A DNA stretch of 64,000 nt, from IMG/VR virus record IMGVR_UViG_3300005471_000011, positions 40,108 to 104,107 of that record. The stretch is one strand, 5' to 3'. Numbering within the stretch: the first letter of the stretch is position 1; the number at the start of each line of letters is the position of its first letter. The notes under the pieces are model-generated. The model worked only from the letters and a program-made list of their open reading frames with translations. It was not told the origin of the DNA and made no database searches. Below, piece by piece: positions 1 to 64,000 of the stretch. Source of the DNA: a virus. The position numbers were made by a program, and so were the translations under genes.

Positions 1-27
1 GGCGACCTGTAGCAAAGGAACCTAAGT

Positions 28-681
28 ATGCCGATCCGCATCAACCTTCCCGCCGCAGCCCGCATGATCCAGCAGAAGTCCCCTGCGGAGTTGACCGGCG
101 TTTACGTCGCCGTCGCAACCAAGTGCAAGGAGCTGAAGCTCACTCCGGGCCGTCGCGACACGGTGGCACCGCAGCCGTCCACCGGGGAAGGCAACATCAA
201 CTTCCGAACTCTGATCCAGTTCGCTGAATCAGTGGAGCCTCATCCGGAGAATGAGCCGGAGGCGCCGAAGATTCTGGAGCAGGACAAGCTGCGTGACGGC
301 GACAGCCAAGAGGTAATCGACGCGAAGGCATCGACCCAGCAGCGCAAGACGCAGGATCAGAGACGATTCGAAGCGGCGAAGGCAGAACGCAACGAGAACC
401 ACCGGGCGTTGCGGGTTCTGCTGGGAGCTTTGACGGCGCGGTTCACTACGGCCGGCATTCCGCTGCCGGAGATCCCCAAGACAGCAGCGGAAATTGCTGC
501 GGCCGATAAAGTCGCGGCCGACAAGAAAGCCGCTGATGACAAGGCAGCGGCCGATAAAGTCGCCGCGGAGAATGCTTCATCCCAGGTGCCGGCGCAGCAA
601 ATGAAAGCGCCGGCAGCGCCGCCCAAGGTTGGAGCACCGCCACAACCACCGGCAGGGCGCAGGGGTCCTCCTGTTGGCTAA
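28..681 (+). CDS. hypothetical phage protein with Ala/Lys/Asp low-complexity repeats and Pro-rich tail
   Basis: 217-aa ORF, upstream AAAGGA RBS, AADKVAADKKAADDK repeats; no family recognised. Confidence 0.6.
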   Translation: MPIRINLPAAARMIQQKSPAELTGVYVAVATKCKELKLTPGRRDTVAPQPSTGEGNINFRTLIQFAESVEPHPENEPEAPKILEQDKLRDGDSQEVIDAKASTQQRKTQDQRRFEAAKAERNENHRALRVLLGALTARFTTAGIPLPEIPKTAAEIAAADKVAADKKAADDKAAADKVAAENASSQVPAQQMKAPAAPPKVGAPPQPPAGRRGPPVG

Positions 682-748
682 CGCACATTTCATGGATGAG
701 ACGGCAGCCGCGGCCGGAAAACGCGGCATATTTTGAGAGCCAAGAGTC

Positions 749-3727
749 ATGCCGATTCCAAAACCCAACGACGGCGAATCCGAGTCCGACTTCCACGCAC
801 GCTGCATGGAAGCTATCGGCGGAGAATACGAGCCGGACCAAGCCAACGCGATCTGCTTTTCGCAGTATCGCGGCGACAAGCGGTCCGTGATGCTCTCGAT
901 GGTCAAGGGTCGCACGTCGGGCGAGTTCGGCTACGGCATCACCACGGCGGATCGGTATGTGGAGCAGGTGATCAAATCCTGCGGCGTGGAAGCCTCGCTG
1001 TTCAACGGCCCGGCGGCGCAGGTCGCGGCGGCGATGAAGCACGCGGCTGGCATGCTGGCGTTCTGCGGCAAGGACCAGCGCCAGGACAAGATCGAAACCG
1101 GCATGGCGGCGATGCGCAAGTTGATCGGCATGGAGCCGCCGGTGCACTCCATGATGGCAATCGTCCACCGGCTAACGACGCCGCGAGAGGACCGGGACGG
1201 CGACACGCTCCAGACCAAGGGCGCACGTCCCGACCCCAAGATGCCGTTCCTGTGGCAGCATGTGTCCACGATCCCCATCGGCAAGCTGGCGCGGGTGCTA
1301 GAGCACACGGAAGAAGTGCTGAAGATGGCGACCGTGCTCCTGGACTTGAACTCGCTGACATCAGATGTCGGCAAGCTGTTTGAGGCAGAGGCGCTGCGGT
1401 TCAGTCACGGGTTCATCCCGACCAACTTTGAGGAGCGCAAGGGCGGTCCGATGGCACGGTTCAACGTGCTGGAGTTCGATGTGGTCGAGGAGTCCGCCGT
1501 CAGCGTGCCTTCCAATGTGGACGCGGAAGTGGAGCTGTTCAGCCGAGGCAAGCTCTCCAGCGATCTGGTCAAGTCCCACGCGAAGTCGCTGTTCGACGCG
1601 CGTATCAAATCCATGCCAGTAACCGACAAGGCCAAGGCGATTTTCGAGAAGGAATCCAGCGGCAAGGGATTCCCTCGCTGTGAGGTCTGCGGGCAGATCG
1701 CCAAGCTGGAGGGCACCAAGCGATGCAAGGCGTGCCGCAGCGGCAAAAAGGAAACCAGCAACCTCGTCCGCAAGATGTTCGACATCGCGACCCAGCGAGT
1801 CGAACCGACGACGATGGAATGCGACTGGGCGGCGCGGTACATCGGCTGCTCGGTCAAGGACCTGCACATCCATTCCACGTCGGCGCGCGGGATTATGGTG
1901 GGCGGATTTCTCAAGGGGCTGGAACTGGCATGCCAGGAATTTCAGTGCAGCGACACCCGCAACATCAAAGGCGAATCGGAGTCGCCGCCGGTCTTTGAAA
2001 CCAAAGAGATCGACAGCAGCACGCGGCAGAACTTCCTGGTGGAAGGCATCCGATTCTGGCACGGCGAAGGCTATAAGATCGTCACGCGCGTGGAGCCGTA
2101 CTGGGATTCCCAGCAGCTCGTCGTTTACGCCGAAGAGGGCGAGCAGGCGCAGAAAATCATCGACGATGCCTGGGAATGGCTGGCCAAGAACAACCCGCTC
2201 AAGGGGCAGGCGTTCGCGCTGACGGGAAGTTGGATCAGCAAGAGCGGCATTGGCTGGGACGACGTGTTCCTGGAAAAGAAGATCGAGGATTCCCTCAAAC
2301 GCACGGTGCGGGTCATCAATGAAAAAGGCATTGACGCTGCCAACCGCGGCCTCATTCTTAGTGGCCCACCGGGTACGGGAAAAACTTTGTCCGCGCGGGT
2401 CATGCTCAACGAGACGAAGAACACCACGTTCATCTGGGTTAGCCCCAAGGACTTTTATCGCGGCGGCGGCTTCATGGAGGCGTTCTCGCTGGCGCGCCAG
2501 CTTGCCCCGACGGTGCTGATGTTCGAGGACATCGACAACTGGATTGACCGGTACTCGGTGGACCTGATCAAAGCGGAGATGGACGGGCTGCAAGAGTCCA
2601 CGGGCGTTGTAACGATCCTGACGACCAACTTCCCGGACCAGTTGCCGGCGGCGCTGATCGACCGACCCGGTCGTTTCCATGACGTGCTGGAAATCCACTT
2701 GCCGTCCAAGGACGTGCGGTTGCGGATGCTCCAGAAGTGGGCTGCGGATGCCACTCTGGACGCTTTGGCGGCGATGGCAGAGGAGACGGAGGGCTACAGC
2801 GGGGCGCACGTGTATGAGTTGTGCAGCTTCGCCAAGGTGCTCAAGGACGAAGACGGCAGCACGCTCGATGAAGCACTGACCAAGGCGTTTGCCAAGGTTA
2901 AGGATCAGCGCGAACTGATCAATCAGAACCAACTTGCCGGCAGCAGCTACCGTCCAAGCCGCCGGGATATCACTGACTTGGTCGCTAAAGGCTGGACGCG
3001 AGAAGAACGAATCACCGAAGGCGGAATTCAATACCGCCTCACAAAAGGAGTGGCGGCAATGGACACCAAGATCGGCGATGTGCTGCCCATGATCGGCCCC
3101 ATCCCACATGAAGGGGAAGCAGCGGCTGATTTCCAGTCGCGCTGCATCCTCGATCCAACAATGCTTGGCAACTACCCGACGGTGTCGGACCGGGAGAGCG
3201 CCTGCCGAATTTTGTTCTCTCGCGGCGACGGCATCTTCGCGGCAGCCAAGCCAACGACCAAGGAAGTCGGCACGTGCAAGGAATGCAGCAAGGAGATGGA
3301 ACTCAATCCCCAAGGCTTGTGCGCCGAGTGCGCCAGGAAACGCGACGCCGCCGGCTACGACGAGAGCGGCCAACCGAAGTCGGCACCGGTTCAGATCAAG
3401 GCAGGGCGCGTGCTGTCCAAGCGAAACATCGAGCGGCTCAGCGAAGCGCTCAAGCGGCACCAGGAAGGCATCGAGCGGATCAAGGGCGTGCTGGACGACG
3501 CCAACCCGACCGAAGAAGTCGCACCAACGGAGCCAGGTGCCAATGCACCGCTCGCCGGACCAGATCACGTGATGACCCAGGCGGTGCTGCTGGTCGCCGA
3601 GGACCGCGCCGCGCGGGACAAACTGCGCAAGGCCATCGATGCGTTCGATTTGGCGGACGAAGAGGAGCAGAAATCATCGGATTACGAATCACTGTTCGAA
3701 GAGGCGTTAGTTGCGGAAACGGCTTGA
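749..3727 (+). CDS. HK97-type prohead maturation protease fused to an AAA+ ATPase
   Basis: Protease motifs DRDGD, LWQH..PIGK, FSHGF, EESAVSVPSN; AAA Walker A GPPGTGKT, Walker B VLMFEDID, second region of homology TTNFPDQLPAALIDRPGRF; two CxxC..CxxC ribbons; lies directly upstream of the capsid gene. Confidence 0.85.
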   Translation: MPIPKPNDGESESDFHARCMEAIGGEYEPDQANAICFSQYRGDKRSVMLSMVKGRTSGEFGYGITTADRYVEQVIKSCGVEASLFNGPAAQVAAAMKHAAGMLAFCGKDQRQDKIETGMAAMRKLIGMEPPVHSMMAIVHRLTTPREDRDGDTLQTKGARPDPKMPFLWQHVSTIPIGKLARVLEHTEEVLKMATVLLDLNSLTSDVGKLFEAEALRFSHGFIPTNFEERKGGPMARFNVLEFDVVEESAVSVPSNVDAEVELFSRGKLSSDLVKSHAKSLFDARIKSMPVTDKAKAIFEKESSGKGFPRCEVCGQIAKLEGTKRCKACRSGKKETSNLVRKMFDIATQRVEPTTMECDWAARYIGCSVKDLHIHSTSARGIMVGGFLKGLELACQEFQCSDTRNIKGESESPPVFETKEIDSSTRQNFLVEGIRFWHGEGYKIVTRVEPYWDSQQLVVYAEEGEQAQKIIDDAWEWLAKNNPLKGQAFALTGSWISKSGIGWDDVFLEKKIEDSLKRTVRVINEKGIDAANRGLILSGPPGTGKTLSARVMLNETKNTTFIWVSPKDFYRGGGFMEAFSLARQLAPTVLMFEDIDNWIDRYSVDLIKAEMDGLQESTGVVTILTTNFPDQLPAALIDRPGRFHDVLEIHLPSKDVRLRMLQKWAADATLDALAAMAEETEGYSGAHVYELCSFAKVLKDEDGSTLDEALTKAFAKVKDQRELINQNQLAGSSYRPSRRDITDLVAKGWTREERITEGGIQYRLTKGVAAMDTKIGDVLPMIGPIPHEGEAAADFQSRCILDPTMLGNYPTVSDRESACRILFSRGDGIFAAAKPTTKEVGTCKECSKEMELNPQGLCAECARKRDAAGYDESGQPKSAPVQIKAGRVLSKRNIERLSEALKRHQEGIERIKGVLDDANPTEEVAPTEPGANAPLAGPDHVMTQAVLLVAEDRAARDKLRKAIDAFDLADEEEQKSSDYESLFEEALVAETA

Positions 3728-3793
3728 CGCCGCCCGCAGTGTTCCATAGACGGGCCGCTGCTGCGGCGATAGAACTGTAACCTTCCTAGGAGA

Positions 3794-5428
3794 ATGATCA
3801 TGAAAGTCACGAGCCAATTGAAGGCGTGGCTCCAGAGCGAAAAAGGCGTCAAGCCGGACGCGACGGAGCAGGACTACCGACAGGCCGCCGCCAAGGCGCT
3901 GACGGATGACACCAACCCGCTGTCTGCGGAGAAGTTTGCGGAGCTGACGGCAGGGGAGGCAGTAAAGCCCGCCAACGCCATGCTGGCGATGATGGAGAAG
4001 ATGAACGCCCGGCTGGACGAGCAAGATGCTCGTTTCAAGAGCATAGAGACAGGTGGTCACCGCGCGGAAGCACCGATCGTTCCAGCCGGCTTGAAAGCGG
4101 CGATCATGGGCGGTGCCAGCGAGATCCCCGACGCCAGCGGTCAGCCGCGCATCAAGCGAGCGGCGGAGCGCTACAACAAGGCGCGCGGCGAGCTGCGATT
4201 CCCGGAGCCGGAGATCAAGAACGAGCGGTATGCCCTGCATCCCCGCAAGGGCCAGCTCGCCAGCTACGGCTCCGCCGGTCGCCATTGCGGCGAGTTTCAG
4301 GTCGGGCAACTTTCCGAGCTGGAGAAGGCTTGCTGCGGCTCATTCATCAAGTTCAGCATCCACAAGGCAGCCAACGGCTTTGGTCCGCCGGTGCCGCACA
4401 ACCTGCGCATGAACGATCAAGACTGGGACTTGGTCCAGTACATGATCGAGGAGTGCGAGTGGGGCGGTGTGCTCCACGGGGAAGGCAGCGACTTCGAAGG
4501 CGCGGTCGGCTTGAACGGCAAGCAGCGCCTGATCAAGGGCGCGCAGTTCAACATGCAGAAGGCGCTGCTGGACGATAACACGTCCGGCGGTCTGGAAGCG
4601 GCGCCGATCTTCTTCGACGAGATGCTGATCACCACGCCGCTGCTTCACGGGGAATTGTTCCCGTCGGTGGAAGTTATCAACGTCACGCGCGGGCGGCGCA
4701 TCGAGGGCGTCACGATGTCCAACGTGACCCTCGGCGCGGCGACGGAAGGTTCCACGATCACTCTGTTCAACACCGCAGCTTTCATTGCGGCGTTCGACAC
4801 GACGATCTTCGTGTGCATGGGTGCCATCGAAATCGGTCTGGACTTCCTGTCCGACTCTCCGATTGACATTGCCGGCGCGGTGGCCAAGAGCTACCAGGAG
4901 CGGCTGCTGTCCTGGCTGGACGAGCAGATCGCCATCGGCGACGGCACCACGGAGCCGGAAGGTTTGCTTAACAGCGGTGCCACGTCCGTCGGTTCCACCA
5001 ACACGTCGGCAGGTCCTTGGACGATTGGCGATGAGTTGGCGCTGATGTTCGCCGTGGCCAAGCAGTATCAAACTGGCTTTGACCGCTCGCGTATCCGCTA
5101 CAGCGGCAACGAAGTGACGTACCGCCGGCTGCGGTCGATCCAGGTGACGACCTCGGATCAGCGACTCGTCCAGGGCATGGACGTGCGGTCGTACATGATC
5201 CTGGACCAGCCTTACGCCGTGAACGGCAACTGGACCAACCGCCAGCTTGCCTACGCGAATCTGGCTCGTTACCGGATGTATCGCCGCCTTGGCATGACCG
5301 TCCGCTGGGAAACCGCCGGCGCCACACTGGGTCGCAGCAACACCGGTTTGCTGATTGCCCGCTCGCGTTGGGGTGGGCAGTTGACGGACGCGCTGGCCGC
5401 TTCTCTTTGCACCGACGGCATGTCGTAA
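3794..5428 (+). CDS. major capsid protein (HK97 fold) with long N-terminal delta/scaffold region
   Basis: Follows the protease; KALLDDNTSGG..AP start of the mature domain, IAIGDGTTEPEGLL, C-terminal SRWGGQL..ALA; AGGAG RBS. Confidence 0.85.
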   Translation: MIMKVTSQLKAWLQSEKGVKPDATEQDYRQAAAKALTDDTNPLSAEKFAELTAGEAVKPANAMLAMMEKMNARLDEQDARFKSIETGGHRAEAPIVPAGLKAAIMGGASEIPDASGQPRIKRAAERYNKARGELRFPEPEIKNERYALHPRKGQLASYGSAGRHCGEFQVGQLSELEKACCGSFIKFSIHKAANGFGPPVPHNLRMNDQDWDLVQYMIEECEWGGVLHGEGSDFEGAVGLNGKQRLIKGAQFNMQKALLDDNTSGGLEAAPIFFDEMLITTPLLHGELFPSVEVINVTRGRRIEGVTMSNVTLGAATEGSTITLFNTAAFIAAFDTTIFVCMGAIEIGLDFLSDSPIDIAGAVAKSYQERLLSWLDEQIAIGDGTTEPEGLLNSGATSVGSTNTSAGPWTIGDELALMFAVAKQYQTGFDRSRIRYSGNEVTYRRLRSIQVTTSDQRLVQGMDVRSYMILDQPYAVNGNWTNRQLAYANLARYRMYRRLGMTVRWETAGATLGRSNTGLLIARSRWGGQLTDALAASLCTDGMS

Positions 5429-5512
5429 TGATGCCGTGACAAACCATCGAGCCTGTCAGCAGGAACGCTGGCAGGCCGATTTCCCGCGTGTTTCATTTCT
5501 TAGGAGCCTCAC

Positions 5513-6199
5513 ATGAGCAACGAAGGTCAAGGGTCGAGTCAGCCTCCGCCTGAGCAGAAGAACCAGCCGCAGCGCGCGCGCTGGCCGGATGTGCTCACGG
5601 TGGAGTTTGGCAACGATCACCAGACGGTCCAGGTGGTCATCAACAGCAAGCCCATCGACGGTCCCGTTCGTGGGTCGTTCAACAAGGGGCGCATGGGCAG
5701 CCGCAAGCACCGCGCCAGCTCCTCCAACAACGCCTACGAGGAGGGAACGCTGCTGGGCATGCGCACGCTTTCCGACGCTACAAACCGAATCCCTGACATG
5801 CCAGGAATAAGGCTGGTACTGGACTGCCAGCGACGCACGGCGATCCTGTTTGATCCCTGCGAGCCGGGCGGGGACGGGGAAGCGGCGATGAAAGCCTACA
5901 ACGTATTCGCGGAGTCCAAGCAGTTCCCAGGCTTCGACGTAGCGGCACCCGTTCGCCGCCGGGAATACAAGAAGCTGGAGGACGACCAGATGAAGTCCAT
6001 CCTGGTCGAGCTTCGCAACAAGCTGGATGGCGGCATGCTGAGCGTCGTCAGCGGAGATCTTCCGAGCATGGAAGCCATCGACAAGATGGCGGGGCGAGAG
6101 ATTTACGACCCGTGGAACACCGATGGTCCCAAGCCCAAGTACAAGGATGAGCTAGGCAAGTGGCGTGAAAGCCGCGAGCGACTGGCCTCGCAGTTCTAA
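5513..6199 (+). CDS. hypothetical protein (head-associated by position)
   Basis: 228-aa ORF with TAGGAG RBS, immediately after the capsid gene. Confidence 0.6.
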   Translation: MSNEGQGSSQPPPEQKNQPQRARWPDVLTVEFGNDHQTVQVVINSKPIDGPVRGSFNKGRMGSRKHRASSSNNAYEEGTLLGMRTLSDATNRIPDMPGIRLVLDCQRRTAILFDPCEPGGDGEAAMKAYNVFAESKQFPGFDVAAPVRRREYKKLEDDQMKSILVELRNKLDGGMLSVVSGDLPSMEAIDKMAGREIYDPWNTDGPKPKYKDELGKWRESRERLASQF

Positions 6200-6253
6200 A
6201 TCATTTGAGCCAGCACGGCTGTGGGATGAGGCTCCTCCGGCCTTGCAGCGGGA

Positions 6254-6301
6254 CCGAGCAAGCCGGGCCAGTAACCCTGGACCCGGCTGCTCGGCTTTTT
6301 T
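6254..6301 (+). terminator. rho-independent terminator
   Basis: CCGAGCA-AGCCGGG-CCAG / CTGG-A-CCCGGCT-GCTCGG stem followed by CTTTTTT. Confidence 0.7.
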
Positions 6302-6313
6302 GGAGTGTAAACC

Positions 6314-6475
6314 ATGCCGGGGACGCAAGACAAGGCGCAGCGGCCGGCGGAGCAGGCAGGGAAGTGCCAGCATTGCTCCGGCACCGGGACGACGAAGAAG
6401 GCAAACGGCGCAAAGGTCGCGTGCATGCACTGCCGAGGAACGGGCAGCGCGGCGCGCGGCTATGTGACCAAGTAA
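6314..6475 (+). CDS. small DnaJ-type zinc-finger protein (53 aa, absent from the ORF track)
   Basis: Manual translation MPGTQDKAQRPAEQAGKCQHCSGTGTTKKANGAKVACMHCRGTGSAARGYVTK; two CxxCxGxG motifs; GGAG RBS. Confidence 0.7.
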   Translation: MPGTQDKAQRPAEQAGKCQHCSGTGTTKKANGAKVACMHCRGTGSAARGYVTK

Positions 6476-6506
6476 AGTTCGGGGCATTCATGGACGCAAT
6501 CAGGCG

Positions 6507-6794
6507 ATGGACGGCGACCCGTTGCATTCTGAACAGCTAATGCGGCTGACCATCGCGGTTGAAAAACTCGCGAGCGAGGTCGCCAACCAGACCAGGGTGA
6601 TTAATGATTCAACCCAAAAAATAGCCGAGATTGAGGAGCGGATTGCCGGCGAGAACGGCATATCAACCAGGTTGGCCGTTGGCGAGGATCGCTTGAAGCG
6701 GCTCAGCACGACGGTGTACGGGACGATTGCTGTGGTCGGGACGGAGTTCATTGGTTTCGTGTTCATTATCCTCGAAAGACTGCTCAAGCGATGA
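6507..6794 (+). CDS. coiled-coil protein with C-terminal transmembrane helix (holin/XhlA-like candidate)
   Basis: Heptad N-terminus then hydrophobic VYGTIAVVGTEFIGFVFIIL. Confidence 0.5.
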   Translation: MDGDPLHSEQLMRLTIAVEKLASEVANQTRVINDSTQKIAEIEERIAGENGISTRLAVGEDRLKRLSTTVYGTIAVVGTEFIGFVFIILERLLKR

Positions 6795-7294
6795 CGATGT
6801 CTGAAAGCATTAACACAGACTCCGTCGCTTCCGTCATCGAGGAACTGAAGGGAATCAGGGCAGCGCTGCGAGGCGAGCGCAAGATCGGCGCCCTGCCCAT
6901 CATGCTTCAGGATGTGCTGTCGAGCGTGCCGCTGCTGATCGTCGATATGGATAGCGGCAAAATCCTGTACGCGACGGAAGAAGCGGATGATCTGTTCGGC
7001 TACATCCCAGGCGAGTTAGCCGGCAAAGACTTGCACGTTTTGATCCCCAAGGAACTCCGGGATCGGCATCGTGAACATCTTCAGAAATACCGCGAGTGGC
7101 CTCGCAAACGCCGGATGGGGATATTCGGGATGGATTTAATGGGACTGCACCGGGATGGCCATACGTTTCATTTGGCGATTGGGCTCGTGCCGCGCGTCGT
7201 GGATGAGCAACGCATCGTCATCGCAACGATCTTCGACGCGGATACTTCCGTGGAACCATCGCTGCATTACGACGCGGGAGGGTTGAAGCATTGA
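6791..7294 (+). CDS. standalone PAS-domain (FixL-like) protein
   Basis: A..LFGY...ELAG..L..LIP...RDRHREHLQKY...MG...L.GLHRDG..F.L pattern typical of PAS S-box domains. Confidence 0.8.
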   Translation: MTMSESINTDSVASVIEELKGIRAALRGERKIGALPIMLQDVLSSVPLLIVDMDSGKILYATEEADDLFGYIPGELAGKDLHVLIPKELRDRHREHLQKYREWPRKRRMGIFGMDLMGLHRDGHTFHLAIGLVPRVVDEQRIVIATIFDADTSVEPSLHYDAGGLKH

Positions 7295-7488
7295 ACCCGC
7301 AGTCCAATCAATTTGTGGTGGCAGTGTTAATCGGGTTGGCGCTGGTCTCGCCTTGGTTCGGCGTCATAACAGTGTGGGTCTTGGTCAACGGGTTGTCGAA
7401 ACGGTTCGATTATTTCCAGGGCTATTGGGAGAGCAGGCTGGCGAAGCGAGACAGCACAGTCAAGGATGCGCAGGTAGCTCAGAAGTGA
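7291..7488 (+). CDS. small membrane protein
   Basis: 65 aa with an N-terminal hydrophobic helix; overlapping start/stop with the PAS gene. Confidence 0.45.
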   Translation: MNPQSNQFVVAVLIGLALVSPWFGVITVWVLVNGLSKRFDYFQGYWESRLAKRDSTVKDAQVAQK

Positions 7489-7524
7489 GATTGCCGATGC
7501 GCAGAGCGATGACAAGAGCGACTC

Positions 7525-10500
7525 ATGCGGACAAAGCGAAAACTCATCTTCGTGCCGGCGGCAGCGGAAGGGCCTAGTAATTTCCCGTCTGGAGCTATTG
7601 GCATTTTTCTCTTAGGCGGTGGCAGCGGCGACACGATTCCTAATCTCGTCTCTGGTATATCTGACCTGACGCTCGTCGGCTCGGAAGACCCGCCCGACGA
7701 CGCTTCGAATCCGCCAGGCAATCACGATGCCATAAGATTCGATGGCAAGTTGACGCTCAACTCCGGCATCGGACCAACCTACACGCATACCTTCCCGCTC
7801 GACTACACGAAGGGCACCTACGCGGTCAGCGAGCCATTTCCCAATACGTTCGGGAGTGGCGGGACGTGGGGAGTTAGGTTCCGCTCAGCGCCGTGGGTGT
7901 TTTACGGAGAAGGAGAGTACCTCCCGATGGCAAGTGCCGGACAGATGGGCATTTGCACTTTCCGGCCTTACGACATGGCTACCGAGAGTGAGCTGTACCC
8001 CAACATCGAGGACGGCGCGCGGTATCTTAGATTCATCCGGTATGATCCTACCCCCGGCCAGCTCTTTATGGTTGCTGGAGAGGGCAACCCGGAACTCGGC
8101 CCGAACTCAGACAGGATCGACGCGGTTGACGCCTATCCTGACTACGGCATGAGCGACATGGACGTTGACCATATCGCTATCGTCTCGTTCACGCCTGAGT
8201 ACGTAAAGCTTTACGTTGACAATGTGCTGGTTGGCACGACTACTCGTCAGACAGAGAACTACGAAACTGACTATTTAACGATCCAGCTTGGCCTTCACAA
8301 CCTGATTCATTCTTCGGAGCGATGCTACTTCGACGGCGAGTTGAACTGGCTTGCCGTCTATGACAGAACGCTGACGGGCGATGCGACAAACGAAGGGGAA
8401 AACCCGACCGGAGAAATCAACGCTCTGTATGAGGCGATGGCCGCTGAGCCGGGCACGTATCCGACTTACGAGTCCATCGTCCTCCCGCACGACACGATTC
8501 CCAATCTAGCCGTCTCGGCTGACACCAAGGCCATAAGCAGCGGGCCGTGGTCTAGTTCTGCTACTTGGGATAACGGGCTGCCGGCTGCTGGCGACACTTG
8601 GGGAATCTGCGCTGGGATCGTCGTTGACTATGACATGGGCAACGACACGACTCGCTATCGGGCGGGCGGTATCGCTCCCACAGGACGGTTGAGGTTTCCG
8701 CGAGACGCAGACAGCCAACTCTGGATTCAGCACCTGATGGAGTATTGGGACGAGGATAGCGGCAAGCTCGGCTGGCTGGACATGGGCACGGAGACGAATC
8801 CCATCCAAGCAGCATTCACCTGCGAGACCATTATTCTCAATGAACCGCTGGAAACAGGAACAGCAGCGTCTCCCGGTGTTGACCCCAAGCAGTACGGCAA
8901 CGGTTTGATTTCTCTTGGCAAGTGGACGGCGAAAGGTAAGGAACGCACGCGGCTGCTGCGACTGGGTGCCGAGCCGCAGGCGACGGATACGACGCTCACT
9001 CTCTCGGCGACTCCGACCGGCTGGGAGGACGGCGACGATCTTCTCATACCCGACAGCCGCCAGCTTGATTCCAGCACCTATCTAGGAAACTATGCCTCAC
9101 ATTGGGAGATTCGGCAGCAGGCCAGTCGCAGCGGGACGGTGGTGACGCTTGACTCCGCTTTGAGCTACGACCATCCAGGCGGTGAGTCCAACTACAGCGT
9201 CGGGCAAGGGACCGGTGAGGCGGACTTTCTGCCGCACGTCGCGAATCTGACGAGCAACGTCATTGTGCGGTCGGAGGACGGGACCGGAACTCGTGGGCAT
9301 ATCTTCGTGACGCATCGGGCACATCTTGATATCTGCGACATCCGAATCTCGCAGATGGGCCGGACGGCTAATGGGCCGGCGTCCAGCGGCACACAGGGAT
9401 TAAACAACACGATCCTCGGCAAGACTGTAACTGGGGCGACGAACGCCAGCCCAATCGTCGTCACGGTCTCCGACGACTTCACCGAACTGCGGAACCTGCT
9501 CCACAATGGTGATGAGGTCTATATCTCTGGCGTCGGTGGCAACACGGCAGCCAACGGCACGTTCACTATCGCCAACGTAACGCTGGGGCTGTTCGTATAT
9601 ACGTTCGAGCTTGTCGGAACGACTGGGAACGGCGCATACACCAGCGGTGGAACTGTCAACCACATCGGCACGAATCAGATCGGCCGGTATGCCTTCCACG
9701 CTCACCACTTGTATGGACCCGTGAACGGCGTCGGTGACTTCTCGACCGAGACCGCTGACTTGGTATTGGAGGCGACAACAGCCACTGGCGACTCTATCTT
9801 GGCGGCCACCGGATCAGCGGGACCTGACCCAATCGACCTGACAGGCGTCCAGCGTCAGGGAAGGATCGAGCGGGTAGTGATCGACGATCCGTTGCCGGCC
9901 CCGCCTTCGGCCACGCTGCCGGCGTCGAAGTGGGGCATGACAGTCCACGGTACGGGCTACCTGGAAATCAAGGACTGCGTTGTTTTGCACTATGCCGGTT
10001 CTGGAGGTGCCATTGAGGATGGCAGCGAGAAGCACAATGCATTCATCCGCGTCGCCAACTTTAGCTGCATTGGAGACGTGAGCGCCCGCGAGACGGACGG
10101 TCGCTCCGGCACCGGCATCTTTGGCATCGGCTTCAACAACTTCTTCATCGACTGCGTGTCCGCCGGCTGCGCTGGCAAGTACAGCGGCATCGTCTCTGGT
10201 TCGGGCTATCTGCTCTTTGTTCCCCCGTCTTCTACAGCCAACACGCGCCAGCCGCTGTATCCGGGTGCGGACGTCCACGACGGCACGGAGGGCGTGGATT
10301 ACGAGTTGGTCAACATCTTGGAACAGCCAATCGCTGCGTTCTATCGCAATGAGGCATACGGTGCCATCGCCGCAGCTATTGACATCTGGCACCTCGGCAG
10401 CGGTGGGTACAGCACGGTGGACGTGACGCCTACCGTGCTGCTGGAGTGCGTGAGTTGGCACGCCTGGGAAGAGGGTCTAGCGTTCCTCTACCCGACCTCA

Positions 10501-11181
10501 AATCTCATCATCGACGGCTGCGTGTATCGGGGCGACACCACCGCGGGAGAACCAACGTATCGCGGACTGATGTGGGGCGACTACTGGAATGGCGGCGACT
10601 CCCACATTCGCAACTGCGACTTCCGTGGATGCATGGATGGGATTAGCGGGAACACCAACATTCACGGTACTCTGAGGATCGAGAACGTCAATCTGCTGGT
10701 GAAGCAACACGGCATTGCGATTGATACGCCGTCAACGCCGGGCACGGGCAGCGGCTCCGGGGACCAGGAAATCCGCATCGTCAACTGCCCGGAGGTGACG
10801 TTCTACGGCTCGGTGAGCCCGCGATATGAAATCGCGATGGTTTATTCGATTGCCGCTGGCAATACCAACCTGCGTGTGTTGCAGGCGGTGTACATCGAGG
10901 ACTACCACCAAGTCACTGATGACAACTTCCGCTTGTATTACGAGGAGCAGCTCAGCACATACGTGATGCCGCAGTCCGTCGGCTCACCGACGTTCCTCAC
11001 AGCTTGCCCAGAGGCTGATTTGACGAACGCGGAAGCCTACGTGGCCTACCACCAGGACGGCACCGCCAAGAGTCCGCCGGGCAGTTTAGGTGACAGCGAA
11101 GGCTGTGCGATTGCGGGGGCGGTCGCTCCAGACGACTATACGACGCGAGCAGAGATTCTCGGTCTCATCGACGAAAGCTAG
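7525..11181 (+). CDS. large virion adhesin/depolymerase-like protein (LamG-like, G8, FCCH-like and beta-helix domains)
   Basis: YFDGELNWLAVYDRTL (LamG-like); SSGPWSSSATW..GLPAAGD and VANLTSNVIVRS (G8 family); TGATNASPIVVT..NGDEVYISGV.GNTAANG (FCCH-like); right-handed beta-helix-like repeats. Confidence 0.65.
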   Translation: MRTKRKLIFVPAAAEGPSNFPSGAIGIFLLGGGSGDTIPNLVSGISDLTLVGSEDPPDDASNPPGNHDAIRFDGKLTLNSGIGPTYTHTFPLDYTKGTYAVSEPFPNTFGSGGTWGVRFRSAPWVFYGEGEYLPMASAGQMGICTFRPYDMATESELYPNIEDGARYLRFIRYDPTPGQLFMVAGEGNPELGPNSDRIDAVDAYPDYGMSDMDVDHIAIVSFTPEYVKLYVDNVLVGTTTRQTENYETDYLTIQLGLHNLIHSSERCYFDGELNWLAVYDRTLTGDATNEGENPTGEINALYEAMAAEPGTYPTYESIVLPHDTIPNLAVSADTKAISSGPWSSSATWDNGLPAAGDTWGICAGIVVDYDMGNDTTRYRAGGIAPTGRLRFPRDADSQLWIQHLMEYWDEDSGKLGWLDMGTETNPIQAAFTCETIILNEPLETGTAASPGVDPKQYGNGLISLGKWTAKGKERTRLLRLGAEPQATDTTLTLSATPTGWEDGDDLLIPDSRQLDSSTYLGNYASHWEIRQQASRSGTVVTLDSALSYDHPGGESNYSVGQGTGEADFLPHVANLTSNVIVRSEDGTGTRGHIFVTHRAHLDICDIRISQMGRTANGPASSGTQGLNNTILGKTVTGATNASPIVVTVSDDFTELRNLLHNGDEVYISGVGGNTAANGTFTIANVTLGLFVYTFELVGTTGNGAYTSGGTVNHIGTNQIGRYAFHAHHLYGPVNGVGDFSTETADLVLEATTATGDSILAATGSAGPDPIDLTGVQRQGRIERVVIDDPLPAPPSATLPASKWGMTVHGTGYLEIKDCVVLHYAGSGGAIEDGSEKHNAFIRVANFSCIGDVSARETDGRSGTGIFGIGFNNFFIDCVSAGCAGKYSGIVSGSGYLLFVPPSSTANTRQPLYPGADVHDGTEGVDYELVNILEQPIAAFYRNEAYGAIAAAIDIWHLGSGGYSTVDVTPTVLLECVSWHAWEEGLAFLYPTSNLIIDGCVYRGDTTAGEPTYRGLMWGDYWNGGDSHIRNCDFRGCMDGISGNTNIHGTLRIENVNLLVKQHGIAIDTPSTPGTGSGSGDQEIRIVNCPEVTFYGSVSPRYEIAMVYSIAAGNTNLRVLQAVYIEDYHQVTDDNFRLYYEEQLSTYVMPQSVGSPTFLTACPEADLTNAEAYVAYHQDGTAKSPPGSLGDSEGCAIAGAVAPDDYTTRAEILGLIDES

Positions 11182-11186
11182 AACCA

Positions 11187-12011
11187 ATGGCATGGACCCA
11201 GCAAGTCGAGGACACTTTTACTGGTAGTTTTACCGACCAGATCGCCGGTCGGACCCCAGATACGCAGGGATCAGCTTGGGGGGCTGATCAAGGGACGGCT
11301 GCCGACTGGGTTATTGATGTAACACCCGACGCAATCGACATCGGGGCTTCCGGCGACACTTGGATACTGAACACGACAGCGCTGGCCGACAAGCAGGCGG
11401 CGGAAGTCGTGATGAAGGATGCGCAAGGGATCATCGGCGTCGGCGTGCGGCTGGACGCTTCCGGCAACGGCTACATGGCTCGTTGGGACAGCCGAGCAAT
11501 CGCTCAGGATTTGCAGCTTTCCAAGATTTCTTCGGGGACGTTTTCCAGTCTAGGCAGTTACACGTCTGCAAATGGTGCTGATGGCGACGTGTTAAGAATT
11601 GAGGTTGATGGAACATCGTTGACCGTGCTAATCAACGGTTCTGTGGTAATAGGCCCGACGACGGATGCAACTTACAGTTCTGGCAACGCCGGAATGTGGA
11701 CGAATGCGGCAACGAACGGAAAGATCAACTCGTTTAAGGCTTTTGACGAGGCGGCTGATGAAAGCAGCTCCAGTGCGTCCTCGTCAAGCACTAGCAGCGT
11801 TTCGTCCAGTTCGACATCCTCCGCGAGCAGCTCCAGCACGAGTACGGTCAGTTCGTCATCGACGAGCAGCGAATCGTCCTCTTCGACATCTTCTGCATCC
11901 TCTAGTTCCACGTCTTCAGCGTCCAGCTCGTCAAGTTCTTCGAGCGCCGACGTTATCGCTTTTGTCCCCATCCTGAAACGGAGATACGTCCATGAGAGTT
12001 TATACGCTTGA
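11187..12011 (+). CDS. structural protein, ConA-like beta-sandwich plus poly-Ser tract
   Basis: GDVLRIEVDGTSLTVLING..TDATYSSGNAG motif followed by about 60 Ser/Thr-rich residues. Confidence 0.65.
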   Translation: MAWTQQVEDTFTGSFTDQIAGRTPDTQGSAWGADQGTAADWVIDVTPDAIDIGASGDTWILNTTALADKQAAEVVMKDAQGIIGVGVRLDASGNGYMARWDSRAIAQDLQLSKISSGTFSSLGSYTSANGADGDVLRIEVDGTSLTVLINGSVVIGPTTDATYSSGNAGMWTNAATNGKINSFKAFDEAADESSSSASSSSTSSVSSSSTSSASSSSTSTVSSSSTSSESSSSTSSASSSSTSSASSSSSSSSADVIAFVPILKRRYVHESLYA

Positions 12012-12480
12012 GCATCAGATCGCGGCGCTGAACCCGGCGGCTGGCGACAGCCTGCTGATCATCGAGCTGCCCAGTGATCTCGTCGTCGCGATCTTTAAGG
12101 TCGGGGTTTACAATCTCGACAATGACGTGCACGAAATGATCGACGTGGGGCTGTTCCGCGTCAACAACAAGGGCAGCCTTGCGGGCGGTGGCTCAGCGCC
12201 AACGCCGCGCCTGCATGACGGCGGCGATGTAGCCAGCAGCGTGGTTGTCTATGAAGCAGGCAACACTGGCATGGCAACGGAGCCGACGAGCTGGTTTTCC
12301 AATCCATACGATCAGCAGGGCGTGTCGAATCTATCCGGCTACGAGCGGGAATGGCCGCGCGACGTGTCGAAATGCCCGATCCTCAGCCCCAGCCAATTGG
12401 CTGGCCTGCGCCTGATGACGGCAGTATCCACGGGATTCAAAGCCCAGTGCCTGATTGAGTTCGCCGAGATCGGAGGCTAG
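11992..12480 (+). CDS. putative virion structural protein
   Basis: Beta-rich 162-aa ORF in the structural operon. Confidence 0.5.
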   Translation: MRVYTLEHQIAALNPAAGDSLLIIELPSDLVVAIFKVGVYNLDNDVHEMIDVGLFRVNNKGSLAGGGSAPTPRLHDGGDVASSVVVYEAGNTGMATEPTSWFSNPYDQQGVSNLSGYEREWPRDVSKCPILSPSQLAGLRLMTAVSTGFKAQCLIEFAEIGG

Positions 12481-12504
12481 TACGAATGACATGGAGGCGC
12501 AGCA

Positions 12505-12822
12505 ATGGTCACGTGGAAAATCTATTACGGGGACGCGAGCACGTTTTCCAATGAGGACGGGCCGCCTGAATCTGCGCCATGCGGCCGAGTCATCTGCGTA
12601 GCGTTCTACGACGAGGACAATCGCCGCAAACTCTGCCATCAAGCGGACTTCTACATCTGGGACAAAGGCCGCTGGTTCTCCGCCAGCGATTCCGGTTTCT
12701 GGCAGTACATGGGCGAGCCAGGTTTCAAGGTCGTGAAGTTCGGCCGTGAGATCGGCGACTTGGAATACCGGCGGATCATGTCGGCAGCAATGAACGACCT
12801 GCCGCTGGAGAACGCCGACTAA
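12505..12822 (+). CDS. hypothetical protein
   Basis: 105-aa ORF with GGAGG RBS, coupled to the next gene. Confidence 0.55.
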   Translation: MVTWKIYYGDASTFSNEDGPPESAPCGRVICVAFYDEDNRRKLCHQADFYIWDKGRWFSASDSGFWQYMGEPGFKVVKFGREIGDLEYRRIMSAAMNDLPLENAD

Positions 12823-15314
12823 TGACATGCCCGGCCGCATTCAACCAGAAAGCTTTTCGCGGCCGAAACGACGACGGCAACGAGACGACTGCCACCTGGA
12901 AGGCGAACCAGAACACCAACTGGACGCAACTCGTTGACGTCAATTTCCGGGTGCGGTTTGAGATCCAGGAGACGGCCGCTTGCGCGGGGGCCAACAAGGT
13001 TTGGCGCCTGCAATACAACCGCAATTCCGCTGGCTGGGTTGACGTCAGCGGTTCCAGCAACGTCGTGCGCGCATCCGCGTCCGCGAATTTAGCGGACGGT
13101 GCAAACCTGACCGACCAGCTCACGGTTGGGACCGGGACGTTCATCGGCGCGACTGGCTTCGACGAAGTGGACGGCAATGCCGGCGGTGCCTCGATGGACG
13201 TGGCCGCGTCCGGCCATTCGGAGTGCGAGTTTTCCGTACAACTGCGCTCGGCCGATGTGTCGGACGGCGACGCGATTCAGCTTCGCGTCAGCGACGCCGG
13301 GACGGCAATCGCCGCATACGATGCGACGCCTAGCATGACCGCAGACGTGCAAAGCGCCAGCTCTGCAAGCTCGGTCAGCAGTTCCAGCACCAGCAGCATT
13401 TCATCGTCCTCGACGAGTTCTGCGTCATCATCGTCAACGAGTTCCGCAAGCTCAGTCAGCAGCTCTAGTACCTCGTCGGCAAGCTCCAGCAGCACGTCGT
13501 CAGCCTCAAGTGTTTCCAGTTCATCAACCTCCAGCGCCAGTTCTGTTTCGTCGGAATCATCTTCCAGTACGAGCAGCGAATCTTCGTCGAGCACAAGCAC
13601 GGCCAGCTCACTGTCTTCATCATCAACTTCGTCGGCCAGCTCGGTATCAAGCAGCAGTTCTAGTACCTCGCAGAGCGCCGGCGGTACCAGCTATCGTTAC
13701 GTCATCACGCGGCGGACGACGCGGTTCCTGTACGAGGAATATCCGCTGCCAAGAACAGCCGCGGATCGCCTGGCACCACAGGAGGAAGAAAGCAGCAATA
13801 GTTCTAGCTCGACCTCCAGCGCAAGTTCTTCGTCAACGTCTAGCGCTTCGTCCTCAAGCACGAGCACGGAATCATCGAGCGTCAGCAGCTCCTCGACATC
13901 CACGGCTTCAAGCAGCTCAACCTCGTCGGCGTCGTCGAGCAGCACGAGCACCGCTTCCTCGCTGAGTAGCGAATCCAGCGTCAGTTCGGTTTCGAGTTCC
14001 TCTACTAGCAGCGAGTCATCAAGCAGTACGTCCTCGGCAAGTAGTATTTCGTCATCGAGCACCAGTAGCGCCAGTTCTGTTTCCAGCAGCTCAACATCCT
14101 CACCGACAAGCGAATCCAGCGCTAGTTCGGTGTCCAGCTCCAGCGTCAGTAGCTCATCCACCTCCAGCGAATCATCTTCCAGTACATCGTCGATCAGCTC
14201 TAGCTCCACAAGCACTGCCTCCACAAGTTCTTCTGGCGTTGGCCCAACCATCGTTTATGTGGTGATCCGGCGAACCATGCGGTTTGCTAAGCCGGAAGAT
14301 GATCGCTCGGACGCCGTCATCGTCGAAACGACTGTTGTCGAAGATGAGGAGTCGAGTTCATCCACAGCCAGCAGCGTTTCTTCGTCGAGCACAAGTTCCG
14401 CCAGCTCCAGCTCGACATCCACTGTTTCTTCATCCTCGACCAGCTCGGCAAGTTCGGTCAGTTCGGTCAGTAGTAGCTCCACTTCATCCGCTTCTTCAAG
14501 CAGCACGTCGAGCGTCTCAATCGCCAGTTCGCTGAGTTCGGTTTCCAGCTTATCGACATCAAGCATCTCGTCGTCTAGCACCAGTACCGCGAGTAGCAGC
14601 GTTTCATCCTCTAGCACTAGCAGTGCGAGCAGCAGCTCGACATCCAGCGCATCCTCAAGCAGCACGTCAACGCAAAGCAGCTCAGTATCGAGTTCTTCTA
14701 CGTCGAGCATTTCAAGCAGCTCTACGTCGTCGATCAGCTCTAGCTCAACGTCAACCGAAAGCAGTTCCCAGTCGGTGGACGAGTCAACGTCCAGCACGCG
14801 ATCTTCGTCCAGCACGTCGAGCATTTCGAGTTCATCGACCTCCTCCGCATCGTCGATCAGCTCCGTCAGCAGCAGCTCGACCTCCAGCGTTAGCTCGGCA
14901 TCCTCCGCCAGCTCGTCTAGCACGAGCACCGCGTCGAGTTTGTCCAGCTCCTCAACGTCCTCGGTCAGCAGCGTTAGTTCTGTTTCAAGTTCAAGCACCT
15001 CAAGCGTCAGCAGCGCATCGACGCTCAGCTCCTCTTCGACGAGTTCAATCTCCAGCCTGTCCTCGGCCAGCTCGCAAAGTTCCTCCAGCACCAGCTCGGC
15101 AAGCAGTTCCTCGACAAGCAGCATCTCCTCATCGAGCACGAGTAGCCTGTCTTCTCAAAGCAGTTCCAGCCTTTCCACGAGTTCCAGCTCCAGCGGTTTG
15201 GGATTGTTTCCGGCCTGCGCAGGTGCTACAAGGGTTGGGATTGCTCACGCGGGAGCACGACGGGTAGGACCATACACTGCGGGGGCGCAGCGCAAGTCGG
15301 AGGAACGCGAATGA
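12822..15314 (+). CDS. poly-serine (mucin-like) structural protein
   Basis: Globular N-terminal domain of about 175 aa, then three long Ser/Thr tracts separated by Y/V-VI-RRT-RF linkers; Ser encoded by mixed codons. Confidence 0.75.
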   Translation: MTCPAAFNQKAFRGRNDDGNETTATWKANQNTNWTQLVDVNFRVRFEIQETAACAGANKVWRLQYNRNSAGWVDVSGSSNVVRASASANLADGANLTDQLTVGTGTFIGATGFDEVDGNAGGASMDVAASGHSECEFSVQLRSADVSDGDAIQLRVSDAGTAIAAYDATPSMTADVQSASSASSVSSSSTSSISSSSTSSASSSSTSSASSVSSSSTSSASSSSTSSASSVSSSSTSSASSVSSESSSSTSSESSSSTSTASSLSSSSTSSASSVSSSSSSTSQSAGGTSYRYVITRRTTRFLYEEYPLPRTAADRLAPQEEESSNSSSSTSSASSSSTSSASSSSTSTESSSVSSSSTSTASSSSTSSASSSSTSTASSLSSESSVSSVSSSSTSSESSSSTSSASSISSSSTSSASSVSSSSTSSPTSESSASSVSSSSVSSSSTSSESSSSTSSISSSSTSTASTSSSGVGPTIVYVVIRRTMRFAKPEDDRSDAVIVETTVVEDEESSSSTASSVSSSSTSSASSSSTSTVSSSSTSSASSVSSVSSSSTSSASSSSTSSVSIASSLSSVSSLSTSSISSSSTSTASSSVSSSSTSSASSSSTSSASSSSTSTQSSSVSSSSTSSISSSSTSSISSSSTSTESSSQSVDESTSSTRSSSSTSSISSSSTSSASSISSVSSSSTSSVSSASSASSSSTSTASSLSSSSTSSVSSVSSVSSSSTSSVSSASTLSSSSTSSISSLSSASSQSSSSTSSASSSSTSSISSSSTSSLSSQSSSSLSTSSSSSGLGLFPACAGATRVGIAHAGARRVGPYTAGAQRKSEERE

Positions 15315-15691
15315 CGGTTGCCAACAATGCGGGGCTGACGTTCTACGCCGAGCGCAACCGCAAGTGCGTGTTCGAGGTGCCAATCGGGGAAGCGGACCTT
15401 GACGACGCTTTGATCGCCAGCGACGACAATGTTCGCGTCAAGATCGGGCGCAATGGGCAGGCACCGCTTCTAGAAATCCAAAGCGCCAGCGCAACGGACA
15501 ACGGGAGCATCTGCACGGCCGCCAACCCAACTATTGTCACCATCGCGGCCGGGGACATGACTTTCGCCGCCGGCATCTACGATATGGAGGTTCTGATCAT
15601 CGACAAGTCGGAAGCCAACGCGCCGAAGAAGGCGGAGACCGGCGTGTTTGTCTTGCGTGAATCTTTCGGCGGAGATGTTGGGCTAACGTAA
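15311..15691 (+). CDS. BppU-like Ig-fold structural protein
   Basis: VTIAAGD..FAAGIYDMEVLI..ETGVFVLR pattern. Confidence 0.5.
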   Translation: MTVANNAGLTFYAERNRKCVFEVPIGEADLDDALIASDDNVRVKIGRNGQAPLLEIQSASATDNGSICTAANPTIVTIAAGDMTFAAGIYDMEVLIIDKSEANAPKKAETGVFVLRESFGGDVGLT

Positions 15692-15702
15692 ATGGTGCCA
15701 CT

Positions 15703-16527
15703 ATGATTGTCCTTGAGGCTGAACTTCGCGGGGCGCTGGGATTGCTGCCGAACATCACCGACGTGCAGCGGGTGCGGTGCACGCTGGCGCTGCTGGGCGG
15801 GCACGCTGCCGTGCGGACCTATATCCACTACGACCCCGAGCAAAAGGCAGGTATTGCTGAGTTCTACCCCAGGAACGAGCTGAGCGCCGTAGAAAGCCTT
15901 GACGGCACGTGGGACGTGTCCGGCGGCAAGGCTGTCTTTGAAGGCGACACGCTGCTCGGAAGGTATTTGCAACTTCAGCGGCTTCCGGTTCGTGCAGTCA
16001 CTGATCTTCGCGTTGACCTGGACGCACGCAGCGGGCAAGGAGCAGGGGATTTTGCATCCGATACCATCTGGACCGTCGGCGAGGACTACTGGGTGGAGTG
16101 GGACCAGGCGAATGTGTGCTTATCGGGGCAGTTGATCAGCGACCGCGGTTGGCCAGCATCCATCGGTAAGGTCCGCGTCGTCTATCGCGCGGGCTATAGT
16201 CCAATCGAGTTCAATGGTCCGGCGGCGGAAAGCGACACCGATGGCGAGGATGTCATCACGACGCAAGGGATTGACGCCAGCGCGCTGAAGTACGGCTGCC
16301 TGATGGCTTGCGTCGCCAAGTTCCATACCCTTAGCTCGTGGGCGGTCAACTCGATCACCGGATCGCTCACCACCGGTCCGCTCCAGAGCGAACGCATGGG
16401 CGACTACAACTATACGCTCGCCAATCCCCAGGCTTCGTCGCTAGTCGCCGGCATGGCAAATACGCTGCCGAACGAGATCAAAGAATACCTTGAGCCCTTC
16501 GTCAATTATGGGATTCTCGTTGGATGA
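15703..16527 (+). CDS. head-tail connector/adaptor protein
   Basis: LQRLPVRAVT, VRVVYRAGY, SERMGDYNYT, LP.EIKEYLEPF motifs typical of gp6/gp15-like adaptors. Confidence 0.7.
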   Translation: MIVLEAELRGALGLLPNITDVQRVRCTLALLGGHAAVRTYIHYDPEQKAGIAEFYPRNELSAVESLDGTWDVSGGKAVFEGDTLLGRYLQLQRLPVRAVTDLRVDLDARSGQGAGDFASDTIWTVGEDYWVEWDQANVCLSGQLISDRGWPASIGKVRVVYRAGYSPIEFNGPAAESDTDGEDVITTQGIDASALKYGCLMACVAKFHTLSSWAVNSITGSLTTGPLQSERMGDYNYTLANPQASSLVAGMANTLPNEIKEYLEPFVNYGILVG

Positions 16528-16718
16528 GCTTGCCGACAAACCTGTACTGCGAATGCGGACGCATCGCACTTTACGCGCGGAACGTACAAGGCAAGGCACG
16601 AGCGCAAAGCGTCTGCCGGGAGTGCCACGAGCAGGAAGTCCGCAACAGCATTCGCGAGCCTGGTTTTATTGAGTCTCGCGCCGAGCGCATCATCCGCAAG
16701 CCGATTGGGTCTGTATGA
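16524..16718 (+). CDS. small zinc-finger protein
   Basis: CECG..CREC; overlapping start/stop with both neighbours. Confidence 0.45.
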   Translation: MSLPTNLYCECGRIALYARNVQGKARAQSVCRECHEQEVRNSIREPGFIESRAERIIRKPIGSV

Positions 16719-17176
16719 TCTACAAACTGACGGAACAAGTCTGGTGGGGCAACTGGGAATCGCCAGTGGAGGCCGGGCGGGATGTTCGCTGCATCATCAA
16801 TGTTGCACATAGCTTCAGCCGCCGCCGAGGACGGAATGCCTATTGGGCGCGCCAAGAGCAGGTCCCGTGGGAGACGATTACCTTTCGATTTGCCAAGAAG
16901 GACCGGATGGATGTGACGCCTGAATACCTGGCAGCAATAGCGTCCGCCGTTGATTCAGCAGTGCTTCTCGGCAAGCTGCCAATCTTGACGCATTGCCAGA
17001 TGGGCGGGCATCGCGGGCCAACCACTGCCTTGTTCGTCGCGTGGCATTTGGCGGGCAGAACGCGATCCGCCTTCAATGAGCTGCACGCCAAGGCGCTGAA
17101 GTTGTTCCCGCGTCTCGCCAACGGCAGCAATTTTTACAAGTCAACGCTGGCTTTCTGCGAAGTGAACAGCCGATGA
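16715..17176 (+). CDS. dual-specificity/tyrosine phosphatase-like protein
   Basis: ILTHCQMGGHRGPT matches the HCx5R PTP signature; IINVA N-terminal motif. Confidence 0.7.
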   Translation: MIYKLTEQVWWGNWESPVEAGRDVRCIINVAHSFSRRRGRNAYWARQEQVPWETITFRFAKKDRMDVTPEYLAAIASAVDSAVLLGKLPILTHCQMGGHRGPTTALFVAWHLAGRTRSAFNELHAKALKLFPRLANGSNFYKSTLAFCEVNSR

Positions 17177-17526
17177 GCCTGCTCGACAACTTTCCGCACA
17201 CGATTGACTTAGCCAGGGCGACGTACAGCGTTGGCGGCTACGGTGGCGACAAGCATACGCTGACGAGCTTCATTACGGGAGAAGCCGCGTGGGTTCAGGT
17301 CGCTTCGCAAAAAGAAATCGCGGAGTTCGCAAAGAAAGACCAGGACGTCAGCCACAAGATTTACCTTCGCCGCGATCCAGGACTTCAGCTTGACGACGAT
17401 ATCTTGGTCCACGGCGGACCCTACGACGGCAAGCACCTAAAGGCGAAGAGCTGGGCGGACGCGACGGCTGGCCTTGGGTACGCATGGAAGTTGTTCGCAT
17501 CCCTCAACCGCGAGTCGCAAGCATGA
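17173..17526 (+). CDS. head closure (stopper) protein
   Basis: Size, position and HKIYLR.DPGL..DD.I pattern. Confidence 0.55.
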   Translation: MSLLDNFPHTIDLARATYSVGGYGGDKHTLTSFITGEAAWVQVASQKEIAEFAKKDQDVSHKIYLRRDPGLQLDDDILVHGGPYDGKHLKAKSWADATAGLGYAWKLFASLNRESQA

Positions 17527-17864
17527 ACGTCGTTGGATTCGCCTCGCTGGATGATTTCATCGGCGAGCTGCGCCGCGAGAAAAACAACATCGCCGACCGC
17601 ATCGTGCGCTGGCACGAGAACCGCAGCCCGGAGCAGGAAGAACAGCTAACATTTCACTTGGAAGTCTGGGCGACAGCCATCGCCAAGTGCGAGGACAATG
17701 ACTACCTGCTGGAGTTCGAAGCGGCGGCGGGACGGGACAGCGAGATCGACGGGGACCGCTCCAGCGAAGCCAGCCAGCGGGCGGCGACGGCACGCGCCAA
17801 GCTAGCGGAAGCGTGCGACGACCTGGGGCTGCAACTGCGTCCCGGCAAGATTGAGGTCTGCTAG
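17523..17864 (+). CDS. hypothetical protein
   Basis: ATG at 17523 coupled to the upstream stop. Confidence 0.5.
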   Translation: MNVVGFASLDDFIGELRREKNNIADRIVRWHENRSPEQEEQLTFHLEVWATAIAKCEDNDYLLEFEAAAGRDSEIDGDRSSEASQRAATARAKLAEACDDLGLQLRPGKIEVC

Positions 17865-18344
17865 ATGGCGAAGCTGCCAAATTCGCGCATGCCGCTGGAA
17901 GCGTTCAACGCCCGCACGCTCAAAAATTGGAACCTCAAGCGGATCAAGTTCGACGTTCGGCTCAACCTGAACATCGACCGGCTGGTTGCCAATACCAAGC
18001 TGACGGTCGCGCAGAGGATCAAGATTGCAGGCCAGCTACTGCGCGACGGCGTTGTGGTAAATTTGTCCCGCCCAGTCCGCAAGTACCGCAGCAAGCGCAC
18101 CGGCAAGATGGTGGTCGATCCCAAGAGCCGCAGCGTGCGCGGGGAATTCCCGCGTGCCGATACGACGCGGCTTCTCAAGGACATCTACCATCTCTTCCGG
18201 TCGGAGGAGCTTGCCAGCTACGTAGGCACGCGCCTGCTATACGGGAAGATTCTGGAAACGAGAATGGATCGTTCGTTCCTGCGCCGCACACTGAATGAGC
18301 TGCGCGGAAAATTGCTGATGATCGTCCGGGGAAGCAAGCTATAA
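17865..18344 (+). CDS. HK97 gp10-like tail completion protein
   Basis: Basic protein with GE.P.ADT.RL, VGT.L.YG.ILE, RSFLRRTL motifs. Confidence 0.65.
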   Translation: MAKLPNSRMPLEAFNARTLKNWNLKRIKFDVRLNLNIDRLVANTKLTVAQRIKIAGQLLRDGVVVNLSRPVRKYRSKRTGKMVVDPKSRSVRGEFPRADTTRLLKDIYHLFRSEELASYVGTRLLYGKILETRMDRSFLRRTLNELRGKLLMIVRGSKL

Positions 18345-18351
18345 TCCGGCC

Positions 18352-18870
18352 ATGACAATTAACCCCCGCGGCAGTTGGTCCATCCATAAGGCAATCGAAG
18401 AGCGCTGGGTGGACAAGGGCTTGGACACAGCATTCCGCGCCGAGTGGCCCACCCCGGCTACCACGCAGTATCTCAGCCTGAACGATTCAGAGGCGCGCCC
18501 CGGCAAGCCGATCCATCCGACGCCGTATTGCGTCTATGAGGTTGGCGAGCCAATCATCCTGAGCCACAGCACGGGCGCGGCAGATGACGACGTTCCGGTG
18601 GATACCCATCGCAAGTACATCGACGTTCCTGTGCAGTTCACGATCTACGCCATACAGAAGGGTGCTTTAAACGGCAAAGAGATGGCTGTCCAGTTCGCCA
18701 AGCTTGTCGCCCGGCAATTCGACAGGGCTTTATATACGCTTGAGGAGGACGAGCAGATCGACGTGATGATCGATCCCGACTTCGGCACCAGGCAGGATGA
18801 CCAGACCTGGTCCTGGACGCTCCAGTACCGCATCAGAATCGAAGGCAAGTATCTGATCGCCTTGTCTTGA
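18352..18870 (+). CDS. tail terminator protein
   Basis: PTPYCVY, VQFTIYA motifs; position between gp10-like and tail tube genes. Confidence 0.55.
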   Translation: MTINPRGSWSIHKAIEERWVDKGLDTAFRAEWPTPATTQYLSLNDSEARPGKPIHPTPYCVYEVGEPIILSHSTGAADDDVPVDTHRKYIDVPVQFTIYAIQKGALNGKEMAVQFAKLVARQFDRALYTLEEDEQIDVMIDPDFGTRQDDQTWSWTLQYRIRIEGKYLIALS

Positions 18871-18998
18871 GCGTTACGGCTTGACCCGCCGGAGAGGCGG
18901 GTGCTACAACTACGCTCTGCATTCGGACCCGGCGCGAGCATTCCGCTCGCAACGCCTCGCCGCTGGTTCGCACCTTCCTTGGGAAGCGGTGCGCGGCG

Positions 18999-19766
18999 AT
19001 GAACCGAAGCGCGAGCGGCAAGATTCGGCTAACGCTGGAATCCACGCTGGTCAACTTGCTTGACAGCCAAGTCCCGGCGACCTGCTCCGTCGGCGCGGAC
19101 TTCTCGGCCACGCTGAACAACGGCATCGAAGCTGACCAGTTTAACCGCGCCTGGGCAAGCGGGGACCGGGCGCTTTCTTCCGGCGCAAGCGAGACGCTCG
19201 ACCTTTACCAAATGACCGGCATGGACATCGGTGCCGGAGCGGGCAATGACGGCTTGGGGTTGGCGTGCCTTTTTGAAGAGATCGTCGCCATTGTGATCAA
19301 TGTTTCGGCAGGGACCGGGGCGCTGGAAATCGAGCCCGGTGGCGCAAGTGGGTTGACGGCACTGGGGATATTGACGGCGGCGCTGGGCGGCGCGTTGAGC
19401 TTGAACGACTCACTGGTGCGGATTGCCAGATCGGCCGGCGGGATCGACCTATCCTCGACCAAGAAAAATGTCAAGTTCACTGCCAACGGTGGGCCGGTCA
19501 CATACTCCGTGACGATCTTCGGACGCCATGACGACGAGGAAAGCTCATCTTCCAGCAGCAGCTCCACCAGTTCGCTGTCTTCTTCGAGCACGTCGTCCGT
19601 AAGCAGCGAGTCGTCCAGTAGCACCGCAAGCTCCAGCACAACTTCAACTTTGAGCAGCGTCAGCAGCTCTAGCACGTCGAGCGTTTCTTCGTCGAGCACT
19701 TCATCCGCGAGCAGTTCGTCTTCATCCACTAGCACAGCGAGCAGCAGCTCGTCCAGCAGTTCCTAG
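18999..19766 (+). CDS. poly-Ser structural protein (paralogue of 25922 and 27638 genes)
   Basis: About 178-aa domain ending GRHDDEE, then a Ser tract to the C-terminus. Confidence 0.7.
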   Translation: MNRSASGKIRLTLESTLVNLLDSQVPATCSVGADFSATLNNGIEADQFNRAWASGDRALSSGASETLDLYQMTGMDIGAGAGNDGLGLACLFEEIVAIVINVSAGTGALEIEPGGASGLTALGILTAALGGALSLNDSLVRIARSAGGIDLSSTKKNVKFTANGGPVTYSVTIFGRHDDEESSSSSSSSTSSLSSSSTSSVSSESSSSTASSSTTSTLSSVSSSSTSSVSSSSTSSASSSSSSTSTASSSSSSSS

Positions 19767-19781
19767 TAAGGAAACACCACG

Positions 19782-20216
19782 ATGAGCGGTCAATCTGCAA
19801 TCAACGGCAAGTACGGCAAAGCCGTCATCGATGGGACGCTTGTTACGCGCCTGACCAATTGGCGTATCAATCCCATCGCAACGACCAGCGTGTGGGCGGA
19901 CAGCGAGAGCGCTGGCTACGCCAACAGCTTGACGGCGCGCAAGCACGCCACGGGCACCATCGGCGGCAAGTTCGACACCAACAAGAAGCCGTACACGATC
20001 TTCGACGTCGGCGATAACGTCATCTTGGCGCTGTTCAATGAGCTTTCCAGCACGCTCTACTGGCTGTTCCTTTCCGCGAACATCACTTCCTTCGAAATGG
20101 AAACCGACATCGACGGTTTGACCGTGGTTGGATGGACGGCCAACTGGGAAGCGGACGGCATTTTCTACAGCCCGTCGCAAAACAAGCCCATCGCGGTGAC
20201 ACTGCCATCGTCTTAG
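19782..20216 (+). CDS. major tail tube protein
   Basis: 144 aa, beta-rich, G.YGKAVI..W.I..A.ITSFE..VGWTANWEADG; upstream of the chaperone and tape measure genes. Confidence 0.65.
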   Translation: MSGQSAINGKYGKAVIDGTLVTRLTNWRINPIATTSVWADSESAGYANSLTARKHATGTIGGKFDTNKKPYTIFDVGDNVILALFNELSSTLYWLFLSANITSFEMETDIDGLTVVGWTANWEADGIFYSPSQNKPIAVTLPSS

Positions 20217-20246
20217 TGAATCGAGCAAGACCGGAGGAGCCTACCT

Positions 20247-20756
20247 TTGGAATCGAACGGAAAGAGCCTCAGCGCCGGCTGCCGCAAGCGGCGCAACATG
20301 CCCATGCAGGACGGGACGCATGTGGAGCTTTACGCTCTGCTGCTGACCGATTTAGCGTTTCTTCAGGAAGAAGCGGCGCACGCCAGGCGCAGGGAGCTGA
20401 TCGAAACCTACGTGCGGAATATCGACCTGCTGCCGGATACAATGTCGCCGGAGCAAAAGCTGGAAATCATCAAGGACGCTTTCAGGCGTGCGGAGGATAT
20501 TCGCGCCGACACCATCGGCATTGCTGGCGGTGATCAGTGGGCGGACAACACGATGCGAGGGTTGCTCACGCAAATCTGGGTCAGCCTGCGACCGGGCATA
20601 CCTGGATTGACGTTTGACCAGACCGCCGAGATGTGGTCCCAGCGCAGCCGCGAAGAGGTCCAGGCAACCGCCGCAGCGGTCCAGGAGATAAGCAAGCCAA
20701 CCCTGGGAAACGCATTGCCCCCGGCGGAGATGGCTCCGGCGGGGGCGGGCCGATAG
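20247..20756 (+). CDS. tail assembly chaperone (gpG-like)
   Basis: TTG start after GGAGGA; ends ...PTLGN at slippery site G GGA AAC. Confidence 0.65.
   Translation: MESNGKSLSAGCRKRRNMPMQDGTHVELYALLLTDLAFLQEEAAHARRRELIETYVRNIDLLPDTMSPEQKLEIIKDAFRRAEDIRADTIGIAGGDQWADNTMRGLLTQIWVSLRPGIPGLTFDQTAEMWSQRSREEVQATAAAVQEISKPTLGNALPPAEMAPAGAGR
20705..20746 (+). promoter_or_regulatory. -1 programmed ribosomal frameshift signal
   Basis: Heptamer GGGAAAC (20705-20711) in correct X XXY YYZ phase, 5-nt spacer, GC-rich hairpin 20717-20746; -1 frame open to 21055. Confidence 0.75.
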
Positions 20757-21055
20757 CCTGGGCCAGAATCTTTCGCACGATCTACGTCGAGTCAATGGGC
20801 CGCGTGCTGCCAAACGACCTGGAGCAGCTCACGCTGGACCAATTCTTGATAACATGGCTGAGCAATGAGGAGCTTGGCGCGGGCAAGACGAGCTTCACAC
20901 CGGAGGAAGCAGCGGAGAAAGGACTGGACGTGGAAGTGGGCGGCAAGACCGGGGTGCAAATCGCGCTAGAGAAAGCCGCCAAGAAGCGGCGCGCCGAGGC
21001 TCGCGCAGCGCGGATCGCCAAGCGTGCGGCGCGCAAGGAGGTCGCCAATGGCTGA
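20705..21055 (+). CDS. gpT-like C-terminal part of the frameshifted tail chaperone
   Basis: -1 frame GKRIAPGG...LPNDLEQLTLDQF; overlaps the tape measure start. Confidence 0.65.
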   Translation, partial: GKRIAPGGDGSGGGGPIAWARIFRTIYVESMGRVLPNDLEQLTLDQFLITWLSNEELGAGKTSFTPEEAAEKGLDVEVGGKTGVQIALEKAAKKRRAEARAARIAKRAARKEVANG

Positions 21056-22322
21056 CATGCTGGGCGAAGCCTACGTTGTCATCCGCGCCAGCATGGACAA
21101 GGTGCGCGGCGACTCCGCCAAAGCAGGCGATGAGATCAAGCGCAGCCTGCTACAATCGCTGACAGGTTTTGATCTGCCGGAAGGCATTTCCCCGAAGATG
21201 ATTGCCGGGGTTGGCGCTGCTGCGCTGGCAGCGGCCGGTGCCTATGGGGTGTTTCGGACGGCCCAAGCCGAGTGGAACGAGAACATCAAGGAAGGCACAA
21301 AGCTATCCGAGGAGTTCAGTAAAGCTGAGGCGCGGCGGCGGGCGGCGCTGGAGGTCAACAGCCGAGTCGGGTTCAACGTCAGCGAGCTGCGAGAACAGGC
21401 CAAGGTCATCGACGACGCAGTTGCCGGTTCCAAAGCGAAGATCACGGAAGCCCAAACTCAACTGTTGGCTTTCCGAAACATTCAAGGCGACAACTTCAAA
21501 CGGGCCACGAAGGACGCGGTGGATTTGGCGGCGGCGATTGGCTCGGACTTGCCATCGGCGGCGCATCTCTTGGGGCGTTCGCTGAGCGATCCGGAGCGCG
21601 GCATGATGCATCTACGCCGGGCAGGCGTGCTGCTGACGGATACTCAACAGAAGCTCGTGCGGCAGTTCGCCGCCGCCGGCCAATCGGCCAAGGCGCAGGA
21701 AGTCTTGCTAGGCGCCCTAGAAAACCAATACGGCGGATTCGCTGAGAAAGCCGTGCGACCATTAGACCGCCTGAAAAGCGAGCTGGAAGACGTGCGGAGA
21801 AAGATCGGCGACATCATGCAGGAGCGAAAGCCGCTGCTGCTGCAAGTAGAGATTGCTTTCGCGCATGGACAATTGGGGTTGGAGGACGAAGTCCAGAACC
21901 TTCTCACGCCGTTGTCGAAGGCGCTGAACACGACCAGCGACAAGCTGATCAATGGACTAATCGAAAACTCAGCTCGGACATGGGTGATGCTCCAATCTAT
22001 GTTTTTTGGTCCGGCTGGCCCAGCAATGATTCTACTTGGAAGGCTGCAACGTGCTCGTCAAAAGCAGTTCGCAGATGCGATGCCGGGCAAGGATGGTCAT
22101 GGCGGTTTGGCACCAGAACCTCCAGAGCGGGAGACGCCGCAGGGAGTCTTCACCGCCATCCAATTATCTAACAAGCTCGACGAAATATACCGCGGCGACA
22201 ACCAGCGGAAACTTCTGGATCTGACGGCTGAGGGCAACCAGATCGCCAAGGACGGGTTCAGCACTTTGGCCGAACGACTGAAGCCGCAGAACGATACCAT
22301 CCCCGTCGCGAGGCCCCGATGA
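21048..22322 (+). CDS. tape measure protein (short, about 424 aa)
   Basis: MADMLGEAYVVIRA start; AQTQLLAF..I.GDNF.RAT..AVDLAA and LGRSLSDP..G...LRRAGV TMP motifs. Confidence 0.8.
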   Translation: MADMLGEAYVVIRASMDKVRGDSAKAGDEIKRSLLQSLTGFDLPEGISPKMIAGVGAAALAAAGAYGVFRTAQAEWNENIKEGTKLSEEFSKAEARRRAALEVNSRVGFNVSELREQAKVIDDAVAGSKAKITEAQTQLLAFRNIQGDNFKRATKDAVDLAAAIGSDLPSAAHLLGRSLSDPERGMMHLRRAGVLLTDTQQKLVRQFAAAGQSAKAQEVLLGALENQYGGFAEKAVRPLDRLKSELEDVRRKIGDIMQERKPLLLQVEIAFAHGQLGLEDEVQNLLTPLSKALNTTSDKLINGLIENSARTWVMLQSMFFGPAGPAMILLGRLQRARQKQFADAMPGKDGHGGLAPEPPERETPQGVFTAIQLSNKLDEIYRGDNQRKLLDLTAEGNQIAKDGFSTLAERLKPQNDTIPVARPR

Positions 22323-23344
22323 CCGCAACCTCGGAGCTAACTCGTTCGCGCTTCTCGACGCCAAGGGGGATCAAGTACGCGCTGACCAAGGGGCCGGACT
22401 TCCAGCGCGAAGCGCACGGCAAGACAACGGCCGAAGCTACCTATCGGGTTTACGGGCGGCAGGTATTGGACTTTATCGACGAGATGTTGCCGCTGCCTTT
22501 CATCCGGGACGGCAAGATCATCCAGCCACAGATAACAAGGATAAGAAATACCGTCAGCCAGGCCGGCGGCGGATATCTGTCAGCGGCGCGAATCAGTTCC
22601 GTCGCGATGGCGGAGCCGGATGGCATCGGGATTATCGATCCATTCAAGCTAGATACGAATGCGGACAGTTTGACAAACGGCCATCAGACCTACAGCCGCT
22701 ATGCGCTGGTGACGATCCAGTACGAGAGCAACATTGACGCGGCGTGGAGCGGCGACCGCACCAACAAGGATGACCCGGTTCGGTTCCTGGACATGACAGT
22801 TGGTGCGAATTTTGAGTTCTATTCCATCAAGTCGAACAGCAACTTACTCGGAGCCTCTCCTGAATTATCCGTGTCCGCCGGTGCGGCAGTCGCAACTCCG
22901 ATCAAAGACCTGACCGCTCCAGTCGTCTATTTACGTCCGCTGGTCGAACACACTGGCCATTGGGCCTGGGCCGTGAACCCAAACTTCGGAAAAATATGGG
23001 AGCAACTTGGCTCGGTCAATTCGAAGAAGCTGAGCTACATCAAGGATGCCGAGCCGGAGACGGTGATGTTCATGGGGATCGCTGGCAGGCAGGAATACCG
23101 CCATGCCGGGAACTCACGGACGCTTCGCACGTGGGCGCTTGATTTTAGGTTTCTTCAGCGGCAGATTCGCGCACCGGCAATCGTCAACGGACTGGAGTCA
23201 ACGGTGCTCTGCGGTTGGAATCACACCTACGATGCCAGCACGCAAAGCTTCATCCGGCTGTATCGAAGGCCAAGTCCAAACGCTTCTCGCGTTCCTCTGT
23301 ATCGGCTTTCCGACTTCTCTGACCTCTATGAGACTGGGCCATAA
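22319..23344 (+). CDS. distal tail/hub protein
   Basis: Directly after the TMP; GSVN..F..ETVMF.G, GWNH, LY..SDFSDL motifs. Confidence 0.5.
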   Translation: MTATSELTRSRFSTPRGIKYALTKGPDFQREAHGKTTAEATYRVYGRQVLDFIDEMLPLPFIRDGKIIQPQITRIRNTVSQAGGGYLSAARISSVAMAEPDGIGIIDPFKLDTNADSLTNGHQTYSRYALVTIQYESNIDAAWSGDRTNKDDPVRFLDMTVGANFEFYSIKSNSNLLGASPELSVSAGAAVATPIKDLTAPVVYLRPLVEHTGHWAWAVNPNFGKIWEQLGSVNSKKLSYIKDAEPETVMFMGIAGRQEYRHAGNSRTLRTWALDFRFLQRQIRAPAIVNGLESTVLCGWNHTYDASTQSFIRLYRRPSPNASRVPLYRLSDFSDLYETGP

Positions 23345-24828
23345 TGCTTCGCGCAGACTTCCGCGACACACCGATGATCCCGACCGGGGGACTGCTCAAT
23401 GAGATGAGCGGTGGCGTCAACGCTGTCCAACCCGCTGGGCTATCGAGCTTCAATCAGGGGATATTTGGAAAGCACGTCGGGACGCCAGAAACGATCATCG
23501 GTACGGCGGTGATCACGGATGACAGCAACCTCTGCCAGATTCCTGCAGGCCAGACGGAGACAGATGCCCCATGCGGGCGCGAAGGAAAGTACGCGGCGGT
23601 CTTTCGCTACCACGACGGCAACCGCTGGCAGAACCGCGAGACGGTGCTGCGGATCGACGCGGGAGGCTACCACAATGGTACGCCTGGGCAAGGCAACATC
23701 CCCATCTACGGCGTCGGCGACGTCGTCCCGGCGTTCTACGATCAGCAGAGGCTGTGGTGCATCCCCATCCAGTCGCCGCCCGACAGGGATTGCGTGGCGG
23801 CGTTCCGCGGGCAGACAAATCAAGGCGTGCCGCGCGGCCAAGCGGGGGACTGCCTATCTCCGGATGCTGCGGAGGTTCATTGCCAGCAGTTCCGCTCTTC
23901 GTTCGGCAATTGGAAGTCATTGACGCCAAAGCTGATCTTTCCACCTATGCGGCAGAAGGACGGGCACATAATTGCGCAGTGCAGCGCGATCACGGTCTTG
24001 CACCACATGGAAGAGGTCCGGCTGGCTTGCGTCATGCATCAGCACTCGCGAGCGGTGCTGCGGATTCCCGGCCACGGCATCGACTTTCGGTTCATCGCCA
24101 AGCTTGGCGCCGGCGCAGGTTCCGGAGTGGCACCGCTGATCAACACTCCCAAGGGCGTGGCGACTCTGGGCGGGCTTGCCAAATACGCGGAATCCTCCGG
24201 CAGGTTCATCGGCTCGCCGGCGGTTCTGTCTTTCGGCAATTCCATCCGCGTGGCGATGGCCAGCGCCAACGATGAGTGGTTGGTGGAGCTGACCTGGGGC
24301 GCGGAGGTCATCCAGGACAATCTGACGACGTTCGCCAAGATCAAGGTGCCGCCGGGGGACAGCTCCGGCAACACCTTGCAAACCGGCGAGTTCATGGACC
24401 CCATCGAGGACGCTTACCACGATGCGATCCTGGTCAAAGACCACACCGGCGCAGAGTACACGGATCGCACGATGAGAATCTGGCTGTCCTTTATCGACCG
24501 CTGGTCATCGGACATTGTCGCAGGGGAGCAGGGCAGGGTTTATGGTCCCGTGGAGTACGCCGGCATCGTCACTGCCGGCGGCGAAGAACGACCGCTATAT
24601 GTGACGACGGCAATCGAGGAGGAGTATTTTGCCAAGACCGTTAACGGCAGCGGCACGATGGCGAAGGATACCAGCGAGAGCTTCCTGCTGTACTACAAGA
24701 ACTGGCAGCCATCTAAGGTGACGAAGAACGCTACAAGTTCCTTCGGCGCGATCAAGCGTGGCAAACGGTGCGTGCTCAAGCGCATGAACGGGTTCCTGGT
24801 CGCCAGCCAAGCGGAGTGCGGCTCGTGA
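23344..24828 (+). CDS. putative tail tip protein
   Basis: 494-aa ORF coupled to the upstream gene in the tail module. Confidence 0.45.
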   Translation: MLRADFRDTPMIPTGGLLNEMSGGVNAVQPAGLSSFNQGIFGKHVGTPETIIGTAVITDDSNLCQIPAGQTETDAPCGREGKYAAVFRYHDGNRWQNRETVLRIDAGGYHNGTPGQGNIPIYGVGDVVPAFYDQQRLWCIPIQSPPDRDCVAAFRGQTNQGVPRGQAGDCLSPDAAEVHCQQFRSSFGNWKSLTPKLIFPPMRQKDGHIIAQCSAITVLHHMEEVRLACVMHQHSRAVLRIPGHGIDFRFIAKLGAGAGSGVAPLINTPKGVATLGGLAKYAESSGRFIGSPAVLSFGNSIRVAMASANDEWLVELTWGAEVIQDNLTTFAKIKVPPGDSSGNTLQTGEFMDPIEDAYHDAILVKDHTGAEYTDRTMRIWLSFIDRWSSDIVAGEQGRVYGPVEYAGIVTAGGEERPLYVTTAIEEEYFAKTVNGSGTMAKDTSESFLLYYKNWQPSKVTKNATSSFGAIKRGKRCVLKRMNGFLVASQAECGS

Positions 24829-24833
24829 TCGGC

Positions 24834-25565
24834 ATGGCTGGAGAAATCTGCTGCTGCGGAATGCCGGTTGTCGCTCTATGGACGCTGGACTCAAGTTGGC
24901 ACTACGCACAGCTTTGCAGCTTCGAGTCGGCCGACGGGTGCTTCCCGACGGTGGCTTTGACGGCACCACCTTGCGCCAGCGCTTCCATCGAATGCCCGAC
25001 GAAACCGGAGACGGACCCGGACGGTAGCGGGGTTGGCACACCAAAGTCCAGCGACATCGACCGATGGAACGAAGATCGAATCGCACTGAACACGTACCGG
25101 TCCGCGCACGAGGACCGCTGGCCAATCGCTATCGGGGAGCTTGGAGGTAAGTTCCGCAACTGGGCCGGAGTCATCGGCGCTCTAATGCCTAGCGGGGAGG
25201 CCAACGCCAAGGACACCTACGGCGACGTGGAAATAAGATTCACGGGGACCAGCCCCACGGCTCGTGTCACGCTCGCGGATCTCCAAGACTTATTTGACGA
25301 CTTGTTCGCCAAGCACAACTTGGGTGGCAAGACGGGGACGGCGACGCTTCTGCTCGGCGTTGATAATTCAGGATCGATCACGCTCAGCCAATGGCCAGCG
25401 GCGGTCAAGGCGAGTTTTTTGGCTTACATTGCCTCGGACTATCCCAACGTGACCATCCGCGAATACACATTGACCATCGCTTTGTCTTCGGGGGACACGG
25501 AGCGGTGGCTGAAGCAGATCAAAGATCAATATCAAATCTTAATTCAAGCAGCGGAGGGGCCGTGA
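24834..25565 (+). CDS. putative tail protein with vWA-like MIDAS motif
   Basis: Cys-rich N-terminus (CCCG) and LLLGVDNSGS (DxSxS). Confidence 0.45.
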   Translation: MAGEICCCGMPVVALWTLDSSWHYAQLCSFESADGCFPTVALTAPPCASASIECPTKPETDPDGSGVGTPKSSDIDRWNEDRIALNTYRSAHEDRWPIAIGELGGKFRNWAGVIGALMPSGEANAKDTYGDVEIRFTGTSPTARVTLADLQDLFDDLFAKHNLGGKTGTATLLLGVDNSGSITLSQWPAAVKASFLAYIASDYPNVTIREYTLTIALSSGDTERWLKQIKDQYQILIQAAEGP

Positions 25566-25873
25566 AGTGCGACCCGCAAAAGATCGGCGTGGCGATGGCC
25601 GTGTGCCGAGTCTGCAGACAGCCGTTGCAAGGAGATTCCTTGCCGGACTGTCCAGGACCAGGGACAGCGCAGCCTGCCTCGCCGCAATCCACCAACGAGT
25701 TCACCGCCCAGGAGATTGCGGTGCTGCTGCCGGGCATCGAGGATCAGACTTTGATCGGGAACAGGTTGGCGGCAATGTTCAAGGAAATTGGCTTTCCGCC
25801 GTGCGAAGCCTGCGACGACAGGCGAGCGTATCTGAACCGCGCTGAACTTTGGCTGCGAAACTATCTCGGATAG
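25562..25873 (+). CDS. small Cys-rich hypothetical protein
   Basis: CRVC and PC.AC..RR.YLN motifs; GTG start coupled to the upstream stop. Confidence 0.5.
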   Translation: MKCDPQKIGVAMAVCRVCRQPLQGDSLPDCPGPGTAQPASPQSTNEFTAQEIAVLLPGIEDQTLIGNRLAAMFKEIGFPPCEACDDRRAYLNRAELWLRNYLG

Positions 25874-25921
25874 TGCCGCGAGACTCGCGGTGATATGCTT
25901 TGAGGCAACAGGAATCCAAGC

Positions 25922-27634
25922 ATGGGCGTCAGGTCTGCCACCGGCACATTCTCCTTGCTGGCCAAGGTGGAGTTGACCAATGCGCAGGACGATGCCCAAA
26001 CCGGCACGGCCAACCTGGGCACGTTCATCCGGCAAGCCCTGGAAAACGGCGTCGCGGAAAACCAGATCGACAGGGCCTGGAGCAACCAAAGCGGCTACTT
26101 GCAATCCGGGGAAACGCTGGACATCTCCCTGAGCACCTTTGCCAACCAGAACCTGGGCATGGGCCACGGCAAGGATGCGCTGGGCCAGACGATGGACCTG
26201 CTGGCGATTGTCGGATTCGGTTTGACGCAGACCGCCGGCGCCGGCCGCCTTGAATTGAATCCCAGCCTGCCGGCGAGTAATGCGACATGGGTGCCAACTT
26301 TGAGTGTCGCTAACGGCGGCGCGTTCTATCCGGGCCGGGCAATCGCATTGTTTGCGCCGGGAGAACCGGCGATTAACATCACCCCCGGCAGCGCGGACGT
26401 CATCCGCTTGAAGGCGACGGGCGGTGACGTCAACTATTCCCTGGCGATTCTGGGCCGGCACGACGAGGAGGAAAGCAGCTCGTCCAGCACGAGCAGCACT
26501 TCGTCCGTGAGTAGCTCGTCATCGAGCACGAGCACGAGCACCAGCTCCCAGAGCACGGAATCCAGCAGCACGACTTCGAGCGTTTCTAGTTCATCTACGA
26601 GCGCAGACACTTCCAGCGTCAGCTCGTCCAGTAGCTCGACCTCGTCAGTATCTTCCAGCTCAACCAGCAGCGTCAGTTCATCGAGCAGTTCGAAGTCCGG
26701 TGAGAGTTCAACACGGTCGAGTTCATCCACCTCTTCGGCATCGAGTTCGAGCACGTCTTCGGCTAGTAGCAGCTCCACAAGTTCGGCGTCGTCTAGTTCC
26801 ACCAGTTCGGTGTCGAGCAGCAGCAGCTCCCAGAGCTTCTCGTCCGCGTCATCCAGTTCCACGAGCACGCTATCGAGTTCCAGCACTTCAAGCGCAAGCT
26901 CGTCAAGCTCGTCGAGTTCGAGTTCGTCGAGTCAGTCGGCTTCTAGCCAGTCCAGCCTTTCCTCCTCCAGTACAAGCAGTGCATCGTCATCATCGTCCAG
27001 CACGCTGACCGGAAATCTGCGATTCTCCGATTCATTCAACCGTGAGCTTCTGGGATTGACAGACGGATTGGGCTATACCGCGGCAGGGTTTGAAGATCTT
27101 GGAACCGGAGGAAGCGGCTTTGACTTAAATTCCGCCAACGGGGCGAACATCGTAGCGAACAAGATGCGTCTCAATTACGTCGATGGAGACGCGGAAGTCA
27201 ACGTCATCATTTTCCCGAACGTCAACGGGGACATCTACGCCTATTATCGCCTTGCATTTCTTGGGACGTCCTCGTTCGTCGCGCTGCGCCTCTACACGGC
27301 GAGCGATCTATCCACCTGGGTGGAAGTGCGGTTCACAAACGCGGTGGACGAGTTCGACAACGACAAAATCTCGATCCGGACGCAAAGCGCCACGCTCGAC
27401 GAGGAAATTGCCGGCAGTGCCGTTCCTAATGTATATCTCCAGTTGGAGGGAACTGTCCTGTCCGCCCAGTGGGAGGACGTTGTCGTGTCCGCTGATCTTG
27501 GTTCAGTGCCGACGTTCTACCGCGCCGCCATCGTCGCGCAGAACAAGGACCTGGACACCGGGATCGCGCACGAGTTCGACAACTGGTTTGTCTGCACGGT
27601 GGTCCCGACCGGCACTTCCACTTGGCCGCTCTAA
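25922..27634 (+). CDS. poly-Ser structural protein with C-terminal ConA-like domain
   Basis: N-terminal domain paralogous to 18999/27638 ending GRHDEEE; about 175-aa Ser tract; FSDSFNR..FDNW C-terminal domain. Confidence 0.7.
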   Translation: MGVRSATGTFSLLAKVELTNAQDDAQTGTANLGTFIRQALENGVAENQIDRAWSNQSGYLQSGETLDISLSTFANQNLGMGHGKDALGQTMDLLAIVGFGLTQTAGAGRLELNPSLPASNATWVPTLSVANGGAFYPGRAIALFAPGEPAINITPGSADVIRLKATGGDVNYSLAILGRHDEEESSSSSTSSTSSVSSSSSSTSTSTSSQSTESSSTTSSVSSSSTSADTSSVSSSSSSTSSVSSSSTSSVSSSSSSKSGESSTRSSSSTSSASSSSTSSASSSSTSSASSSSTSSVSSSSSSQSFSSASSSSTSTLSSSSTSSASSSSSSSSSSSSQSASSQSSLSSSSTSSASSSSSSTLTGNLRFSDSFNRELLGLTDGLGYTAAGFEDLGTGGSGFDLNSANGANIVANKMRLNYVDGDAEVNVIIFPNVNGDIYAYYRLAFLGTSSFVALRLYTASDLSTWVEVRFTNAVDEFDNDKISIRTQSATLDEEIAGSAVPNVYLQLEGTVLSAQWEDVVVSADLGSVPTFYRAAIVAQNKDLDTGIAHEFDNWFVCTVVPTGTSTWPL

Positions 27635-27637
27635 CCC

Positions 27638-28342
27638 ATGTCCAGCCGCGAAGCTACCGCCGATATCAAACTCGTCCTGGAGGCGACGATTGTCAATGCG
27701 CTGCCCGATGGGCAGGAGCCATCGGCAGGGCTAGGACTGACGGTCGCTACTAAGTTCGACAGCGGCACATCCGAGAATCAGTACAACCGCGAATGGGAGG
27801 ACAAGCGAACGCTGCTGTCCGGCGCTTCGGAAGACTTGGACTTTTTCGACTTCACGGGATTCGACATCGGTGCAGGAGCGGGCAAGGATGCCTTGGGGCA
27901 GGACTTGCGGTTGCAGGAAATCGTCACGCTGATCATTCAGCAGACCGGCGGCGATGGAAAGCTGGAAATCAACGCGACCGATCCTACGGGCATGCTGCTG
28001 TGGGTGCGCAGGTTCACAGTGGCCAATGGCGCGGCGACAGGTAAGACGTTGCTGTTCATGCACTCGCCGGGCGAGATCGGCTATCCGGTGATTGAAGGAT
28101 CTTCATTCGAAGTCCGGGTAAGTGCCAACGGCGGGGACGTTGAATACACGGTCGTCGTGCTGGGGCGCGACACCGAAGAAGAATCTACGAGCAGCCGGTC
28201 ATCGAGCAGCTCCAGCGTCAGCAGTATTTCCAGCAGCTCGACAAGTTCACGGTCCAGTTCGTCCACGAGCAGCGCGAGTAGTTCGTCAGTATCTAGCAGC
28301 TCGACGAGCAGCGTATCCTCTTCCAGTAGCAGTTCGTCATGA
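27638..28342 (+). CDS. poly-Ser structural protein (paralogue)
   Basis: Same domain ending GRDTEEE plus a terminal Ser tract. Confidence 0.7.
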   Translation: MSSREATADIKLVLEATIVNALPDGQEPSAGLGLTVATKFDSGTSENQYNREWEDKRTLLSGASEDLDFFDFTGFDIGAGAGKDALGQDLRLQEIVTLIIQQTGGDGKLEINATDPTGMLLWVRRFTVANGAATGKTLLFMHSPGEIGYPVIEGSSFEVRVSANGGDVEYTVVVLGRDTEEESTSSRSSSSSSVSSISSSSTSSRSSSSTSSASSSSVSSSSTSSVSSSSSSSS

Positions 28343-29382
28343 GCCAGGAAACACGCGCGGAAGGAATCGCCCGACGCCGGCGGGAGCGTGAGGCTCGCAA
28401 GGCGGCGAGGGAAGCCAAAAGCCAGCAGCGGCAGGCGCAACGCGAGGCAATGGGCGGACCCATGCCGGAAGCAATGGCCGATCCCGGCACGGATGATCCG
28501 CTGGAGGTCTGCGACCGGGACAAGCGGCCGACGCACGCCATGCGCAACCAGTGGGCGGGCTGCGCGGCGTTCCTCGTCTGCGGGGGACCGAGCCTGCGGC
28601 AGATCGACCTATCGTTCCTGCGCGAGCGCGGGATCGTTTCGCTTGGCATCAACAACGTCGCGGGATACGCTCCCGTCCGCGCGTGGTGCTACAGCGACTC
28701 CACACACAAGTTCCACCACGGGATATTCTTCGATCCCAACATCATCAAGTTCGTTCCCAAGCCGAGATTAGAGAAGAACGACAAGAGCCGCGTGCGCGCC
28801 AAGCTGCCGGACGGAACGTTTCGCTGGACCGGCAGGCACGTTTCGCAGTGTCCCAACGTGTTCGGGTTCCCTCGCGAGACGAAGTTCTTCCCGGAGCAGT
28901 TCTTCTCGCTGCCGTATGCCAGTTGGGGTGCGAGCGACAAGCACCCGGAGATGAACTACCGCGCAAAAAACATTTTCACGTTCTTCATCGGGTTCCGGCT
29001 GCTCCACTACCTGGGCGTGCGACGGGTTTACATGTTGGGCGTGGACTTCAAGATGGACGCCGCGCAGGGTTATGCTTTCGGTCAGGCGCGCTGGCCCGGC
29101 GCCGTCAACGGCAACAACGGCAAGTACCGGATCGCCACGGGCATGCTCCAGGAGTTGCGCCCGCATTTCGAGAAGGCTGGGTTCGAGGTTTATCAGACCA
29201 ACCCGGACAGCGCGCTGCGGGTATTCGATTACGTTCCGCTGGCGACCGCCATCCAGGATTGCCGGGGAGCGGTTCCGCCGGAACCGTGGTCAGAAGATGC
29301 CTTGGAGGGGTGGTACGAAGATATCACCCCGGAAGGGCAGCAGAAGCCGACGGATGCGCCAGAAACCGCAGAAGAGGACTGA
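28339..29382 (+). CDS. DUF115/Maf-like (MptE-like, sialyltransferase-like fold) putative glycosyltransferase
   Basis: AFLVCGGPSL, GINN, YLGVRRVYMLGVDF, N..SAL.VF motifs. Confidence 0.65.
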   Translation: MSQETRAEGIARRRREREARKAAREAKSQQRQAQREAMGGPMPEAMADPGTDDPLEVCDRDKRPTHAMRNQWAGCAAFLVCGGPSLRQIDLSFLRERGIVSLGINNVAGYAPVRAWCYSDSTHKFHHGIFFDPNIIKFVPKPRLEKNDKSRVRAKLPDGTFRWTGRHVSQCPNVFGFPRETKFFPEQFFSLPYASWGASDKHPEMNYRAKNIFTFFIGFRLLHYLGVRRVYMLGVDFKMDAAQGYAFGQARWPGAVNGNNGKYRIATGMLQELRPHFEKAGFEVYQTNPDSALRVFDYVPLATAIQDCRGAVPPEPWSEDALEGWYEDITPEGQQKPTDAPETAEED

Positions 29383-29912
29383 TGCGCTATCTCGTGGTTG
29401 ATCTTGAGGCTACGTGCTGCGATGATGATTCGATTGCAGCCAGCGAGCAGGAGACCATCGAGATTGGTGCGGCGATGCTTGATCGAGCAGTGGTCGCAAC
29501 CTTCCAGACGTTCGTGCGCCCGCAAAGACATCCGTTGCTGACTCGGTTCTGCATGGAGCTGACAGGCATCAAGCAGCAAGATGTTGATAGCGCCGCGCCA
29601 TTACCGGCGGCATTCACGTCATTCCTTGAATGGGCGCTTCAATTTGGGGCATGGCACTTTGCCTCATGGGGGACATTCGATGAGCAGCAATTGTTGCGCG
29701 ACTGCGCCTTCCACGACATAGCGTACCCGATGGGAAGGCACATCGACTTGGCGCACGTGTTTAGGAAGCACGCGGGCTGCACCGCTGGGCGCGAGCGAGC
29801 AATGCGGTTGCTTGGAGTTAAGCCGGAAGGCACACGCCATCGCGGGATAGATGACGCCAGGAACGCAGCAGGCATCGCCGCAGAGATGCAGTCGCGTGGT
29901 TGGATGACGTAG
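29382..29912 (+). CDS. DEDDh 3'-5' exonuclease (ERI-1/KapD-like)
   Basis: YLVVDLEATC, EIGA, LTGIKQ, SWG.FD, HRGIDDARN. Confidence 0.85.
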   Translation: MRYLVVDLEATCCDDDSIAASEQETIEIGAAMLDRAVVATFQTFVRPQRHPLLTRFCMELTGIKQQDVDSAAPLPAAFTSFLEWALQFGAWHFASWGTFDEQQLLRDCAFHDIAYPMGRHIDLAHVFRKHAGCTAGRERAMRLLGVKPEGTRHRGIDDARNAAGIAAEMQSRGWMT

Positions 29913-29918
29913 CAGTCA

Positions 29919-30656
29919 CTACGGGAGTTTGCCGCGTCGCAATTCGGAGTAGGAGATCGGCGGACGCGGCGATAGGTTCTCAATGGGCTGCTCGACCGCT
30001 TGCTGTGCCGCCTGCTGAATGTCGAGCACCTGCTTCTCCGCTTGCTCGCGCTCGACGGCTTCGATGTCCCGGCGCACCTGCTCAAGCTGGACCTGCCGGA
30101 CCTCGGCGGCGGTAAGTCGTTTTGGCTGGGGCAATGTCGGCTCGCGGACGATCTTGGGCTTGACGTTGGCGGCGACGCTGACGGTTTGCGGCTCCGCAGC
30201 TACCGGTGCCGGCTGGGCGGGGTTGAAGGGGTCCAAGTTCTGGACGCCGCAGATGATCAGCCAGCCCAAGGCCAGCCCGCCAGCGCCCCCCAGGACGCAG
30301 CGGACGACGTGATCGGCTAGCGAAGGCAGCTTGTCGCGATGCCTGCGCCGGCGGTGCTGGCGGATGGCAAATGCAGGCCGGGCAGCTTGAACCGCGGGGG
30401 CGCAGGTCAAGGGTGGAGCGAACGGTTCGCCGGACTCCAGCTCGATCCCCTGGCTCTCGCCGCCCAGGGCTCGCCAGGACGCCCAGAAGTCATCCCGGTT
30501 GGCACACATGCCTTCATGGACCAACAGCGGTCCCAAGCCTCCTGCGCAGCTACAGTGCAGCCCCAGGCCCATGACGGCGACGGGTGTAGCCACAAGCTGC
30601 TGTCCGAAGAACGTCACGTTAAGCGGTTTCATTGCCAAGCCTCCCAGATTTCCCAT
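29919..30656 (-). CDS. hypothetical membrane-anchored protein
   Basis: Minus-strand ORF filling the gap; TM-like LGGAGGLALGWLII; divergent intergenic region upstream. Confidence 0.4.
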   Translation of the reverse strand: MGNLGGLAMKPLNVTFFGQQLVATPVAVMGLGLHCSCAGGLGPLLVHEGMCANRDDFWASWRALGGESQGIELESGEPFAPPLTCAPAVQAARPAFAIRQHRRRRHRDKLPSLADHVVRCVLGGAGGLALGWLIICGVQNLDPFNPAQPAPVAAEPQTVSVAANVKPKIVREPTLPQPKRLTAAEVRQVQLEQVRRDIEAVEREQAEKQVLDIQQAAQQAVEQPIENLSPRPPISYSELRRGKLP

Positions 30657-30831
30657 GTTGCCGGTGTCATTTTACCGTCACGCGCCAAACAAAAAAACGG
30701 CGCATTTGTATAGGGGGACGGCTGATCACGGACATGCGGCGCATATGAGTTTGGCGTGTCCCTATTGACTTTGCCGGCAAACCGCCATAGCGGCACTGTG
30801 GTTTACGGGATTTTCCAGGTATTTTCAGCTA

Positions 30832-30860
30832 TTGACGCAGAAACTTTGAATCGGTAAAAT
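30832..30860 (+). promoter_or_regulatory. sigma70-type promoter
   Basis: TTGACG-17 bp-TAAAAT in the divergent intergenic region. Confidence 0.65.
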
Positions 30861-30902
30861 AACGGCACTGGGCCAACGAATACATGATAGGGAACGCAAA
30901 CC

Positions 30903-31307
30903 ATGACCACCGAGGACGAAAATGAAAACCTTCAGCAAGCAGCGGTTGACCAAGGCAATTCAGAAGTACGCCAGGAAGCACGGCTTCAGCGCCAGCACGG
31001 TGAGGACGGTAACAAGCCTGCGACTGGCCGCGCTCCGCGAAAGCGGTTTGGTTTAGGCTCCGGCAACACGCCGGCAATCGGCTGGCACACATTTCAGCAG
31101 TGCGAGAATGCCATCCGCTGCGACCGAATCAACGTGATGCTGGATTCCGGCAAGCGAGTGTTCGGCGACGACGGGAAGGACGAGCCAGGGACATGGCACG
31201 AGATAGAAGAGGCGGTTGAACCGATGAGCCACGGCTTGTATGTGAAAACAAAGGACGGGAGGAGGATTCGGATTTATGCCTACGACGCATCGGATGCACG
31301 ACAATAG
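30903..31307 (+). CDS. hypothetical protein
   Basis: ORF downstream of the promoter; start uncertain. Confidence 0.4.
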   Translation: MTTEDENENLQQAAVDQGNSEVRQEARLQRQHGEDGNKPATGRAPRKRFGLGSGNTPAIGWHTFQQCENAIRCDRINVMLDSGKRVFGDDGKDEPGTWHEIEEAVEPMSHGLYVKTKDGRRIRIYAYDASDARQ

Positions 31308-31364
31308 GGCTTCGGCCCTTAATGCGGCTCGGCACGTTGCCGAACGGTCCCAAGGAGCCCAGTA

Positions 31365-32327
31365 ATGGCATGGCATGACTACCCACTTGCGATCCGCGGC
31401 ATGGCTGCGACAGCCGGCCGCACGGAGCAGGGACTCATCGACCACATGCAGGAGATCGTGCGGCGGGACATGATCACCGGCGCTCGCAAGGTCGCCTTCA
31501 TCAACAGCCTGGCGCATTTCGGAGGGGAGTTGCGGTGGACACAGGCGCATCGCCCGTACTATGACGTCTATCCGTCGGTAGTTCGGGCTTTCCTCAACGT
31601 GGACCTGGACAAGCTGCTTTGCGACCACGTGCGGCTGCCAATCCCGGACTTGCTTGTCCGATTCCAGCCGGGGCATGAGTTGCCGGGCGGCGACGGCGCT
31701 TTGGTGCGCAGCTTCCTGGTGAGCATGACCGAGCAGCACAGAACCTCCAACGCCGGCATGCTGGTCGGCATCGATGAATGGCGGGAAGGGCAGGAAGTCC
31801 CCAACCACACGGTCACCGTAGTATCGCTGGCACCTGGGACGACCGTCATGTCGCGGCTAGTTCGCGGGCGTGAAATCACGGGCACGCTGATCGAGGCCGG
31901 CGTGAATGATACCACAGTGGATAACGTATTCCGGTTCGCGGTGGCTCTGTGCCTACTCAAAGACCAGATGGACTTAGTCAGCCCCGAACCGCTGGAGGCC
32001 GACCGCAGTAAGTGGGACGCGACCCATGATCCAAAGCTGCTGGAAAAGGCAGCGCGGCGCGGCAAGCGATGCTGGTCCATCGGCAAGCACATCGAGGTCG
32101 CACCGGGATTCCGCCGTCCGCATTTTGCGATCCGCTGGATGGGCAAAGGCGGCACGGACCCGAGGCTGCGACCCATCAAGGGCTGCCTTGTGCGGCGTGA
32201 GAAGCTGGCGGAAGTCCCCACGGGCTACCTGGACATCCAGCTAGACGAGGAAGCCTTAGCCGCAGTAGAATCCGCGCATGGAACGCCAGCCAAAGCCGTG
32301 GGGACGGACGACCCCCATCATCCGTGA
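31365..32327 (+). CDS. conserved phage hypothetical protein
   Basis: AAGGAG RBS; C-terminal PGFRRPHF...W.G.G motif seen in phage accessory proteins. Confidence 0.6.
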   Translation: MAWHDYPLAIRGMAATAGRTEQGLIDHMQEIVRRDMITGARKVAFINSLAHFGGELRWTQAHRPYYDVYPSVVRAFLNVDLDKLLCDHVRLPIPDLLVRFQPGHELPGGDGALVRSFLVSMTEQHRTSNAGMLVGIDEWREGQEVPNHTVTVVSLAPGTTVMSRLVRGREITGTLIEAGVNDTTVDNVFRFAVALCLLKDQMDLVSPEPLEADRSKWDATHDPKLLEKAARRGKRCWSIGKHIEVAPGFRRPHFAIRWMGKGGTDPRLRPIKGCLVRREKLAEVPTGYLDIQLDEEALAAVESAHGTPAKAVGTDDPHHP

Positions 32328-32727
32328 CCCGCTGTATCACGTTGATCGCATCGCCGTTGAGCCGGGAGGGCACTGCTCCATCCACCGCCACTTGCACAAG
32401 AGCAACGCTTTTCACGTACTATCCGGCGCGCTGCTCGTAGTGCGGTTCACCCAGGTCGGAGGCGTCGGGCCGCACACGTGGATGACCGCCGGGAACACTT
32501 ACACGCTCTATCCCGGCTGGTGGCATCAGTTCTGGACGAAGATCGGCGCTGAGGCATTAGAGGTGTACCTGCCGGCGACGGAGAACCCGGTTGACGTGGC
32601 AGACATCGAGCGGCATCCGCAGTTCAGCGAGGGCGGAATTCTGGATTACAACATGCTCACTCCGCGATGGCACCAAGTATTCAAGCCGCTGGAGATCGAA
32701 GTCCCGGCGCTGCAACTCCAGCTATAG
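32278..32727 (+). CDS. cupin-domain protein (sugar isomerase type)
   Basis: CSIHRHLHKSNAFHVLSG..PGWWHQF..ALEVY..DIER. Confidence 0.75.
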   Translation: MERQPKPWGRTTPIIRDPLYHVDRIAVEPGGHCSIHRHLHKSNAFHVLSGALLVVRFTQVGGVGPHTWMTAGNTYTLYPGWWHQFWTKIGAEALEVYLPATENPVDVADIERHPQFSEGGILDYNMLTPRWHQVFKPLEIEVPALQLQL

Positions 32728-32735
32728 GAAACCTG

Positions 32736-32960
32736 ATGGGCTGGTATCCGTGTGAGCTATGCAAAGGCAACGGGTGGGCGCTGAAGCCGGGCAAGGGCTG
32801 GTGGCACGTGCTGCTGTGGGCGTTGCACTGGGACATGGCGTCACCTTCGCGGACCCCTTGGATGCAATGCCCACACTGCAACGGCAGGGGCTACGAGCCG
32901 CCGCCGTGGACGGGAAGCAGGCCATTGCCTCCACCTCCACCGCCGAAGAAGTATGCCTGA
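32736..32960 (+). CDS. DnaJ-type zinc-finger protein
   Basis: CELCKGNG..CPHCNGRG. Confidence 0.55.
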   Translation: MGWYPCELCKGNGWALKPGKGWWHVLLWALHWDMASPSRTPWMQCPHCNGRGYEPPPWTGSRPLPPPPPPKKYA

Positions 32961-33166
32961 TGCACGAGACGTTCCGGCGCTGGCAGGAGATCGGCGGCTT
33001 GGTCCGCGAATCTGGCTGCTTCGCCCTGGTGGACCGGATGGCTTTGCGGGAATATACCAACGTGGGCAGCTTGCAGCGTTGGCAGGTGATTGACGAGTCC
33101 CAGGAGTGGTATCGGACGTTTCGCAGCGCGGCGCAGGCAGCGACCTGCCTGGAGGATCAAACCTGA
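32960..33166 (+). CDS. hypothetical protein
   Basis: TGATG coupling on both sides. Confidence 0.4.
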   Translation: MHETFRRWQEIGGLVRESGCFALVDRMALREYTNVGSLQRWQVIDESQEWYRTFRSAAQAATCLEDQT

Positions 33167-33429
33167 TGGCTGCCACGATTCTCACCGATGAGCTTTCACC
33201 CGCTGAGCGATTTGCCACGGCCGTCGGCTTGGTGCTTGCCGGCGACTACTTCAAGCTGGACGCGAAGAACCCAGACGAGGAATACCAAATCACGATCATG
33301 ATCGCCAAGCTGGTAGAGAGATTGAACGTCAGCAAGGAATTCAGCCGCGCCGCTGCGGAGACGGCGGAGTTGGGCCAAATCTTCCGCGAGGCGCGTTCCG
33401 AGATCAACGCCAAGAGGCGCGGTAAATGA
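33166..33429 (+). CDS. hypothetical protein
   Basis: GGAGG RBS, coupled start. Confidence 0.5.
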   Translation: MAATILTDELSPAERFATAVGLVLAGDYFKLDAKNPDEEYQITIMIAKLVERLNVSKEFSRAAAETAELGQIFREARSEINAKRRGK

Positions 33430-33710
33430 AGTGCGAAAACAACTGCCGCAAGACTTCATCTCACTGCCATTGCTGCGCGGAAGTCTCGCCGCCGCTGGAG
33501 TGCGTCCCGTGCCGGCTATGCGGGGATCGCGACGAGATGTACGCGGAGATCCCCGTGGAGGGCGACTGGCACGGGCAAGGCTTCGTCATGCGGATCGGCT
33601 GCCTCTGTCCGGCGTCGATGGAGCTTGAGAAGGACGAGACGCGAACGGAGTTTGAAATCTACGAGGAATCTATTTTGCAGTGGAACGAAATGCAGGAGGA
33701 TCGAGGGTGA
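33426..33710 (+). CDS. Lar-like zinc-finger protein
   Basis: PCRLCG..IGC.C..WN pattern. Confidence 0.45.
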   Translation: MKCENNCRKTSSHCHCCAEVSPPLECVPCRLCGDRDEMYAEIPVEGDWHGQGFVMRIGCLCPASMELEKDETRTEFEIYEESILQWNEMQEDRG

Positions 33711-34534
33711 ACATCCGCGAGAACCTAACCGTCGTCGTGGGCGTGGACGCCAAGACGCTGATCCAGTTCGAGCAGTCCCACAGGACATGGCGGCTGCACC
33801 ATCCGTGGCTGTTTCAAATCCCTTGGGTCGTGTTCTTCGACGGCGAAGTCGAGAACCTTAAGACCGCCATCCATGAGCGCAGGCAGTTCCCGGAAGGCAC
33901 AACGTTCGTTTCCTGGCCGCACTGCGCCTACAAGCTGGACGGGGAGACGCTGCGGAAGCCCAAGTACGAATCCCAACGGGAAAAAATGCTTTCCGGGCAC
34001 GTTTACGTTCCAGCAATGTTCGTTGAAACGGATTGGCACCTGAAGCTGGATACCGACTGCGTGGCACAAGGGCCATCTCCAAACTGGCCAGACCCGGAAT
34101 GGTTCAGACAGGACGACTTTGATCGGTTCCCAGCGTGGGTCGCGCCGAAATGGTTTTACACGAAAGGGATCAATGCTCTTGGCAGGCTAGAGGATTGGGG
34201 AGACCGCGTGCAGGCGCTGGCTCAGAAGCCGCGATTGAACATTCCATTTGATCCAAAAGCGATGCGGGTCGGGCATCCACGTATGTGTAGCTGGTGCTCT
34301 TTTTATCGAACGTCCTTTACAAAGAGGCTTGTCAATTGGCTCAGCGAAACTATGCCGCCTGGGCAATTACCAATCCCAAGTCAAGATGGCGTCGCGTGGT
34401 ACGCCGCAGCGCGCGCAGGTGAATACACTCGGATTGCTAATCAGAAATCGCATCTTTGGACCAATGTCCCGAAGCTCGGTAACTTGATCGCGCTCGTGCA
34501 GCGAGTCATGCGCGGAGAGCCGGTTGATGCTTAA
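33707..34534 (+). CDS. putative GT-A glycosyltransferase
   Basis: ETDWHLKLDTD (DxD) and PSQD motif; GGAGG RBS; glyco-cluster context. Confidence 0.55.
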   Translation: MNIRENLTVVVGVDAKTLIQFEQSHRTWRLHHPWLFQIPWVVFFDGEVENLKTAIHERRQFPEGTTFVSWPHCAYKLDGETLRKPKYESQREKMLSGHVYVPAMFVETDWHLKLDTDCVAQGPSPNWPDPEWFRQDDFDRFPAWVAPKWFYTKGINALGRLEDWGDRVQALAQKPRLNIPFDPKAMRVGHPRMCSWCSFYRTSFTKRLVNWLSETMPPGQLPIPSQDGVAWYAAARAGEYTRIANQKSHLWTNVPKLGNLIALVQRVMRGEPVDA

Positions 34535-35073
34535 GACAGCCATTTCCAGGTCGCGCCGTACAGTACATCCCTTACGCAACCGACGCTGACGTTGAACACT
34601 GCTGCGATCCATTTATGACGCTTGCCGACAGCGCGAAATGCTCGAATCGCATGGACCTCTTGTTCGGTCAGGATGGCACTTCCGTGTCCTTCTCCTTTGG
34701 CAATTGTGCCGTGAATGATTTTATCATTCATGTTGCTCTTGCGGGTATCCCATCGCAAGTTGTCAATATCATTATCGTGCTCGTTCCCGTTTTCATGGCA
34801 GCCTTCCAGGCCGACCGGACATGGCCCAACAAAAACTGCAAGCATTAATTGATGCATCAAAATTTGCAATTCGCGGCCAGCCTTTCCGTCTTTCAATGTG
34901 GCCTTGAGGTAATTGCCACGACGTTGCAATTTCAATCTGCGAGGCGTTTTGTAAACCCCACCATTCCCGCCAGGTTTTTTGATTGACCAGAGTTGCCCGG
35001 ACCGCGAGAGAAAATAACCGGGCCAATCCGGGATTGGCGTCAATTCAGGAATAGCGGTAGAATCCGCAGACAT
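34531..35073 (-). CDS. NUMOD4-HNH homing endonuclease
   Basis: IPDWPGYFLSRSG (NUMOD4); HQLML.VFVGP, CHENG...DN..DNLRWDT..N; C-terminal HTH. Confidence 0.85.
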   Translation of the reverse strand: MSADSTAIPELTPIPDWPGYFLSRSGQLWSIKKPGGNGGVYKTPRRLKLQRRGNYLKATLKDGKAGRELQILMHQLMLAVFVGPCPVGLEGCHENGNEHDNDIDNLRWDTRKSNMNDKIIHGTIAKGEGHGSAILTEQEVHAIRAFRAVGKRHKWIAAVFNVSVGCVRDVLYGATWKWLS

Positions 35074-35158
35074 TCGATGTACCTCCAGTAAAGGTGCATT
35101 GGGTTCGGCCGTGCCGGGGCTAAATCCGGCACGGCCCCTATTGTACAGTAGGCGGGGA

Positions 35159-35392
35159 ATGATTCAACGCATGGCCAAGAGCATCCTCAAGGATGATGAA
35201 CCCCAGCCTCGCAAGCTCAAGGATTCCGAGCGCAGCGCGCGAGGGTTGGGCTGGGAATACAAGCGACGCGGCCGGTTGCTCAAGTCCAATCCATTTCCAG
35301 CCGGCACCTTGAAGCACTCAGAATTCATCGCGGGCTGGAACGAATACACGCCGCCGGACAGCAAGACGGCGCACGACGGGGACATCGAATGA
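35159..35392 (+). CDS. small hypothetical protein
   Basis: NPF..GT..H..F.AGW motif; start uncertain. Confidence 0.45.
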   Translation: MIQRMAKSILKDDEPQPRKLKDSERSARGLGWEYKRRGRLLKSNPFPAGTLKHSEFIAGWNEYTPPDSKTAHDGDIE

Positions 35393-36300
35393 ATGACGGT
35401 TGTTTGTTTTTTAACGCTGGTTCCCGCCATGCCATCCACTTGATCGTCGCACTGGCTTCGCTGCGCAAGCACTGGCAAGGTCCCGTGGCAGTCGTCACGG
35501 AGGTTGACGGACCCGGTCGGCGCGTCGCGGAAGCGTGCGCCGAGGATGGGCGGCTGGGTGCGATCCAGGTGATCCCCAGCGAGGAAGTCCAGGCTGGCGG
35601 CAGCGGCAAGGCTTATTACAGCAAGACCAAGCTACCGCGTCTGACGCCGTTCGACCGCACAATATTCCTGGACGCCGACGTGCTGGTGGTCAAACCATTC
35701 CAGGAGCTGTGGCCTGAAGAAGGCGAGGCAGTGATCACGCAATTCTCTGACTGGGTATCTACGGGCGGCAAGATGTCCCAGAGAATTAAAGGCTGGCGGG
35801 AGGTAGAGCCGCATCGCGTAGCAAGGCAGCTCGCGGAGAAGTGGCCGGCGATCAACACTGGGGTCATCGCGTGGTGCGGCGACGGCGGCGAGTGGGCACA
35901 GGACTGGACGGACACCGGTTCGCGGCGGATCAGCTTCATCGGCGATGAAATAGCGATGCAGTTAATCTTTCCGGATCATGAGTGCCGCATCGTCGCGTGC
36001 CATTTCAACGCCAGTCCTGTGTTCGATGCCTGTCCCATCCGCGAGAAGTATAAGTGGCCTTGGGACGAGGAGCACGGCGTTGCGGTGCGCAGCGAGGACG
36101 TTCGGGTTTGGCATTTTCATGGGTTCAAAGCGTGGAAGCGTCCCGCCGGTTGGAAGCTCTATCGGCAGAACTACATGGACGCACTGGACGTGAATCTAGC
36201 CGGCATCCGCGAACACCCGGTCAATGGCAAGCACTTGAATCTGCTGCCGGAGCAGGATCAGCGGATCATTCGCGGCGCTATGATGGCGGCGGTTAGTTGA
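35389..36300 (+). CDS. GT8-like glycosyltransferase
   Basis: TPFDRTIFLDADVLV, INTGV, DE.AMQ, VWHFHG. Confidence 0.75.
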   Translation: MNDGCLFFNAGSRHAIHLIVALASLRKHWQGPVAVVTEVDGPGRRVAEACAEDGRLGAIQVIPSEEVQAGGSGKAYYSKTKLPRLTPFDRTIFLDADVLVVKPFQELWPEEGEAVITQFSDWVSTGGKMSQRIKGWREVEPHRVARQLAEKWPAINTGVIAWCGDGGEWAQDWTDTGSRRISFIGDEIAMQLIFPDHECRIVACHFNASPVFDACPIREKYKWPWDEEHGVAVRSEDVRVWHFHGFKAWKRPAGWKLYRQNYMDALDVNLAGIREHPVNGKHLNLLPEQDQRIIRGAMMAAVS

Positions 36301-36325
36301 CGGTTGAATGTAGCGTCTGTAAAAT
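36297..36325 (+). promoter_or_regulatory. sigma70-type promoter (possibly leaderless transcript)
   Basis: TTGACG-17 bp-TAAAAT; ATG 36333 is 7 nt downstream of the -10. Confidence 0.6.
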
Positions 36326-36332
36326 GCTGGTC

Positions 36333-37157
36333 ATGAAAACCGTCGAAATCATCACGCATTGTTTCGCCGAGAAGATTCCCGCGTTCGCTTCACTGCTGAC
36401 GGCACAACTCAGCAGCTTGATCCTGTGGGAGCCGAGGAACTGCATGGCGGTTCTAACGATTTGCTATGCAGAAGATGACCAGCGAACAAAATGGGTTATC
36501 GAACGACTGGTCGAAATTGTGGACGGTTGCAAGGAGGATGAACCGGAACTGGCCCGTGCAATTGATACCGGCTTAGTGCCGTGCCCGCATCCTAGAGTCG
36601 ATATGAAGTTGCTGTTTGAGCTAGACCGCGCAAAACTATTTCGTCGCTCTATCGGACGCAACATGGCAGCTCGCCGTAGCCGCGCAGACATCGTGTGGTT
36701 CGCAGACTGCGACTACATCTTCGGAGAAGGCTGCCTGGACGCGCTGGCTGCCTCTGAGTTCACCGGCTTGACATATCCCCAAGAGGTCCAAATCCACCGC
36801 GCACACCACATCGGCGACGCGGAGATTGCCAGGATCAAGCCGGGCGAGCTGTTCACGCCGGACCTGTCGTTGTTTGAAACCAAGCGGGAGAAGTTCGCCA
36901 TCGGCGGGCTGCAAATCGTTCCCGGCGACGTGGCGCGGAAGTATGGCTACTGCGACGGCGGACGCTGGCAGAAGCCGGCTGATCCGGCGCAAGGATTCCA
37001 GGACACGCGAGAGGACAAAGCTTACCGCCAGGAGATGATCGAGAAGTGCGGGCCAAGCAAGGCGATCCATCTACCCAACCTTTATCGGTTCCGCCACAGT
37101 GAGTCGGCTTTTGAGGATTCCGCCAAGCGGCTGGCGCAGACCGCTGGAAAGGTCTAA
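36333..37157 (+). CDS. GT2-like glycosyltransferase
   Basis: GRNMAA...ADIVWFADCDYIF, ED motif. Confidence 0.7.
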   Translation: MKTVEIITHCFAEKIPAFASLLTAQLSSLILWEPRNCMAVLTICYAEDDQRTKWVIERLVEIVDGCKEDEPELARAIDTGLVPCPHPRVDMKLLFELDRAKLFRRSIGRNMAARRSRADIVWFADCDYIFGEGCLDALAASEFTGLTYPQEVQIHRAHHIGDAEIARIKPGELFTPDLSLFETKREKFAIGGLQIVPGDVARKYGYCDGGRWQKPADPAQGFQDTREDKAYRQEMIEKCGPSKAIHLPNLYRFRHSESAFEDSAKRLAQTAGKV

Positions 37158-37357
37158 TGTCAAAGCCAGATTCCTATCGCCAATGCACGCTCAGGCGGAC
37201 CGCTGCAAAGAACACGATCATTGAAATGGTCGAGTGGGTGCCGCAGCGCATAGCTTCCATCGACAACGTGGTTGAATGCAACGGCTTCGCTTGGTTTATA
37301 GTCCATGTTGGTCAGGAATCCAGCGATCCGCGTTCGGCGCATGTGAAAACCAAATGA
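37157..37357 (+). CDS. hypothetical protein
   Basis: 66-aa coupled ORF. Confidence 0.4.
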   Translation: MSKPDSYRQCTLRRTAAKNTIIEMVEWVPQRIASIDNVVECNGFAWFIVHVGQESSDPRSAHVKTK

Positions 37358-37896
37358 GCCGCCTCTTCCCTGAAGTCATCCGCGACCGTGGACTAGTGCG
37401 CGAAGTGTTCATAGAAACCGGCACGGGAGGCGGCATGTCCGTGCGGCGCTGCCGCAGGCTGTTCAGCATGATCCACACGATTGAGTCCGACCTAGCGACC
37501 TACCAGAAGGCTGCACATGACCTGCGCACGTTCGGCAACGTGCGGTGCCACCACGGGCGCTCACCAGACCTGCTGCGCCGGATCATTGATCCCAAACTGC
37601 CGACGCTGTTCTACCTGGATGCGCACGCTGTGGCGCAGAACCCAGAACTGCCGGCACCCATCCAGGAATGTCCCCTGCTGGACGAGCTGCGCGCGATCTT
37701 CTCTTTCTCTTGGTCTGAGCCGCCGCCGATCATGGTGGATGACGCGGGCATGTACGGCGAGGAGTTCTGGTCTGGCAAGCGGGCGAAGGGCTATGACCGG
37801 GCGCAGTGGCCGACGCTAGCGCAGGTGCTCGACGAACTCCCGGCGGGCTACCGCGCCAGCAACCACCGGGATATTCTGATCCTGGAGCCTCAATGA
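37354..37896 (+). CDS. class I SAM-dependent methyltransferase
   Basis: VFIETGT..G, HTIES, GRS, LFYLDAH, PLLDEL, IMVDD. Confidence 0.75.
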   Translation: MSRLFPEVIRDRGLVREVFIETGTGGGMSVRRCRRLFSMIHTIESDLATYQKAAHDLRTFGNVRCHHGRSPDLLRRIIDPKLPTLFYLDAHAVAQNPELPAPIQECPLLDELRAIFSFSWSEPPPIMVDDAGMYGEEFWSGKRAKGYDRAQWPTLAQVLDELPAGYRASNHRDILILEPQ

Positions 37897-37990
37897 AAAA
37901 CTACACATCAACCGTTCCCGCTGACCGCACTGTCGGCTTTGCCTAGAAAGTCGCGTTTGCCTAGTAAGTCGGCGGTCTGCCCAGAAAGTC

Positions 37991-40633
37991 TTAGCGAGGC
38001 TTGCGATTTTTAGCCACTGCTTTTGGCGGCGGCATTTGTCGCTTCTGGATCTTTGGCAAGGAGCGTTTTCTTGTCTTAGCTGTTGCTTGCGGCGCTGACT
38101 CGGCCAACGGCGATGACCGCTTTGCCAGAACCTCCACGGGAATGTCGCTTTCGCTCACGCCTCCCATCGGCAACATTCTGGCGATTCCAGCGGTTAGCTC
38201 GCCAAGTTCTTCGATTGCGCTAACTTGCTGTCGCTTTAGCTCCCTAGCACGATCAAGAAGCGCAACAACCGTTTTCATCTGTGATTTTGTCTTCGGCAGA
38301 GCGACAACCATTTCAAGGAATCGTTTTTCTTTATAGCGATTGCGGCTTGTCTTCGTCGATCCGGTCGAAATTCGGTCCACTTCGTCAAGGTATTGCGGGC
38401 TGTTTAAGCAATGAACGACATACGACGACACCAACTCAGGTTCATCAACGTCCCCGCGCACGATGAAGGTTGGGAACTCGCCGGAAACATGACAGCCATC
38501 GTGCTCCGGCGGGACTACGGCGAATGAGCCACGGAAGGCAAACAGGCGATTGTAAATGACGCTGCCCGCGGAAACTTGATTCAGCTTGCTACCCTTAATC
38601 AACCGCCCTGACTTCTCCTCTCGGACGAAGGTGCCCAGCCCCCACCACTTTACCCCCAATACGCGATAGTGACGCTCCCGGTCAATCTTCTCCATGTGTT
38701 TAGTCTGAATGAACAATTCAGATAGCGCAACTGGCTGAGTTTCGAGGCCAGAGAATGCTATGCGAATATCAGCCAACGCTGATTTCAGGGCCGTGGTTAT
38801 CAGAGAAAGATGCCCCTCGACAGCGGCTACGTTGGTTGCAATTTCAGCATCGGTTGGCGGAACGACTGGCAGTCGCTTTCGGTAATACTCCGCATCCATG
38901 CGATCTTCGAGCGTGGCAACCCAGCTTTGCGGGTGCGCTTGACTCTTCTTTCCGCGCGAGAATGCCCTGTAGTCAAGTAGAACCTCTGGAAGTTGATTGC
39001 CGGCCACGGGAGCACCATTCGGCGCGTAGCCGCTGTTTTCAACCACCGCCATGAATGTTTCGCCCTGCGCCCCAGTCTCATCGACTTCGGGCTTCTTTTC
39101 CAAAAACAGAATGCTCGTCTTGGACCTCGCGTTGTAGCCTTCAAACGTAACCGCTGGCAAACTGACTATCCCCTTAATCCAGGCGTGCTGCTTGATGTAG
39201 TCGCGAACCTTAACCTTGCTGTCGTTGTTCAAAATGCCGTCGATTACGACAATGGCAACTGAGCCACCCGGCTTCACCAATCGCAAGCTACGCTCGACAG
39301 CTAGGATTACTCGATCTTGTTTGTGCTTTCTCCTGAGTTCATACCGACTCAAGATCGCGACATCGCTCTCGTATGACCCGAACGGTGGATTAGTGATGCA
39401 GAGATCGAATGTCCCCTCTTGGATTTTCCCCGGCACGTCCACTAAGCCATGATGCTTAACAATCCCAGCGCTGCCGTCCCCGTGGACGATCATGTTCATT
39501 TTGCAAGCCAGTGTCGTCCGCTCTTTCCAATCGGTTCCAAAAATGCAGCGATTTGATAGCTCGATTTTCCACTTCGATTTTTCATCCTCGCTGAACTCCT
39601 GAAGCCTGATTTTCTCGCTGACGACCTCAAAGGCATAGATTAGGAATCCGCCTGTCCCGCAAAATGGGTCGATGATCTTTTGGCCGATCTTCGGGTCAAT
39701 CGCGTCCACCATGAACTCGACTACATTACGCGGCGTGAAAAACTCTCCTAAGCCGCCAGTGAATGTGTCCCCAAGAAAATACTCGAACGCTTCGCCCTTC
39801 ACGTCGAACGCCGTCAGTGATAGGTCGTAGCCTTCAAACTGGCTTACGATGGTGCGAATTGTTCGATCATCTAGGGCGATATTGCTGTCAGGATCGAAGA
39901 GGTCGGAGAATTGCGGGTCTTCCTTGGTTTCTTGCCAAATCTGCTTGACGACGTTGACGCCCAGCTTCGCGAGCGTGTCATCGAATACCTTTGTCCGAAA
40001 CCGATTGGCGTCCCCCGGATGCGTTCGCTCTTCGTGCATTTTGCAGAAGAGCACCTTCGACATTTCGTCAAATGCCTTGGTGGGGTCATCGCCTTGGTTA
40101 TTCCGTATCTCGTTGTGGCAGGCGCGCAAGATCGACTTGAACGACTGCACGTCGTCGATGATGAAGAGTTCGTGTTTCGCCTCCAGCCGTAGCGATTCCT
40201 GCACTTCGGCGCTGACGACGAACTTTACAAAATCATCTGAGAGATCTCGCCTGTGCGGTAGATCTGCAAGCCGGTTTTTGCTAAGCGACTGATACACCCG
40301 CGTCTGGAGGCCGTTGGTAACGACCACTAGCGGCGCGATTCGCGGCAGCAGCCTTGCGTAAGAAATCGCCTGCTCAGTATCCCGGCGAATTAACGGTTCC
40401 CCTGGAGGCTTGGTTTCGCAAACGATTAGCGGCGTGGTCTTGGCGGTCGTCGTATAGACCACCGCATCGGCAAAAATCGTCTTTGTTTTGCGCCCCTCTT
40501 GGATCTCGATTGGCTTGTTAAAATCAATACAGTTCTGCTTGTATCCACGCAACCCCAGATAGGGAACAAGGAACTTGACCTTCACGTCCTCCTCGGACAA
40601 AAGATCATCGGGGGCCGGCAGAGAATAGGACAT
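37991..40633 (-). CDS. single-chain restriction-modification enzyme (HsdR_N-like nuclease, N6-adenine MTase, TRD; Type IIG-like)
   Basis: SEEDVKVK..FAD.VVY..CETK nuclease; GEFFTPR, IIDPFCGTGGFL (motif I), NPPF (motif IV); C-terminal HsdS-like TRD; start at 40633 preferred over 40747. Confidence 0.85.
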   Translation of the reverse strand: MSYSLPAPDDLLSEEDVKVKFLVPYLGLRGYKQNCIDFNKPIEIQEGRKTKTIFADAVVYTTTAKTTPLIVCETKPPGEPLIRRDTEQAISYARLLPRIAPLVVVTNGLQTRVYQSLSKNRLADLPHRRDLSDDFVKFVVSAEVQESLRLEAKHELFIIDDVQSFKSILRACHNEIRNNQGDDPTKAFDEMSKVLFCKMHEERTHPGDANRFRTKVFDDTLAKLGVNVVKQIWQETKEDPQFSDLFDPDSNIALDDRTIRTIVSQFEGYDLSLTAFDVKGEAFEYFLGDTFTGGLGEFFTPRNVVEFMVDAIDPKIGQKIIDPFCGTGGFLIYAFEVVSEKIRLQEFSEDEKSKWKIELSNRCIFGTDWKERTTLACKMNMIVHGDGSAGIVKHHGLVDVPGKIQEGTFDLCITNPPFGSYESDVAILSRYELRRKHKQDRVILAVERSLRLVKPGGSVAIVVIDGILNNDSKVKVRDYIKQHAWIKGIVSLPAVTFEGYNARSKTSILFLEKKPEVDETGAQGETFMAVVENSGYAPNGAPVAGNQLPEVLLDYRAFSRGKKSQAHPQSWVATLEDRMDAEYYRKRLPVVPPTDAEIATNVAAVEGHLSLITTALKSALADIRIAFSGLETQPVALSELFIQTKHMEKIDRERHYRVLGVKWWGLGTFVREEKSGRLIKGSKLNQVSAGSVIYNRLFAFRGSFAVVPPEHDGCHVSGEFPTFIVRGDVDEPELVSSYVVHCLNSPQYLDEVDRISTGSTKTSRNRYKEKRFLEMVVALPKTKSQMKTVVALLDRARELKRQQVSAIEELGELTAGIARMLPMGGVSESDIPVEVLAKRSSPLAESAPQATAKTRKRSLPKIQKRQMPPPKAVAKNRKPR

Positions 40634-40845
40634 TATGCCCTCTTTGTCCCGGTAGGTTTCTTCGGCTTGTCCCAATAGGGGCTTTTGCAGTGCGGGCACA
40701 CTCGCGGATGTTCGTCCGGTTTCCGCGGAACCCATTCGTGAGAACATCGCTCACAACGATACCCCGGCACGGTGAGTTTGATTTTCGCCATAGCCGGTAT
40801 CTTACCAGATAATCAGTTATTTCAAAGGCAAATACTAGCCGGGGA

Positions 40846-40874
40846 TTGACGAATACTTACTTAGATAGTATATT
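40846..40874 (+). promoter_or_regulatory. transposase promoter
   Basis: TTGACG-17 bp-TATATT upstream of a GGAG RBS. Confidence 0.55.
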
Positions 40875-40913
40875 ACTACGAAAGTAAGACACAGACTGAC
40901 TGGAGTTACTGCC

Positions 40914-41921
40914 ATGAACGACCGCGAGCAACGTGGGTTGACAATCGCCGCACTGACGAAGTTGGTCCGCAAGGGCGGTATTTGGGTTGTGCCTTCACAA
41001 TCTGGACCAGCGAAATATACCGTTTGCCCAGATCCGATCAATCCCCACTGCACGTGCGCGGACCACGAAACCCGCGGCTGTAAGTGTAAACACATTTTCG
41101 CCGTCGAATTCGCGATGAAGCGCGAAGAGGCGGCAGACGGCACGGTGACGGAAACGCGGTCGATTACCCTGACTGAGAAGCGGACGACCTACACTCAGGA
41201 TTGGCCCGCGTACAATGCCGCCCAAACCACTGAGAAGGGCACGTTCCAGGTAATGCTCCGCGACTTGTGCAATGGAATACAGGAACCGCAGCAGGGGATG
41301 GGACGCCCTCGCATCCTGCTCCGAGATGCCCTCTTCGCAGCTTGCTTCAAGGTCTATTCCACGTTCTCAGGCCGGCGGTTTATGACCGACCTGAAAGAGG
41401 CGCACGGGGAAGGCCACCTAACCCGCTGCCCGTCGTACAATTCGATCTTCGCTGTTTTTGAATCGCCAGAGACCGATGGCGTACAGCTTCCCAAGCTGCT
41501 CGGAACGACGGCCCAGCGATTCACGGTCAAGGAGGTTTCTGCCGACTTAGCTTACTCGACTAACACGAACCTAGCGGAAGTGGACGCGCTCGGCGCGTCG
41601 CCAATGATCCCATTCAAGCGGAACGCGGTCGCCACATCCGGCGGCTTGTGGTCCAAGATGTTTCACTACTTTCAATTTCACCGCCAAGAATTTCTGAGCC
41701 GCTATCACCTGCGGTCGAATGTCGAGAGCACATTCTCTATGATCAAGAGGAAGTTCGGCGATTCGCTGCGGAGCAAGACTGACGTAGCGATGAAGAATGA
41801 AACGCTGGCCAAGCTGGTTTGCCACAACATTTGCTGCGTCATTCAGGAAATGCACGAATCGGGCGTCGATCCGACTTTCTGGGCAGATTCGGCAGTTGCC
41901 CAGAAAGGAGCCAACAACTAG
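40914..41921 (+). CDS. DDE transposase (IS4/IS5-superfamily-like) with N-terminal SWIM zinc finger, probably internally deleted
   Basis: CTCADH....CKHI SWIM; QDWPAYN.AQ; SADLAY; YH.RSNVESTFS.IKRKFG; first catalytic Asp region apparently missing. Confidence 0.8.
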   Translation: MNDREQRGLTIAALTKLVRKGGIWVVPSQSGPAKYTVCPDPINPHCTCADHETRGCKCKHIFAVEFAMKREEAADGTVTETRSITLTEKRTTYTQDWPAYNAAQTTEKGTFQVMLRDLCNGIQEPQQGMGRPRILLRDALFAACFKVYSTFSGRRFMTDLKEAHGEGHLTRCPSYNSIFAVFESPETDGVQLPKLLGTTAQRFTVKEVSADLAYSTNTNLAEVDALGASPMIPFKRNAVATSGGLWSKMFHYFQFHRQEFLSRYHLRSNVESTFSMIKRKFGDSLRSKTDVAMKNETLAKLVCHNICCVIQEMHESGVDPTFWADSAVAQKGANN

Positions 41922-42368
41922 GACTTATTGGGCAAAGCCCCGCACTGTCTCAGAAATCGAAAGCATGCTCGTTCGCGCTGGTGCCAGAAGTATCTCCAAG
42001 GAATACGCCAACGGCTCAGTCCAGGCGCTTAACTTTGTGATCATGTGTCCTGAGACGCAGGCACCACTTGGCGTGCGTTTGCCGGCTGACCAGGAAGCGG
42101 TTTTTCAAGTATTGAAAAAGGCGCGCAGCCCTCGCGCTCGCTGGCATCGCGGGTGGGAAGATAAAGTCCGCGAGCAAGCCAAGCGAACCGCCTGGAGGCT
42201 GATGTTCGACTGGGTAGCCGTGCAGCTCTCGCTGATAGAGATGAAGCAAGCGGAGCTAATGCAGGTGTTCTTGCCGTATTTGTGGGCTGGCAAGACGACG
42301 TTTTACGAGTCGATCAAGCAAAACAAATTTGCTGCGCTGAGCTATGAGGGCGAAAGGCCGAGCGAGCA

Positions 42369-43187
42369 ATGAACGCACGAGGCGTCCTGTATTACAACAT
42401 CGGCGACCGCTACGCCGTGCCGCTGGCGGTGTCCCTGATGACGCTGCGCGACTGGTACGCGGGTCCGGTGGCAATCGTCACGGACATGGCTGGTATCCCG
42501 TGGATTCGCAAGATGCTCAAGATTCCCGGCTTGCTGCCACTGGATATCATCCCCATGCTGCCGGAAAGCTCCTCCGAGCAGTGGCGCTATCTTGCCAAGC
42601 TCGAACTGCCGGAGCTATCACCGTTCGCCTCCACGGTCATGCTGGACGCGGACACGCTGGTCGTCGGGTCCATCGAGGAGTTGTGGCCCGACATGAAATC
42701 CGGGGAAGTGGTCCTGACAAATCGTTCCAACGGCGCCACGGCTCACGTCAAGATGCGGCTGCGATGCCAGCAGTGGATTGATATCGCTCCGCTGCGCGCG
42801 AGGCGCGTGCGTTCCCAGCGGTTCAAGGTTGCCGCGATCAACACGGGCATCATGGCTTGGTCGCGCAACAGCTCGCCTTTCGTGCGCGAATGGTACCGGC
42901 TGGCGAGGCTCCGTCCGATCCACAGTTGCGACGAGATGGCGGCACAGCTCACCTATCCCGACTTCCCGCACAGGATTCTGGATTCCCGCTACAATGCCAA
43001 CGTGACCTACGACCGGGAGGACGTGCGAATCTGGCACGGGCCGCGGTCACAGTTCTGGAAGGCAGGCGGGCGCGGCAGGGCGCTGTGGACGCCTTATTTC
43101 CGGCGAGAACTGCCATTGCTGCGAGAGCTGCTGCCAACGGCGGCGTGGCTTGGTGGCTGGCTGGAAAGGGAAACAGGGAAAGCATGA
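42369..43187 (+). CDS. GT8-like glycosyltransferase (paralogue of 35389)
   Basis: SPFASTVMLDADTLV, INTGI, DEMAAQL, IWH. Confidence 0.75.
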   Translation: MNARGVLYYNIGDRYAVPLAVSLMTLRDWYAGPVAIVTDMAGIPWIRKMLKIPGLLPLDIIPMLPESSSEQWRYLAKLELPELSPFASTVMLDADTLVVGSIEELWPDMKSGEVVLTNRSNGATAHVKMRLRCQQWIDIAPLRARRVRSQRFKVAAINTGIMAWSRNSSPFVREWYRLARLRPIHSCDEMAAQLTYPDFPHRILDSRYNANVTYDREDVRIWHGPRSQFWKAGGRGRALWTPYFRRELPLLRELLPTAAWLGGWLERETGKA

Positions 43188-43792
43188 GCGGCACCTCGGC
43201 GCAGCTTACGGCGGTCACGTGCGTATATTGGATGCACCGCTACAACTTTGAGCCGCGAACGATTCTGAACATCGGTATTGGCAAGACGTGTCCTGAGTTG
43301 GCGATCTGGCAATGGCTGCTGCCAAACGCGCAAATCCTTGGCGTTGATCCACGCTGGAGCCCGCGCGGCAACTGGAGCAGGGGCGGTGCCAAGCAGCTCA
43401 AGGTTGGCGTCGGGGACGGGACCAAGCCCACGGCGACTTACTGCGGCGATTGCCGGTCGGTCAAGTGCGAAAACCCAGCGCACACCGCGCACAAGTCCAC
43501 CGCGACCATGACGACGATTGACCAGATCGTCGCGGACGAGAAACTCCAGCCGCCGTTTTTTATCTGGATGGACATTGACGGCGGGGAGATCGACGCGATC
43601 CACGGTGCCAAGCTGACGCTGCCGCACGCGGGATACATGAACGTGGAGTTCTGCGACCACAAGCAGATTCCGGAGCACCGCGAGCAGTTGCACTTGCTGC
43701 TAAACGCTCACAGCTTCGTCCTCATGTACGATCACAAGGCCGTGTCTCAGGACAGGCTTTATCGCAACCGCCGCTTCAAGATGCCAAAATGA
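43184..43792 (+). CDS. FkbM-like methyltransferase
   Basis: ILNIGIG, GVDP, TTID, WMDIDGGE...I.GA. Confidence 0.7.
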   Translation: MSGTSAQLTAVTCVYWMHRYNFEPRTILNIGIGKTCPELAIWQWLLPNAQILGVDPRWSPRGNWSRGGAKQLKVGVGDGTKPTATYCGDCRSVKCENPAHTAHKSTATMTTIDQIVADEKLQPPFFIWMDIDGGEIDAIHGAKLTLPHAGYMNVEFCDHKQIPEHREQLHLLLNAHSFVLMYDHKAVSQDRLYRNRRFKMPK

Positions 43793-43980
43793 TCAAGGAC
43801 GTGCTGACTCCCAAGGATGTTGCGAAGCTGACTGGCTTCAGCCAGAGCACCATCAAGAAATGGATGGATCGTGGCTTGCTTAAGGGCTGGCGCATTCCCG
43901 GCTCGAACCACCGACGGTTCGACCGCGAGACCGTGCTGGCGTTCCTGCGCAGCAACGGGATTCCGGAACCTGCGCCATGA
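43789..43980 (+). CDS. excisionase-like (HTH_17) DNA-binding protein
   Basis: LTPKDVAKLTGFSQSTIKKWMDRGLLKGWRIPGSNHRRF...FLRSNGIP. Confidence 0.8.
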   Translation: MIKDVLTPKDVAKLTGFSQSTIKKWMDRGLLKGWRIPGSNHRRFDRETVLAFLRSNGIPEPAP

Positions 43981-44489
43981 TCCGCCTGGGGTTCACCCGC
44001 TACGAGTTGCCGGAGCTGATCGACCTGCAAGGCTACAAGCGCGCCGTCGAGGTCGGAATCAACCTTGGCCAGTTCAGCTATCATCTGCTCAAGTACTCCA
44101 AGCTGGAGCTGCTTGTCAGCGTGGACAGTTACCCAGGCAAGTACCGCAAGGCGATGCCGAGCGCCAAAAACTATTTGGCGCCGTTCGGGGCGCGGTCGCA
44201 GTTGTTGCGGCGATCCAGCGTGGACGCGGCAGCGACCGTCGCTAACGGATTCTTTGACTTCGTGTATATTGACGCGGCGCACGACTATGCCAGCGTTCAT
44301 GCTGACATTGAGGCATGGGCGAGGACGGTTCGTCCGGGTGGGCTGCTCGCTGGCCACGACTACACGCCGGCGCACGCGGGCGTGATGCAGGCGGTGGACG
44401 AGTTCACGTCCAATTCAAACTGGACGCTTTTTTCGACGCGCGAGCTGTGGGCGAGTTGGATGTTCTTTGTGCCGGAGTCGGCTAGTTGA
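43977..44489 (+). CDS. class I SAM methyltransferase (Methyltransf_24-like)
   Basis: VEVG..G.FS, SVD, FDFVYIDAAHDY, GGLLAGHDY. Confidence 0.85.
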   Translation: MIRLGFTRYELPELIDLQGYKRAVEVGINLGQFSYHLLKYSKLELLVSVDSYPGKYRKAMPSAKNYLAPFGARSQLLRRSSVDAAATVANGFFDFVYIDAAHDYASVHADIEAWARTVRPGGLLAGHDYTPAHAGVMQAVDEFTSNSNWTLFSTRELWASWMFFVPESAS

Positions 44490-44514
44490 CACGGCACGCA
44501 GCACTATGTAAAAT
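44486..44514 (+). promoter_or_regulatory. near-consensus sigma70-type promoter for the RAMP/array operon
   Basis: TTGACA-17 bp-TAAAAT with TG immediately before the -10. Confidence 0.75.
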
Positions 44515-44655
44515 GCCAGCCGTGGCTACCAACCATCTCGCAAACATACGCGCCCTCTGCGCGAGGTTTTCTCTTGGTTGGTAGCCTGGGTTAGCCCGCG
44601 CAGGGGGCGTTCCTTCTGCGGGGCATGGCAACTGTTTTTCGAGGAGCCTCAGGTT

Positions 44656-45447
44656 ATGACGACTGCAACTGTTGGAAAGAATCGGTTGAACGGAGACACG
44701 GCGCTTGATGGCGACATCCAGGTCGCCGAGGATCAGGCGCGAGCCAACGCCAAGGAGAAGGGCAAGAAAGAGACGATCCAGGTCAAGCCGCTGCGGCTCA
44801 AGGTGCTTGAGGTCATCATCATCGGCACCGCGCCGCTGCTCCAGTTGCGTTTCTCCGCCAAGGCAATCGCCAAGATGCGGGCGACGCAGGAAGCCGGGGG
44901 GCAGGCCAAGTCCAAGAAGAACCGCGAGGCACGGGACTTCCACGCGGATTACCTGGGTGCCTTTCATCTGTTCGCTGACGGCACTCCCGGATTCCCGGCA
45001 TCGGCGATCCGCGCGGCGTGCATCAGCGCGTGCCGCACGTGCAATTTCAAGATGACGCTGGCGAAGCTTTCCATTTTCACGCTGGCGGACGGCTTGGACA
45101 TCGTGGACGGCATCCCGCTGGTCAAGGTGTTCGGCACGCCGGAGGAGACAGTAATGCCTGTTCGAAATCAAACTGGCGTTACGGATTTGCGGGCGCGTCC
45201 GATGTTCAAAGCCTGGAAGGCAAAAGTTCGAATCCGCTTCGATGAAGACCAGTTTTCTGCGCAAGATGCGTACAACCTTCTCTGCCGCGCCGGCGCTCAG
45301 GTCGGTATCGGAGAAGGACGGCCGGACTCACGCGAGTCGGCCGGCATGGGGCTGGGCACTTTCCGCGTGATCCTGCCGGACGATGAAGCGAGCGACGAGG
45401 AGGCGTTGCAGATTCCTTGGAAGGCGAAGGCGGTGGTTGAAGCCTAG
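44656..45447 (+). CDS. Cas7/RAMP-like RRM protein (candidate RNA-guided effector)
   Basis: GAGGAG RBS; LEVIIIGTAPLL (RAMP first strand); PGFPASAIRAAC (compare Cas7/Csm3 P.IPGSSLKG); C-terminal glycine-rich loop VGIGEGRP...GMGLGTFRV; array starts at its stop codon. Confidence 0.7.
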   Translation: MTTATVGKNRLNGDTALDGDIQVAEDQARANAKEKGKKETIQVKPLRLKVLEVIIIGTAPLLQLRFSAKAIAKMRATQEAGGQAKSKKNREARDFHADYLGAFHLFADGTPGFPASAIRAACISACRTCNFKMTLAKLSIFTLADGLDIVDGIPLVKVFGTPEETVMPVRNQTGVTDLRARPMFKAWKAKVRIRFDEDQFSAQDAYNLLCRAGAQVGIGEGRPDSRESAGMGLGTFRVILPDDEASDEEALQIPWKAKAVVEA

Positions 45448-46367
45448 GCTCGTTTGTCGCGGATAGTTTAGGAGTGCCTTGTCCCGCATTGTTCGGGCGA
45501 GGCAGGCATGGTAAGTCGCGGCATGCCTAGTCGCTGTTTGGCAGGCATGTCCCGACGTGTTAGGGCAAGCTGCGGCACCGCGGGCTGTGTCACGGCGCGG
45601 CAGGCATGTCCCGTTGGTCCGCTTCGGTCGGTATGGCACGGAGAGGTACGGCAGGCTTGACTAGTCCCGGAATGGTCGGTCGGTCATGGCAGGCATTACC
45701 CGTCACGCTTCGGTATGGCAAGACGCGGCAGGCAAGATTCGTCTCGGCAGGATTCGTCTCGGTTGGTTCTGGAATGGCATGTCAAGGTCTGGCAGGCCCG
45801 TCGGGTCTGGCCGTTGCTGGGCACGGTTTGCACGCGGTATGGCAGGCATGGCTGAGCGAGTCCCGTTGTGTTCCGGTCCGGCAGGAGCGGAAGGTTTCGG
45901 CGGGGTGTGGTAGGTCTCGGCAGGCTAGTATTGGAGCGTTTCGGATTGGTGAGGCACGGTTTCGCAGGCGAGCCAAGGCATGTCAGGTCCGGACGATGAG
46001 CGGCTCGGCAGGCATGGAACGGCAAGTTGAGTTTGGACTAGTCGCGGTTCGGCAGGCGTGGAGCGTTCGGTTCGACATGTTAGGGTGCGGATCGTATGGT
46101 CCGCTACGGCAGGCACGTCGGGTCAGGACTGTGCGGAGCGAGTTCGGGCACGGTCAGACGCGGCAGGCCAGCCATCGCATGGCGCGTTTGGTCCTTGCAA
46201 GGCTATGCAGGTCCCGGCAGGCAGCGCGGGTCATGGTAAGGCAAGGCATGGTTCGTCGTCGCAGGCGAGGTTCGTCAAGTCCCGGTGGTAAGCGATTCGT
46301 CGCGGAGAGGTTTGGCAGGCGTGTCACGGAGAGTTCAGCAGTGGGTTTGTCAAGGCAGGCACGGTTT
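45447..46367 (+). repeat. array 1: GGCA-anchored pentamer (GDY-NN) repeat array, putative guide-RNA array
   Basis: 19 (G/C)GCAGG anchors at 45501,45540,45599,45650,45688,45727,45791,45841,45880,45919,45963,46007,46051,46108,46162,46216,46260,46314,46354; 13 of 18 spacings equal 4+5n. Confidence 0.9.
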
Positions 46368-46396
46368 TATTTCTTTCACAATCAGGAGATCGTTTT

Positions 46397-46900
46397 ATGG
46401 TGACCGAGATCAATGATGCAGTACGCAATGAAATGCTGGCGCTGCTCGATGACGACGGGCTGCTCAAGCCTGAAGCCGTCGTTGCGGCGGCAGCCAATGA
46501 AGCCAGCAGCATGCACAAGTTCTTCACTTGGGACGATGCTAAGGCAGCCGCCAAGTGCCGGCTGGAAGAGGCGCGTGCTCTGATCCGCAACGTCGAATGC
46601 CAGTACGATGAAAACTGGCTCAAGGGTCCGGTCCCGGCGTTCGTCAGCTTGGCGAATGATCGTGGACGCGAGGGCGGCGGCTATCGCTCCACGCCAGCGG
46701 TGCTGACCAACAATCAGCTTCGCGCGGAGCTGATCGCTACCGCCAAGAAGGAACTGGAGTCCTGGGCGCGACGGCACAAGGTGCTTCGCGGCTATGTGCT
46801 CAACGTGCTGGTCGCCAGCGGGATTGAGCCGACTGGCATTTTTTCAGAGTCCGAGATTGGCTTGACAGTTACAGGAGGAGGCGATCAGGAAGCGGCATAG
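46397..46900 (+). CDS. accessory protein between the arrays
   Basis: AGGAG RBS; G.LKPEAVV.AA....SSMH.FFTWDD.KAA...RLEEAR.LIR motif; bounded by both arrays. Confidence 0.75.
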   Translation: MVTEINDAVRNEMLALLDDDGLLKPEAVVAAAANEASSMHKFFTWDDAKAAAKCRLEEARALIRNVECQYDENWLKGPVPAFVSLANDRGREGGGYRSTPAVLTNNQLRAELIATAKKELESWARRHKVLRGYVLNVLVASGIEPTGIFSESEIGLTVTGGGDQEAA

Positions 46901-47870
46901 CAGGTTAGGCACGGATCGTTATGACTGGCCCCGACTAGGTTTGTCATGCGCGGCTTGGCAGGCGAGATTTGCCCTGTTCAGGATCGTCGTGTCGCGGCGG
47001 CGCAGGCAGCGAGGGTCTGGTCGATGCTCGGCAAGGTCCGTCACGGCAGGCCGGGCTAGGCAAGTCTGATTCTGACACGGCAGTTCCCGGCAGTCGCGGT
47101 TAGTCTTGCTGCGACCAGTTAGGGCAAGGCAGGCACGGCCCGTGCCTGGATCGTGCCATAACGAACCGCGTCGGAACACGAACCGCGGCAGGCCAGACTG
47201 GTCAGGGGACGGCTCGAAAGGCACGGCACGATCCGTCATGGTGTGGCAGGCACGGCTAGTCAGGACTGCGCACGATCCGTTTTGGTCCGGCAGGCGCGAC
47301 GCGACGTGATCTGTCTGGGAACGTCGTGACGAGGTCTGGCAGGTACGTCTGGTTGGGGCGCGATCCGTCATGGTATGGCGCGGCAGGCTAGGCACGGCAG
47401 GACGCGGCAGGGCGCGACGCGGATGATCCCGGCAGGCAAGGTGTGTCGAGGCGAGGTTGATCGCGGTAAGATCGTGGCAGGCGAGGCATGTCCGGTCAGC
47501 GACTGGCATGCTGAGGCGGGTCGCGGCAGGGCGGCTTGGCAGGCGTGTTTTGGTCAGCCTCGGTGTGGCTTGCTTTGGCAGGCGCGGTTAGACTGGTTTC
47601 GTCGCGACTAGGCACGGCAGGCACGTCTTGACTAGGCTGGGAGCTGTAGGTCGCGTTTTGGCTGGGCAGGCAGGTCTCTGCATGGTCCGGACGGAAAGGC
47701 TCGGCTCGGCAGGCACGCAATGTCACGGCACTGCGAGGTCAGCTATGGCGCGGAAGGGCAGGCATGTCACGAACCGTCAGCGCCCGGTTTGGCGAGTCGG
47801 GTCGCGGCAGGTTAGTCCAGTCAAGGACAGGTCAGGCATGCTTCGGTTCGGCAGGCAAGGCGTGGCATGA
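46899..47870 (+). repeat. array 2: GGCA-anchored pentamer (GDY-NN) repeat array, putative guide-RNA array
   Basis: 21 anchors (some variant) at 46899,46957,47001,47045,47089,47128,47187,47245,47289,47338,47382,47431,47476,47538,47577,47616,47665,47708,47757,47806,47850; 15 of 20 spacings equal 4+5n. Confidence 0.9.
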
Positions 47871-47894
47871 AAGTCCTGCCGATGAAAGGAAATC

Positions 47895-48740
47895 ATGAAC
47901 TGGAAATCTCCGCCGGCAGACCAGTCTAAAGTCTGGCTGAACAAGTCTTTAGAAATTCAGATATTACTCGCGTGCAACTGGTCGTGTGTTAGTTGCGATC
48001 AGTTCAGCCAGTTCTCTAAGTTCGCCTGGGTCAAGAAGGGCACGATGAGTTTGGAGCAGATCGCGCACTTCTGCGCCGAGATGCGCGCCGGCAATTTCTA
48101 CTTCGGTCGGATTCGGCTGGTCGGAGGTGAGCCGACGATCCATCCTCGCTTCGGAGAGATCGTCGGCATGCTTCGCGAGGAGTTGATCGACAACGGCCAC
48201 GTAGCGGTCCTGGAGGTTGTCACCAACGGTTCGCACCCGGAGAAGATCAAGCCGGTGGCGCACCTGATCAACCGCGTGCGCGTCAGTGATGATAACGACA
48301 AGCAAAAACATCACACGGCGAACCTGATTGCCACGCCGGCATCACTTGGCTACCAAGGAAAGCGGTGCAACCAGCCGGAGCATTGCGGCTGGTCTTTGAG
48401 CTATTATGGGTTTGCGCCTTGCAGCTCTGCCGGTGGAATCATGCGGCTGCGCGACCTGATGTCAGAGCACCAGCGAACCAGCCTTCCGCAGGTCAAAGGC
48501 ACCGAGGCCAACTGGCCGAAGTTGCAGAATCTTTGCGACCAGTGCTACCATGCATTGCGTAGCGAGGACAAAATCAAGTCCGGCACGTCGGACCCATCCA
48601 GGAACATGCCCAGCGAAGAAGCTGCAGTCCACGTCAACAAGTGGGCGGGCGGTCACAAGCCCGACTGGAAAATCTACGGGCAGGAAGCCAATGAAAATCC
48701 CGCTCATGGCGACGCGCTACGACCTGCCGGCGCTGTTTGA
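47895..48740 (+). CDS. radical SAM protein
   Basis: CNWSCVSC (CxxxCxxC), GGEPTIHP, VTNG; C-terminal Cys cluster. Confidence 0.85.
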   Translation: MNWKSPPADQSKVWLNKSLEIQILLACNWSCVSCDQFSQFSKFAWVKKGTMSLEQIAHFCAEMRAGNFYFGRIRLVGGEPTIHPRFGEIVGMLREELIDNGHVAVLEVVTNGSHPEKIKPVAHLINRVRVSDDNDKQKHHTANLIATPASLGYQGKRCNQPEHCGWSLSYYGFAPCSSAGGIMRLRDLMSEHQRTSLPQVKGTEANWPKLQNLCDQCYHALRSEDKIKSGTSDPSRNMPSEEAAVHVNKWAGGHKPDWKIYGQEANENPAHGDALRPAGAV

Positions 48741-49215
48741 CGCGCTGAAGTACCGGGTCGGCGCGGAGATTGGCGTTGACCACGGCTATTTCTCACGGCA
48801 CCTGCTGGCATCGTCCAGGCTAGATCGTCTGTACTCCGTGGATTCCTGGCAGGGTAAGTTCGGCAAGTGCATCGCGGACGCCAAGCATTACCTCGCGGAG
48901 TTCGGGCATCGGTCGGAGATCATCCACCGCAGCGCGTCCCAGGCAGCGGCATCGCTGTCCGACAACAACGTGCGGCTGGACTTCGCGTATATTGACGCTT
49001 CCCATCGGGAGCAATCGGTAGCATTGGACATGCAGGACTGGGCACCGTTGGTCAAGCCGGGCGGGTGCCTGTGCGGGCATGACTACTGCGACCAGCCTAT
49101 GACTGGGGTAATCCAGGCGGTGGACGGATTCGCGGCGGAGCGTGGGTTGCCGGTGTTCGTCACTTCCGAGCCGTGGGCGTCATGGCTAATCTTTATGCCG
49201 GAGCAAGCAGCATGA
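48691..49215 (+). CDS. class I SAM methyltransferase (Methyltransf_24-like; paralogue of 43977)
   Basis: AEIGV..G.FS, SVDSW, LDFAYIDASH, GG.LCGHDY. Confidence 0.85.
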   Translation: MKIPLMATRYDLPALFDALKYRVGAEIGVDHGYFSRHLLASSRLDRLYSVDSWQGKFGKCIADAKHYLAEFGHRSEIIHRSASQAAASLSDNNVRLDFAYIDASHREQSVALDMQDWAPLVKPGGCLCGHDYCDQPMTGVIQAVDGFAAERGLPVFVTSEPWASWLIFMPEQAA

Positions 49216-49970
49216 GCATCACCGTCGTTCGCGCCCTCTGGGGCGATATGGAAATGGTCACGCACGCCAAGGCGCAGACCGACGTCCGCGCGTGCCTGGA
49301 GCGCAATCAAGACCTTGGCGCGCCGCTCAAGGTGTTCTGCTTCGGGCAGAAGAACCTCCAGTTCCTCAACCGCTTCGGCGTGTCGGCAACGATGCTGGAC
49401 ACGAACCCCGTCGTGGATTGGAACAAGACGAAAGCGCGATCCACGCTGGACCAGGGGCGCGTCAACTACGGGCTGTCCCAGTGGCGCCACAAGCTGGAGG
49501 CGGTCCTCGCTGGGCTCGCCGGCAGCCCTGGCGGCGTCATCTGGCTGGACTGGGATACCGTGGTCAATAAGCCAATCGACGCGGCGCTGCTCTCGTCCCT
49601 CGCTTCCGGTCCTCGCTTCCAGGGACGCATGCGGCAATATCACACGCCGCATGCTCCCTGGCGAGAGGCGGAGTTCGGCGTGCGCCGCGTCTATCACGGC
49701 GGCTGCTGGTATGTGCGAGATCCCCAGGTCATTCACAAGGCAATCGGCGTCCAGGCGAAGCGCTACCCGAAAATGCCAGACGAGACGGCGCTCTCATGGT
49801 ACGTGGACTACAAAATGCTCGACGGTCCCAAGCTTCCCGAAGCGCACCGGGAAGCCAAGATCGACAATCCGCTGCTGTACTCGACCAAGGAGAACGTGAT
49901 CCCGTCAGATGCCAAGCCGTATTTTTCCGAGGGCGCTGTCCGGCACGTCGGAAGGGAAAAGAAGCGGTAG
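49212..49970 (+). CDS. putative glycosyltransferase
   Basis: VIWLDWD (DxD), GG..Y, DE.A motif; glyco-cluster context. Confidence 0.55.
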   Translation: MSITVVRALWGDMEMVTHAKAQTDVRACLERNQDLGAPLKVFCFGQKNLQFLNRFGVSATMLDTNPVVDWNKTKARSTLDQGRVNYGLSQWRHKLEAVLAGLAGSPGGVIWLDWDTVVNKPIDAALLSSLASGPRFQGRMRQYHTPHAPWREAEFGVRRVYHGGCWYVRDPQVIHKAIGVQAKRYPKMPDETALSWYVDYKMLDGPKLPEAHREAKIDNPLLYSTKENVIPSDAKPYFSEGAVRHVGREKKR

Positions 49971-50717
49971 ATGAAACCACGATTCGAGCAGCTTGAAAAG
50001 CGCGACACGCCGGCGACTCTGTTCCTCGACTTCAACGGCAACGTAGAGGCCGATTGGGGCCAATGGCACAACATCCAGACGCCTGCCTTCCAAGGGGACG
50101 CGGCGAAAGTCACTGCGCTGGTTGCCCAGGACTTCGCCCGGTTCAATATTGATGTCGTAGCGGGCGAGGGTCAGCGGATCGAGGGCCAGACCATGACCGT
50201 GGTTGTCGGCGGCGTCTGGCAGGACTGGTATGGCTACTACGCGGGAGGAACAGCATCGCATGGGGCATTCCTGAATACGAATCCCAGCGTGGCCTTTGTT
50301 TTCAGCAACTCTCTTGGCAACATGACCACCTTGGTCGCCTGCGCGATCGCTCACGAGACTGGGCACTTGCTCGGCTTGAATCATCAAGCAGCATCGGGCT
50401 ACATCATGAGCGTCTATGCCAGCAGTTCCCAGAAGTGGGCTGAGGGTGAGATCACCACGATTGGCGACCAGTTGGGTTTTGATTCCGACTACGTTGCACC
50501 AGCTCCTTTGATCATGCTGACCGTGCAGCCGAAGCTCGCCGGCTACCGCAAGTGGGAATGGCGAGTCGAGGCTAATCGCCTGCCGGCGGGAACCTACGAG
50601 GTCAAAGCGACCTGGACAACAGCGCTGCCGAAAACGGTGCATGTTGTGGCTGGCAAGGTGCTCGTTATCCGGCTCGCGGCGAAAGTTGCAGGGCCGATAT
50701 TGTTGCGGAAGATTTAG
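49971..50717 (+). CDS. metzincin zinc metalloprotease with planctomycete-type LExR export signal
   Basis: N-terminus MKPRFEQLEKRDTPA; LFLDFNG; HETGHLLGLNH zinc motif; Met-turn IMS. Confidence 0.8.
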   Translation: MKPRFEQLEKRDTPATLFLDFNGNVEADWGQWHNIQTPAFQGDAAKVTALVAQDFARFNIDVVAGEGQRIEGQTMTVVVGGVWQDWYGYYAGGTASHGAFLNTNPSVAFVFSNSLGNMTTLVACAIAHETGHLLGLNHQAASGYIMSVYASSSQKWAEGEITTIGDQLGFDSDYVAPAPLIMLTVQPKLAGYRKWEWRVEANRLPAGTYEVKATWTTALPKTVHVVAGKVLVIRLAAKVAGPILLRKI

Positions 50718-50733
50718 ACACAAGGGAAAGATA

Positions 50734-51261
50734 ATGAACGCCATAATGATTGACCCAAAGCGGATATGGAAAACGTCAGACTTGGATTACTGCGTTGCCG
50801 AGGAATTGTTCGGCTGGAAGTGGCTCGCATATCTCGGAATTCCGGTAAGGGACACGCCGGGCTATCCGAACAAGGTTCTTGTGCGTCAGTTTTTCAGCCC
50901 CGGCATCGAGGCCAATAAGCATTGGCTGGACTACTTCGCGCATAAAGGAGGAGGATTTCAGCCAGCAACCGGCGATGAGCCACTGAGTTATCGGTATTGC
51001 TCCTCGCAGGGACCGGAGATGGTTCCGTATTTTAGCGGCCACCAAGAGGCGATGAGGGCGATGGAGGAGGAGTTGGACCGCCGCAATCTGTTTGACGATT
51101 ACCAAAAGCATATTGCGGCGCAGCTTCGATGCCTCAATGACGACGAAACATTCGACGTGAAAAAAGTTAGGAACGCTGATTGCGAAACGCGATGCATCGC
51201 AGCGCTGGCAGCGGTCGGCAGTAAGTATGTGACGCAGAATCCACCAGACGACGCGGCTTAA
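50734..51261 (+). CDS. phage ABA-sandwich-like hypothetical protein
   Basis: LD..VAEELFGWKW...P.FS...RCIAAL.AV; related to the 55370 ORF. Confidence 0.5.
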   Translation: MNAIMIDPKRIWKTSDLDYCVAEELFGWKWLAYLGIPVRDTPGYPNKVLVRQFFSPGIEANKHWLDYFAHKGGGFQPATGDEPLSYRYCSSQGPEMVPYFSGHQEAMRAMEEELDRRNLFDDYQKHIAAQLRCLNDDETFDVKKVRNADCETRCIAALAAVGSKYVTQNPPDDAA

Positions 51262-51267
51262 CAAATC

Positions 51268-51801
51268 ATGGAAGGTGCGACTAGAGAAGCGGTAATGGAT
51301 CATCCGCCAGTCCGAGATAATTGGTTTCAAGCCGTCCGTAGAGCCTTCAGCGCGCAGGTCAAGCCGTTTGCCGGCAAGCCGATCACCTACGTCGAAACGG
51401 GCTGCTGGTGCGGAGCCTCTGCGGAGTGGGTCTGCCAGAATCTGCTGACGCACCCAGATGCCTGCGGCTATGGCATCGACCCGTGGGTATCGATGGGCGG
51501 CAAGCACGACCAGAAACGCATGGATGAGATCGCGGCGTATGCTGACTTCGTGCTGGCGTTCCCGCATTTGAAGGTCGGGTCACTGGTCATCTGGGACGAC
51601 TACGGTATCGCGCTGCGCAAGCCGGACCATCCGATCCCTGACGTAGCGGCGGCGGTGGAGTCGATCATGCACTCATTCAAGATATTCCTGGAGCAGACCG
51701 GGCAGGGCAAGCAGTTCTACGCGCGAGTGGTGCGCAAACCGGAGCTGGGGCGGTATATTGGTCCCGAAGAAATTCTGCAAGGAGCACGCGATGCCGGTTG
51801 A
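51268..51801 (+). CDS. methyltransferase, apparently internally deleted
   Basis: YVETGCWCGAS, GIDPW and LKVGSLVIWDDY present; central IDGxH motif absent. Confidence 0.55.
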   Translation: MEGATREAVMDHPPVRDNWFQAVRRAFSAQVKPFAGKPITYVETGCWCGASAEWVCQNLLTHPDACGYGIDPWVSMGGKHDQKRMDEIAAYADFVLAFPHLKVGSLVIWDDYGIALRKPDHPIPDVAAAVESIMHSFKIFLEQTGQGKQFYARVVRKPELGRYIGPEEILQGARDAG

Positions 51802-52516
51802 AGTGCCGCCGCTGGAGTTGACGCCCGGCGAGTATTCTTACTCCCACGATTGGTTCGAGCGGGACTACGGCTCCAAGCCGCACCTGAAGCGAGAAAGCAC
51901 TCGGCAGCTCTACGAGCGGCTGCTGCTGCCGCAGAAGAACAAGATTCGCCGGATACTTGAAATAGGAATTTCCGAGGGCCGCAGCGTCGTCTGGTTCCTG
52001 CAAACAATGCAACCAACTGAATGGCTGGGAATCGATCCTTGGTTACCGGGGCGTTGGGAAACTTATCAGCCGGAGCATCGGCGCCGAAGGTTCTGGCACA
52101 ACATGGGCGTTCTTGCTGGGGTCCAAGAACTCGTTGGCTTTCCACGCAAGGCAGATTACGGACTGCCTCGCGAAACATTCCGGCTACTCGATTGCCACTG
52201 CGCCGTCGCCTGGGCGAGGAGCCAGGAATATCTTCAGCACCAATACATACAGGACTACGGCAAGGAGAAATTCGACCTGGTCATTATCGACGGATTACAT
52301 CATGGATGGGGGGCGCTTACAGACGCGGTGCTCTCGTTCGGCATCCTGCGCAACGGCGGGTTGATCATCTTTGACGACACCCATCGTCGTTGGCAGCACG
52401 GCAAGGCGCACGTCCACGAGGCGGTCAACGGCTTTCACATGGGCTTTGAAGGATGGGTGAGACGCGAATTCGAGAACGGCCGACAAACTTGGCTGCGTAA
52501 AATCAGGGATACGTAA
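51791..52516 (+). CDS. class I SAM methyltransferase (Methyltransf_24-like)
   Basis: ILEIG..EGRS, GIDPW, FDLVIIDGLH, GGLIIFDD. Confidence 0.85.
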   Translation: MPVEVPPLELTPGEYSYSHDWFERDYGSKPHLKRESTRQLYERLLLPQKNKIRRILEIGISEGRSVVWFLQTMQPTEWLGIDPWLPGRWETYQPEHRRRRFWHNMGVLAGVQELVGFPRKADYGLPRETFRLLDCHCAVAWARSQEYLQHQYIQDYGKEKFDLVIIDGLHHGWGALTDAVLSFGILRNGGLIIFDDTHRRWQHGKAHVHEAVNGFHMGFEGWVRREFENGRQTWLRKIRDT

Positions 52517-52517
52517 A

Positions 52518-52796
52518 ATGCGGCTCGACGTCAGCACGGAAACAAAAATCACCCGCTGGCAAAAAGGACGAAAGAGAACCGCTTGCGTCTTGCCGCCGGG
52601 ATATCGGGTGATCATCCGCGCGCCGAAACCGCTGTTTTTATGGGCGAGCACGCACGACGTTTGTTTCACACGGCTCCAGGATGCGCAGCGTGCCAAGGCT
52701 GCGCTGGAGCAAGCGGGTCTGGTCACATTTCAGGCGCTGATGAAAGCGGGACCGGAGAAGGTGCGGCAGATCATGCTTGAGGCAATGGCGTGGTAG
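52518..52796 (+). CDS. hypothetical protein
   Basis: 92-aa ORF closing the operon before the tRNA promoter. Confidence 0.45.
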   Translation: MRLDVSTETKITRWQKGRKRTACVLPPGYRVIIRAPKPLFLWASTHDVCFTRLQDAQRAKAALEQAGLVTFQALMKAGPEKVRQIMLEAMAW

Positions 52797-52813
52797 CTCC
52801 TTGCGCCCCCCTG

Positions 52814-52841
52814 TTGACAAACCGGCACGGGCGGTTAAATT
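52814..52841 (+). promoter_or_regulatory. sigma70-type promoter upstream of the tRNA
   Basis: TTGACA-16 bp-TAAATT. Confidence 0.55.
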
Positions 52842-52847
52842 GGTCGC

Positions 52848-52921
52848 CGTGGGGTGGAGCAGCCCGGTAGCTCGCGAGGCTCATACCCTCGAGGACGGCG
52901 GTTCAAATCCGCTCCCCACAA
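52848..52921 (+). tRNA. tRNA-fMet (initiator, anticodon CAT), CCA not encoded
   Basis: Cloverleaf: acceptor CGTGGGG/CCCCACA with C1:A72 mismatch, D-stem GAGC/GCTC, anticodon stem CGAGG/CCTCG with CAT at 52882-52884, GTTCAAAT T-loop. Confidence 0.95.
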
Positions 52922-53169
52922 CTTGCCGCGATCTCCCGCGGATAATCACGTCCAGGAGACAAACGAGCCAATAGACAAAATTCGAGCGCTGGCCCGGTCT
53001 GTGGGTAGTCAATCCCGCAGTCATCCACTTGCGAATATCAGCGGCCTTCTTTGGCCCACCTGGACGGACGTCGTAGGGGAGAGGGAGAGCTGGGCCGGTG
53101 CTCGTTTTGCGCGCAGAGCCAGCGAAGCCTCACGCGAGCTTTGAGCCACGGACTGAAGGAACGACGGCT

Positions 53170-53925
53170 ATGGACGTCGGTGAGCGCCAGGCTGGCGCAG
53201 ACGGTAGGCGATTCGTAATCATCGGCATGGACGCTTTTAAGGCGATCAGCCAAGTCGGCCATTCAGGATTCTGCGTGCTGGCAGCGCTCAACTCTTATGC
53301 GGACCAGCACGGCCGCTGCTGGCCTTCCCTGGAGCGATTGGCAGCCTTGACGTGCCTGAAAAAGCGGGCGGTCCAGAACGCTCTTGGAAAGCTCAGGAAA
53401 GCCGGTCTGGTGTCCTGGAAGCCGCATTATACCGGCAATCTAACCCAGACTTCCAATCACTACTTAATCGCGGTCAATGCCCTACCGTTGGTAGGGCGCA
53501 CCAAAATGCGCGGGGAGGGCGCACCGGAGTGCGCGGGGAGGGCGCACCAAAATGCGCCCGAACTAGACCAGGGTGAACTAGACCAGGGTGAACTAGAAGT
53601 GATTGACCATGTAAATGTCTTTGTTTCTTGTGAAGACTGGCAAGCGAAATTTAATGAATTCGTTTCCATGCTGCCGCGTCGCGCCGCGCCGGAGGACCGG
53701 GCGTTTGTTGGCCAGCTTGCGTGGCTGCTGAAATCTGGGGCCAATATCTGGCCGAAGATCCGTGACGCATTCGCCGGTGTCAAAGCGTGCCGGCCAAGGC
53801 ACCCGGTCGCCTATCTGCGGACGATCCTCAACGGCACGGTCGGTGAGGAGACGCTGAAGGCAATGCTGCGCCGAGCGCCGAGCTATGACGAATCCCGACG
53901 TCAACTTAAAGGAGCAGTCGCCTGA
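53170..53925 (+). CDS. phage replication initiator (N-terminal winged HTH)
   Basis: L.SYAD..G.CWPS.ERLA...L.KRAVQ.AL..L...GLV; internal iterons; directly upstream of dnaB. Confidence 0.75.
   Translation: MDVGERQAGADGRRFVIIGMDAFKAISQVGHSGFCVLAALNSYADQHGRCWPSLERLAALTCLKKRAVQNALGKLRKAGLVSWKPHYTGNLTQTSNHYLIAVNALPLVGRTKMRGEGAPECAGRAHQNAPELDQGELDQGELEVIDHVNVFVSCEDWQAKFNEFVSMLPRRAAPEDRAFVGQLAWLLKSGANIWPKIRDAFAGVKACRPRHPVAYLRTILNGTVGEETLKAMLRRAPSYDESRRQLKGAVA
53493..53597 (+). repeat. iteron-like repeats (putative replication origin)
   Basis: Three copies (third truncated) of a 23-bp unit AGGGCGCACC(AAAA/GGAG)TGCGCGGGG at 53493, 53516, 53539; about 2.5 copies of 15-bp GAACTAGACCAGGGT at 53560-53597. 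Confidence 0.75.
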
Positions 53926-55370
53926 TGCAACCAAACGGCAAAGTTAAAACAAACGGCAAGCAGAATGGAAAACAGAACGGCGCATCGCCAGTTGCCGAGT
54001 TTCTTGAGCGACAGCAACCGTTCGACCTCAAGGCGGAGTGTTCGCTGCTCGGCAGCGTGATCCTGATGAACGAGGCTATCGATGAGACGTCGCTGATCCT
54101 CAAGGCGGAAGACTTCTACGACGATGCCAATGAAAAAATCTACCGCCAGTTCCTTAAGCTCCACGACGAAGGCAAGAAGATCGACAGCACGCTGCTCGTT
54201 GACCGACTGAAGAAGGACGGGGACTTCGAGGCCATCGGCGGCGCGGCGTACCTGTCCAAGCTGATCAACTGCGTGCCCAACGCGGCGCACGCGGCCTATT
54301 ATGCCGAGATCATCCGGGACGCGGCGGTGCTGCGCAAGATCATCCTGCGGTCCACGGAGCTGCTGCGCGACGCTTACGACCGGGCATGCGAGCCGGCGGA
54401 CCTCGTCGGCATGGCGGAGAACTACTTCGCGGAGATAGCCGAGCAGGCATTGAACTTGAACGTTGAGCCAGAAAACTTCGGGCCGGTAATGATGCGATCC
54501 CTCGCCGAACTGGAAAAGCGCATGAGCGGCGAGTCATCGCTTGGCGTAGCATCTGGAATTCACAGATTTGATGACATCGTGGGCCTGAAGGCAGGGGCTA
54601 TGACGGTGATCGCTGGAAATAGTTCAATGGGCAAGTCAGCTTGTGCCGGCGGAATTGCGGTTCACGTTGCCAAACACTCGCACGGCGCGGTCCTGTTTGT
54701 CAGTTTAGAGATGACCGAGTTGGAAATGACTGACCGCGTGCTCGCGGCAGAGGCTCGCGTGGAATACTGGCGCATGACCAACGGAACACTCAGCACGGAC
54801 GATCGCCAGCGGATCGTTGAGCAAGCGAACGCTCTGAGCAACATTAAATTATTCATAGAAGATTCGCCGGGCATGACGGTATCGCAGATCGCGGCGCAAG
54901 CGAGGCGCATCAAACGCAAGCACGGGCTTGCGTTGCTAGTGGTCGATTACATCGGACTCGTCGAGCCAGACAATCCGAAAGACAACCGGCAGGAGCAGAT
55001 CGCCAAGATAAGCCGGAAGCTTAAGATGATGGCAAGAGAACTGAGCGTCCCGGTGATTTGCCTTGCGCAGCTCAATCGAAATGTTGAAAACGCCAAGGAT
55101 TGCAGGCCGCGCCTGTCACATCTGAGGGAATCGGCAGCAATCGGCCAGGACGCCGACAACGTGCTGTTCGTCCACCGTCCCAAGTATTACCTACGCGAGA
55201 TGCCAAGCGACGGCAGCGGGGAGGAGGCGGAGATATTGCTGGCCAAGGCGCGCAACGCGCCCACGCGGGAGATCAAGATGCTGTGGTTCGGCAAGTGGAT
55301 GCGGTGGGAGAACCCGGCGTCTCCGCAGCACCAGAATTTTAGCGCGCCGTACAGCGACGGAGGGTTCTGA
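53925..55370 (+). CDS. dnaB: replicative DNA helicase
   Basis: P..L.AE..LLG, EDFY, IGG.AYL..L...VP.AA.A.YYA.II, Walker A GNSSMGKS, SLEM, VVDY, AQLNR, P.LS.LRES..I.QDAD, AKARN. Confidence 0.95.
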   Translation: MQPNGKVKTNGKQNGKQNGASPVAEFLERQQPFDLKAECSLLGSVILMNEAIDETSLILKAEDFYDDANEKIYRQFLKLHDEGKKIDSTLLVDRLKKDGDFEAIGGAAYLSKLINCVPNAAHAAYYAEIIRDAAVLRKIILRSTELLRDAYDRACEPADLVGMAENYFAEIAEQALNLNVEPENFGPVMMRSLAELEKRMSGESSLGVASGIHRFDDIVGLKAGAMTVIAGNSSMGKSACAGGIAVHVAKHSHGAVLFVSLEMTELEMTDRVLAAEARVEYWRMTNGTLSTDDRQRIVEQANALSNIKLFIEDSPGMTVSQIAAQARRIKRKHGLALLVVDYIGLVEPDNPKDNRQEQIAKISRKLKMMARELSVPVICLAQLNRNVENAKDCRPRLSHLRESAAIGQDADNVLFVHRPKYYLREMPSDGSGEEAEILLAKARNAPTREIKMLWFGKWMRWENPASPQHQNFSAPYSDGGF

Positions 55371-55882
55371 TGAAACCGATTCAGGTTGACGCATCTCAAT
55401 TTCGCCCGCTTATGCCGACAGCGTCATTGATCTTGCTTGAGAAAATCCACGGCTGGAAATGGTGGTCCTATTTAGCAACGCAGAGAAATGCTGACGGCAA
55501 GCGCGAGAAACTGCGGGTGCGTACACTTCGCGATCCAGACTTTCCAAACGATCGGTGGAAAAGATGGGGCGCAGAACCGGACGTTCAACTGCGAATGGCC
55601 GACGGCAACGAGCCGCTGATGCGCATCGAAGGCACCGGCGATGCCATGAGCTTGCCGATCTATCCTTACTTAGAGGGTGACGATGGAGACGCTGCCGAAA
55701 TGCTGACGCTGATTGCCAAGGCAGGTTGGCGAGTATCGGCAACGTTCGGATCAAAGCAAGTTGCCGTAGTGCTTTCATGCGCGACCACAATGATCGCAGG
55801 ACATGGCGAGCGATTAGCACATGCCGCGTGTGAGGCCGCAATGTTGCTTCCGAACGACTGGAAACTGAAGGCGCGAATATGA
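55370..55882 (+). CDS. hypothetical protein (ABA-sandwich-like)
   Basis: EKIHGWKW..Y and A.AACEAA motifs shared with the 50734 ORF. Confidence 0.5.
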   Translation: MKPIQVDASQFRPLMPTASLILLEKIHGWKWWSYLATQRNADGKREKLRVRTLRDPDFPNDRWKRWGAEPDVQLRMADGNEPLMRIEGTGDAMSLPIYPYLEGDDGDAAEMLTLIAKAGWRVSATFGSKQVAVVLSCATTMIAGHGERLAHAACEAAMLLPNDWKLKARI

Positions 55883-56312
55883 AATGCCTCACGATCTGCC
55901 AGCCGCACACATTTTTCATCTTTGCAACGCCGGCGCAGGCTTAACGCAACCCAAGCGAATCGAGAACCGCGAATGGGACACGAACCATCGCGGACCGCTG
56001 CTGATCCACGCCGGCAAGAGCCGCGCATGGTTCAAGGAGTTCGTCAACGAGGTCCATTGGCCGCCGATGACGTTCGGCGCTATCGTCGGCGTGGTAGATT
56101 TACTCGACGTGTGGTGGTGTGAAGCCACGGCACAAGCACCGGAATGGATTTGGTCCCACGAACATCGCGACCCATTCGCGCAGTATTGGTGGTTGCTCGG
56201 AAACGTGCGCAAGTTCGCGGAGCCAGTTCCGTTCCGCGGCGCGCAGGGGTTGTTCAACGTGCCGGCTGGCGCGGTCGCTTCGCAGCTCGCGTTGACGAAC
56301 GCAGCTAAATAA
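55879..56312 (+). pseudogene. ASCH-domain protein with frameshift
   Basis: MKCLTICQP start at 55879 stops at 55944; KRIENR.W.T.HRGPLLIHAGK, GAIVG.V.L.D and RGAQGLF continue in another frame. Confidence 0.7.
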
Positions 56313-56320
56313 TGTAAAAT
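56292..56320 (+). promoter_or_regulatory. sigma70-type promoter
   Basis: TTGACG-17 bp-TAAAAT followed by GCTGG, as at 36297. Confidence 0.65.
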
Positions 56321-56326
56321 GCTGGC

Positions 56327-57040
56327 ATGGAGGAACATGCGATGCGAGAAGGCGATAAAGAATTCCAAGACCAAACGATCACCAAGGTTGAAGATTACGG
56401 AGGCTCGTGGGCCGTCACGGGCGATTGCGGAACGCTGTGCATCCCCAAGTACAGCCAGACGCCAAAGGTAGGCGATCCGATAACGTATTATGGGCGCGGT
56501 TTTGGATACCCGGTCCGCGGCGTGGTTATCAACGGCATAGAGGTCTATTACTCGACCGCCGCCGAATACGAGCAGAAGTGGCTAAGGGACCAGGAGGCCG
56601 CTCGGCTGAATCGCAACGCAGAGTACGCTGCCGCAAAGGACGGATTCACGGCTCGCATCAACGCACTGCCGGCACCGCTACAAAAGCGGTTATTCCAGTT
56701 CCGCGAGCGCAGCCGGGACTTTGGACCAGACTTCGAGGGCTACGAGTTAGCGACGGCGGAAATGGCGGCCGCGGTTGCGAAAGCGGCTGAGCTTCGCGTG
56801 GATGAATCAGCGGAAGCGTGGTTCAGGCGGTTCAAAGAGTCATCGTGGGAGTCGCAAGCTGCGATCTTCGGCAAGTCGTGCGATGGCGCATCCGGCAACA
56901 TGGCTAGCTTCGCTATTCGGCAAGCGTGGCTGCTGGTGACGCAGCCGGACCTCGTTCCCAAGGACCACGGAGCGTTGTGTATTCTCGTCGGCTGTGATGG
57001 ATTCAAGGCGTGCGATTCCTACATGGCGAAACACGCATGA
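56327..57040 (+). CDS. hypothetical protein
   Basis: 237-aa ORF after the promoter (alternative start 56342). Confidence 0.55.
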   Translation: MEEHAMREGDKEFQDQTITKVEDYGGSWAVTGDCGTLCIPKYSQTPKVGDPITYYGRGFGYPVRGVVINGIEVYYSTAAEYEQKWLRDQEAARLNRNAEYAAAKDGFTARINALPAPLQKRLFQFRERSRDFGPDFEGYELATAEMAAAVAKAAELRVDESAEAWFRRFKESSWESQAAIFGKSCDGASGNMASFAIRQAWLLVTQPDLVPKDHGALCILVGCDGFKACDSYMAKHA

Positions 57041-57303
57041 TCCAAAACTATTTCGGCATCTACCACGAGGAGCCTTGGCGCGGGGACGACCCGCTGTGCA
57101 TTGGCTGCGTGCGCGCCGCCACTGACCTGGAAGCGGAGAAGTACGTGGATATGTTCCTCGTCCGCTTGCGCGGCGGCGAGCGGCTGGTGGCGGTTCCGTG
57201 CGAGGGCATGGCGACGGTGCGAGCGTGCCAGACAGCAAACCGCCGGCGGATGAAGATCAACCGGGACTGCGCGGAGATCGTCAAGAGATTGGGGCTGAAC
57301 TGA
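57037..57303 (+). CDS. hypothetical protein
   Basis: ATGA coupling. Confidence 0.45.
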   Translation: MIQNYFGIYHEEPWRGDDPLCIGCVRAATDLEAEKYVDMFLVRLRGGERLVAVPCEGMATVRACQTANRRRMKINRDCAEIVKRLGLN

Positions 57304-57872
57304 TGCGCCGCTTGACCGCTTACGACTATTTCGACGTGGTGCAATGGCTGCAACAGCTCGCGCGCTGCGGCATGTCCGGCACTGGCTGGTCAAATCTTCG
57401 CAAGGAACAGTCCTGCGACATGGCGCTGCGGGCGGCGATTCACGGCGGCGCGAAGTTTCCGCGAGACGCTTTTATCAAAGGCGGCGTGTGGCACCCGGAA
57501 TGGGTTTATGCTTTGGCATGCGAGGTGAATAATCGCTCGGCATGCTTGGCGCTGGAAAAATATCTCGGTCGTCCAGCGTTGATCTGGGATGGTCAGCGGA
57601 TGCATGAAGGATTTCAGTTCTGGCATGAGGGCATGCACCGGCATTGGCGGATCAACTCGTTCGGCAAGGATCATCAAGGCTGGTACGCGAACGCGGTCAA
57701 CATTACGCACATCGAAAAGCAGGAAACAATTCGGCACATGAACCTGGACGAGAAGGAGCCGAAGAACGAGCTACCGAAAGGCGAGCGGCGGCGGATGCGT
57801 TTCTATCACGCGGAGCTTGTCGAGCGCGAGCGGCAGCGGTTGGCGGCAAAAAAGCCGAAAGTGGCGGGCTGA
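57303..57872 (+). CDS. hypothetical protein
   Basis: TGATG coupling. Confidence 0.45.
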   Translation: MRRLTAYDYFDVVQWLQQLARCGMSGTGWSNLRKEQSCDMALRAAIHGGAKFPRDAFIKGGVWHPEWVYALACEVNNRSACLALEKYLGRPALIWDGQRMHEGFQFWHEGMHRHWRINSFGKDHQGWYANAVNITHIEKQETIRHMNLDEKEPKNELPKGERRRMRFYHAELVERERQRLAAKKPKVAG

Positions 57873-57876
57873 ACTA

Positions 57877-58428
57877 ATGGCAATGCGACTCTACGATGCC
57901 AGCGAAGCAGGGGCGGACGGTTATCCTCTGGCGTGGCACGAGACGATCAAGCACCTTGTGCGTCAGCAAGCAGGCAATCGCTGCGTCCGCTGCAAGCACC
58001 CATATCAGAACGGCGAGCACTGGCGCGGTGAGTGGACGCCTTGCGATGAGCAATGCGAGCATGCCGGGCCATTCAGATTCCGGCGAGGCGTTTCCAGTGA
58101 GTGGATACTGCGAGAAATATCGAAGCCAAATAACTTTACGCGGCTTGAAGCTCAGTGGCGAATCTTGACCGTTCATCATTTATCCGGTCAGAAATTAGAT
58201 TGCCGCTGGTGGAATCTTGCGGCGCTTTGCCAGCGCTGCCATCTAACGATCCAAGGTCGAGTCAAGATGCACCGCCCGTGGTTGCTCGACCACTCAGAAT
58301 GGTTCAAGCCTTACGTCGCTGGCTATTACGCTTGGCAATTTCTAGGCCAGGAGTTAGCCCGCGAAGTTGTCCTTGAGCGTCTCGACGAGTTGCTGCTTCT
58401 TGGTCGCGGTGGGGTGGTCCATGCCTGA
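57877..58428 (+). CDS. HNH-family nuclease-like protein
   Basis: AGNRCVRC..LTVHH......C...NLAALCQRCH. Confidence 0.75.
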   Translation: MAMRLYDASEAGADGYPLAWHETIKHLVRQQAGNRCVRCKHPYQNGEHWRGEWTPCDEQCEHAGPFRFRRGVSSEWILREISKPNNFTRLEAQWRILTVHHLSGQKLDCRWWNLAALCQRCHLTIQGRVKMHRPWLLDHSEWFKPYVAGYYAWQFLGQELAREVVLERLDELLLLGRGGVVHA

Positions 58429-58816
58429 TTCCCTGACCATCACGATCCCCATGCCGCCAGAGGCAACACATCCCAATTCCAGGCCAAGCTTGCGCCTGCT
58501 CATGTCCTCCAAGAAGAGCCAGCGCAGCGACGCACATTTGGCAGCGCTGGCCGATATGCAGGCCCAGAACCTGGAGAAGCCTCACTGGCAGCGGGCGACG
58601 ATCCAGGCGACGTTCCACAAGCCGAGCAGGCGGGCTCGCTTGCATGACCAGGACGGGATTACCGCGTGGCTGAAGGCGACGGCGGACGGAATTCAGGACG
58701 CAGGCGTGGTCGCGGACGATTGTGGGTTGGTGTGGTTGCCACCGGTGCAGATACTCGGTCCTACGGCTGGGCCGAAGCCAAAGGTGGTGATCGTGGTCAC
58801 TGAAATCAAGGAGTAG
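58421..58816 (+). CDS. RusA-like Holliday junction resolvase
   Basis: ITIPMPP...PN, HDQDG...LKATADG..DAGVVADD. Confidence 0.65.
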   Translation: MPDSLTITIPMPPEATHPNSRPSLRLLMSSKKSQRSDAHLAALADMQAQNLEKPHWQRATIQATFHKPSRRARLHDQDGITAWLKATADGIQDAGVVADDCGLVWLPPVQILGPTAGPKPKVVIVVTEIKE

Positions 58817-58818
58817 CA

Positions 58819-59190
58819 ATGTCGCTTTTGCAAATCCCGCCAGATGTGTCGGTTCTCAACTGCGGAGCCGGAGACATGACGTTCTCTTTCGATGGAAAAG
58901 ACCCGCTGGAATGCGCCCGCGCTGAGCGCGTCATTAAGGACATGCTGAAACGCGGCTACCTGCTATTTGCCAAGGTCAAAGACAAGTTGACCCGCGTGCT
59001 GGAATTCGACGCCAAGACGCACGAGTACATCATCGCGGACGGACCGGAGAATGCCCCGGCTGCATTCGACGAAGGCGATCCGAAGGTGAAAGACCAGGTC
59101 GTCAAGAAACATGCCGGGAGGCCACGCAATATCCGCGTCCCGGCCAAGGGTACTCCAGTCACTGGCATTGCACCGACGGCAGGCGGCTAA
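58819..59190 (+). CDS. hypothetical protein with C-terminal diglycine
   Basis: AAGGAG RBS; ends VTGIAPTAGG. Confidence 0.6.
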   Translation: MSLLQIPPDVSVLNCGAGDMTFSFDGKDPLECARAERVIKDMLKRGYLLFAKVKDKLTRVLEFDAKTHEYIIADGPENAPAAFDEGDPKVKDQVVKKHAGRPRNIRVPAKGTPVTGIAPTAGG

Positions 59191-59191
59191 C

Positions 59192-60022
59192 GTGATCAAC
59201 ACCGCAAAACTACGCAAGCAGCACGAGCGGCGGCAGCTCCATAGGCTGGCCATGATCGCCGACAAGCTGAACGGCGACGCGCTACTCGACAAGCAGGACG
59301 CAATGCTCGCGGGCTTGGATGACGGCTGGAACCACATTCGCGCCAAGATCAACGAGATCGCCGAGGAACGTGGGGAGTGGGCGGGCTATCCGATGCCGGT
59401 CGAACATTGCGAGTTGACCATCGAGCCGCGGCACCCGCTAAAGAGCTTGGAAGGTGCAACGCTGAGCAAGGAAACAGCCCAGCCAGCGACGGAAGTTGAC
59501 TACGAAGTAATCAACCAGTGGCCGGACTACAATCGAGGACGGGACGTGTACGTGCTTCGCATAAAATCCACCGGCAAGTCGCAATGCGCAGTGATCCCTA
59601 AGCACGAGGCAACTGGCCGCGCAAGGTTCATTATGGACACGCTTGCTGCTTCGCAGGCGTGGAGCGCTGAAGCGGAGTTCACGGCGATCTCGCGGTTGAA
59701 AACGCTGATCAAGCCATCCGCATTTCGCTATTACCTGCTGACCGGCACGTTCCTAGAGACGAGCCAGCGTAGCCGAGTGATCTACTTGTTTCGTAAATGC
59801 CGTCCGACAATTGCATTCAAGGCTTGCCTTGGGCATGACGATACGAAGCTGCTGTGCGCTCTTTGTCTGCATCCAATCGGTTACTACAAGGGCACGTATG
59901 CCGGCAGCTTGGTGCCGACCGACGACGTCATTGCTCACATCACGATGATGCGGGGAGACGAGAAGAAGTTCTGGGGGAAGTGCAATCAACACGACTGCCG
60001 AGCGGCGGAAGCTGGCGTATGA
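59192..60022 (+). CDS. conserved phage hypothetical protein
   Basis: GTG start; Y.LTG.F.E.S.RS...Y.FR..RPT and LCLHPIGYY..T.AG motifs. Confidence 0.55.
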   Translation: MINTAKLRKQHERRQLHRLAMIADKLNGDALLDKQDAMLAGLDDGWNHIRAKINEIAEERGEWAGYPMPVEHCELTIEPRHPLKSLEGATLSKETAQPATEVDYEVINQWPDYNRGRDVYVLRIKSTGKSQCAVIPKHEATGRARFIMDTLAASQAWSAEAEFTAISRLKTLIKPSAFRYYLLTGTFLETSQRSRVIYLFRKCRPTIAFKACLGHDDTKLLCALCLHPIGYYKGTYAGSLVPTDDVIAHITMMRGDEKKFWGKCNQHDCRAAEAGV

Positions 60023-60441
60023 AGCTACAGGAAAAAGATACCCAGCATCGCTACGCCAATATGCTGGCAGAGGTTGACCTGCAATGGTGCTGGGCGTGCG
60101 GGCGCGACGACTCGTTCATCCACAAGCCAGAGCATTGGCACGCGCGATGGGAGCTACACCGCGCCCACATCGTCAACAAGCCGCGTATCGAGGACCGCCG
60201 CGTCGTAGCTATCCTCTGTCCGCTGTGCCACGGGATTACGCACGGCACCAACTACGGCACCGAGCTGGTGCCAATCGGGTTCCCGAGGCTATCACTCGCC
60301 AACCTGTTGTGGCTGAAGTTCCACCGCGATCCCGGCTATTGGGAGCCAGCGTTCCTCCAGCGGTTCAGCATCAAGCGTCTGCCGCTGCCGAAAGCGCCGG
60401 CGAACATCTACCTAGCGAGCTACGAATCGAGGCGGGGTTAA
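60019..60441 (+). CDS. HNH-like zinc-binding nuclease
   Basis: CWACG..ELHRAHI..LCPLCH. Confidence 0.6.
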   Translation: MKLQEKDTQHRYANMLAEVDLQWCWACGRDDSFIHKPEHWHARWELHRAHIVNKPRIEDRRVVAILCPLCHGITHGTNYGTELVPIGFPRLSLANLLWLKFHRDPGYWEPAFLQRFSIKRLPLPKAPANIYLASYESRRG

Positions 60442-60653
60442 TGGGACTGGGAAACATTACCCGCGAGCATACGGCATGGTGCTTTCTCTGCGAGCACTGG
60501 GAGCAGGAAGGTGAGCATAGCAAGTCGCGTTTCATCAAATGGCTGAAACGCGGAGGCTGGAAGCTAGTTGCCGGTAAATGGGTTTGCCCGAAGTGCGTAG
60601 CAAGACATGGCCGCTATCGCCTAGCGGACCTTGTTAATTCGGAGGGTAAATGA
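60441..60653 (+). CDS. small zinc-finger protein
   Basis: CFLC..GW...GKWVCPKC. Confidence 0.5.
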   Translation: MGLGNITREHTAWCFLCEHWEQEGEHSKSRFIKWLKRGGWKLVAGKWVCPKCVARHGRYRLADLVNSEGK

Positions 60654-61504
60654 CCGAGGACATGCAGATCACGGCGCTGGCACCCTGGAAGGGATCGAAT
60701 CGGATGCTGGGTCCAGAGGTCGGCAAGGCGCTCAAGGGCTGCGAGTGGTGCGGCATTCCGTTCGCTGGCGGCATGGCGGAGGTTCCGCATATCCAGGCGA
60801 GGACGATCTTGGTCAATGACAAGCATGAGCACGTAATCAATCTTGCGGCCTGCGCGGCGCATCGAGCCTACGGTCCAAAGCTCTACCGATTCCTACGCCG
60901 GTTTGTATTTTGCCAACAGGCGCTCGATCAAGCGAGACGGATATGCGTTAAGGCCGAAAATGAAAACTGGGCTGCCCTTGGACACGCCGAGCGCGATTAT
61001 GACTGGGCTGCCGCTTACTTTGTATCCTGCTGGATGGGTCGCAGCGGGACCGCTGGCACGGACAGCGAGTTCAAGGGCAACCTATCGCTGCGATGGAACG
61101 CTGGCGGCGGGGACTCGGCGCTGCGCTACCACCACGCCGTGCTCGGCATCCCGGCGTGGCGCAGGACGCTGCGGCGGTGTAACTTCAGCACGCTAGATTT
61201 CCGCGAGTTCCTGCGCAACTGCCTGAAGCACGATCTGCCAAAGCATGGCATCTACAGCGACAGTCCGTTTCCTGACGCTGGCGACGACTACAAGCACAAG
61301 TTCACTGGCAAAGACCAGCGCGACCTCGCGGAGCTGCTTGGCAGCTTCAAGCAGGCGAAGGTCGTCATTCGGTTCTACGATCACCCGCTGATCCGGAAGC
61401 TGTGCGCCCGCCATCCAGGAACTTCCAAATCCAGCGATCTTCTGGATACCCAGGCGAACAAGAAGGCACCGGAAGTCTTGCTGTTTTCAAGGAGCCAACC
61501 ATGA
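60650..61504 (+). CDS. D12-class (Dam-like) N6-adenine DNA methyltransferase
   Basis: PWKGS, PFAGG, VND, DFR, IYSDSPF (DPPY variant), Y.H.F...D..L, EVLL. Confidence 0.75.
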   Translation: MTEDMQITALAPWKGSNRMLGPEVGKALKGCEWCGIPFAGGMAEVPHIQARTILVNDKHEHVINLAACAAHRAYGPKLYRFLRRFVFCQQALDQARRICVKAENENWAALGHAERDYDWAAAYFVSCWMGRSGTAGTDSEFKGNLSLRWNAGGGDSALRYHHAVLGIPAWRRTLRRCNFSTLDFREFLRNCLKHDLPKHGIYSDSPFPDAGDDYKHKFTGKDQRDLAELLGSFKQAKVVIRFYDHPLIRKLCARHPGTSKSSDLLDTQANKKAPEVLLFSRSQP

Positions 61505-63111
61505 TTCACCTCCAATCCCCTGCCGCTGACTCGCTGCCGATGGTGGGCGGCAGGCAGCCACATATCGTGATGAACCTCGAAGGCGATTATGTGATTGTCA
61601 CAGAGGATCATGCGTTTTGCCTTTGCACTGATGGCCGCTGGTATGACAATCACGGCGAGTTGCCGGTTCCGTATTGGCGGACAAAAGCGATCGCGAGCAA
61701 GTTAGCAAACTGCCGCGCCGCCGCCGAGTCCGCGATTCGCCAGTTTGCCGCCCGCGAGCAAGAGCAGGCAGCCGGGACACAGCTTGACTCGCGACTTGCT
61801 GTTCAGTCGCCGCAAGACGACGCCCGGCTGCCTACCGCTTCCGAAGCCAAAGCCCTGGAGGACTTCGCCGACGCGATGGAGAAGCCAGCCGAGCCGGGAG
61901 CGGAAAAGGAACTGCCGGACTCGTGGGGCCATTGGCTCGACAAGGATGGCAACGATTGGTGGATATTCGGCAAGCCCGGCAAGTTCATGGCTCAGTGCCT
62001 TGACCAAGAAACCGGAATGCCGGACGACGAGATGCCTTCGGCACGGCTGCAAGAGTTGACTGGGCTGATGAGAAGTGGCTGGAAAAAGGTTGGTGGCTTA
62101 AGTTGCAAATGGCCACCGGATGCCAAGCAGACCGTCGAATATTGGAAGCGAGAGGCAGGGAAATTCACCCCCTCCCCCCCCTCCCCCTGCCCACGCTGCG
62201 AGGAGTTGGAGTCGCGTCTAGCCGTGAAGCCCGGTGGCTGCCAGATTCTCAGCAAGGGCGATGCCTGCGATTGCACGCTGTGCCAGATGGGCAGGGAGTA
62301 TAGCCGGCAAGTCGCCGAGCTAACCGCCGAGCGAGACCGTCTGCGTGGGGAGGCGGCGACACTGACAGCCGACGAGCGAACCACGGCACAGCATTGGCGG
62401 CTGGATGCAGAGGCATTGCGGAAGCAAGTCGCCTCCCTCACCGCCACGCTCGACACAGAGCGCGAATGCCGCCAGTCTGCCGAGAAGCTGCTCAGCGACA
62501 TCCCGACGCTTTGCAGCGGCGATTTCTCCATCACGACCGCGTTACACGTTCGCGAACCAATCAAGGCCCTCTGGGACAAGATGGACGAATACCGGAGTGA
62601 CAACGAGGAGATGGGCAAGCTCATCGGCTGCGAACACGTCGAAGATGGGCACGCTCGCTGCCTGGATGAAGTGCTGGCTGCAAACCACTCCGAGATAGAC
62701 CGGCTCACCGAAGAATTAAAACTCTGGAAGCCAATGACGCCAGAGGAGGCGGAAGCCGCCCTTGCCGAAGTCGAGGGCATCCCGATCAGCGACGAAGAAA
62801 TTAACGCGATTGTGGAGAGAGTGACAGACCCAGCCTACCGACCGACCGAGCCAGAACACGTCAAGCTGGCCGCAAAGGTGAAGCAACTTCAGCGGGGGCT
62901 ACAGGAAGAAAGGGACCGCCTAAACGTAATCAGCGTGGACGTTGCCAACACGAATCCAGGCGGCGCTGACTACCTGGAGCACTTGATAGCCACGGCAATG
63001 CTTGGCAAGCAGACGACGCTGATAGGACGCAAGCGGTACGAGCAGCTCACCGCCGCCGAGCGTGAACTGGCGGAACTGCGAGGGAGAGTGGTGGATAGGA
63101 GAGAAATTTAA
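61501..63111 (+). CDS. mosaic coiled-coil hypothetical protein
   Basis: AAGGAG RBS; long ORF with heptad segments and Cys clusters. Confidence 0.55.
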   Translation: MIHLQSPAADSLPMVGGRQPHIVMNLEGDYVIVTEDHAFCLCTDGRWYDNHGELPVPYWRTKAIASKLANCRAAAESAIRQFAAREQEQAAGTQLDSRLAVQSPQDDARLPTASEAKALEDFADAMEKPAEPGAEKELPDSWGHWLDKDGNDWWIFGKPGKFMAQCLDQETGMPDDEMPSARLQELTGLMRSGWKKVGGLSCKWPPDAKQTVEYWKREAGKFTPSPPSPCPRCEELESRLAVKPGGCQILSKGDACDCTLCQMGREYSRQVAELTAERDRLRGEAATLTADERTTAQHWRLDAEALRKQVASLTATLDTERECRQSAEKLLSDIPTLCSGDFSITTALHVREPIKALWDKMDEYRSDNEEMGKLIGCEHVEDGHARCLDEVLAANHSEIDRLTEELKLWKPMTPEEAEAALAEVEGIPISDEEINAIVERVTDPAYRPTEPEHVKLAAKVKQLQRGLQEERDRLNVISVDVANTNPGGADYLEHLIATAMLGKQTTLIGRKRYEQLTAAERELAELRGRVVDRREI

Positions 63112-63326
63112 TTATGAGTTTTTCAAACAACCGAAGCGGCTCATTGATCGGACGCAGGCAGTACCACAACTGGAAATGCCAGAAGTGCGGCGGTTCATTC
63201 AAGAAAGTCAAGCCGGGAGAACCGCGTCGATGTCCGCGATGCCTCGACAGAGGCGTGAAGTCGTATCTCGGAAGATATTAAGGTTCTCCGCGTCGATGAA
63301 ATCTTTTCCGCGAAGTGAGGTGAGGG

Positions 63327-63674
63327 GTGAGTGACTACATCGACGAGTGTGACGGTTCATTTCCTGACGACGATATCGTTCACTGCACGCTCTGCGGCGG
63401 ACAGTGTGACCTGTGCATTGACTGCGTGGTGGTCGAGGCTCCGCTCCCGCCTGGAAAAACTTTCAACGACGACGGCTTCGGTGGCATCGGCCAATTGAAG
63501 CTGTGCCCCGAATGCGTCAAAGCGGTCAGTGCGGCAATCGACCAGCACTTTCACGACGCTGGCGTTTTCGAGCACGGTGAACGCGAAGGTGATTGGTGTG
63601 CCGAGTGCAACGCGGCGTACAAGATGGCGAGAGTTGATCCAGAGAACGCAACCCCTAACCCCACCAACCCATGA
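63327..63674 (+). CDS. Cys-rich hypothetical protein
   Basis: GAGGTG RBS; several CxxC. Confidence 0.5.
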   Translation: MSDYIDECDGSFPDDDIVHCTLCGGQCDLCIDCVVVEAPLPPGKTFNDDGFGGIGQLKLCPECVKAVSAAIDQHFHDAGVFEHGEREGDWCAECNAAYKMARVDPENATPNPTNP

Positions 63675-63898
63675 GCAAGAGCAAGACGATGATTCCCGCA
63701 AAGCTGCCAACCGAAGATCAACCCAGCGGAGAAATCCTGAAGCTGCCAACCAGTCTTGGATGGTGGTGGTGCTTCGACGATGAATCGGAATTATGGTGTC
63801 CGTTCAACATCACAGAACTAGACGCGGCTTTGCGCGAGATTGAGTATCAGAAGATTGGGGACGGACGGTGGATTAAGGATGAAAGCGAGCGACCATGA
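63671..63898 (+). CDS. hypothetical protein
   Basis: ATGA coupling; LPTSLGWWW. Confidence 0.45.
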   Translation: MSKSKTMIPAKLPTEDQPSGEILKLPTSLGWWWCFDDESELWCPFNITELDAALREIEYQKIGDGRWIKDESERP

Positions 63899-64000
63899 GC
63901 GGGAAACAGTGTTGCGGGGAGTGCCGCTTGTGGAACTATACGTCCGGCGACGGAGGATTCCGCTGGGGCGACTGCGTTGCTCCAGTTCCAGATTCTGTGT

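What the first reader, a model, noticed from the sequence alone, without database searches (positions are those of the whole stretch)
44486..47880. Candidate phage RNA-guided system: lone Cas7/RAMP-like gene, accessory gene and two non-CRISPR pentamer arrays
Seen in the sequence: a near-consensus promoter (TTGACA-17-TAAAAT), a 263-aa ORF (44656-45447), array 1 starting at its stop codon, a 167-aa ORF, and array 2 starting at that stop codon. Together the arrays hold about 39 units. Established: the first ORF has RAMP/Cas7 hallmarks (N-terminal IIGTAPLL strand, PGFPASAIR resembling P.IPGSSLKG, terminal G-rich loop GIGEGRP..GMGLGTFRV). Cas7 proteins polymerise on RNA with a fixed nucleotide step per subunit. 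Inference: one subunit binds each 5-nt unit, gripping the conserved triplet and displaying the variable dinucleotide, so each anchor-to-anchor unit is a separate guide. No cas1/2/3/5/6/8/10 or obvious partner nuclease lies in the locus, which suggests silencing or binding (for example against competing phages or host genes) rather than cleavage. I recall RAMP plus GGY/NN-repeat loci being described recently under the name VIPR. I cannot verify that here, so novelty must be checked. The degenerate triplets and the two-array, accessory-gene layout in a probable planctomycete phage may still be a new variant.
Basis: partly seen in the sequence, partly recalled or inferred. Interest (0 to 1): 0.95.

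Follow-up and report, generated by a model that had tools for sequence, protein, structure and literature searches.

The report
Phage VIPR locus with staggered guide arrays
A 104-kb soil phage carries a member of the recently published VIPR family: a small Cas7-like protein, an accessory gene and two long arrays of 5-base repeats that encode about 40 gapped guide RNAs. One of these guides exactly matches a conserved DNA-methylase gene of other, mostly integrated, phages.

Summary
Window 44486-47880 contains a near-consensus promoter, a 263-aa gene, a 0.9-kb 5-nt-periodic array, a 167-aa gene and a second 1-kb array. These arrays are the only 5-nt-periodic DNA in the 64 kb.

The first gene is a Vipr protein. 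It aligns along its full length with SUSP1 Vipr (hhalign 95.7%, E 1e-8; SUSP1 Vipr is its only PDB sequence hit) and has a Csm3/Cas7-type predicted fold.

The arrays are G-[G/T]-Y-N-N pentamers. A 4-nt GGCA unit cuts them into about 40 blocks of 7-12 pentamers. This matches the "staggered" vrRNA array in the 2026 VIPR preprints.

The same gene-plus-array layout recurs in 77 of 80 IMG/VR relatives, in 102 of 109 further loci and in cyanophage Cy-LDV1. It is a new member of a known kind, not a new variant.

One result goes beyond identification. Under the published 1-nt-skip rule, the block at 46166-46219 matches 27 viral contigs exactly (20 of 20 bases). All matches lie antisense to one motif (GLYFSQAIIW) of a ParB-N6/N4 DNA methyltransferase, with skipped bases at codon wobble positions. 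Six other guides gave no match and one gave a single match in a 43% G+C contig. The phage's own methyltransferase differs at that motif.

Expression, processing and silencing are inferred, not shown.

The parts
44486..44514 (+). Sigma-70-type promoter-like site (TTGACA, 17 nt, TAAAAT) in front of the operon
   Evidence: 11 of 12 consensus matches. Two such sites were found in the 3.9-kb region, against 0.6 expected from shuffles. Function was not tested.
44515..44655 (+). Structured 5' leader. It has a 12-bp outer hairpin enclosing a G+C-rich hairpin with a U-tract (terminator-like, 44549-44563), then a second G+C-rich hairpin, then GAGGAG before the ATG.
   Evidence: RNA fold -68.1 kcal/mol against -52.5 +/- 4.2 for shuffles, z = -3.7. 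Terminator-like site. No Rfam family. Role unknown.
44656..45447 (+). vipr gene: 263-aa stand-alone RAMP (Cas7-like) protein. It has a roughly 47-aa N-terminal extension and an acidic C-terminal tail that SUSP1 Vipr lacks.
   Evidence: The only PDB sequence hit is SUSP1 Vipr: E 0.0026 for the single sequence, 2.6e-6 for the profile. hhalign against phiSUSP1 Vipr: 95.7%, E 9.7e-9, 173 columns spanning SUSP1 residues 2-191 of 195. AlphaFold2 model has mean pLDDT 79.7. Foldseek hits above E 1e-3 are all Csm3/Cmr4/Cas7-family chains, best E 3e-5. VIA Z 8.6-6.7 over 119-148 residues. PHROG 4652, 5e-18. 5187 database relatives.
45452..46372 (+). vrRNA array 1: about 185 units of G-[G/T]-Y-N-N, cut into about 20 blocks by 4-nt GGCA units (staggered array). 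No tail and no ribozyme between blocks.
   Evidence: No Rfam match.
46166..46219 (+). One guide block: 10 pentamers plus GGCA, variable dinucleotides CA AT AT GC TG CT AA TA AG CC. It has an identifiable natural target.
   Evidence: The 1-nt-skip pattern has 27 exact matches in IMG/VR. All are antisense to the peptide GLYFSQAII(W), with skipped bases at wobble positions. The target genes are ParB_N + N6_N4_Mtase. Exact matches also occur in 4 of 401 genomes of the Planctomycetales MAG's phylum and in 0 of 401 of Bradyrhizobium's phylum.
46397..46900 (+). Accessory gene (vap-like): 167 aa, N-terminal winged-helix-like domain followed by helices.
   Evidence: A homologue lies next to vipr, on the same strand, in 51 of 80 IMG/VR relatives. 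PHROG 15946, 8e-19. AlphaFold2 pLDDT 90.9. Only weak winged-helix matches: Foldseek E 0.2, VIA Z 6.3-4.0 over residues 1-107. No similarity to SUSP1 vap1. No Pfam or PADLOC hit.
46899..47877 (+). vrRNA array 2: about 200 units, about 20-25 blocks, same grammar as array 1.

Best explanation
This is a VIPR (Viral Interference Programmable Repeat) locus of a 104-kb tailed phage from a rhizosphere metagenome.

Shown here:
- The 263-aa protein is a homologue of the structurally solved SUSP1 Vipr and has a Cas7-type predicted fold.
- Two G-rich arrays on the same strand consist of G-[G/T]-Y-N-N pentamers.
- A 4-nt GGCA unit shifts the pentamer register by -1 about 40 times and divides the arrays into blocks of 7-12 pentamers. 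This is the published 'staggered' array, in which neighbouring vrRNAs overlap by one G.
- One block matches, under the published 1-nt-skip rule, an invariant motif of a ParB-DNA methyltransferase gene in 27 viral contigs. Four of the five records I checked are classed as proviruses.
- The phage's own methyltransferase is not matched.

Inferred from the SUSP1 work:
- The operon is transcribed from the promoter at 44486.
- Vipr polymerises on the RNA with one protomer per pentamer. It sequesters the G-K-Y triplet and presents each NN pair.
- Each filament binds double-stranded DNA that reads NN-x-NN-x and represses transcription there.
- The winged-helix-like accessory protein assists.

My own inference is that the GGCA register slip ends one filament and starts the next. 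This would define guide boundaries without tails or ribozymes. The biological role would be to silence genes of competing or resident phages in the same host.
For: Protein:
- SUSP1 Vipr is the only PDB sequence hit.
- Full-length hhalign to phiSUSP1 Vipr, 95.7%, E 9.7e-9.
- Thumb Arg (SUSP1 R138 = R181) and G-loop residues (D177 = E220, R179 = R222) are kept and invariant in the clade.
- Cas7/Csm3 fold matches.

Arrays:
- 5-nt periodicity occurs only in the two arrays.
- Unbiased logo G, G/T, Y, N, N.
- 5k+4 anchor spacing.

Association:
- 77 of 80 IMG/VR relatives and 102 of 109 further loci have a periodic stretch in the fetched locus; the 77 lie beside or within about 1 kb of the gene.
- GGCA is the commonest 4-mer junction across relatives, 315 of 1023.
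- Cyanophage Cy-LDV1 has the same vipr-array-ORF-array layout.

Phage context:
- Head protease, tape measure protein and DnaB.
- The tools treat the record as a virus.

Target:
- 27 exact 20-of-20 matches for one guide. Six other guides (18-22 specified bases) gave no match and one gave a singleton.
- All 27 are in one codon-phased motif of ParB_N + N6_N4_Mtase genes.
- The match stops at both junctions.
- The phage's own homologue has GLKVRHVLIW at that place and there is no self-match.

Published mechanism.
Against: - Nothing here shows transcription, processing, RNA binding or repression. No RNA run holds the locus.
- Only one of 31 guides of 7 or more pentamers has an identifiable target. 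The other guides do not converge on the target-bearing proviruses.
- The Trp that stacks on the second G in SUSP1 (W178) is Gly here. The aligned position of H17 is Leu. RNA recognition may therefore differ in detail.
- The accessory protein is unrelated in sequence to SUSP1 vap1, and its winged-helix assignment rests on scores in the noise range.
- According to the preprint, staggered arrays were not among the architectures confirmed by small-RNA sequencing.
Confidence: 0.88

Rival explanations
1. It is a VIPR locus, but each roughly 1-kb array acts as one long unprocessed RNA scaffold carrying many consecutive filaments. It is not cut into about 40 separate vrRNAs. The blocks are recognition units but not physical molecules.
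For: There are no tails, ribozymes or Rfam elements between blocks. Only one strong promoter lies upstream. The preprint reports no small-RNA confirmation for staggered arrays.
Against: The preprint's figure legend describes boundaries of 'individual processed vrRNAs' for staggered arrays. All experimentally studied vrRNAs are discrete RNAs of about 100 nt.
Confidence: 0.2
2. It is a VIPR locus that destroys its targets rather than silencing them, by recruiting a nuclease. This would be like the nuclease-associated VIPR types III and V.
For: Published VIPR types III-V carry nuclease or helicase vap genes. The accessory protein's function is unproven.
Against: Neither the accessory protein nor the flanking genes contain a nuclease or helicase domain. 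The flanking genes are methyltransferases, an HTH protein and a radical SAM enzyme. The nuclease types are reported to be enriched in cellular defence islands, not in phages.
Confidence: 0.08
3. The arrays are not guide RNAs. They are either translated repetitive protein (an ORF at 45606-46403 is open through array 1) or DNA-level repeats such as binding sites for the accessory protein.
For: A 265-aa ORF spans array 1. The accessory protein looks like a DNA binder.
Against: The period is 5, not 3, and the lag-3 coding signal is absent. The register slips by one base about 40 times, which would scramble any repeat protein. G-richness is strand-specific and matches the gene strand. The adjacent protein is homologous to an RNA-binding Vipr. 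One block matches a foreign gene in the gapped code.
Confidence: 0.02
4. It is an orphan Cas7 from a degraded type III or type I CRISPR-Cas system.
For: The best structural matches are Csm3, Cmr4 and Cas7-11.
Against: Sequence homology is to Vipr, not to any Cas7 in the PDB. There is no Pfam or PADLOC Cas model hit. There are no repeat-spacer arrays and no cas genes among the neighbours.
Confidence: 0.02

Closest known systems
VIPR systems (Vipr + vap + vrRNA), bioRxiv 10.64898/2026.04.26.720920; structures in 10.64898/2026.04.26.720927; phage-satellite biology in 10.64898/2026.10.15.759431
   Same: A stand-alone minimal RAMP homologous to SUSP1 Vipr. One accessory gene. Intergenic pentamer arrays with a conserved triplet and variable NN. 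Phage-borne. No cas genes. A natural target that fits the 1-nt-skip rule, with skipped bases at wobble positions of a conserved gene in other phages and proviruses. No self-target.
   Different: Compared with the studied type II (SUSP1, P. fulva):
- about 40 guides instead of 4;
- blocks of 7-12 pentamers instead of 9-16;
- no 3' tail or pseudoknot;
- blocks abut through a 4-nt GGCA unit;
- position 2 of the triplet is G or T;
- the G-loop Trp is replaced by Gly and the G-loop is 8 residues longer;
- a 47-aa N-terminal extension;
- an accessory protein unrelated to vap1.

I could not assign one of the seven published types, because the type tables and figures are not held.
'Staggered' vrRNA arrays (fig. 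S18 of 10.64898/2026.04.26.720920)
   Same: Neighbouring guides overlap by one nucleotide. Here this reads ...GGCA[G]GCNN..., so spacing is 5k+4 and the end of one guide is the start of the next.
   Different: I could only compare with the figure legend. The preprint's example locus and its Vipr clade are not available to me. At about 2 kb, the arrays here are among the largest of about 190 relatives examined.
Cyanophage Cy-LDV1 (BK059895.1) genes g34/g33
   Same: Closest relative in a named phage, 54% identity. Same vipr-array-ORF-array layout with GGCNN pentamers and GGCAGGC junctions.
   Different: Arrays of only about 250 nt each, cleaner GGC triplets, and all genes annotated as hypothetical. 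It is a 47-kb temperate-type genome and the locus lies near cI and excisionase genes.
CRISPR-Cas class 1 backbone subunits (Csm3, Cmr4, Cas7)
   Same: RRM core, thumb hairpin and glycine-rich loop. Polymerises on guide RNA with a fixed step, and the thumb interrupts base pairing periodically.
   Different: Step of 5 nt with 2 of 5 bases read, instead of 6 nt with 5 of 6 read. No CRISPR repeats, no Cas5/6/8/10/11 partners and no adaptation genes. No sequence similarity is detectable to Cas7 models.

Membership tests
VIPR | Vipr protein: minimal RAMP with RRM core, thumb and glycine-rich loop, homologous to described Vipr proteins | tested here: met
   hhalign to phiSUSP1 Vipr 95.7%, E 9.7e-9, nearly full length. 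Profile against PDB gives only SUSP1 Vipr, E 2.6e-6. Fold matches are all Cas7-family, Foldseek E 3e-5 and VIA Z up to 8.6. Model features: beta-hairpin 154-196 and Gly-rich loop 217-234.
VIPR | Adjacent non-coding tandem pentamers with a conserved GGY-type triplet alternating with hypervariable NN | tested here: met
   Logo G 83%, G/T 49/30%, C/T 59/30%, N, N, with all 16 dinucleotides used. The arrays flank the genes on the same strand. Position 2 is more degenerate than canonical GGY. Related consensus forms are published.
VIPR | Gene-array association conserved across homologues | tested here: met
   77 of 80 IMG/VR loci have a periodic stretch beside or within about 1 kb of the gene. The three exceptions have little or no sequence (about 100-490 nt) after the gene. 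102 of 109 further loci hold a periodic stretch; its distance from the gene was not checked. Cy-LDV1 shows the same layout.
VIPR | Minimal locus: vipr plus one accessory (vap) gene, no cas genes, no CRISPR array | tested here: met
   An accessory-gene homologue lies beside vipr in 51 of 80 relatives. Neighbours are methyltransferases, an HTH protein, a glycosyltransferase-like protein and a radical SAM enzyme. No PADLOC Cas hit. Only the neighbourhood was screened for cas genes, not the whole 104 kb.
VIPR | Mostly viral or proviral location | tested here: met
   Single 104,107-bp contig treated as a virus record. PHROG hits to head maturation protease, tape measure protein and DnaB helicase.
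VIPR | Targets recognised by the 1-nt-skip rule (NN-x-NN-x), typically conserved genes of competing mobile elements, with no self-targets | tested here: met
   Met for one guide only: 27 exact codon-phased matches in ParB-methyltransferase genes. No self-match above shuffled controls. The other guides have no identified target.
VIPR | vrRNAs are expressed, co-purify with Vipr, and direct repression of matching DNA | not testable with these tools
   No RNA run holds the locus. This needs small-RNA sequencing, pull-down and reporter assays.
VIPR type II (SUSP1 / P. fulva clade) | vap1 accessory gene and roughly 100-nt vrRNAs that end in a conserved structured 3' tail | tested here: not met
   The accessory-protein profile against SUSP1 vap1 gives hhalign probability 0.2%. 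Blocks abut with no tail. No structured-RNA family was found.
CRISPR-Cas class 1 (Cas7/Csm3/Cmr4) | Repeat-spacer CRISPR array and partner cas genes; Cas7 sequence family membership | tested here: not met
   No Cas Pfam or PADLOC model hit. No repeat-spacer array. No cas genes among the neighbours. The similarity is at fold level only.

The most novel reading that the evidence does not exclude
The tail-less staggered arrays of this large Vipr clade may be 'register-coded'. A single GGCA 4-mer shifts the pentamer frame by -1. That alone would end one Vipr filament and start the next, packing about 40 guides into 2 kb with no processing signal. This clade's Vipr lacks the Trp that stacks on the second G and tolerates G or T there. 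At least one guide may be used to shut off a resident provirus's ParB-DNA methyltransferase, a DNA-protection or epigenetic gene, in hosts that may be Planctomycetota. This would add a new target class to VIPR-mediated phage-phage conflict.
Probability: 0.3. Interest if true: 0.55.

Novelty: new member of a known kind. Interest (0 to 1): 0.35.

Why it matters
The locus adds no new kind of system. VIPR, its gapped code, staggered arrays and non-canonical triplets were all published in 2026.

Its value is as a well-defined natural example from an uncultured soil phage.
- It carries one of the largest guide sets seen among about 190 relatives.
- It shows clear block boundaries.
- It gives a computational target assignment outside the experimentally studied type II clade.

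The target match extends the 1-nt-skip, wobble-phased rule to a staggered-array clade. It shows that one anchor-to-anchor block is the unit of recognition. It also points to a phage DNA methyltransferase as a target.

The locus would be a good substrate for testing how staggered arrays are processed. The preprint did not confirm this experimentally.

Tried and rejected
- Tandem Repeats Finder does not detect the arrays, only three short local duplications.
- Rfam, permissive threshold: no hammerhead or any other family in 44300-48100.
- Pfam and PADLOC: nothing for either protein.
The closest relatives (66-74% identity) could therefore not be fetched. The metagenome scan returned nothing above 59% identity.
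- No RNA holder was listed among sequencing runs. Laying two rhizosphere DNA runs only re-found the same phage with no variants.
- Self-targeting: no signal under 0-3-nt skips against shuffled guides in the 104-kb genome.
- Local target searches in 143 and then 223 related loci gave no excess over shuffles or over other skip rules. The recurring 13-of-14 hits of the 7-pentamer guide at 45884 fall on unrelated genes that share an L-T-P-x-L/Q-A peptide. I treat them as chance.
- Exact IMG/VR scans:
  - Guides at 45544, 46264, 46112, 47293 and 47761 gave 0 hits.
  - The guide at 47712 gave one hit in a 43% G+C contig. I treat it as chance.
- No other guide converges on five whole target-bearing provirus records or on the 24 target genes tested.
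- The accessory-protein fold gave only weak winged-helix matches and remains inconclusive.
- The exact target pattern was not found in 401 genomes of Bradyrhizobium's phylum.
- The published VIPR type (I-VII) could not be assigned, because no supplementary files are held.

Full report
**What is in the sequence**

The region reads as one + strand operon.
- A promoter-like TTGACA-17-TAAAAT lies at 44486-44514, with 11 of 12 consensus matches.
- A 140-nt leader follows. It folds much better than shuffles (-68.1 kcal/mol, z = -3.7).
- A 263-aa gene runs from 44656 to 45447.
- A non-coding stretch runs to 46396.
- A 167-aa gene runs from 46397 to 46900.
- A second non-coding stretch runs to about 47880.

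Both non-coding stretches are G-rich on the + strand (38% G, 24-26% C). They have a strong 5-nt same-base autocorrelation of 0.39-0.42, against 0.24-0.25 in the genes. They lack the lag-3 signal of coding DNA. A sliding periodicity score passes 0.1 only in these two stretches of the 64-kb window. The background is 0.00 +/- 0.027 with a maximum of 0.094.

**Array grammar**

GGCAGG occurs 40 times in the arrays on the + strand. The only - strand copy in this span (47880) lies just past the end of array 2. There are 43 copies in the remaining 61.5 kb. Spacings are mostly 39, 44, 49, 54 or 59 nt, that is 5k+4. Each block is therefore n pentamers plus one 4-nt unit, GGCA. Equivalently, the last pentamer GGCAG shares its final G with the first pentamer of the next block.

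I phased pentamers only by the anchors, in the 20 blocks without an internal slip. The 148 internal pentamers read:

| Position | Composition |
|---|---|
| 1 | G 83% |
| 2 | G 49%, T 30% |
| 3 | C 59%, T 30% |
| 4 and 5 | near-uniform (0.03 and 0.06 bits), all 16 dinucleotides present |

A dynamic-programming segmentation gives 336 pentamers, 49 four-mers (mostly GGCA) and 5 irregular units. It yields 35 blocks of 5 or more pentamers, typically 7-12. The first pentamer after a junction is usually GGCAY or GGCGY, and the pentamer before GGCA usually ends in C. There are no tails, ribozymes or known RNA families between blocks.

**The protein**

There is no Pfam or PADLOC hit. Against all PDB sequences the only hit is 'SUSP1 Vipr protein' (36pp): E 0.0026 for the single sequence and 2.6e-6 for a 28-sequence profile.

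I then located the vipr-vap1 pair in the phiSUSP1 record (KT454805). The profile aligns with the SUSP1 protein over 173 columns, covering SUSP1 residues 2-191 of 195 (hhalign 95.7%, E 9.7e-9).

The AlphaFold2 model has mean pLDDT 79.7. Every Foldseek hit above E 1e-3 is a Csm3, Cmr4, Cas7-11 or type VII Cas7 chain, with a best E of 3e-5. VIA gives Z 8.6-6.7 over 119-148 residues. Those Z values alone are middling. Combined with the sequence homology they are sufficient.

I compared the RNA-contact residues reported for SUSP1 with the alignment:

| SUSP1 residue | This protein | Status |
|---|---|---|
| R138 (thumb) | R181 | kept, invariant in the clade |
| D177 | E220 | conservative change, invariant |
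| R179 | R222 | kept, invariant |
| W178 (stacks on the second G) | G221 | changed, invariant Gly |
| H17 | L64 | changed |

The G-loop is 8 residues longer. The protein also has a roughly 47-aa N-terminal extension that is partly conserved in its closest relatives.

**Is the association general?**

The family is very large: 5187 proteins at E <= 1e-3.
- At least 552 IMG/VR contigs encode a relative. Of the best 80 loci, 77 have a 5-nt-periodic stretch beside or within about 1 kb of the gene. The three exceptions have little or no sequence (about 100-490 nt) after the gene.
- Of 109 further loci of at least 2.5 kb, from GTDB genomes and metagenomes, 102 have such a stretch somewhere in the fetched locus.
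- A homologue of the 167-aa gene lies next to vipr on the same strand in 51 of 80 loci. Typical layouts are vipr-array-vap-array or vipr-vap-array.
- GGCA is the commonest 4-mer junction across relatives, 315 of 1023.
- The closest named phage is cyanophage Cy-LDV1 at 54% identity. It shows the same layout with GGCAGGC junctions.
- Mycobacterium and Gordonia phages carry relatives at about 30% identity.

The arrays here, about 2 kb by the periodicity measure, are among the largest. Only L004/L005, L051 and L069 are comparable.

**Comparison with the literature**

VIPR was published in 2026.
- The discovery preprint describes Vipr as an ancestral RAMP. It describes a two-gene vipr-vap locus and vrRNAs of alternating GGY/NN. 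[quoted passage not shown] It shows transcriptional silencing of competing phages and defines seven types. It lists array architectures that include 'staggered arrays with overlapping vrRNAs', whose neighbours overlap by 1 nt.
- The cryo-EM preprint shows one protomer per repeat, with the GGY triplet sequestered and the NN pair presented.
- A later preprint reports VIPR-like arrays with non-canonical or degenerate triplets.

The 5k+4 spacing found here is exactly the 1-nt overlap of the staggered architecture. According to the preprint, only the ribozyme-interspersed and single-vrRNA architectures were confirmed by small-RNA sequencing. Processing of staggered arrays therefore remains an inference.

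**The accessory protein**

The model is confident (pLDDT 90.9). It matches known folds only weakly. Foldseek gives forkhead and RepA WH1 domains at E 0.2. VIA gives Z 6.3-4.0 over residues 1-107, almost all to winged-helix nucleic-acid binders. That fits the published statement that several vap types are predicted DNA binders, but it is inconclusive. The protein is unrelated in sequence to SUSP1 vap1, so the locus is not a type II system. I could not assign a type because the type tables are not held.

**Targets**

I converted each block to its NN string and searched with the 1-nt-skip rule.
- There is no self-target in the 104-kb genome beyond shuffled controls or other skip rules. This agrees with the published absence of self-targeting.
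- There is no excess in 223 related loci.

I then scanned IMG/VR for exact matches with eight guides:

| Guide (start) | Specified bases | Hits |
|---|---|---|
| 45544 | 22 | 0 |
| 46264 | 20 | 0 |
| 46112 | 20 | 0 |
| 47293 | 18 | 0 |
| 47761 | 18 | 0 |
| 47712 | 18 | 1, in a 43% G+C contig, probably chance |
| 46166 | 20 | 27 contigs |

All 27 matches for block 46166-46219 lie antisense to the same peptide, G-L-Y-F-S-Q-A-I-I-(W). Every skipped base falls on a codon wobble position. The skipped bases vary among contigs while all 20 specified bases are fixed. The genes encode ParB_N + N6_N4_Mtase DNA methyltransferases.

The match covers exactly the ten pentamers of the block. It does not continue into the GGCA unit or the neighbouring blocks. 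This supports the block as the unit of recognition.

The phage has its own ParB-methyltransferase at genome 27256-28602, about 30% identical, with GLKVRHVLIW at that place. It is not matched.

Four of the five target-bearing IMG/VR records I checked are classed as proviruses. They have 63-69% G+C, against about 61% measured for this VIPR locus.

The exact pattern also occurs in the same motif in 4 of 401 genomes of the phylum of a Planctomycetales MAG. It occurs in 0 of 401 genomes of the phylum of Bradyrhizobium. The backwards control gave 0 in both.

Caveats:
- The 27 hits are homologous, so they count as one event.
- Its weight comes from the codon phasing, the invariance of exactly the specified positions, and the near-empty results for the other seven patterns.
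- No other guide converges on these proviruses or genes.

**Phage context**

The genome held is one 104,107-bp contig that the tools treat as a virus record. The window encodes a head maturation protease, a tape measure protein, DNA methyltransferases and a DnaB helicase. The locus is found in two rhizosphere metagenomes, one of which is probably the source.

**Verdict**

The system is an ordinary member of a large, already published family, carrying the published staggered array architecture. It is rich in guides but not otherwise unusual.

Three points go slightly beyond the papers I could read:
- the target assignment;
- the evidence that block boundaries are recognition boundaries;
- the clade-specific changes in the G-loop.

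Expression, processing and silencing remain untested.

This scan had noted the same array grammar on this stretch before (notes e1-6050853 and e1-6050867).

Noticed in passing
window 44515-44655: The 5' leader of the vipr operon is strongly structured (z = -3.7). It contains a terminator-like G+C hairpin with a U-tract inside a 12-bp outer stem. This could be an attenuator or a processing element. No Rfam family matches.
   Followed up: partly
window 47895-48740 and neighbours 43977-44489, 48550-49215, 42369-43187, 43789-43980: The VIPR locus sits inside a cluster of modification-type genes. These are a radical SAM enzyme with weak hits to prokaryotic viperin (pVip) models (E 1e-9), two paralogous Methyltransf_24 genes, a glycosyltransferase-like gene and an HTH_17/MerR-like small gene.
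   Followed up: no
genome C1:27256-28602 (outside the window, about 11.5 kb before its start): This is the phage's own ParB-N6/N4 DNA methyltransferase, 449 aa. It carries a run of six Met residues just before the motif that corresponds to the targeted GLYFSQAIIW. Here the motif reads GLKVRHVLIW, so the phage's own guide does not match it.
   Followed up: partly
window 45731-45762: A 15-nt unit (GGCAAGATTCGTCTC) is duplicated in tandem inside array 1. This hints that arrays can grow or change by local duplication.
   Followed up: no
window 45606-46403: A 265-aa ORF is open through array 1, and similar ORFs run through arrays in related loci. Gene callers tend to over-extend the accessory gene into the array.
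   Followed up: partly
L079:1901-2700 (IMGVR_UViG_3300036833_000142): The array of a related locus has T at pentamer position 2 in 66% of units (consensus GTCNN). The clade therefore tolerates G or T at the position that SUSP1 Vipr reads with a Trp.
   Followed up: no
phage records NC_051648 (Donkeykong), NC_031262 (Brocalys), NC_031249 (UmaThurman) and others: 25 Mycobacterium and 5 Gordonia phage records encode relatives of this Vipr at about 30% identity. All are annotated as hypothetical proteins. I did not check them for arrays.
   Followed up: no
L228:4171-6423: One of the targeted ParB-methyltransferase genes (751 aa) has a Hint-domain hit in the middle of the methyltransferase domain. 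This suggests an intein insertion.
   Followed up: no

What the first reader, a model, noticed from the sequence alone, without database searches (positions are those of the whole stretch)
45447..47870. Array grammar: 4-nt anchor plus n x (conserved triplet + variable dinucleotide), a possible gapped guide code
Manual parsing gives, for example, 46007: GGCA|GGCAT|GGAAC|GGCAA|GTTGA|GTTTG|GACTA|GTCGC|GGTTC, and 47577: GGCA|GGCGC|GGTTA|GACTG|GTTTC|GTCGC|GACTA|GGCAC. Of 38 anchor spacings, 28 are exactly 4+5n (39, 44, 49, 54, 59, 64 nt; 7-12 pentamers), versus about 1 in 5 expected by chance. Triplets are mostly GGC, GGT, GTC, GTT, GAC or GGA, while positions 4-5 vary freely and no two units are identical. 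A simple satellite would homogenise all positions. Conserving 3 of 5 positions while diversifying 2 suggests the dinucleotides carry information (14-24 nt per unit), read non-contiguously. The code interpretation is inference.
Basis: partly seen in the sequence, partly recalled or inferred. Interest (0 to 1): 0.88.

Follow-up and report, generated by a model that had tools for sequence, protein, structure and literature searches.

The report
VIPR guide-RNA arrays in a phage

Summary
Window 45448-46380 and 46901-47880 are non-coding, G-rich on the + strand and built of pentamers G-K-Y-N-N. Entropy is low at positions 1-3 and near maximal at 4-5.

It matches VIPR (bioRxiv 10.64898/2026.04.26.720920). 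In VIPR, Vipr filaments hold the GGY triplets and the NN dinucleotides pair with DNA, skipping every third base.

I tested that rule here. The guide at 46162-46215 (10 pentamers), decoded with a 1-nt skip, has:
- 27 exact matches in IMG/VR;
- 73 in GTDB genomes, 51 of them Planctomycetota by title;
- matches in 14 of 401 Planctomycetota genomes, against 0 for 0-, 2- and 3-nt skips.

All IMG/VR matches checked lie antisense on the motif GLYFSQAIIW of a ParB-DNA-methyltransferase gene, with the skipped bases at wobble positions. Six other guides gave no clear target.

Verdict: a new member of a known kind.

The parts
44486..44514 (+). Promoter-like site (TTGACA, 17 nt, TAAAAT) upstream of the vipr gene. 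It is a possible start of a vipr-array-vap-array transcript.
   Evidence: Consensus scan only, 11 of 12 matches. Not evidence of function.
44656..45447 (+). vipr gene: a stand-alone RAMP/Cas7-like protein of 263 aa as called in the database. The longest ORF starts at TTG 44578.
45448..46380 (+). vrRNA array A: 18 GGCAGG junctions, with units of GGCA plus 7-12 pentamers G-K-Y-N-N.
46162..46215 (+). One guide unit: GGCA plus 10 pentamers, with NN string CA AT AT GC TG CT AA TA AG CC. It has an identified natural target.
   Evidence: The 1-nt-skip pattern has 27 exact IMG/VR hits and 73 GTDB contig hits. In every IMG/VR hit the match lies antisense on the motif GLYFSQAIIW of a gene that, in the three proteins scanned against Pfam, carries N6_N4_Mtase (two with ParB_N, one with a Hint domain); the skipped bases are the wobble positions. 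Gap-size test.
46397..46900 (+). Putative vap (VIPR accessory protein), 167 aa, phrog_15946.
46901..47880 (+). vrRNA array B: 22 GGCAGG junctions with the same grammar. It includes a non-pentameric stretch at 47128-47186 with a small hairpin.

Best explanation
This is a VIPR (Viral Interference Programmable Repeat) locus in a 104-kb phage contig from a rhizosphere metagenome. It consists of vipr (44656-45447), vrRNA array A, a putative vap (46397-46900) and vrRNA array B.

By analogy with the characterised SUSP1 system, the arrays are transcribed on the + strand and yield about 40 short guides. Vipr protomers polymerise on each guide, one per pentamer. They sequester the G-K-Y triplet and present the NN dinucleotide. 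The NN string pairs with double-stranded DNA whose matching dinucleotides are separated by one skipped base, and this silences the target.

Shown here:
- the grammar of the arrays;
- the homology of the protein to SUSP1 Vipr and its Cas7-like fold;
- conservation of the three-part module in related viral contigs;
- for one guide, a natural target that obeys the 1-nt-skip rule with the skips at codon wobble positions.

That target is a conserved motif of a ParB-DNA-methyltransferase gene of phages and prophages found mostly in Planctomycetota. The phage's own homologue is divergent at that motif.

Inferred, not shown here: transcription, processing at the GGCAG junctions, filament formation and silencing.
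For: Array grammar and position entropies.

Module. A vipr homologue, a phrog_15946 homologue and a G-rich period-5 array on the coding strand occur together in about 75 of 81 IMG/VR loci. GGCAG spacing is 4 mod 5 in 230 of 365 cases there.

Target of guide 46162:
- 27 exact IMG/VR hits and 73 GTDB hits, 51 of 73 Planctomycetota by contig title;
- three other patterns of 18-22 specified bases gave 0 hits in the same collection;
- all 27 IMG/VR hits are codon-phased antisense matches to GLYFSQAIIW, in a gene carrying N6_N4_Mtase in all three proteins scanned and ParB_N in two of them;
- gap-size test: 0 / 14 / 0 / 0 genomes for skips 0 / 1 / 2 / 3.

Clade-wide test. Of 2066 nine-pentamer windows from the 81 loci searched against the masked loci, 13 reached 17 of 18 matches or better at skip 1. 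The counts were 2, 2 and 0 at skips 0, 2 and 3, and 1-5 for shuffled or reversed orders.

No self-targeting. The phage's own methyltransferase reads GLKVRHVLIW at the site.

Published mechanism.
Against: There are no expression data, since no RNA run is listed for this DNA.

Only one of the seven guides that I scanned has a convincing target.

Units are 7-12 pentamers with no 3' tail or pseudoknot, unlike the characterised type II vrRNAs (9-16 repeats plus a tail).

Position 2 of the triplet is relaxed: G 54%, T 26%, A 12%.

The neighbouring 167-aa protein is not detectably related to SUSP1 vap1.

The preprint says staggered arrays exist, but it confirmed only the ribozyme-interspersed and single-vrRNA architectures by small-RNA sequencing.
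Confidence: 0.9

Rival explanations
1. The arrays are a VIPR-type RNA, but some or many units are decoys or 'solo' guides. They would redirect or titrate the VIPR machinery of rival phages rather than arm this phage's own Vipr. This was described for satellite-encoded vrRNAs of SUSP1.
For: A later preprint reports stand-alone vrRNAs used as counter-measures. In the cross-locus test, VIPR phages of this clade carry guides that near-match other VIPR phages, including this one. Six of seven guides tested here found no clear target.
Against: The arrays lie directly beside the phage's own vipr and vap genes, on the same strand. The one decoded guide targets a conserved gene of other phages, not a decoy-like site.
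Confidence: 0.05
2. The arrays are a sequence-specific binding platform, as RNA or DNA, for an oligomeric protein that reads 5 nt per subunit. Examples would be a sponge, a centromere or an iteron field for the 167-aa protein. The dinucleotides would carry no target information.
For: This was my first reading, based on the periodicity, the strand asymmetry and an array-gene-array layout that recalls iterons around a rep gene. The N-terminal half of the 167-aa protein weakly resembles winged-helix domains.
Against: It does not explain why the NN string of guide 46162 matches a conserved gene exactly at one gap size only, in 100 contigs, with the gaps on wobble positions. It also ignores the Vipr homology of the upstream gene.
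Confidence: 0.03
3. The region is a degenerating pentanucleotide satellite produced by replication slippage, with no function.
For: Local duplications exist, for example a 15-nt unit repeated 2.1 times at 45731-45762.
Against: Slippage would homogenise all five positions. Here positions 4-5 are near maximal entropy while 1-3 are constrained. The same grammar sits at the same syntenic place in phages whose proteins are only 40-60% identical, and even with a different triplet (GTT in L030).
Confidence: 0.01

Closest known systems
VIPR systems: Vipr + vrRNA + Vap. Type II of Escherichia phage SUSP1 is the characterised example (bioRxiv 10.64898/2026.04.26.720920 and 10.64898/2026.04.26.720927).
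   Same: A stand-alone RAMP protein homologous to SUSP1 Vipr. A two-gene operon flanked by non-coding arrays on the same strand. Pentamers with a conserved triplet and a variable dinucleotide. A 1-nt-skip match to a protein-coding target with the skips on wobble positions. Targets in other phages or prophages. No self-target.
   Different: There is no 3' tail or pseudoknot. Units of 7-12 pentamers abut through a GGCAG junction with a 1-nt frame overlap, the 'staggered' architecture that the preprint mentions but did not verify by RNA sequencing. There are about 40 units rather than 4. The triplet is G-K-Y rather than GGY. In the hhalign alignment, the residue that stacks on G2 in SUSP1 (W178) is Gly here; linking this to the relaxed position 2 is my inference. 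The accessory protein is unrelated to vap1. I could not assign one of the seven published types, because the supplementary tables were not available.
Class 1 CRISPR-Cas backbone filaments (Cas7/Csm3 on crRNA)
   Different: No CRISPR repeats or spacers, and no 20-40-nt repeats found in the region. The period is 5 nt with three bases sequestered, not 6 nt with one flipped. The guide is read non-contiguously.
TIGR-Tas tandem interspaced guide RNA arrays
   Same: A non-CRISPR tandem array that encodes short guides next to its effector gene. It is grouped with VIPR and CRISPR as periodic arrays.
   Different: The period is 18 nt and the effector is a different, Nop-domain protein (the effector family is from my own knowledge, not tested here).
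TRAP-trp leader RNA: 11 (G/U)AG triplets separated by 2-3 nt (my own knowledge, not tested here)
   Same: The grammar of a conserved triplet plus a variable spacer, read by one protein subunit per repeat.
   Different: In TRAP the spacers carry no information and there is no nucleic-acid target. The protein fold is unrelated.

Membership tests
VIPR | A Vipr protein: a stand-alone RAMP homologous to the published Vipr proteins. | tested here: met
   Alignment A2 (38 sequences) against SUSP1 Vipr (L083:28474-29061:-) gives hhalign probability 95.9%, E 6e-9, 172 columns. I located the SUSP1 locus myself from its period-5 signal, and its residue numbering agrees with the structure paper.
VIPR | vrRNA region: at least 4 tandem pentamers with a conserved GGY-like triplet and hypervariable NN. 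| tested here: met
   Entropies are 0.87 / 1.63 / 1.41 / 1.95 / 1.92 bits. There are 7-12 pentamers per unit and about 40 units. The triplet is G-K-Y, a relaxed form. Non-canonical triplets are reported for other VIPR clusters.
VIPR | A minimal locus: vipr plus one accessory gene, flanked by the non-coding arrays. | tested here: met
   The order is vipr, array A, the 167-aa gene, array B, all on the + strand. The same trio occurs in about 75 of 81 related loci.
VIPR | Targets obey the 1-nt skip rule (NN x NN x ...), on either strand, typically with the skip on the wobble base. | tested here: met
   Guide 46162; gap-size series. Clade-wide enrichment at skip 1 only. This is met for one guide of this locus. 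Six others gave no clear target.
VIPR | No self-targeting of the source genome. | tested here: met
   The best matches of 20 guides to the array-masked 104-kb genome equal those of shuffled guides at every skip.
VIPR | vrRNAs are expressed and co-purify with Vipr. | not testable with these tools
   No RNA run is listed for this DNA.
VIPR type II (SUSP1 / P. fulva clade) | vrRNA of 9-16 repeats followed by an invariant structured 3' tail, with vap1 as the accessory gene. | tested here: not met
   Units abut with only a GGCA(G) junction and there is no room for a tail. The 167-aa protein against SUSP1 vap1 gives hhalign probability 0.3%. So this is a VIPR but not type II. It fits the staggered-array architecture of Fig. 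S18.
CRISPR-Cas | An array of direct repeats of about 20-40 nt separated by unique spacers. | tested here: not met
   Tandem Repeats Finder finds only 10- and 15-nt duplications. The only recurrent word is the 6-7-nt GGCAGG(C).

The most novel reading that the evidence does not exclude
This locus may represent a VIPR clade whose RNA biology has not been characterised experimentally. The clade combines Vipr, a phrog_15946 accessory protein and tail-less arrays punctuated by GGCAG.

Its features:
- Dozens of guides (about 40 here, 62 junctions in L060) are packed head to tail with a 1-nt frame overlap.
- There is no tail, ribozyme or repeat handle to mark the ends. Unit boundaries would therefore have to be set by the GGCAG pentamer itself, or by the filament.

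The one decoded guide is aimed at an almost invariant catalytic-domain motif of phage ParB-DNA methyltransferases found across several phyla. That would make it a broad-spectrum guide against a class of anti-restriction genes, rather than against one rival phage.
Probability: 0.3. Interest if true: 0.5.

Novelty: new member of a known kind. Interest (0 to 1): 0.3.

Why it matters
That validates the scan, but the discovery itself is already in the literature (four preprints, April-October 2026).

What this locus adds:
- It is a large natural example from a phage whose decoded guide targets elements found mainly in Planctomycetota.
- It has a staggered, tail-less array and a relaxed G-K-Y triplet.
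- It offers a concrete, testable guide-target pair: 46162-46215 against the GLYFSQAIIW motif of ParB-methyltransferase genes.
- It shows that the 1-nt-skip rule, established in E. coli and Pseudomonas systems, also holds in this distant clade.
- The same clade occurs in cultivable mycobacteriophages such as Saal, where it could be tested at the bench.

Tried and rejected
Early hypotheses. Before the literature search I considered a TRAP-like ring binder or RNA sponge, Chi or KOPS-like polar sites, iterons or a centromere around a rep-like gene, and two-tetrad G-quadruplexes. I dropped them once the Vipr homology and the target match were found.

Searches that found nothing:
- Rfam, E up to 1.
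- blastn of the region against INPHARED phages, apart from a Cy-LDV1 match to the vipr gene.

Tools and data not available:
- No RNA holder is listed among the sequencing runs.
- The paper's supplementary tables are not held, so the VIPR type could not be assigned.

Other guides under the 1-nt skip rule:
- 46108, 47289, 45540 and 47757: 0 exact IMG/VR hits.
- 47476: 2 hits, both codon-phased but not homologous to each other and in AT-rich contigs. Inconclusive.
- 46108 in metagenomes: 1 hit in a 183-aa ORF (I recognise it as Uma2-like; not searched) with the skip on codon position 2. Taken as chance.

Convergence on the target elements. None of the other guides matches the 100 target-bearing loci above the level of shuffled guides.

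A contiguous 16/16 match from an out-of-phase parse near the target site was judged chance after counting the tests.

Co-variation between the Vipr G-loop and the array triplet across loci showed no clear pattern, and many G-loops were not extracted.

Full report
**What is in the sequence**

The finding's coordinates hold two non-coding stretches, 45448-46380 and 46901-47880, on either side of a 167-aa ORF at 46397-46900.

- Both are G-rich on the + strand (38-39% G).
- Both lack the 3-nt periodicity of the flanking genes.
- Both show a strong local 5-nt autocorrelation.
- GGCAGG occurs 40 times on the + strand and its complement never does.
- In the whole 104,107-bp contig the period-5 signal is confined to this region.

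Parsing from each GGCAGG as GGCA plus pentamers gives G at position 1 in 84%, G or T at position 2 in 80% and C or T at position 3 in 88%. Positions 4 and 5 are almost free. The entropies are 0.87, 1.63, 1.41, 1.95 and 1.92 bits.

Of 38 anchor spacings, 23 are 4 mod 5 (p = 5e-8).

A profile around the anchors shows that the pentamer phase is kept on both sides and steps back by one base at GGCA. The '4-nt anchor' is therefore equally a terminal pentamer GGCAG whose last G is the first G of the next unit.

**Surroundings**

The gene upstream (263 aa as called in the database, 44656-45447) belongs to phrog_4652. The 167-aa gene belongs to phrog_15946. Neither has a Pfam family.

The upstream protein has more than 4000 database relatives. 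Its AlphaFold model (pLDDT 82) matches Csm3/Cas7 backbone subunits of type III and type VII CRISPR complexes:
- Foldseek probability 1.00.

**Conservation**

A scan of IMG/VR with an alignment of the 167-aa family returned 80 loci. In about 75 of 81 loci three things occur together:
- a homologue of the Cas7-like gene;
- a homologue of the 167-aa gene;
- a G-rich period-5 array lying directly beside or between them, on the coding strand.

The triplet can differ between loci: GGC in most, GTT in L030, G-S-A in L001. The GGCA(G) punctuation recurs, and GGCAG spacings are 4 mod 5 in 230 of 365 cases.

**What it is**

[quoted passage not shown] It describes VIPR systems as follows:
- They have a phage-encoded RAMP protein (Vipr), an accessory gene (vap), and vrRNAs of 9-16 pentamers in which GGY alternates with hypervariable NN.
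- The NN string recognises double-stranded DNA with one skipped base between dinucleotides, usually the codon wobble base.
- They are used mainly against competing phages.

A companion structure paper shows one Vipr protomer per pentamer, with the GGY bases sequestered and the NN bases presented. Two later preprints extend the biology and report non-canonical triplets.

**Membership tests run here**

I located the SUSP1 VIPR locus in NC_028808 from its period-5 signal.

The family alignment of the window's Cas7-like protein aligns with SUSP1 Vipr over the full length: hhalign 95.9%, E 6e-9, 172 columns. The alignment includes the G-loop.

In that alignment SUSP1 D177, W178 and R179 correspond to E, G and R. 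Loss of the Trp that stacks on G2 would fit the relaxed second position of the triplet here. That link is my inference only.

The 167-aa protein is not similar to SUSP1 vap1, and the units have no 3' tail. The locus is therefore a VIPR but not type II. It fits the staggered architecture.

**Testing the code on this array**

I decoded 20 in-phase units. None matches the phage's own array-masked genome better than shuffled guides at any gap.

The unit at 46162-46215 has 10 pentamers. Written with one N between dinucleotides, it gave 27 exact matches in IMG/VR. Three other patterns with 18-22 specified bases gave none, so the background is far below one.

- All 27 matches are homologous.
- The pattern lies antisense on codons for G-L-Y-F-S-Q-A-I-I-W.
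- Every skipped base is a wobble position.
- Three of the proteins were scanned against Pfam. All three carry N6_N4_Mtase, two with ParB_N and one with a Hint domain.

The same pattern has 73 exact matches in the GTDB species genomes, 51 of them in contigs titled as Planctomycetota.

| Gap between dinucleotides | Planctomycetota genomes with a match (up to 1 mismatch) |
|---|---|
| 0 nt | 0 of 401 |
| 1 nt | 14 of 401 (15 places) |
| 2 nt | 0 of 401 |
| 3 nt | 0 of 391 |

The backwards-pattern controls gave 0 in every search.

The phage has its own ParB-methyltransferase at contig 27325-28593, outside the window. It is 27-32% identical to the targets and reads GLKVRHVLIW at the site, so it is not targeted.

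**Clade-wide check**

I took 2066 nine-pentamer windows from the arrays of the 81 loci and searched them against the array-masked loci and this genome. The number of windows reaching 17 of 18 matches or better was:
- 13 at skip 1;
- 2, 2 and 0 at skips 0, 2 and 3;
- 4, 1 and 2 for shuffled dinucleotide order, and 5 for reversed order.

Some of the skip-1 pairs start at a unit boundary and run the length of the unit, for example L069 on L014 with 21 of 22.

**Limits**

- Six other guides gave no convincing target.
- The other guides do not converge on the target-bearing loci.
- No RNA data exist for this DNA.
- The published type could not be assigned, because the supplementary tables are not held.
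- A promoter-like site at 44486-44514 is a consensus match only.

**Verdict**

The system is already described. This is a new, uncharacterised member of the VIPR kind, with a staggered, tail-less array and one identified natural target.

Noticed in passing
L188:785-1030 (Mycobacterium phage Saal, NC_023580 about 36585-36830): A GGCAG-punctuated GGCNN pentamer array of the same grammar lies just upstream of Saal gp51 (a Vipr homologue) and gp52 (a homologue of the 167-aa protein). The annotated start of gp51 appears to overlap the end of the array. Other mycobacteriophages and Gordonia phages carry the same gene pair.
   Followed up: partly
G000 contig 27325-28593 (outside the window, upstream of it): The phage encodes its own ParB-like DNA methyltransferase, 27-32% identical to the genes its guide targets. 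It has a divergent sequence (GLKVRHVLIW) at the targeted motif.
   Followed up: partly
window about 30446-30471 and about 14130-14155: [quoted passage not shown] The window coordinates are my own conversion from the script's contig positions.
   Followed up: partly
window 47128-47186: One 'unit' in array B is not pentameric. It begins with a small hairpin, GGCAC-GGCCC-GTGCC (about 47132-47146). It could be an internal terminator, a processing element or a decayed unit.
   Followed up: no
window 45731-45762: A 15-nt stretch, GGCAAGATTCGTCTC, is tandemly duplicated 2.1 times inside array A. This hints that units arise by local duplication.
   Followed up: no
window 47476-47524 and 47757-47805: Two 9-pentamer guides share their fourth dinucleotide (AG) and their last three (GA GG GC). 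They may target homologous sites in two variant elements, or be diverged duplicates.
   Followed up: no
L060:2426-4925: A related viral contig carries a 2.5-kb array with 62 GGCAG junctions next to the homologue of the 167-aa gene, but no Vipr homologue was found within the 7.3-kb locus.
   Followed up: no
window 42857-44489 and 47895-49215: The VIPR locus is embedded among three methyltransferase-domain genes (FkbM type and two Methyltransf_24) and a radical SAM gene.
   Followed up: no
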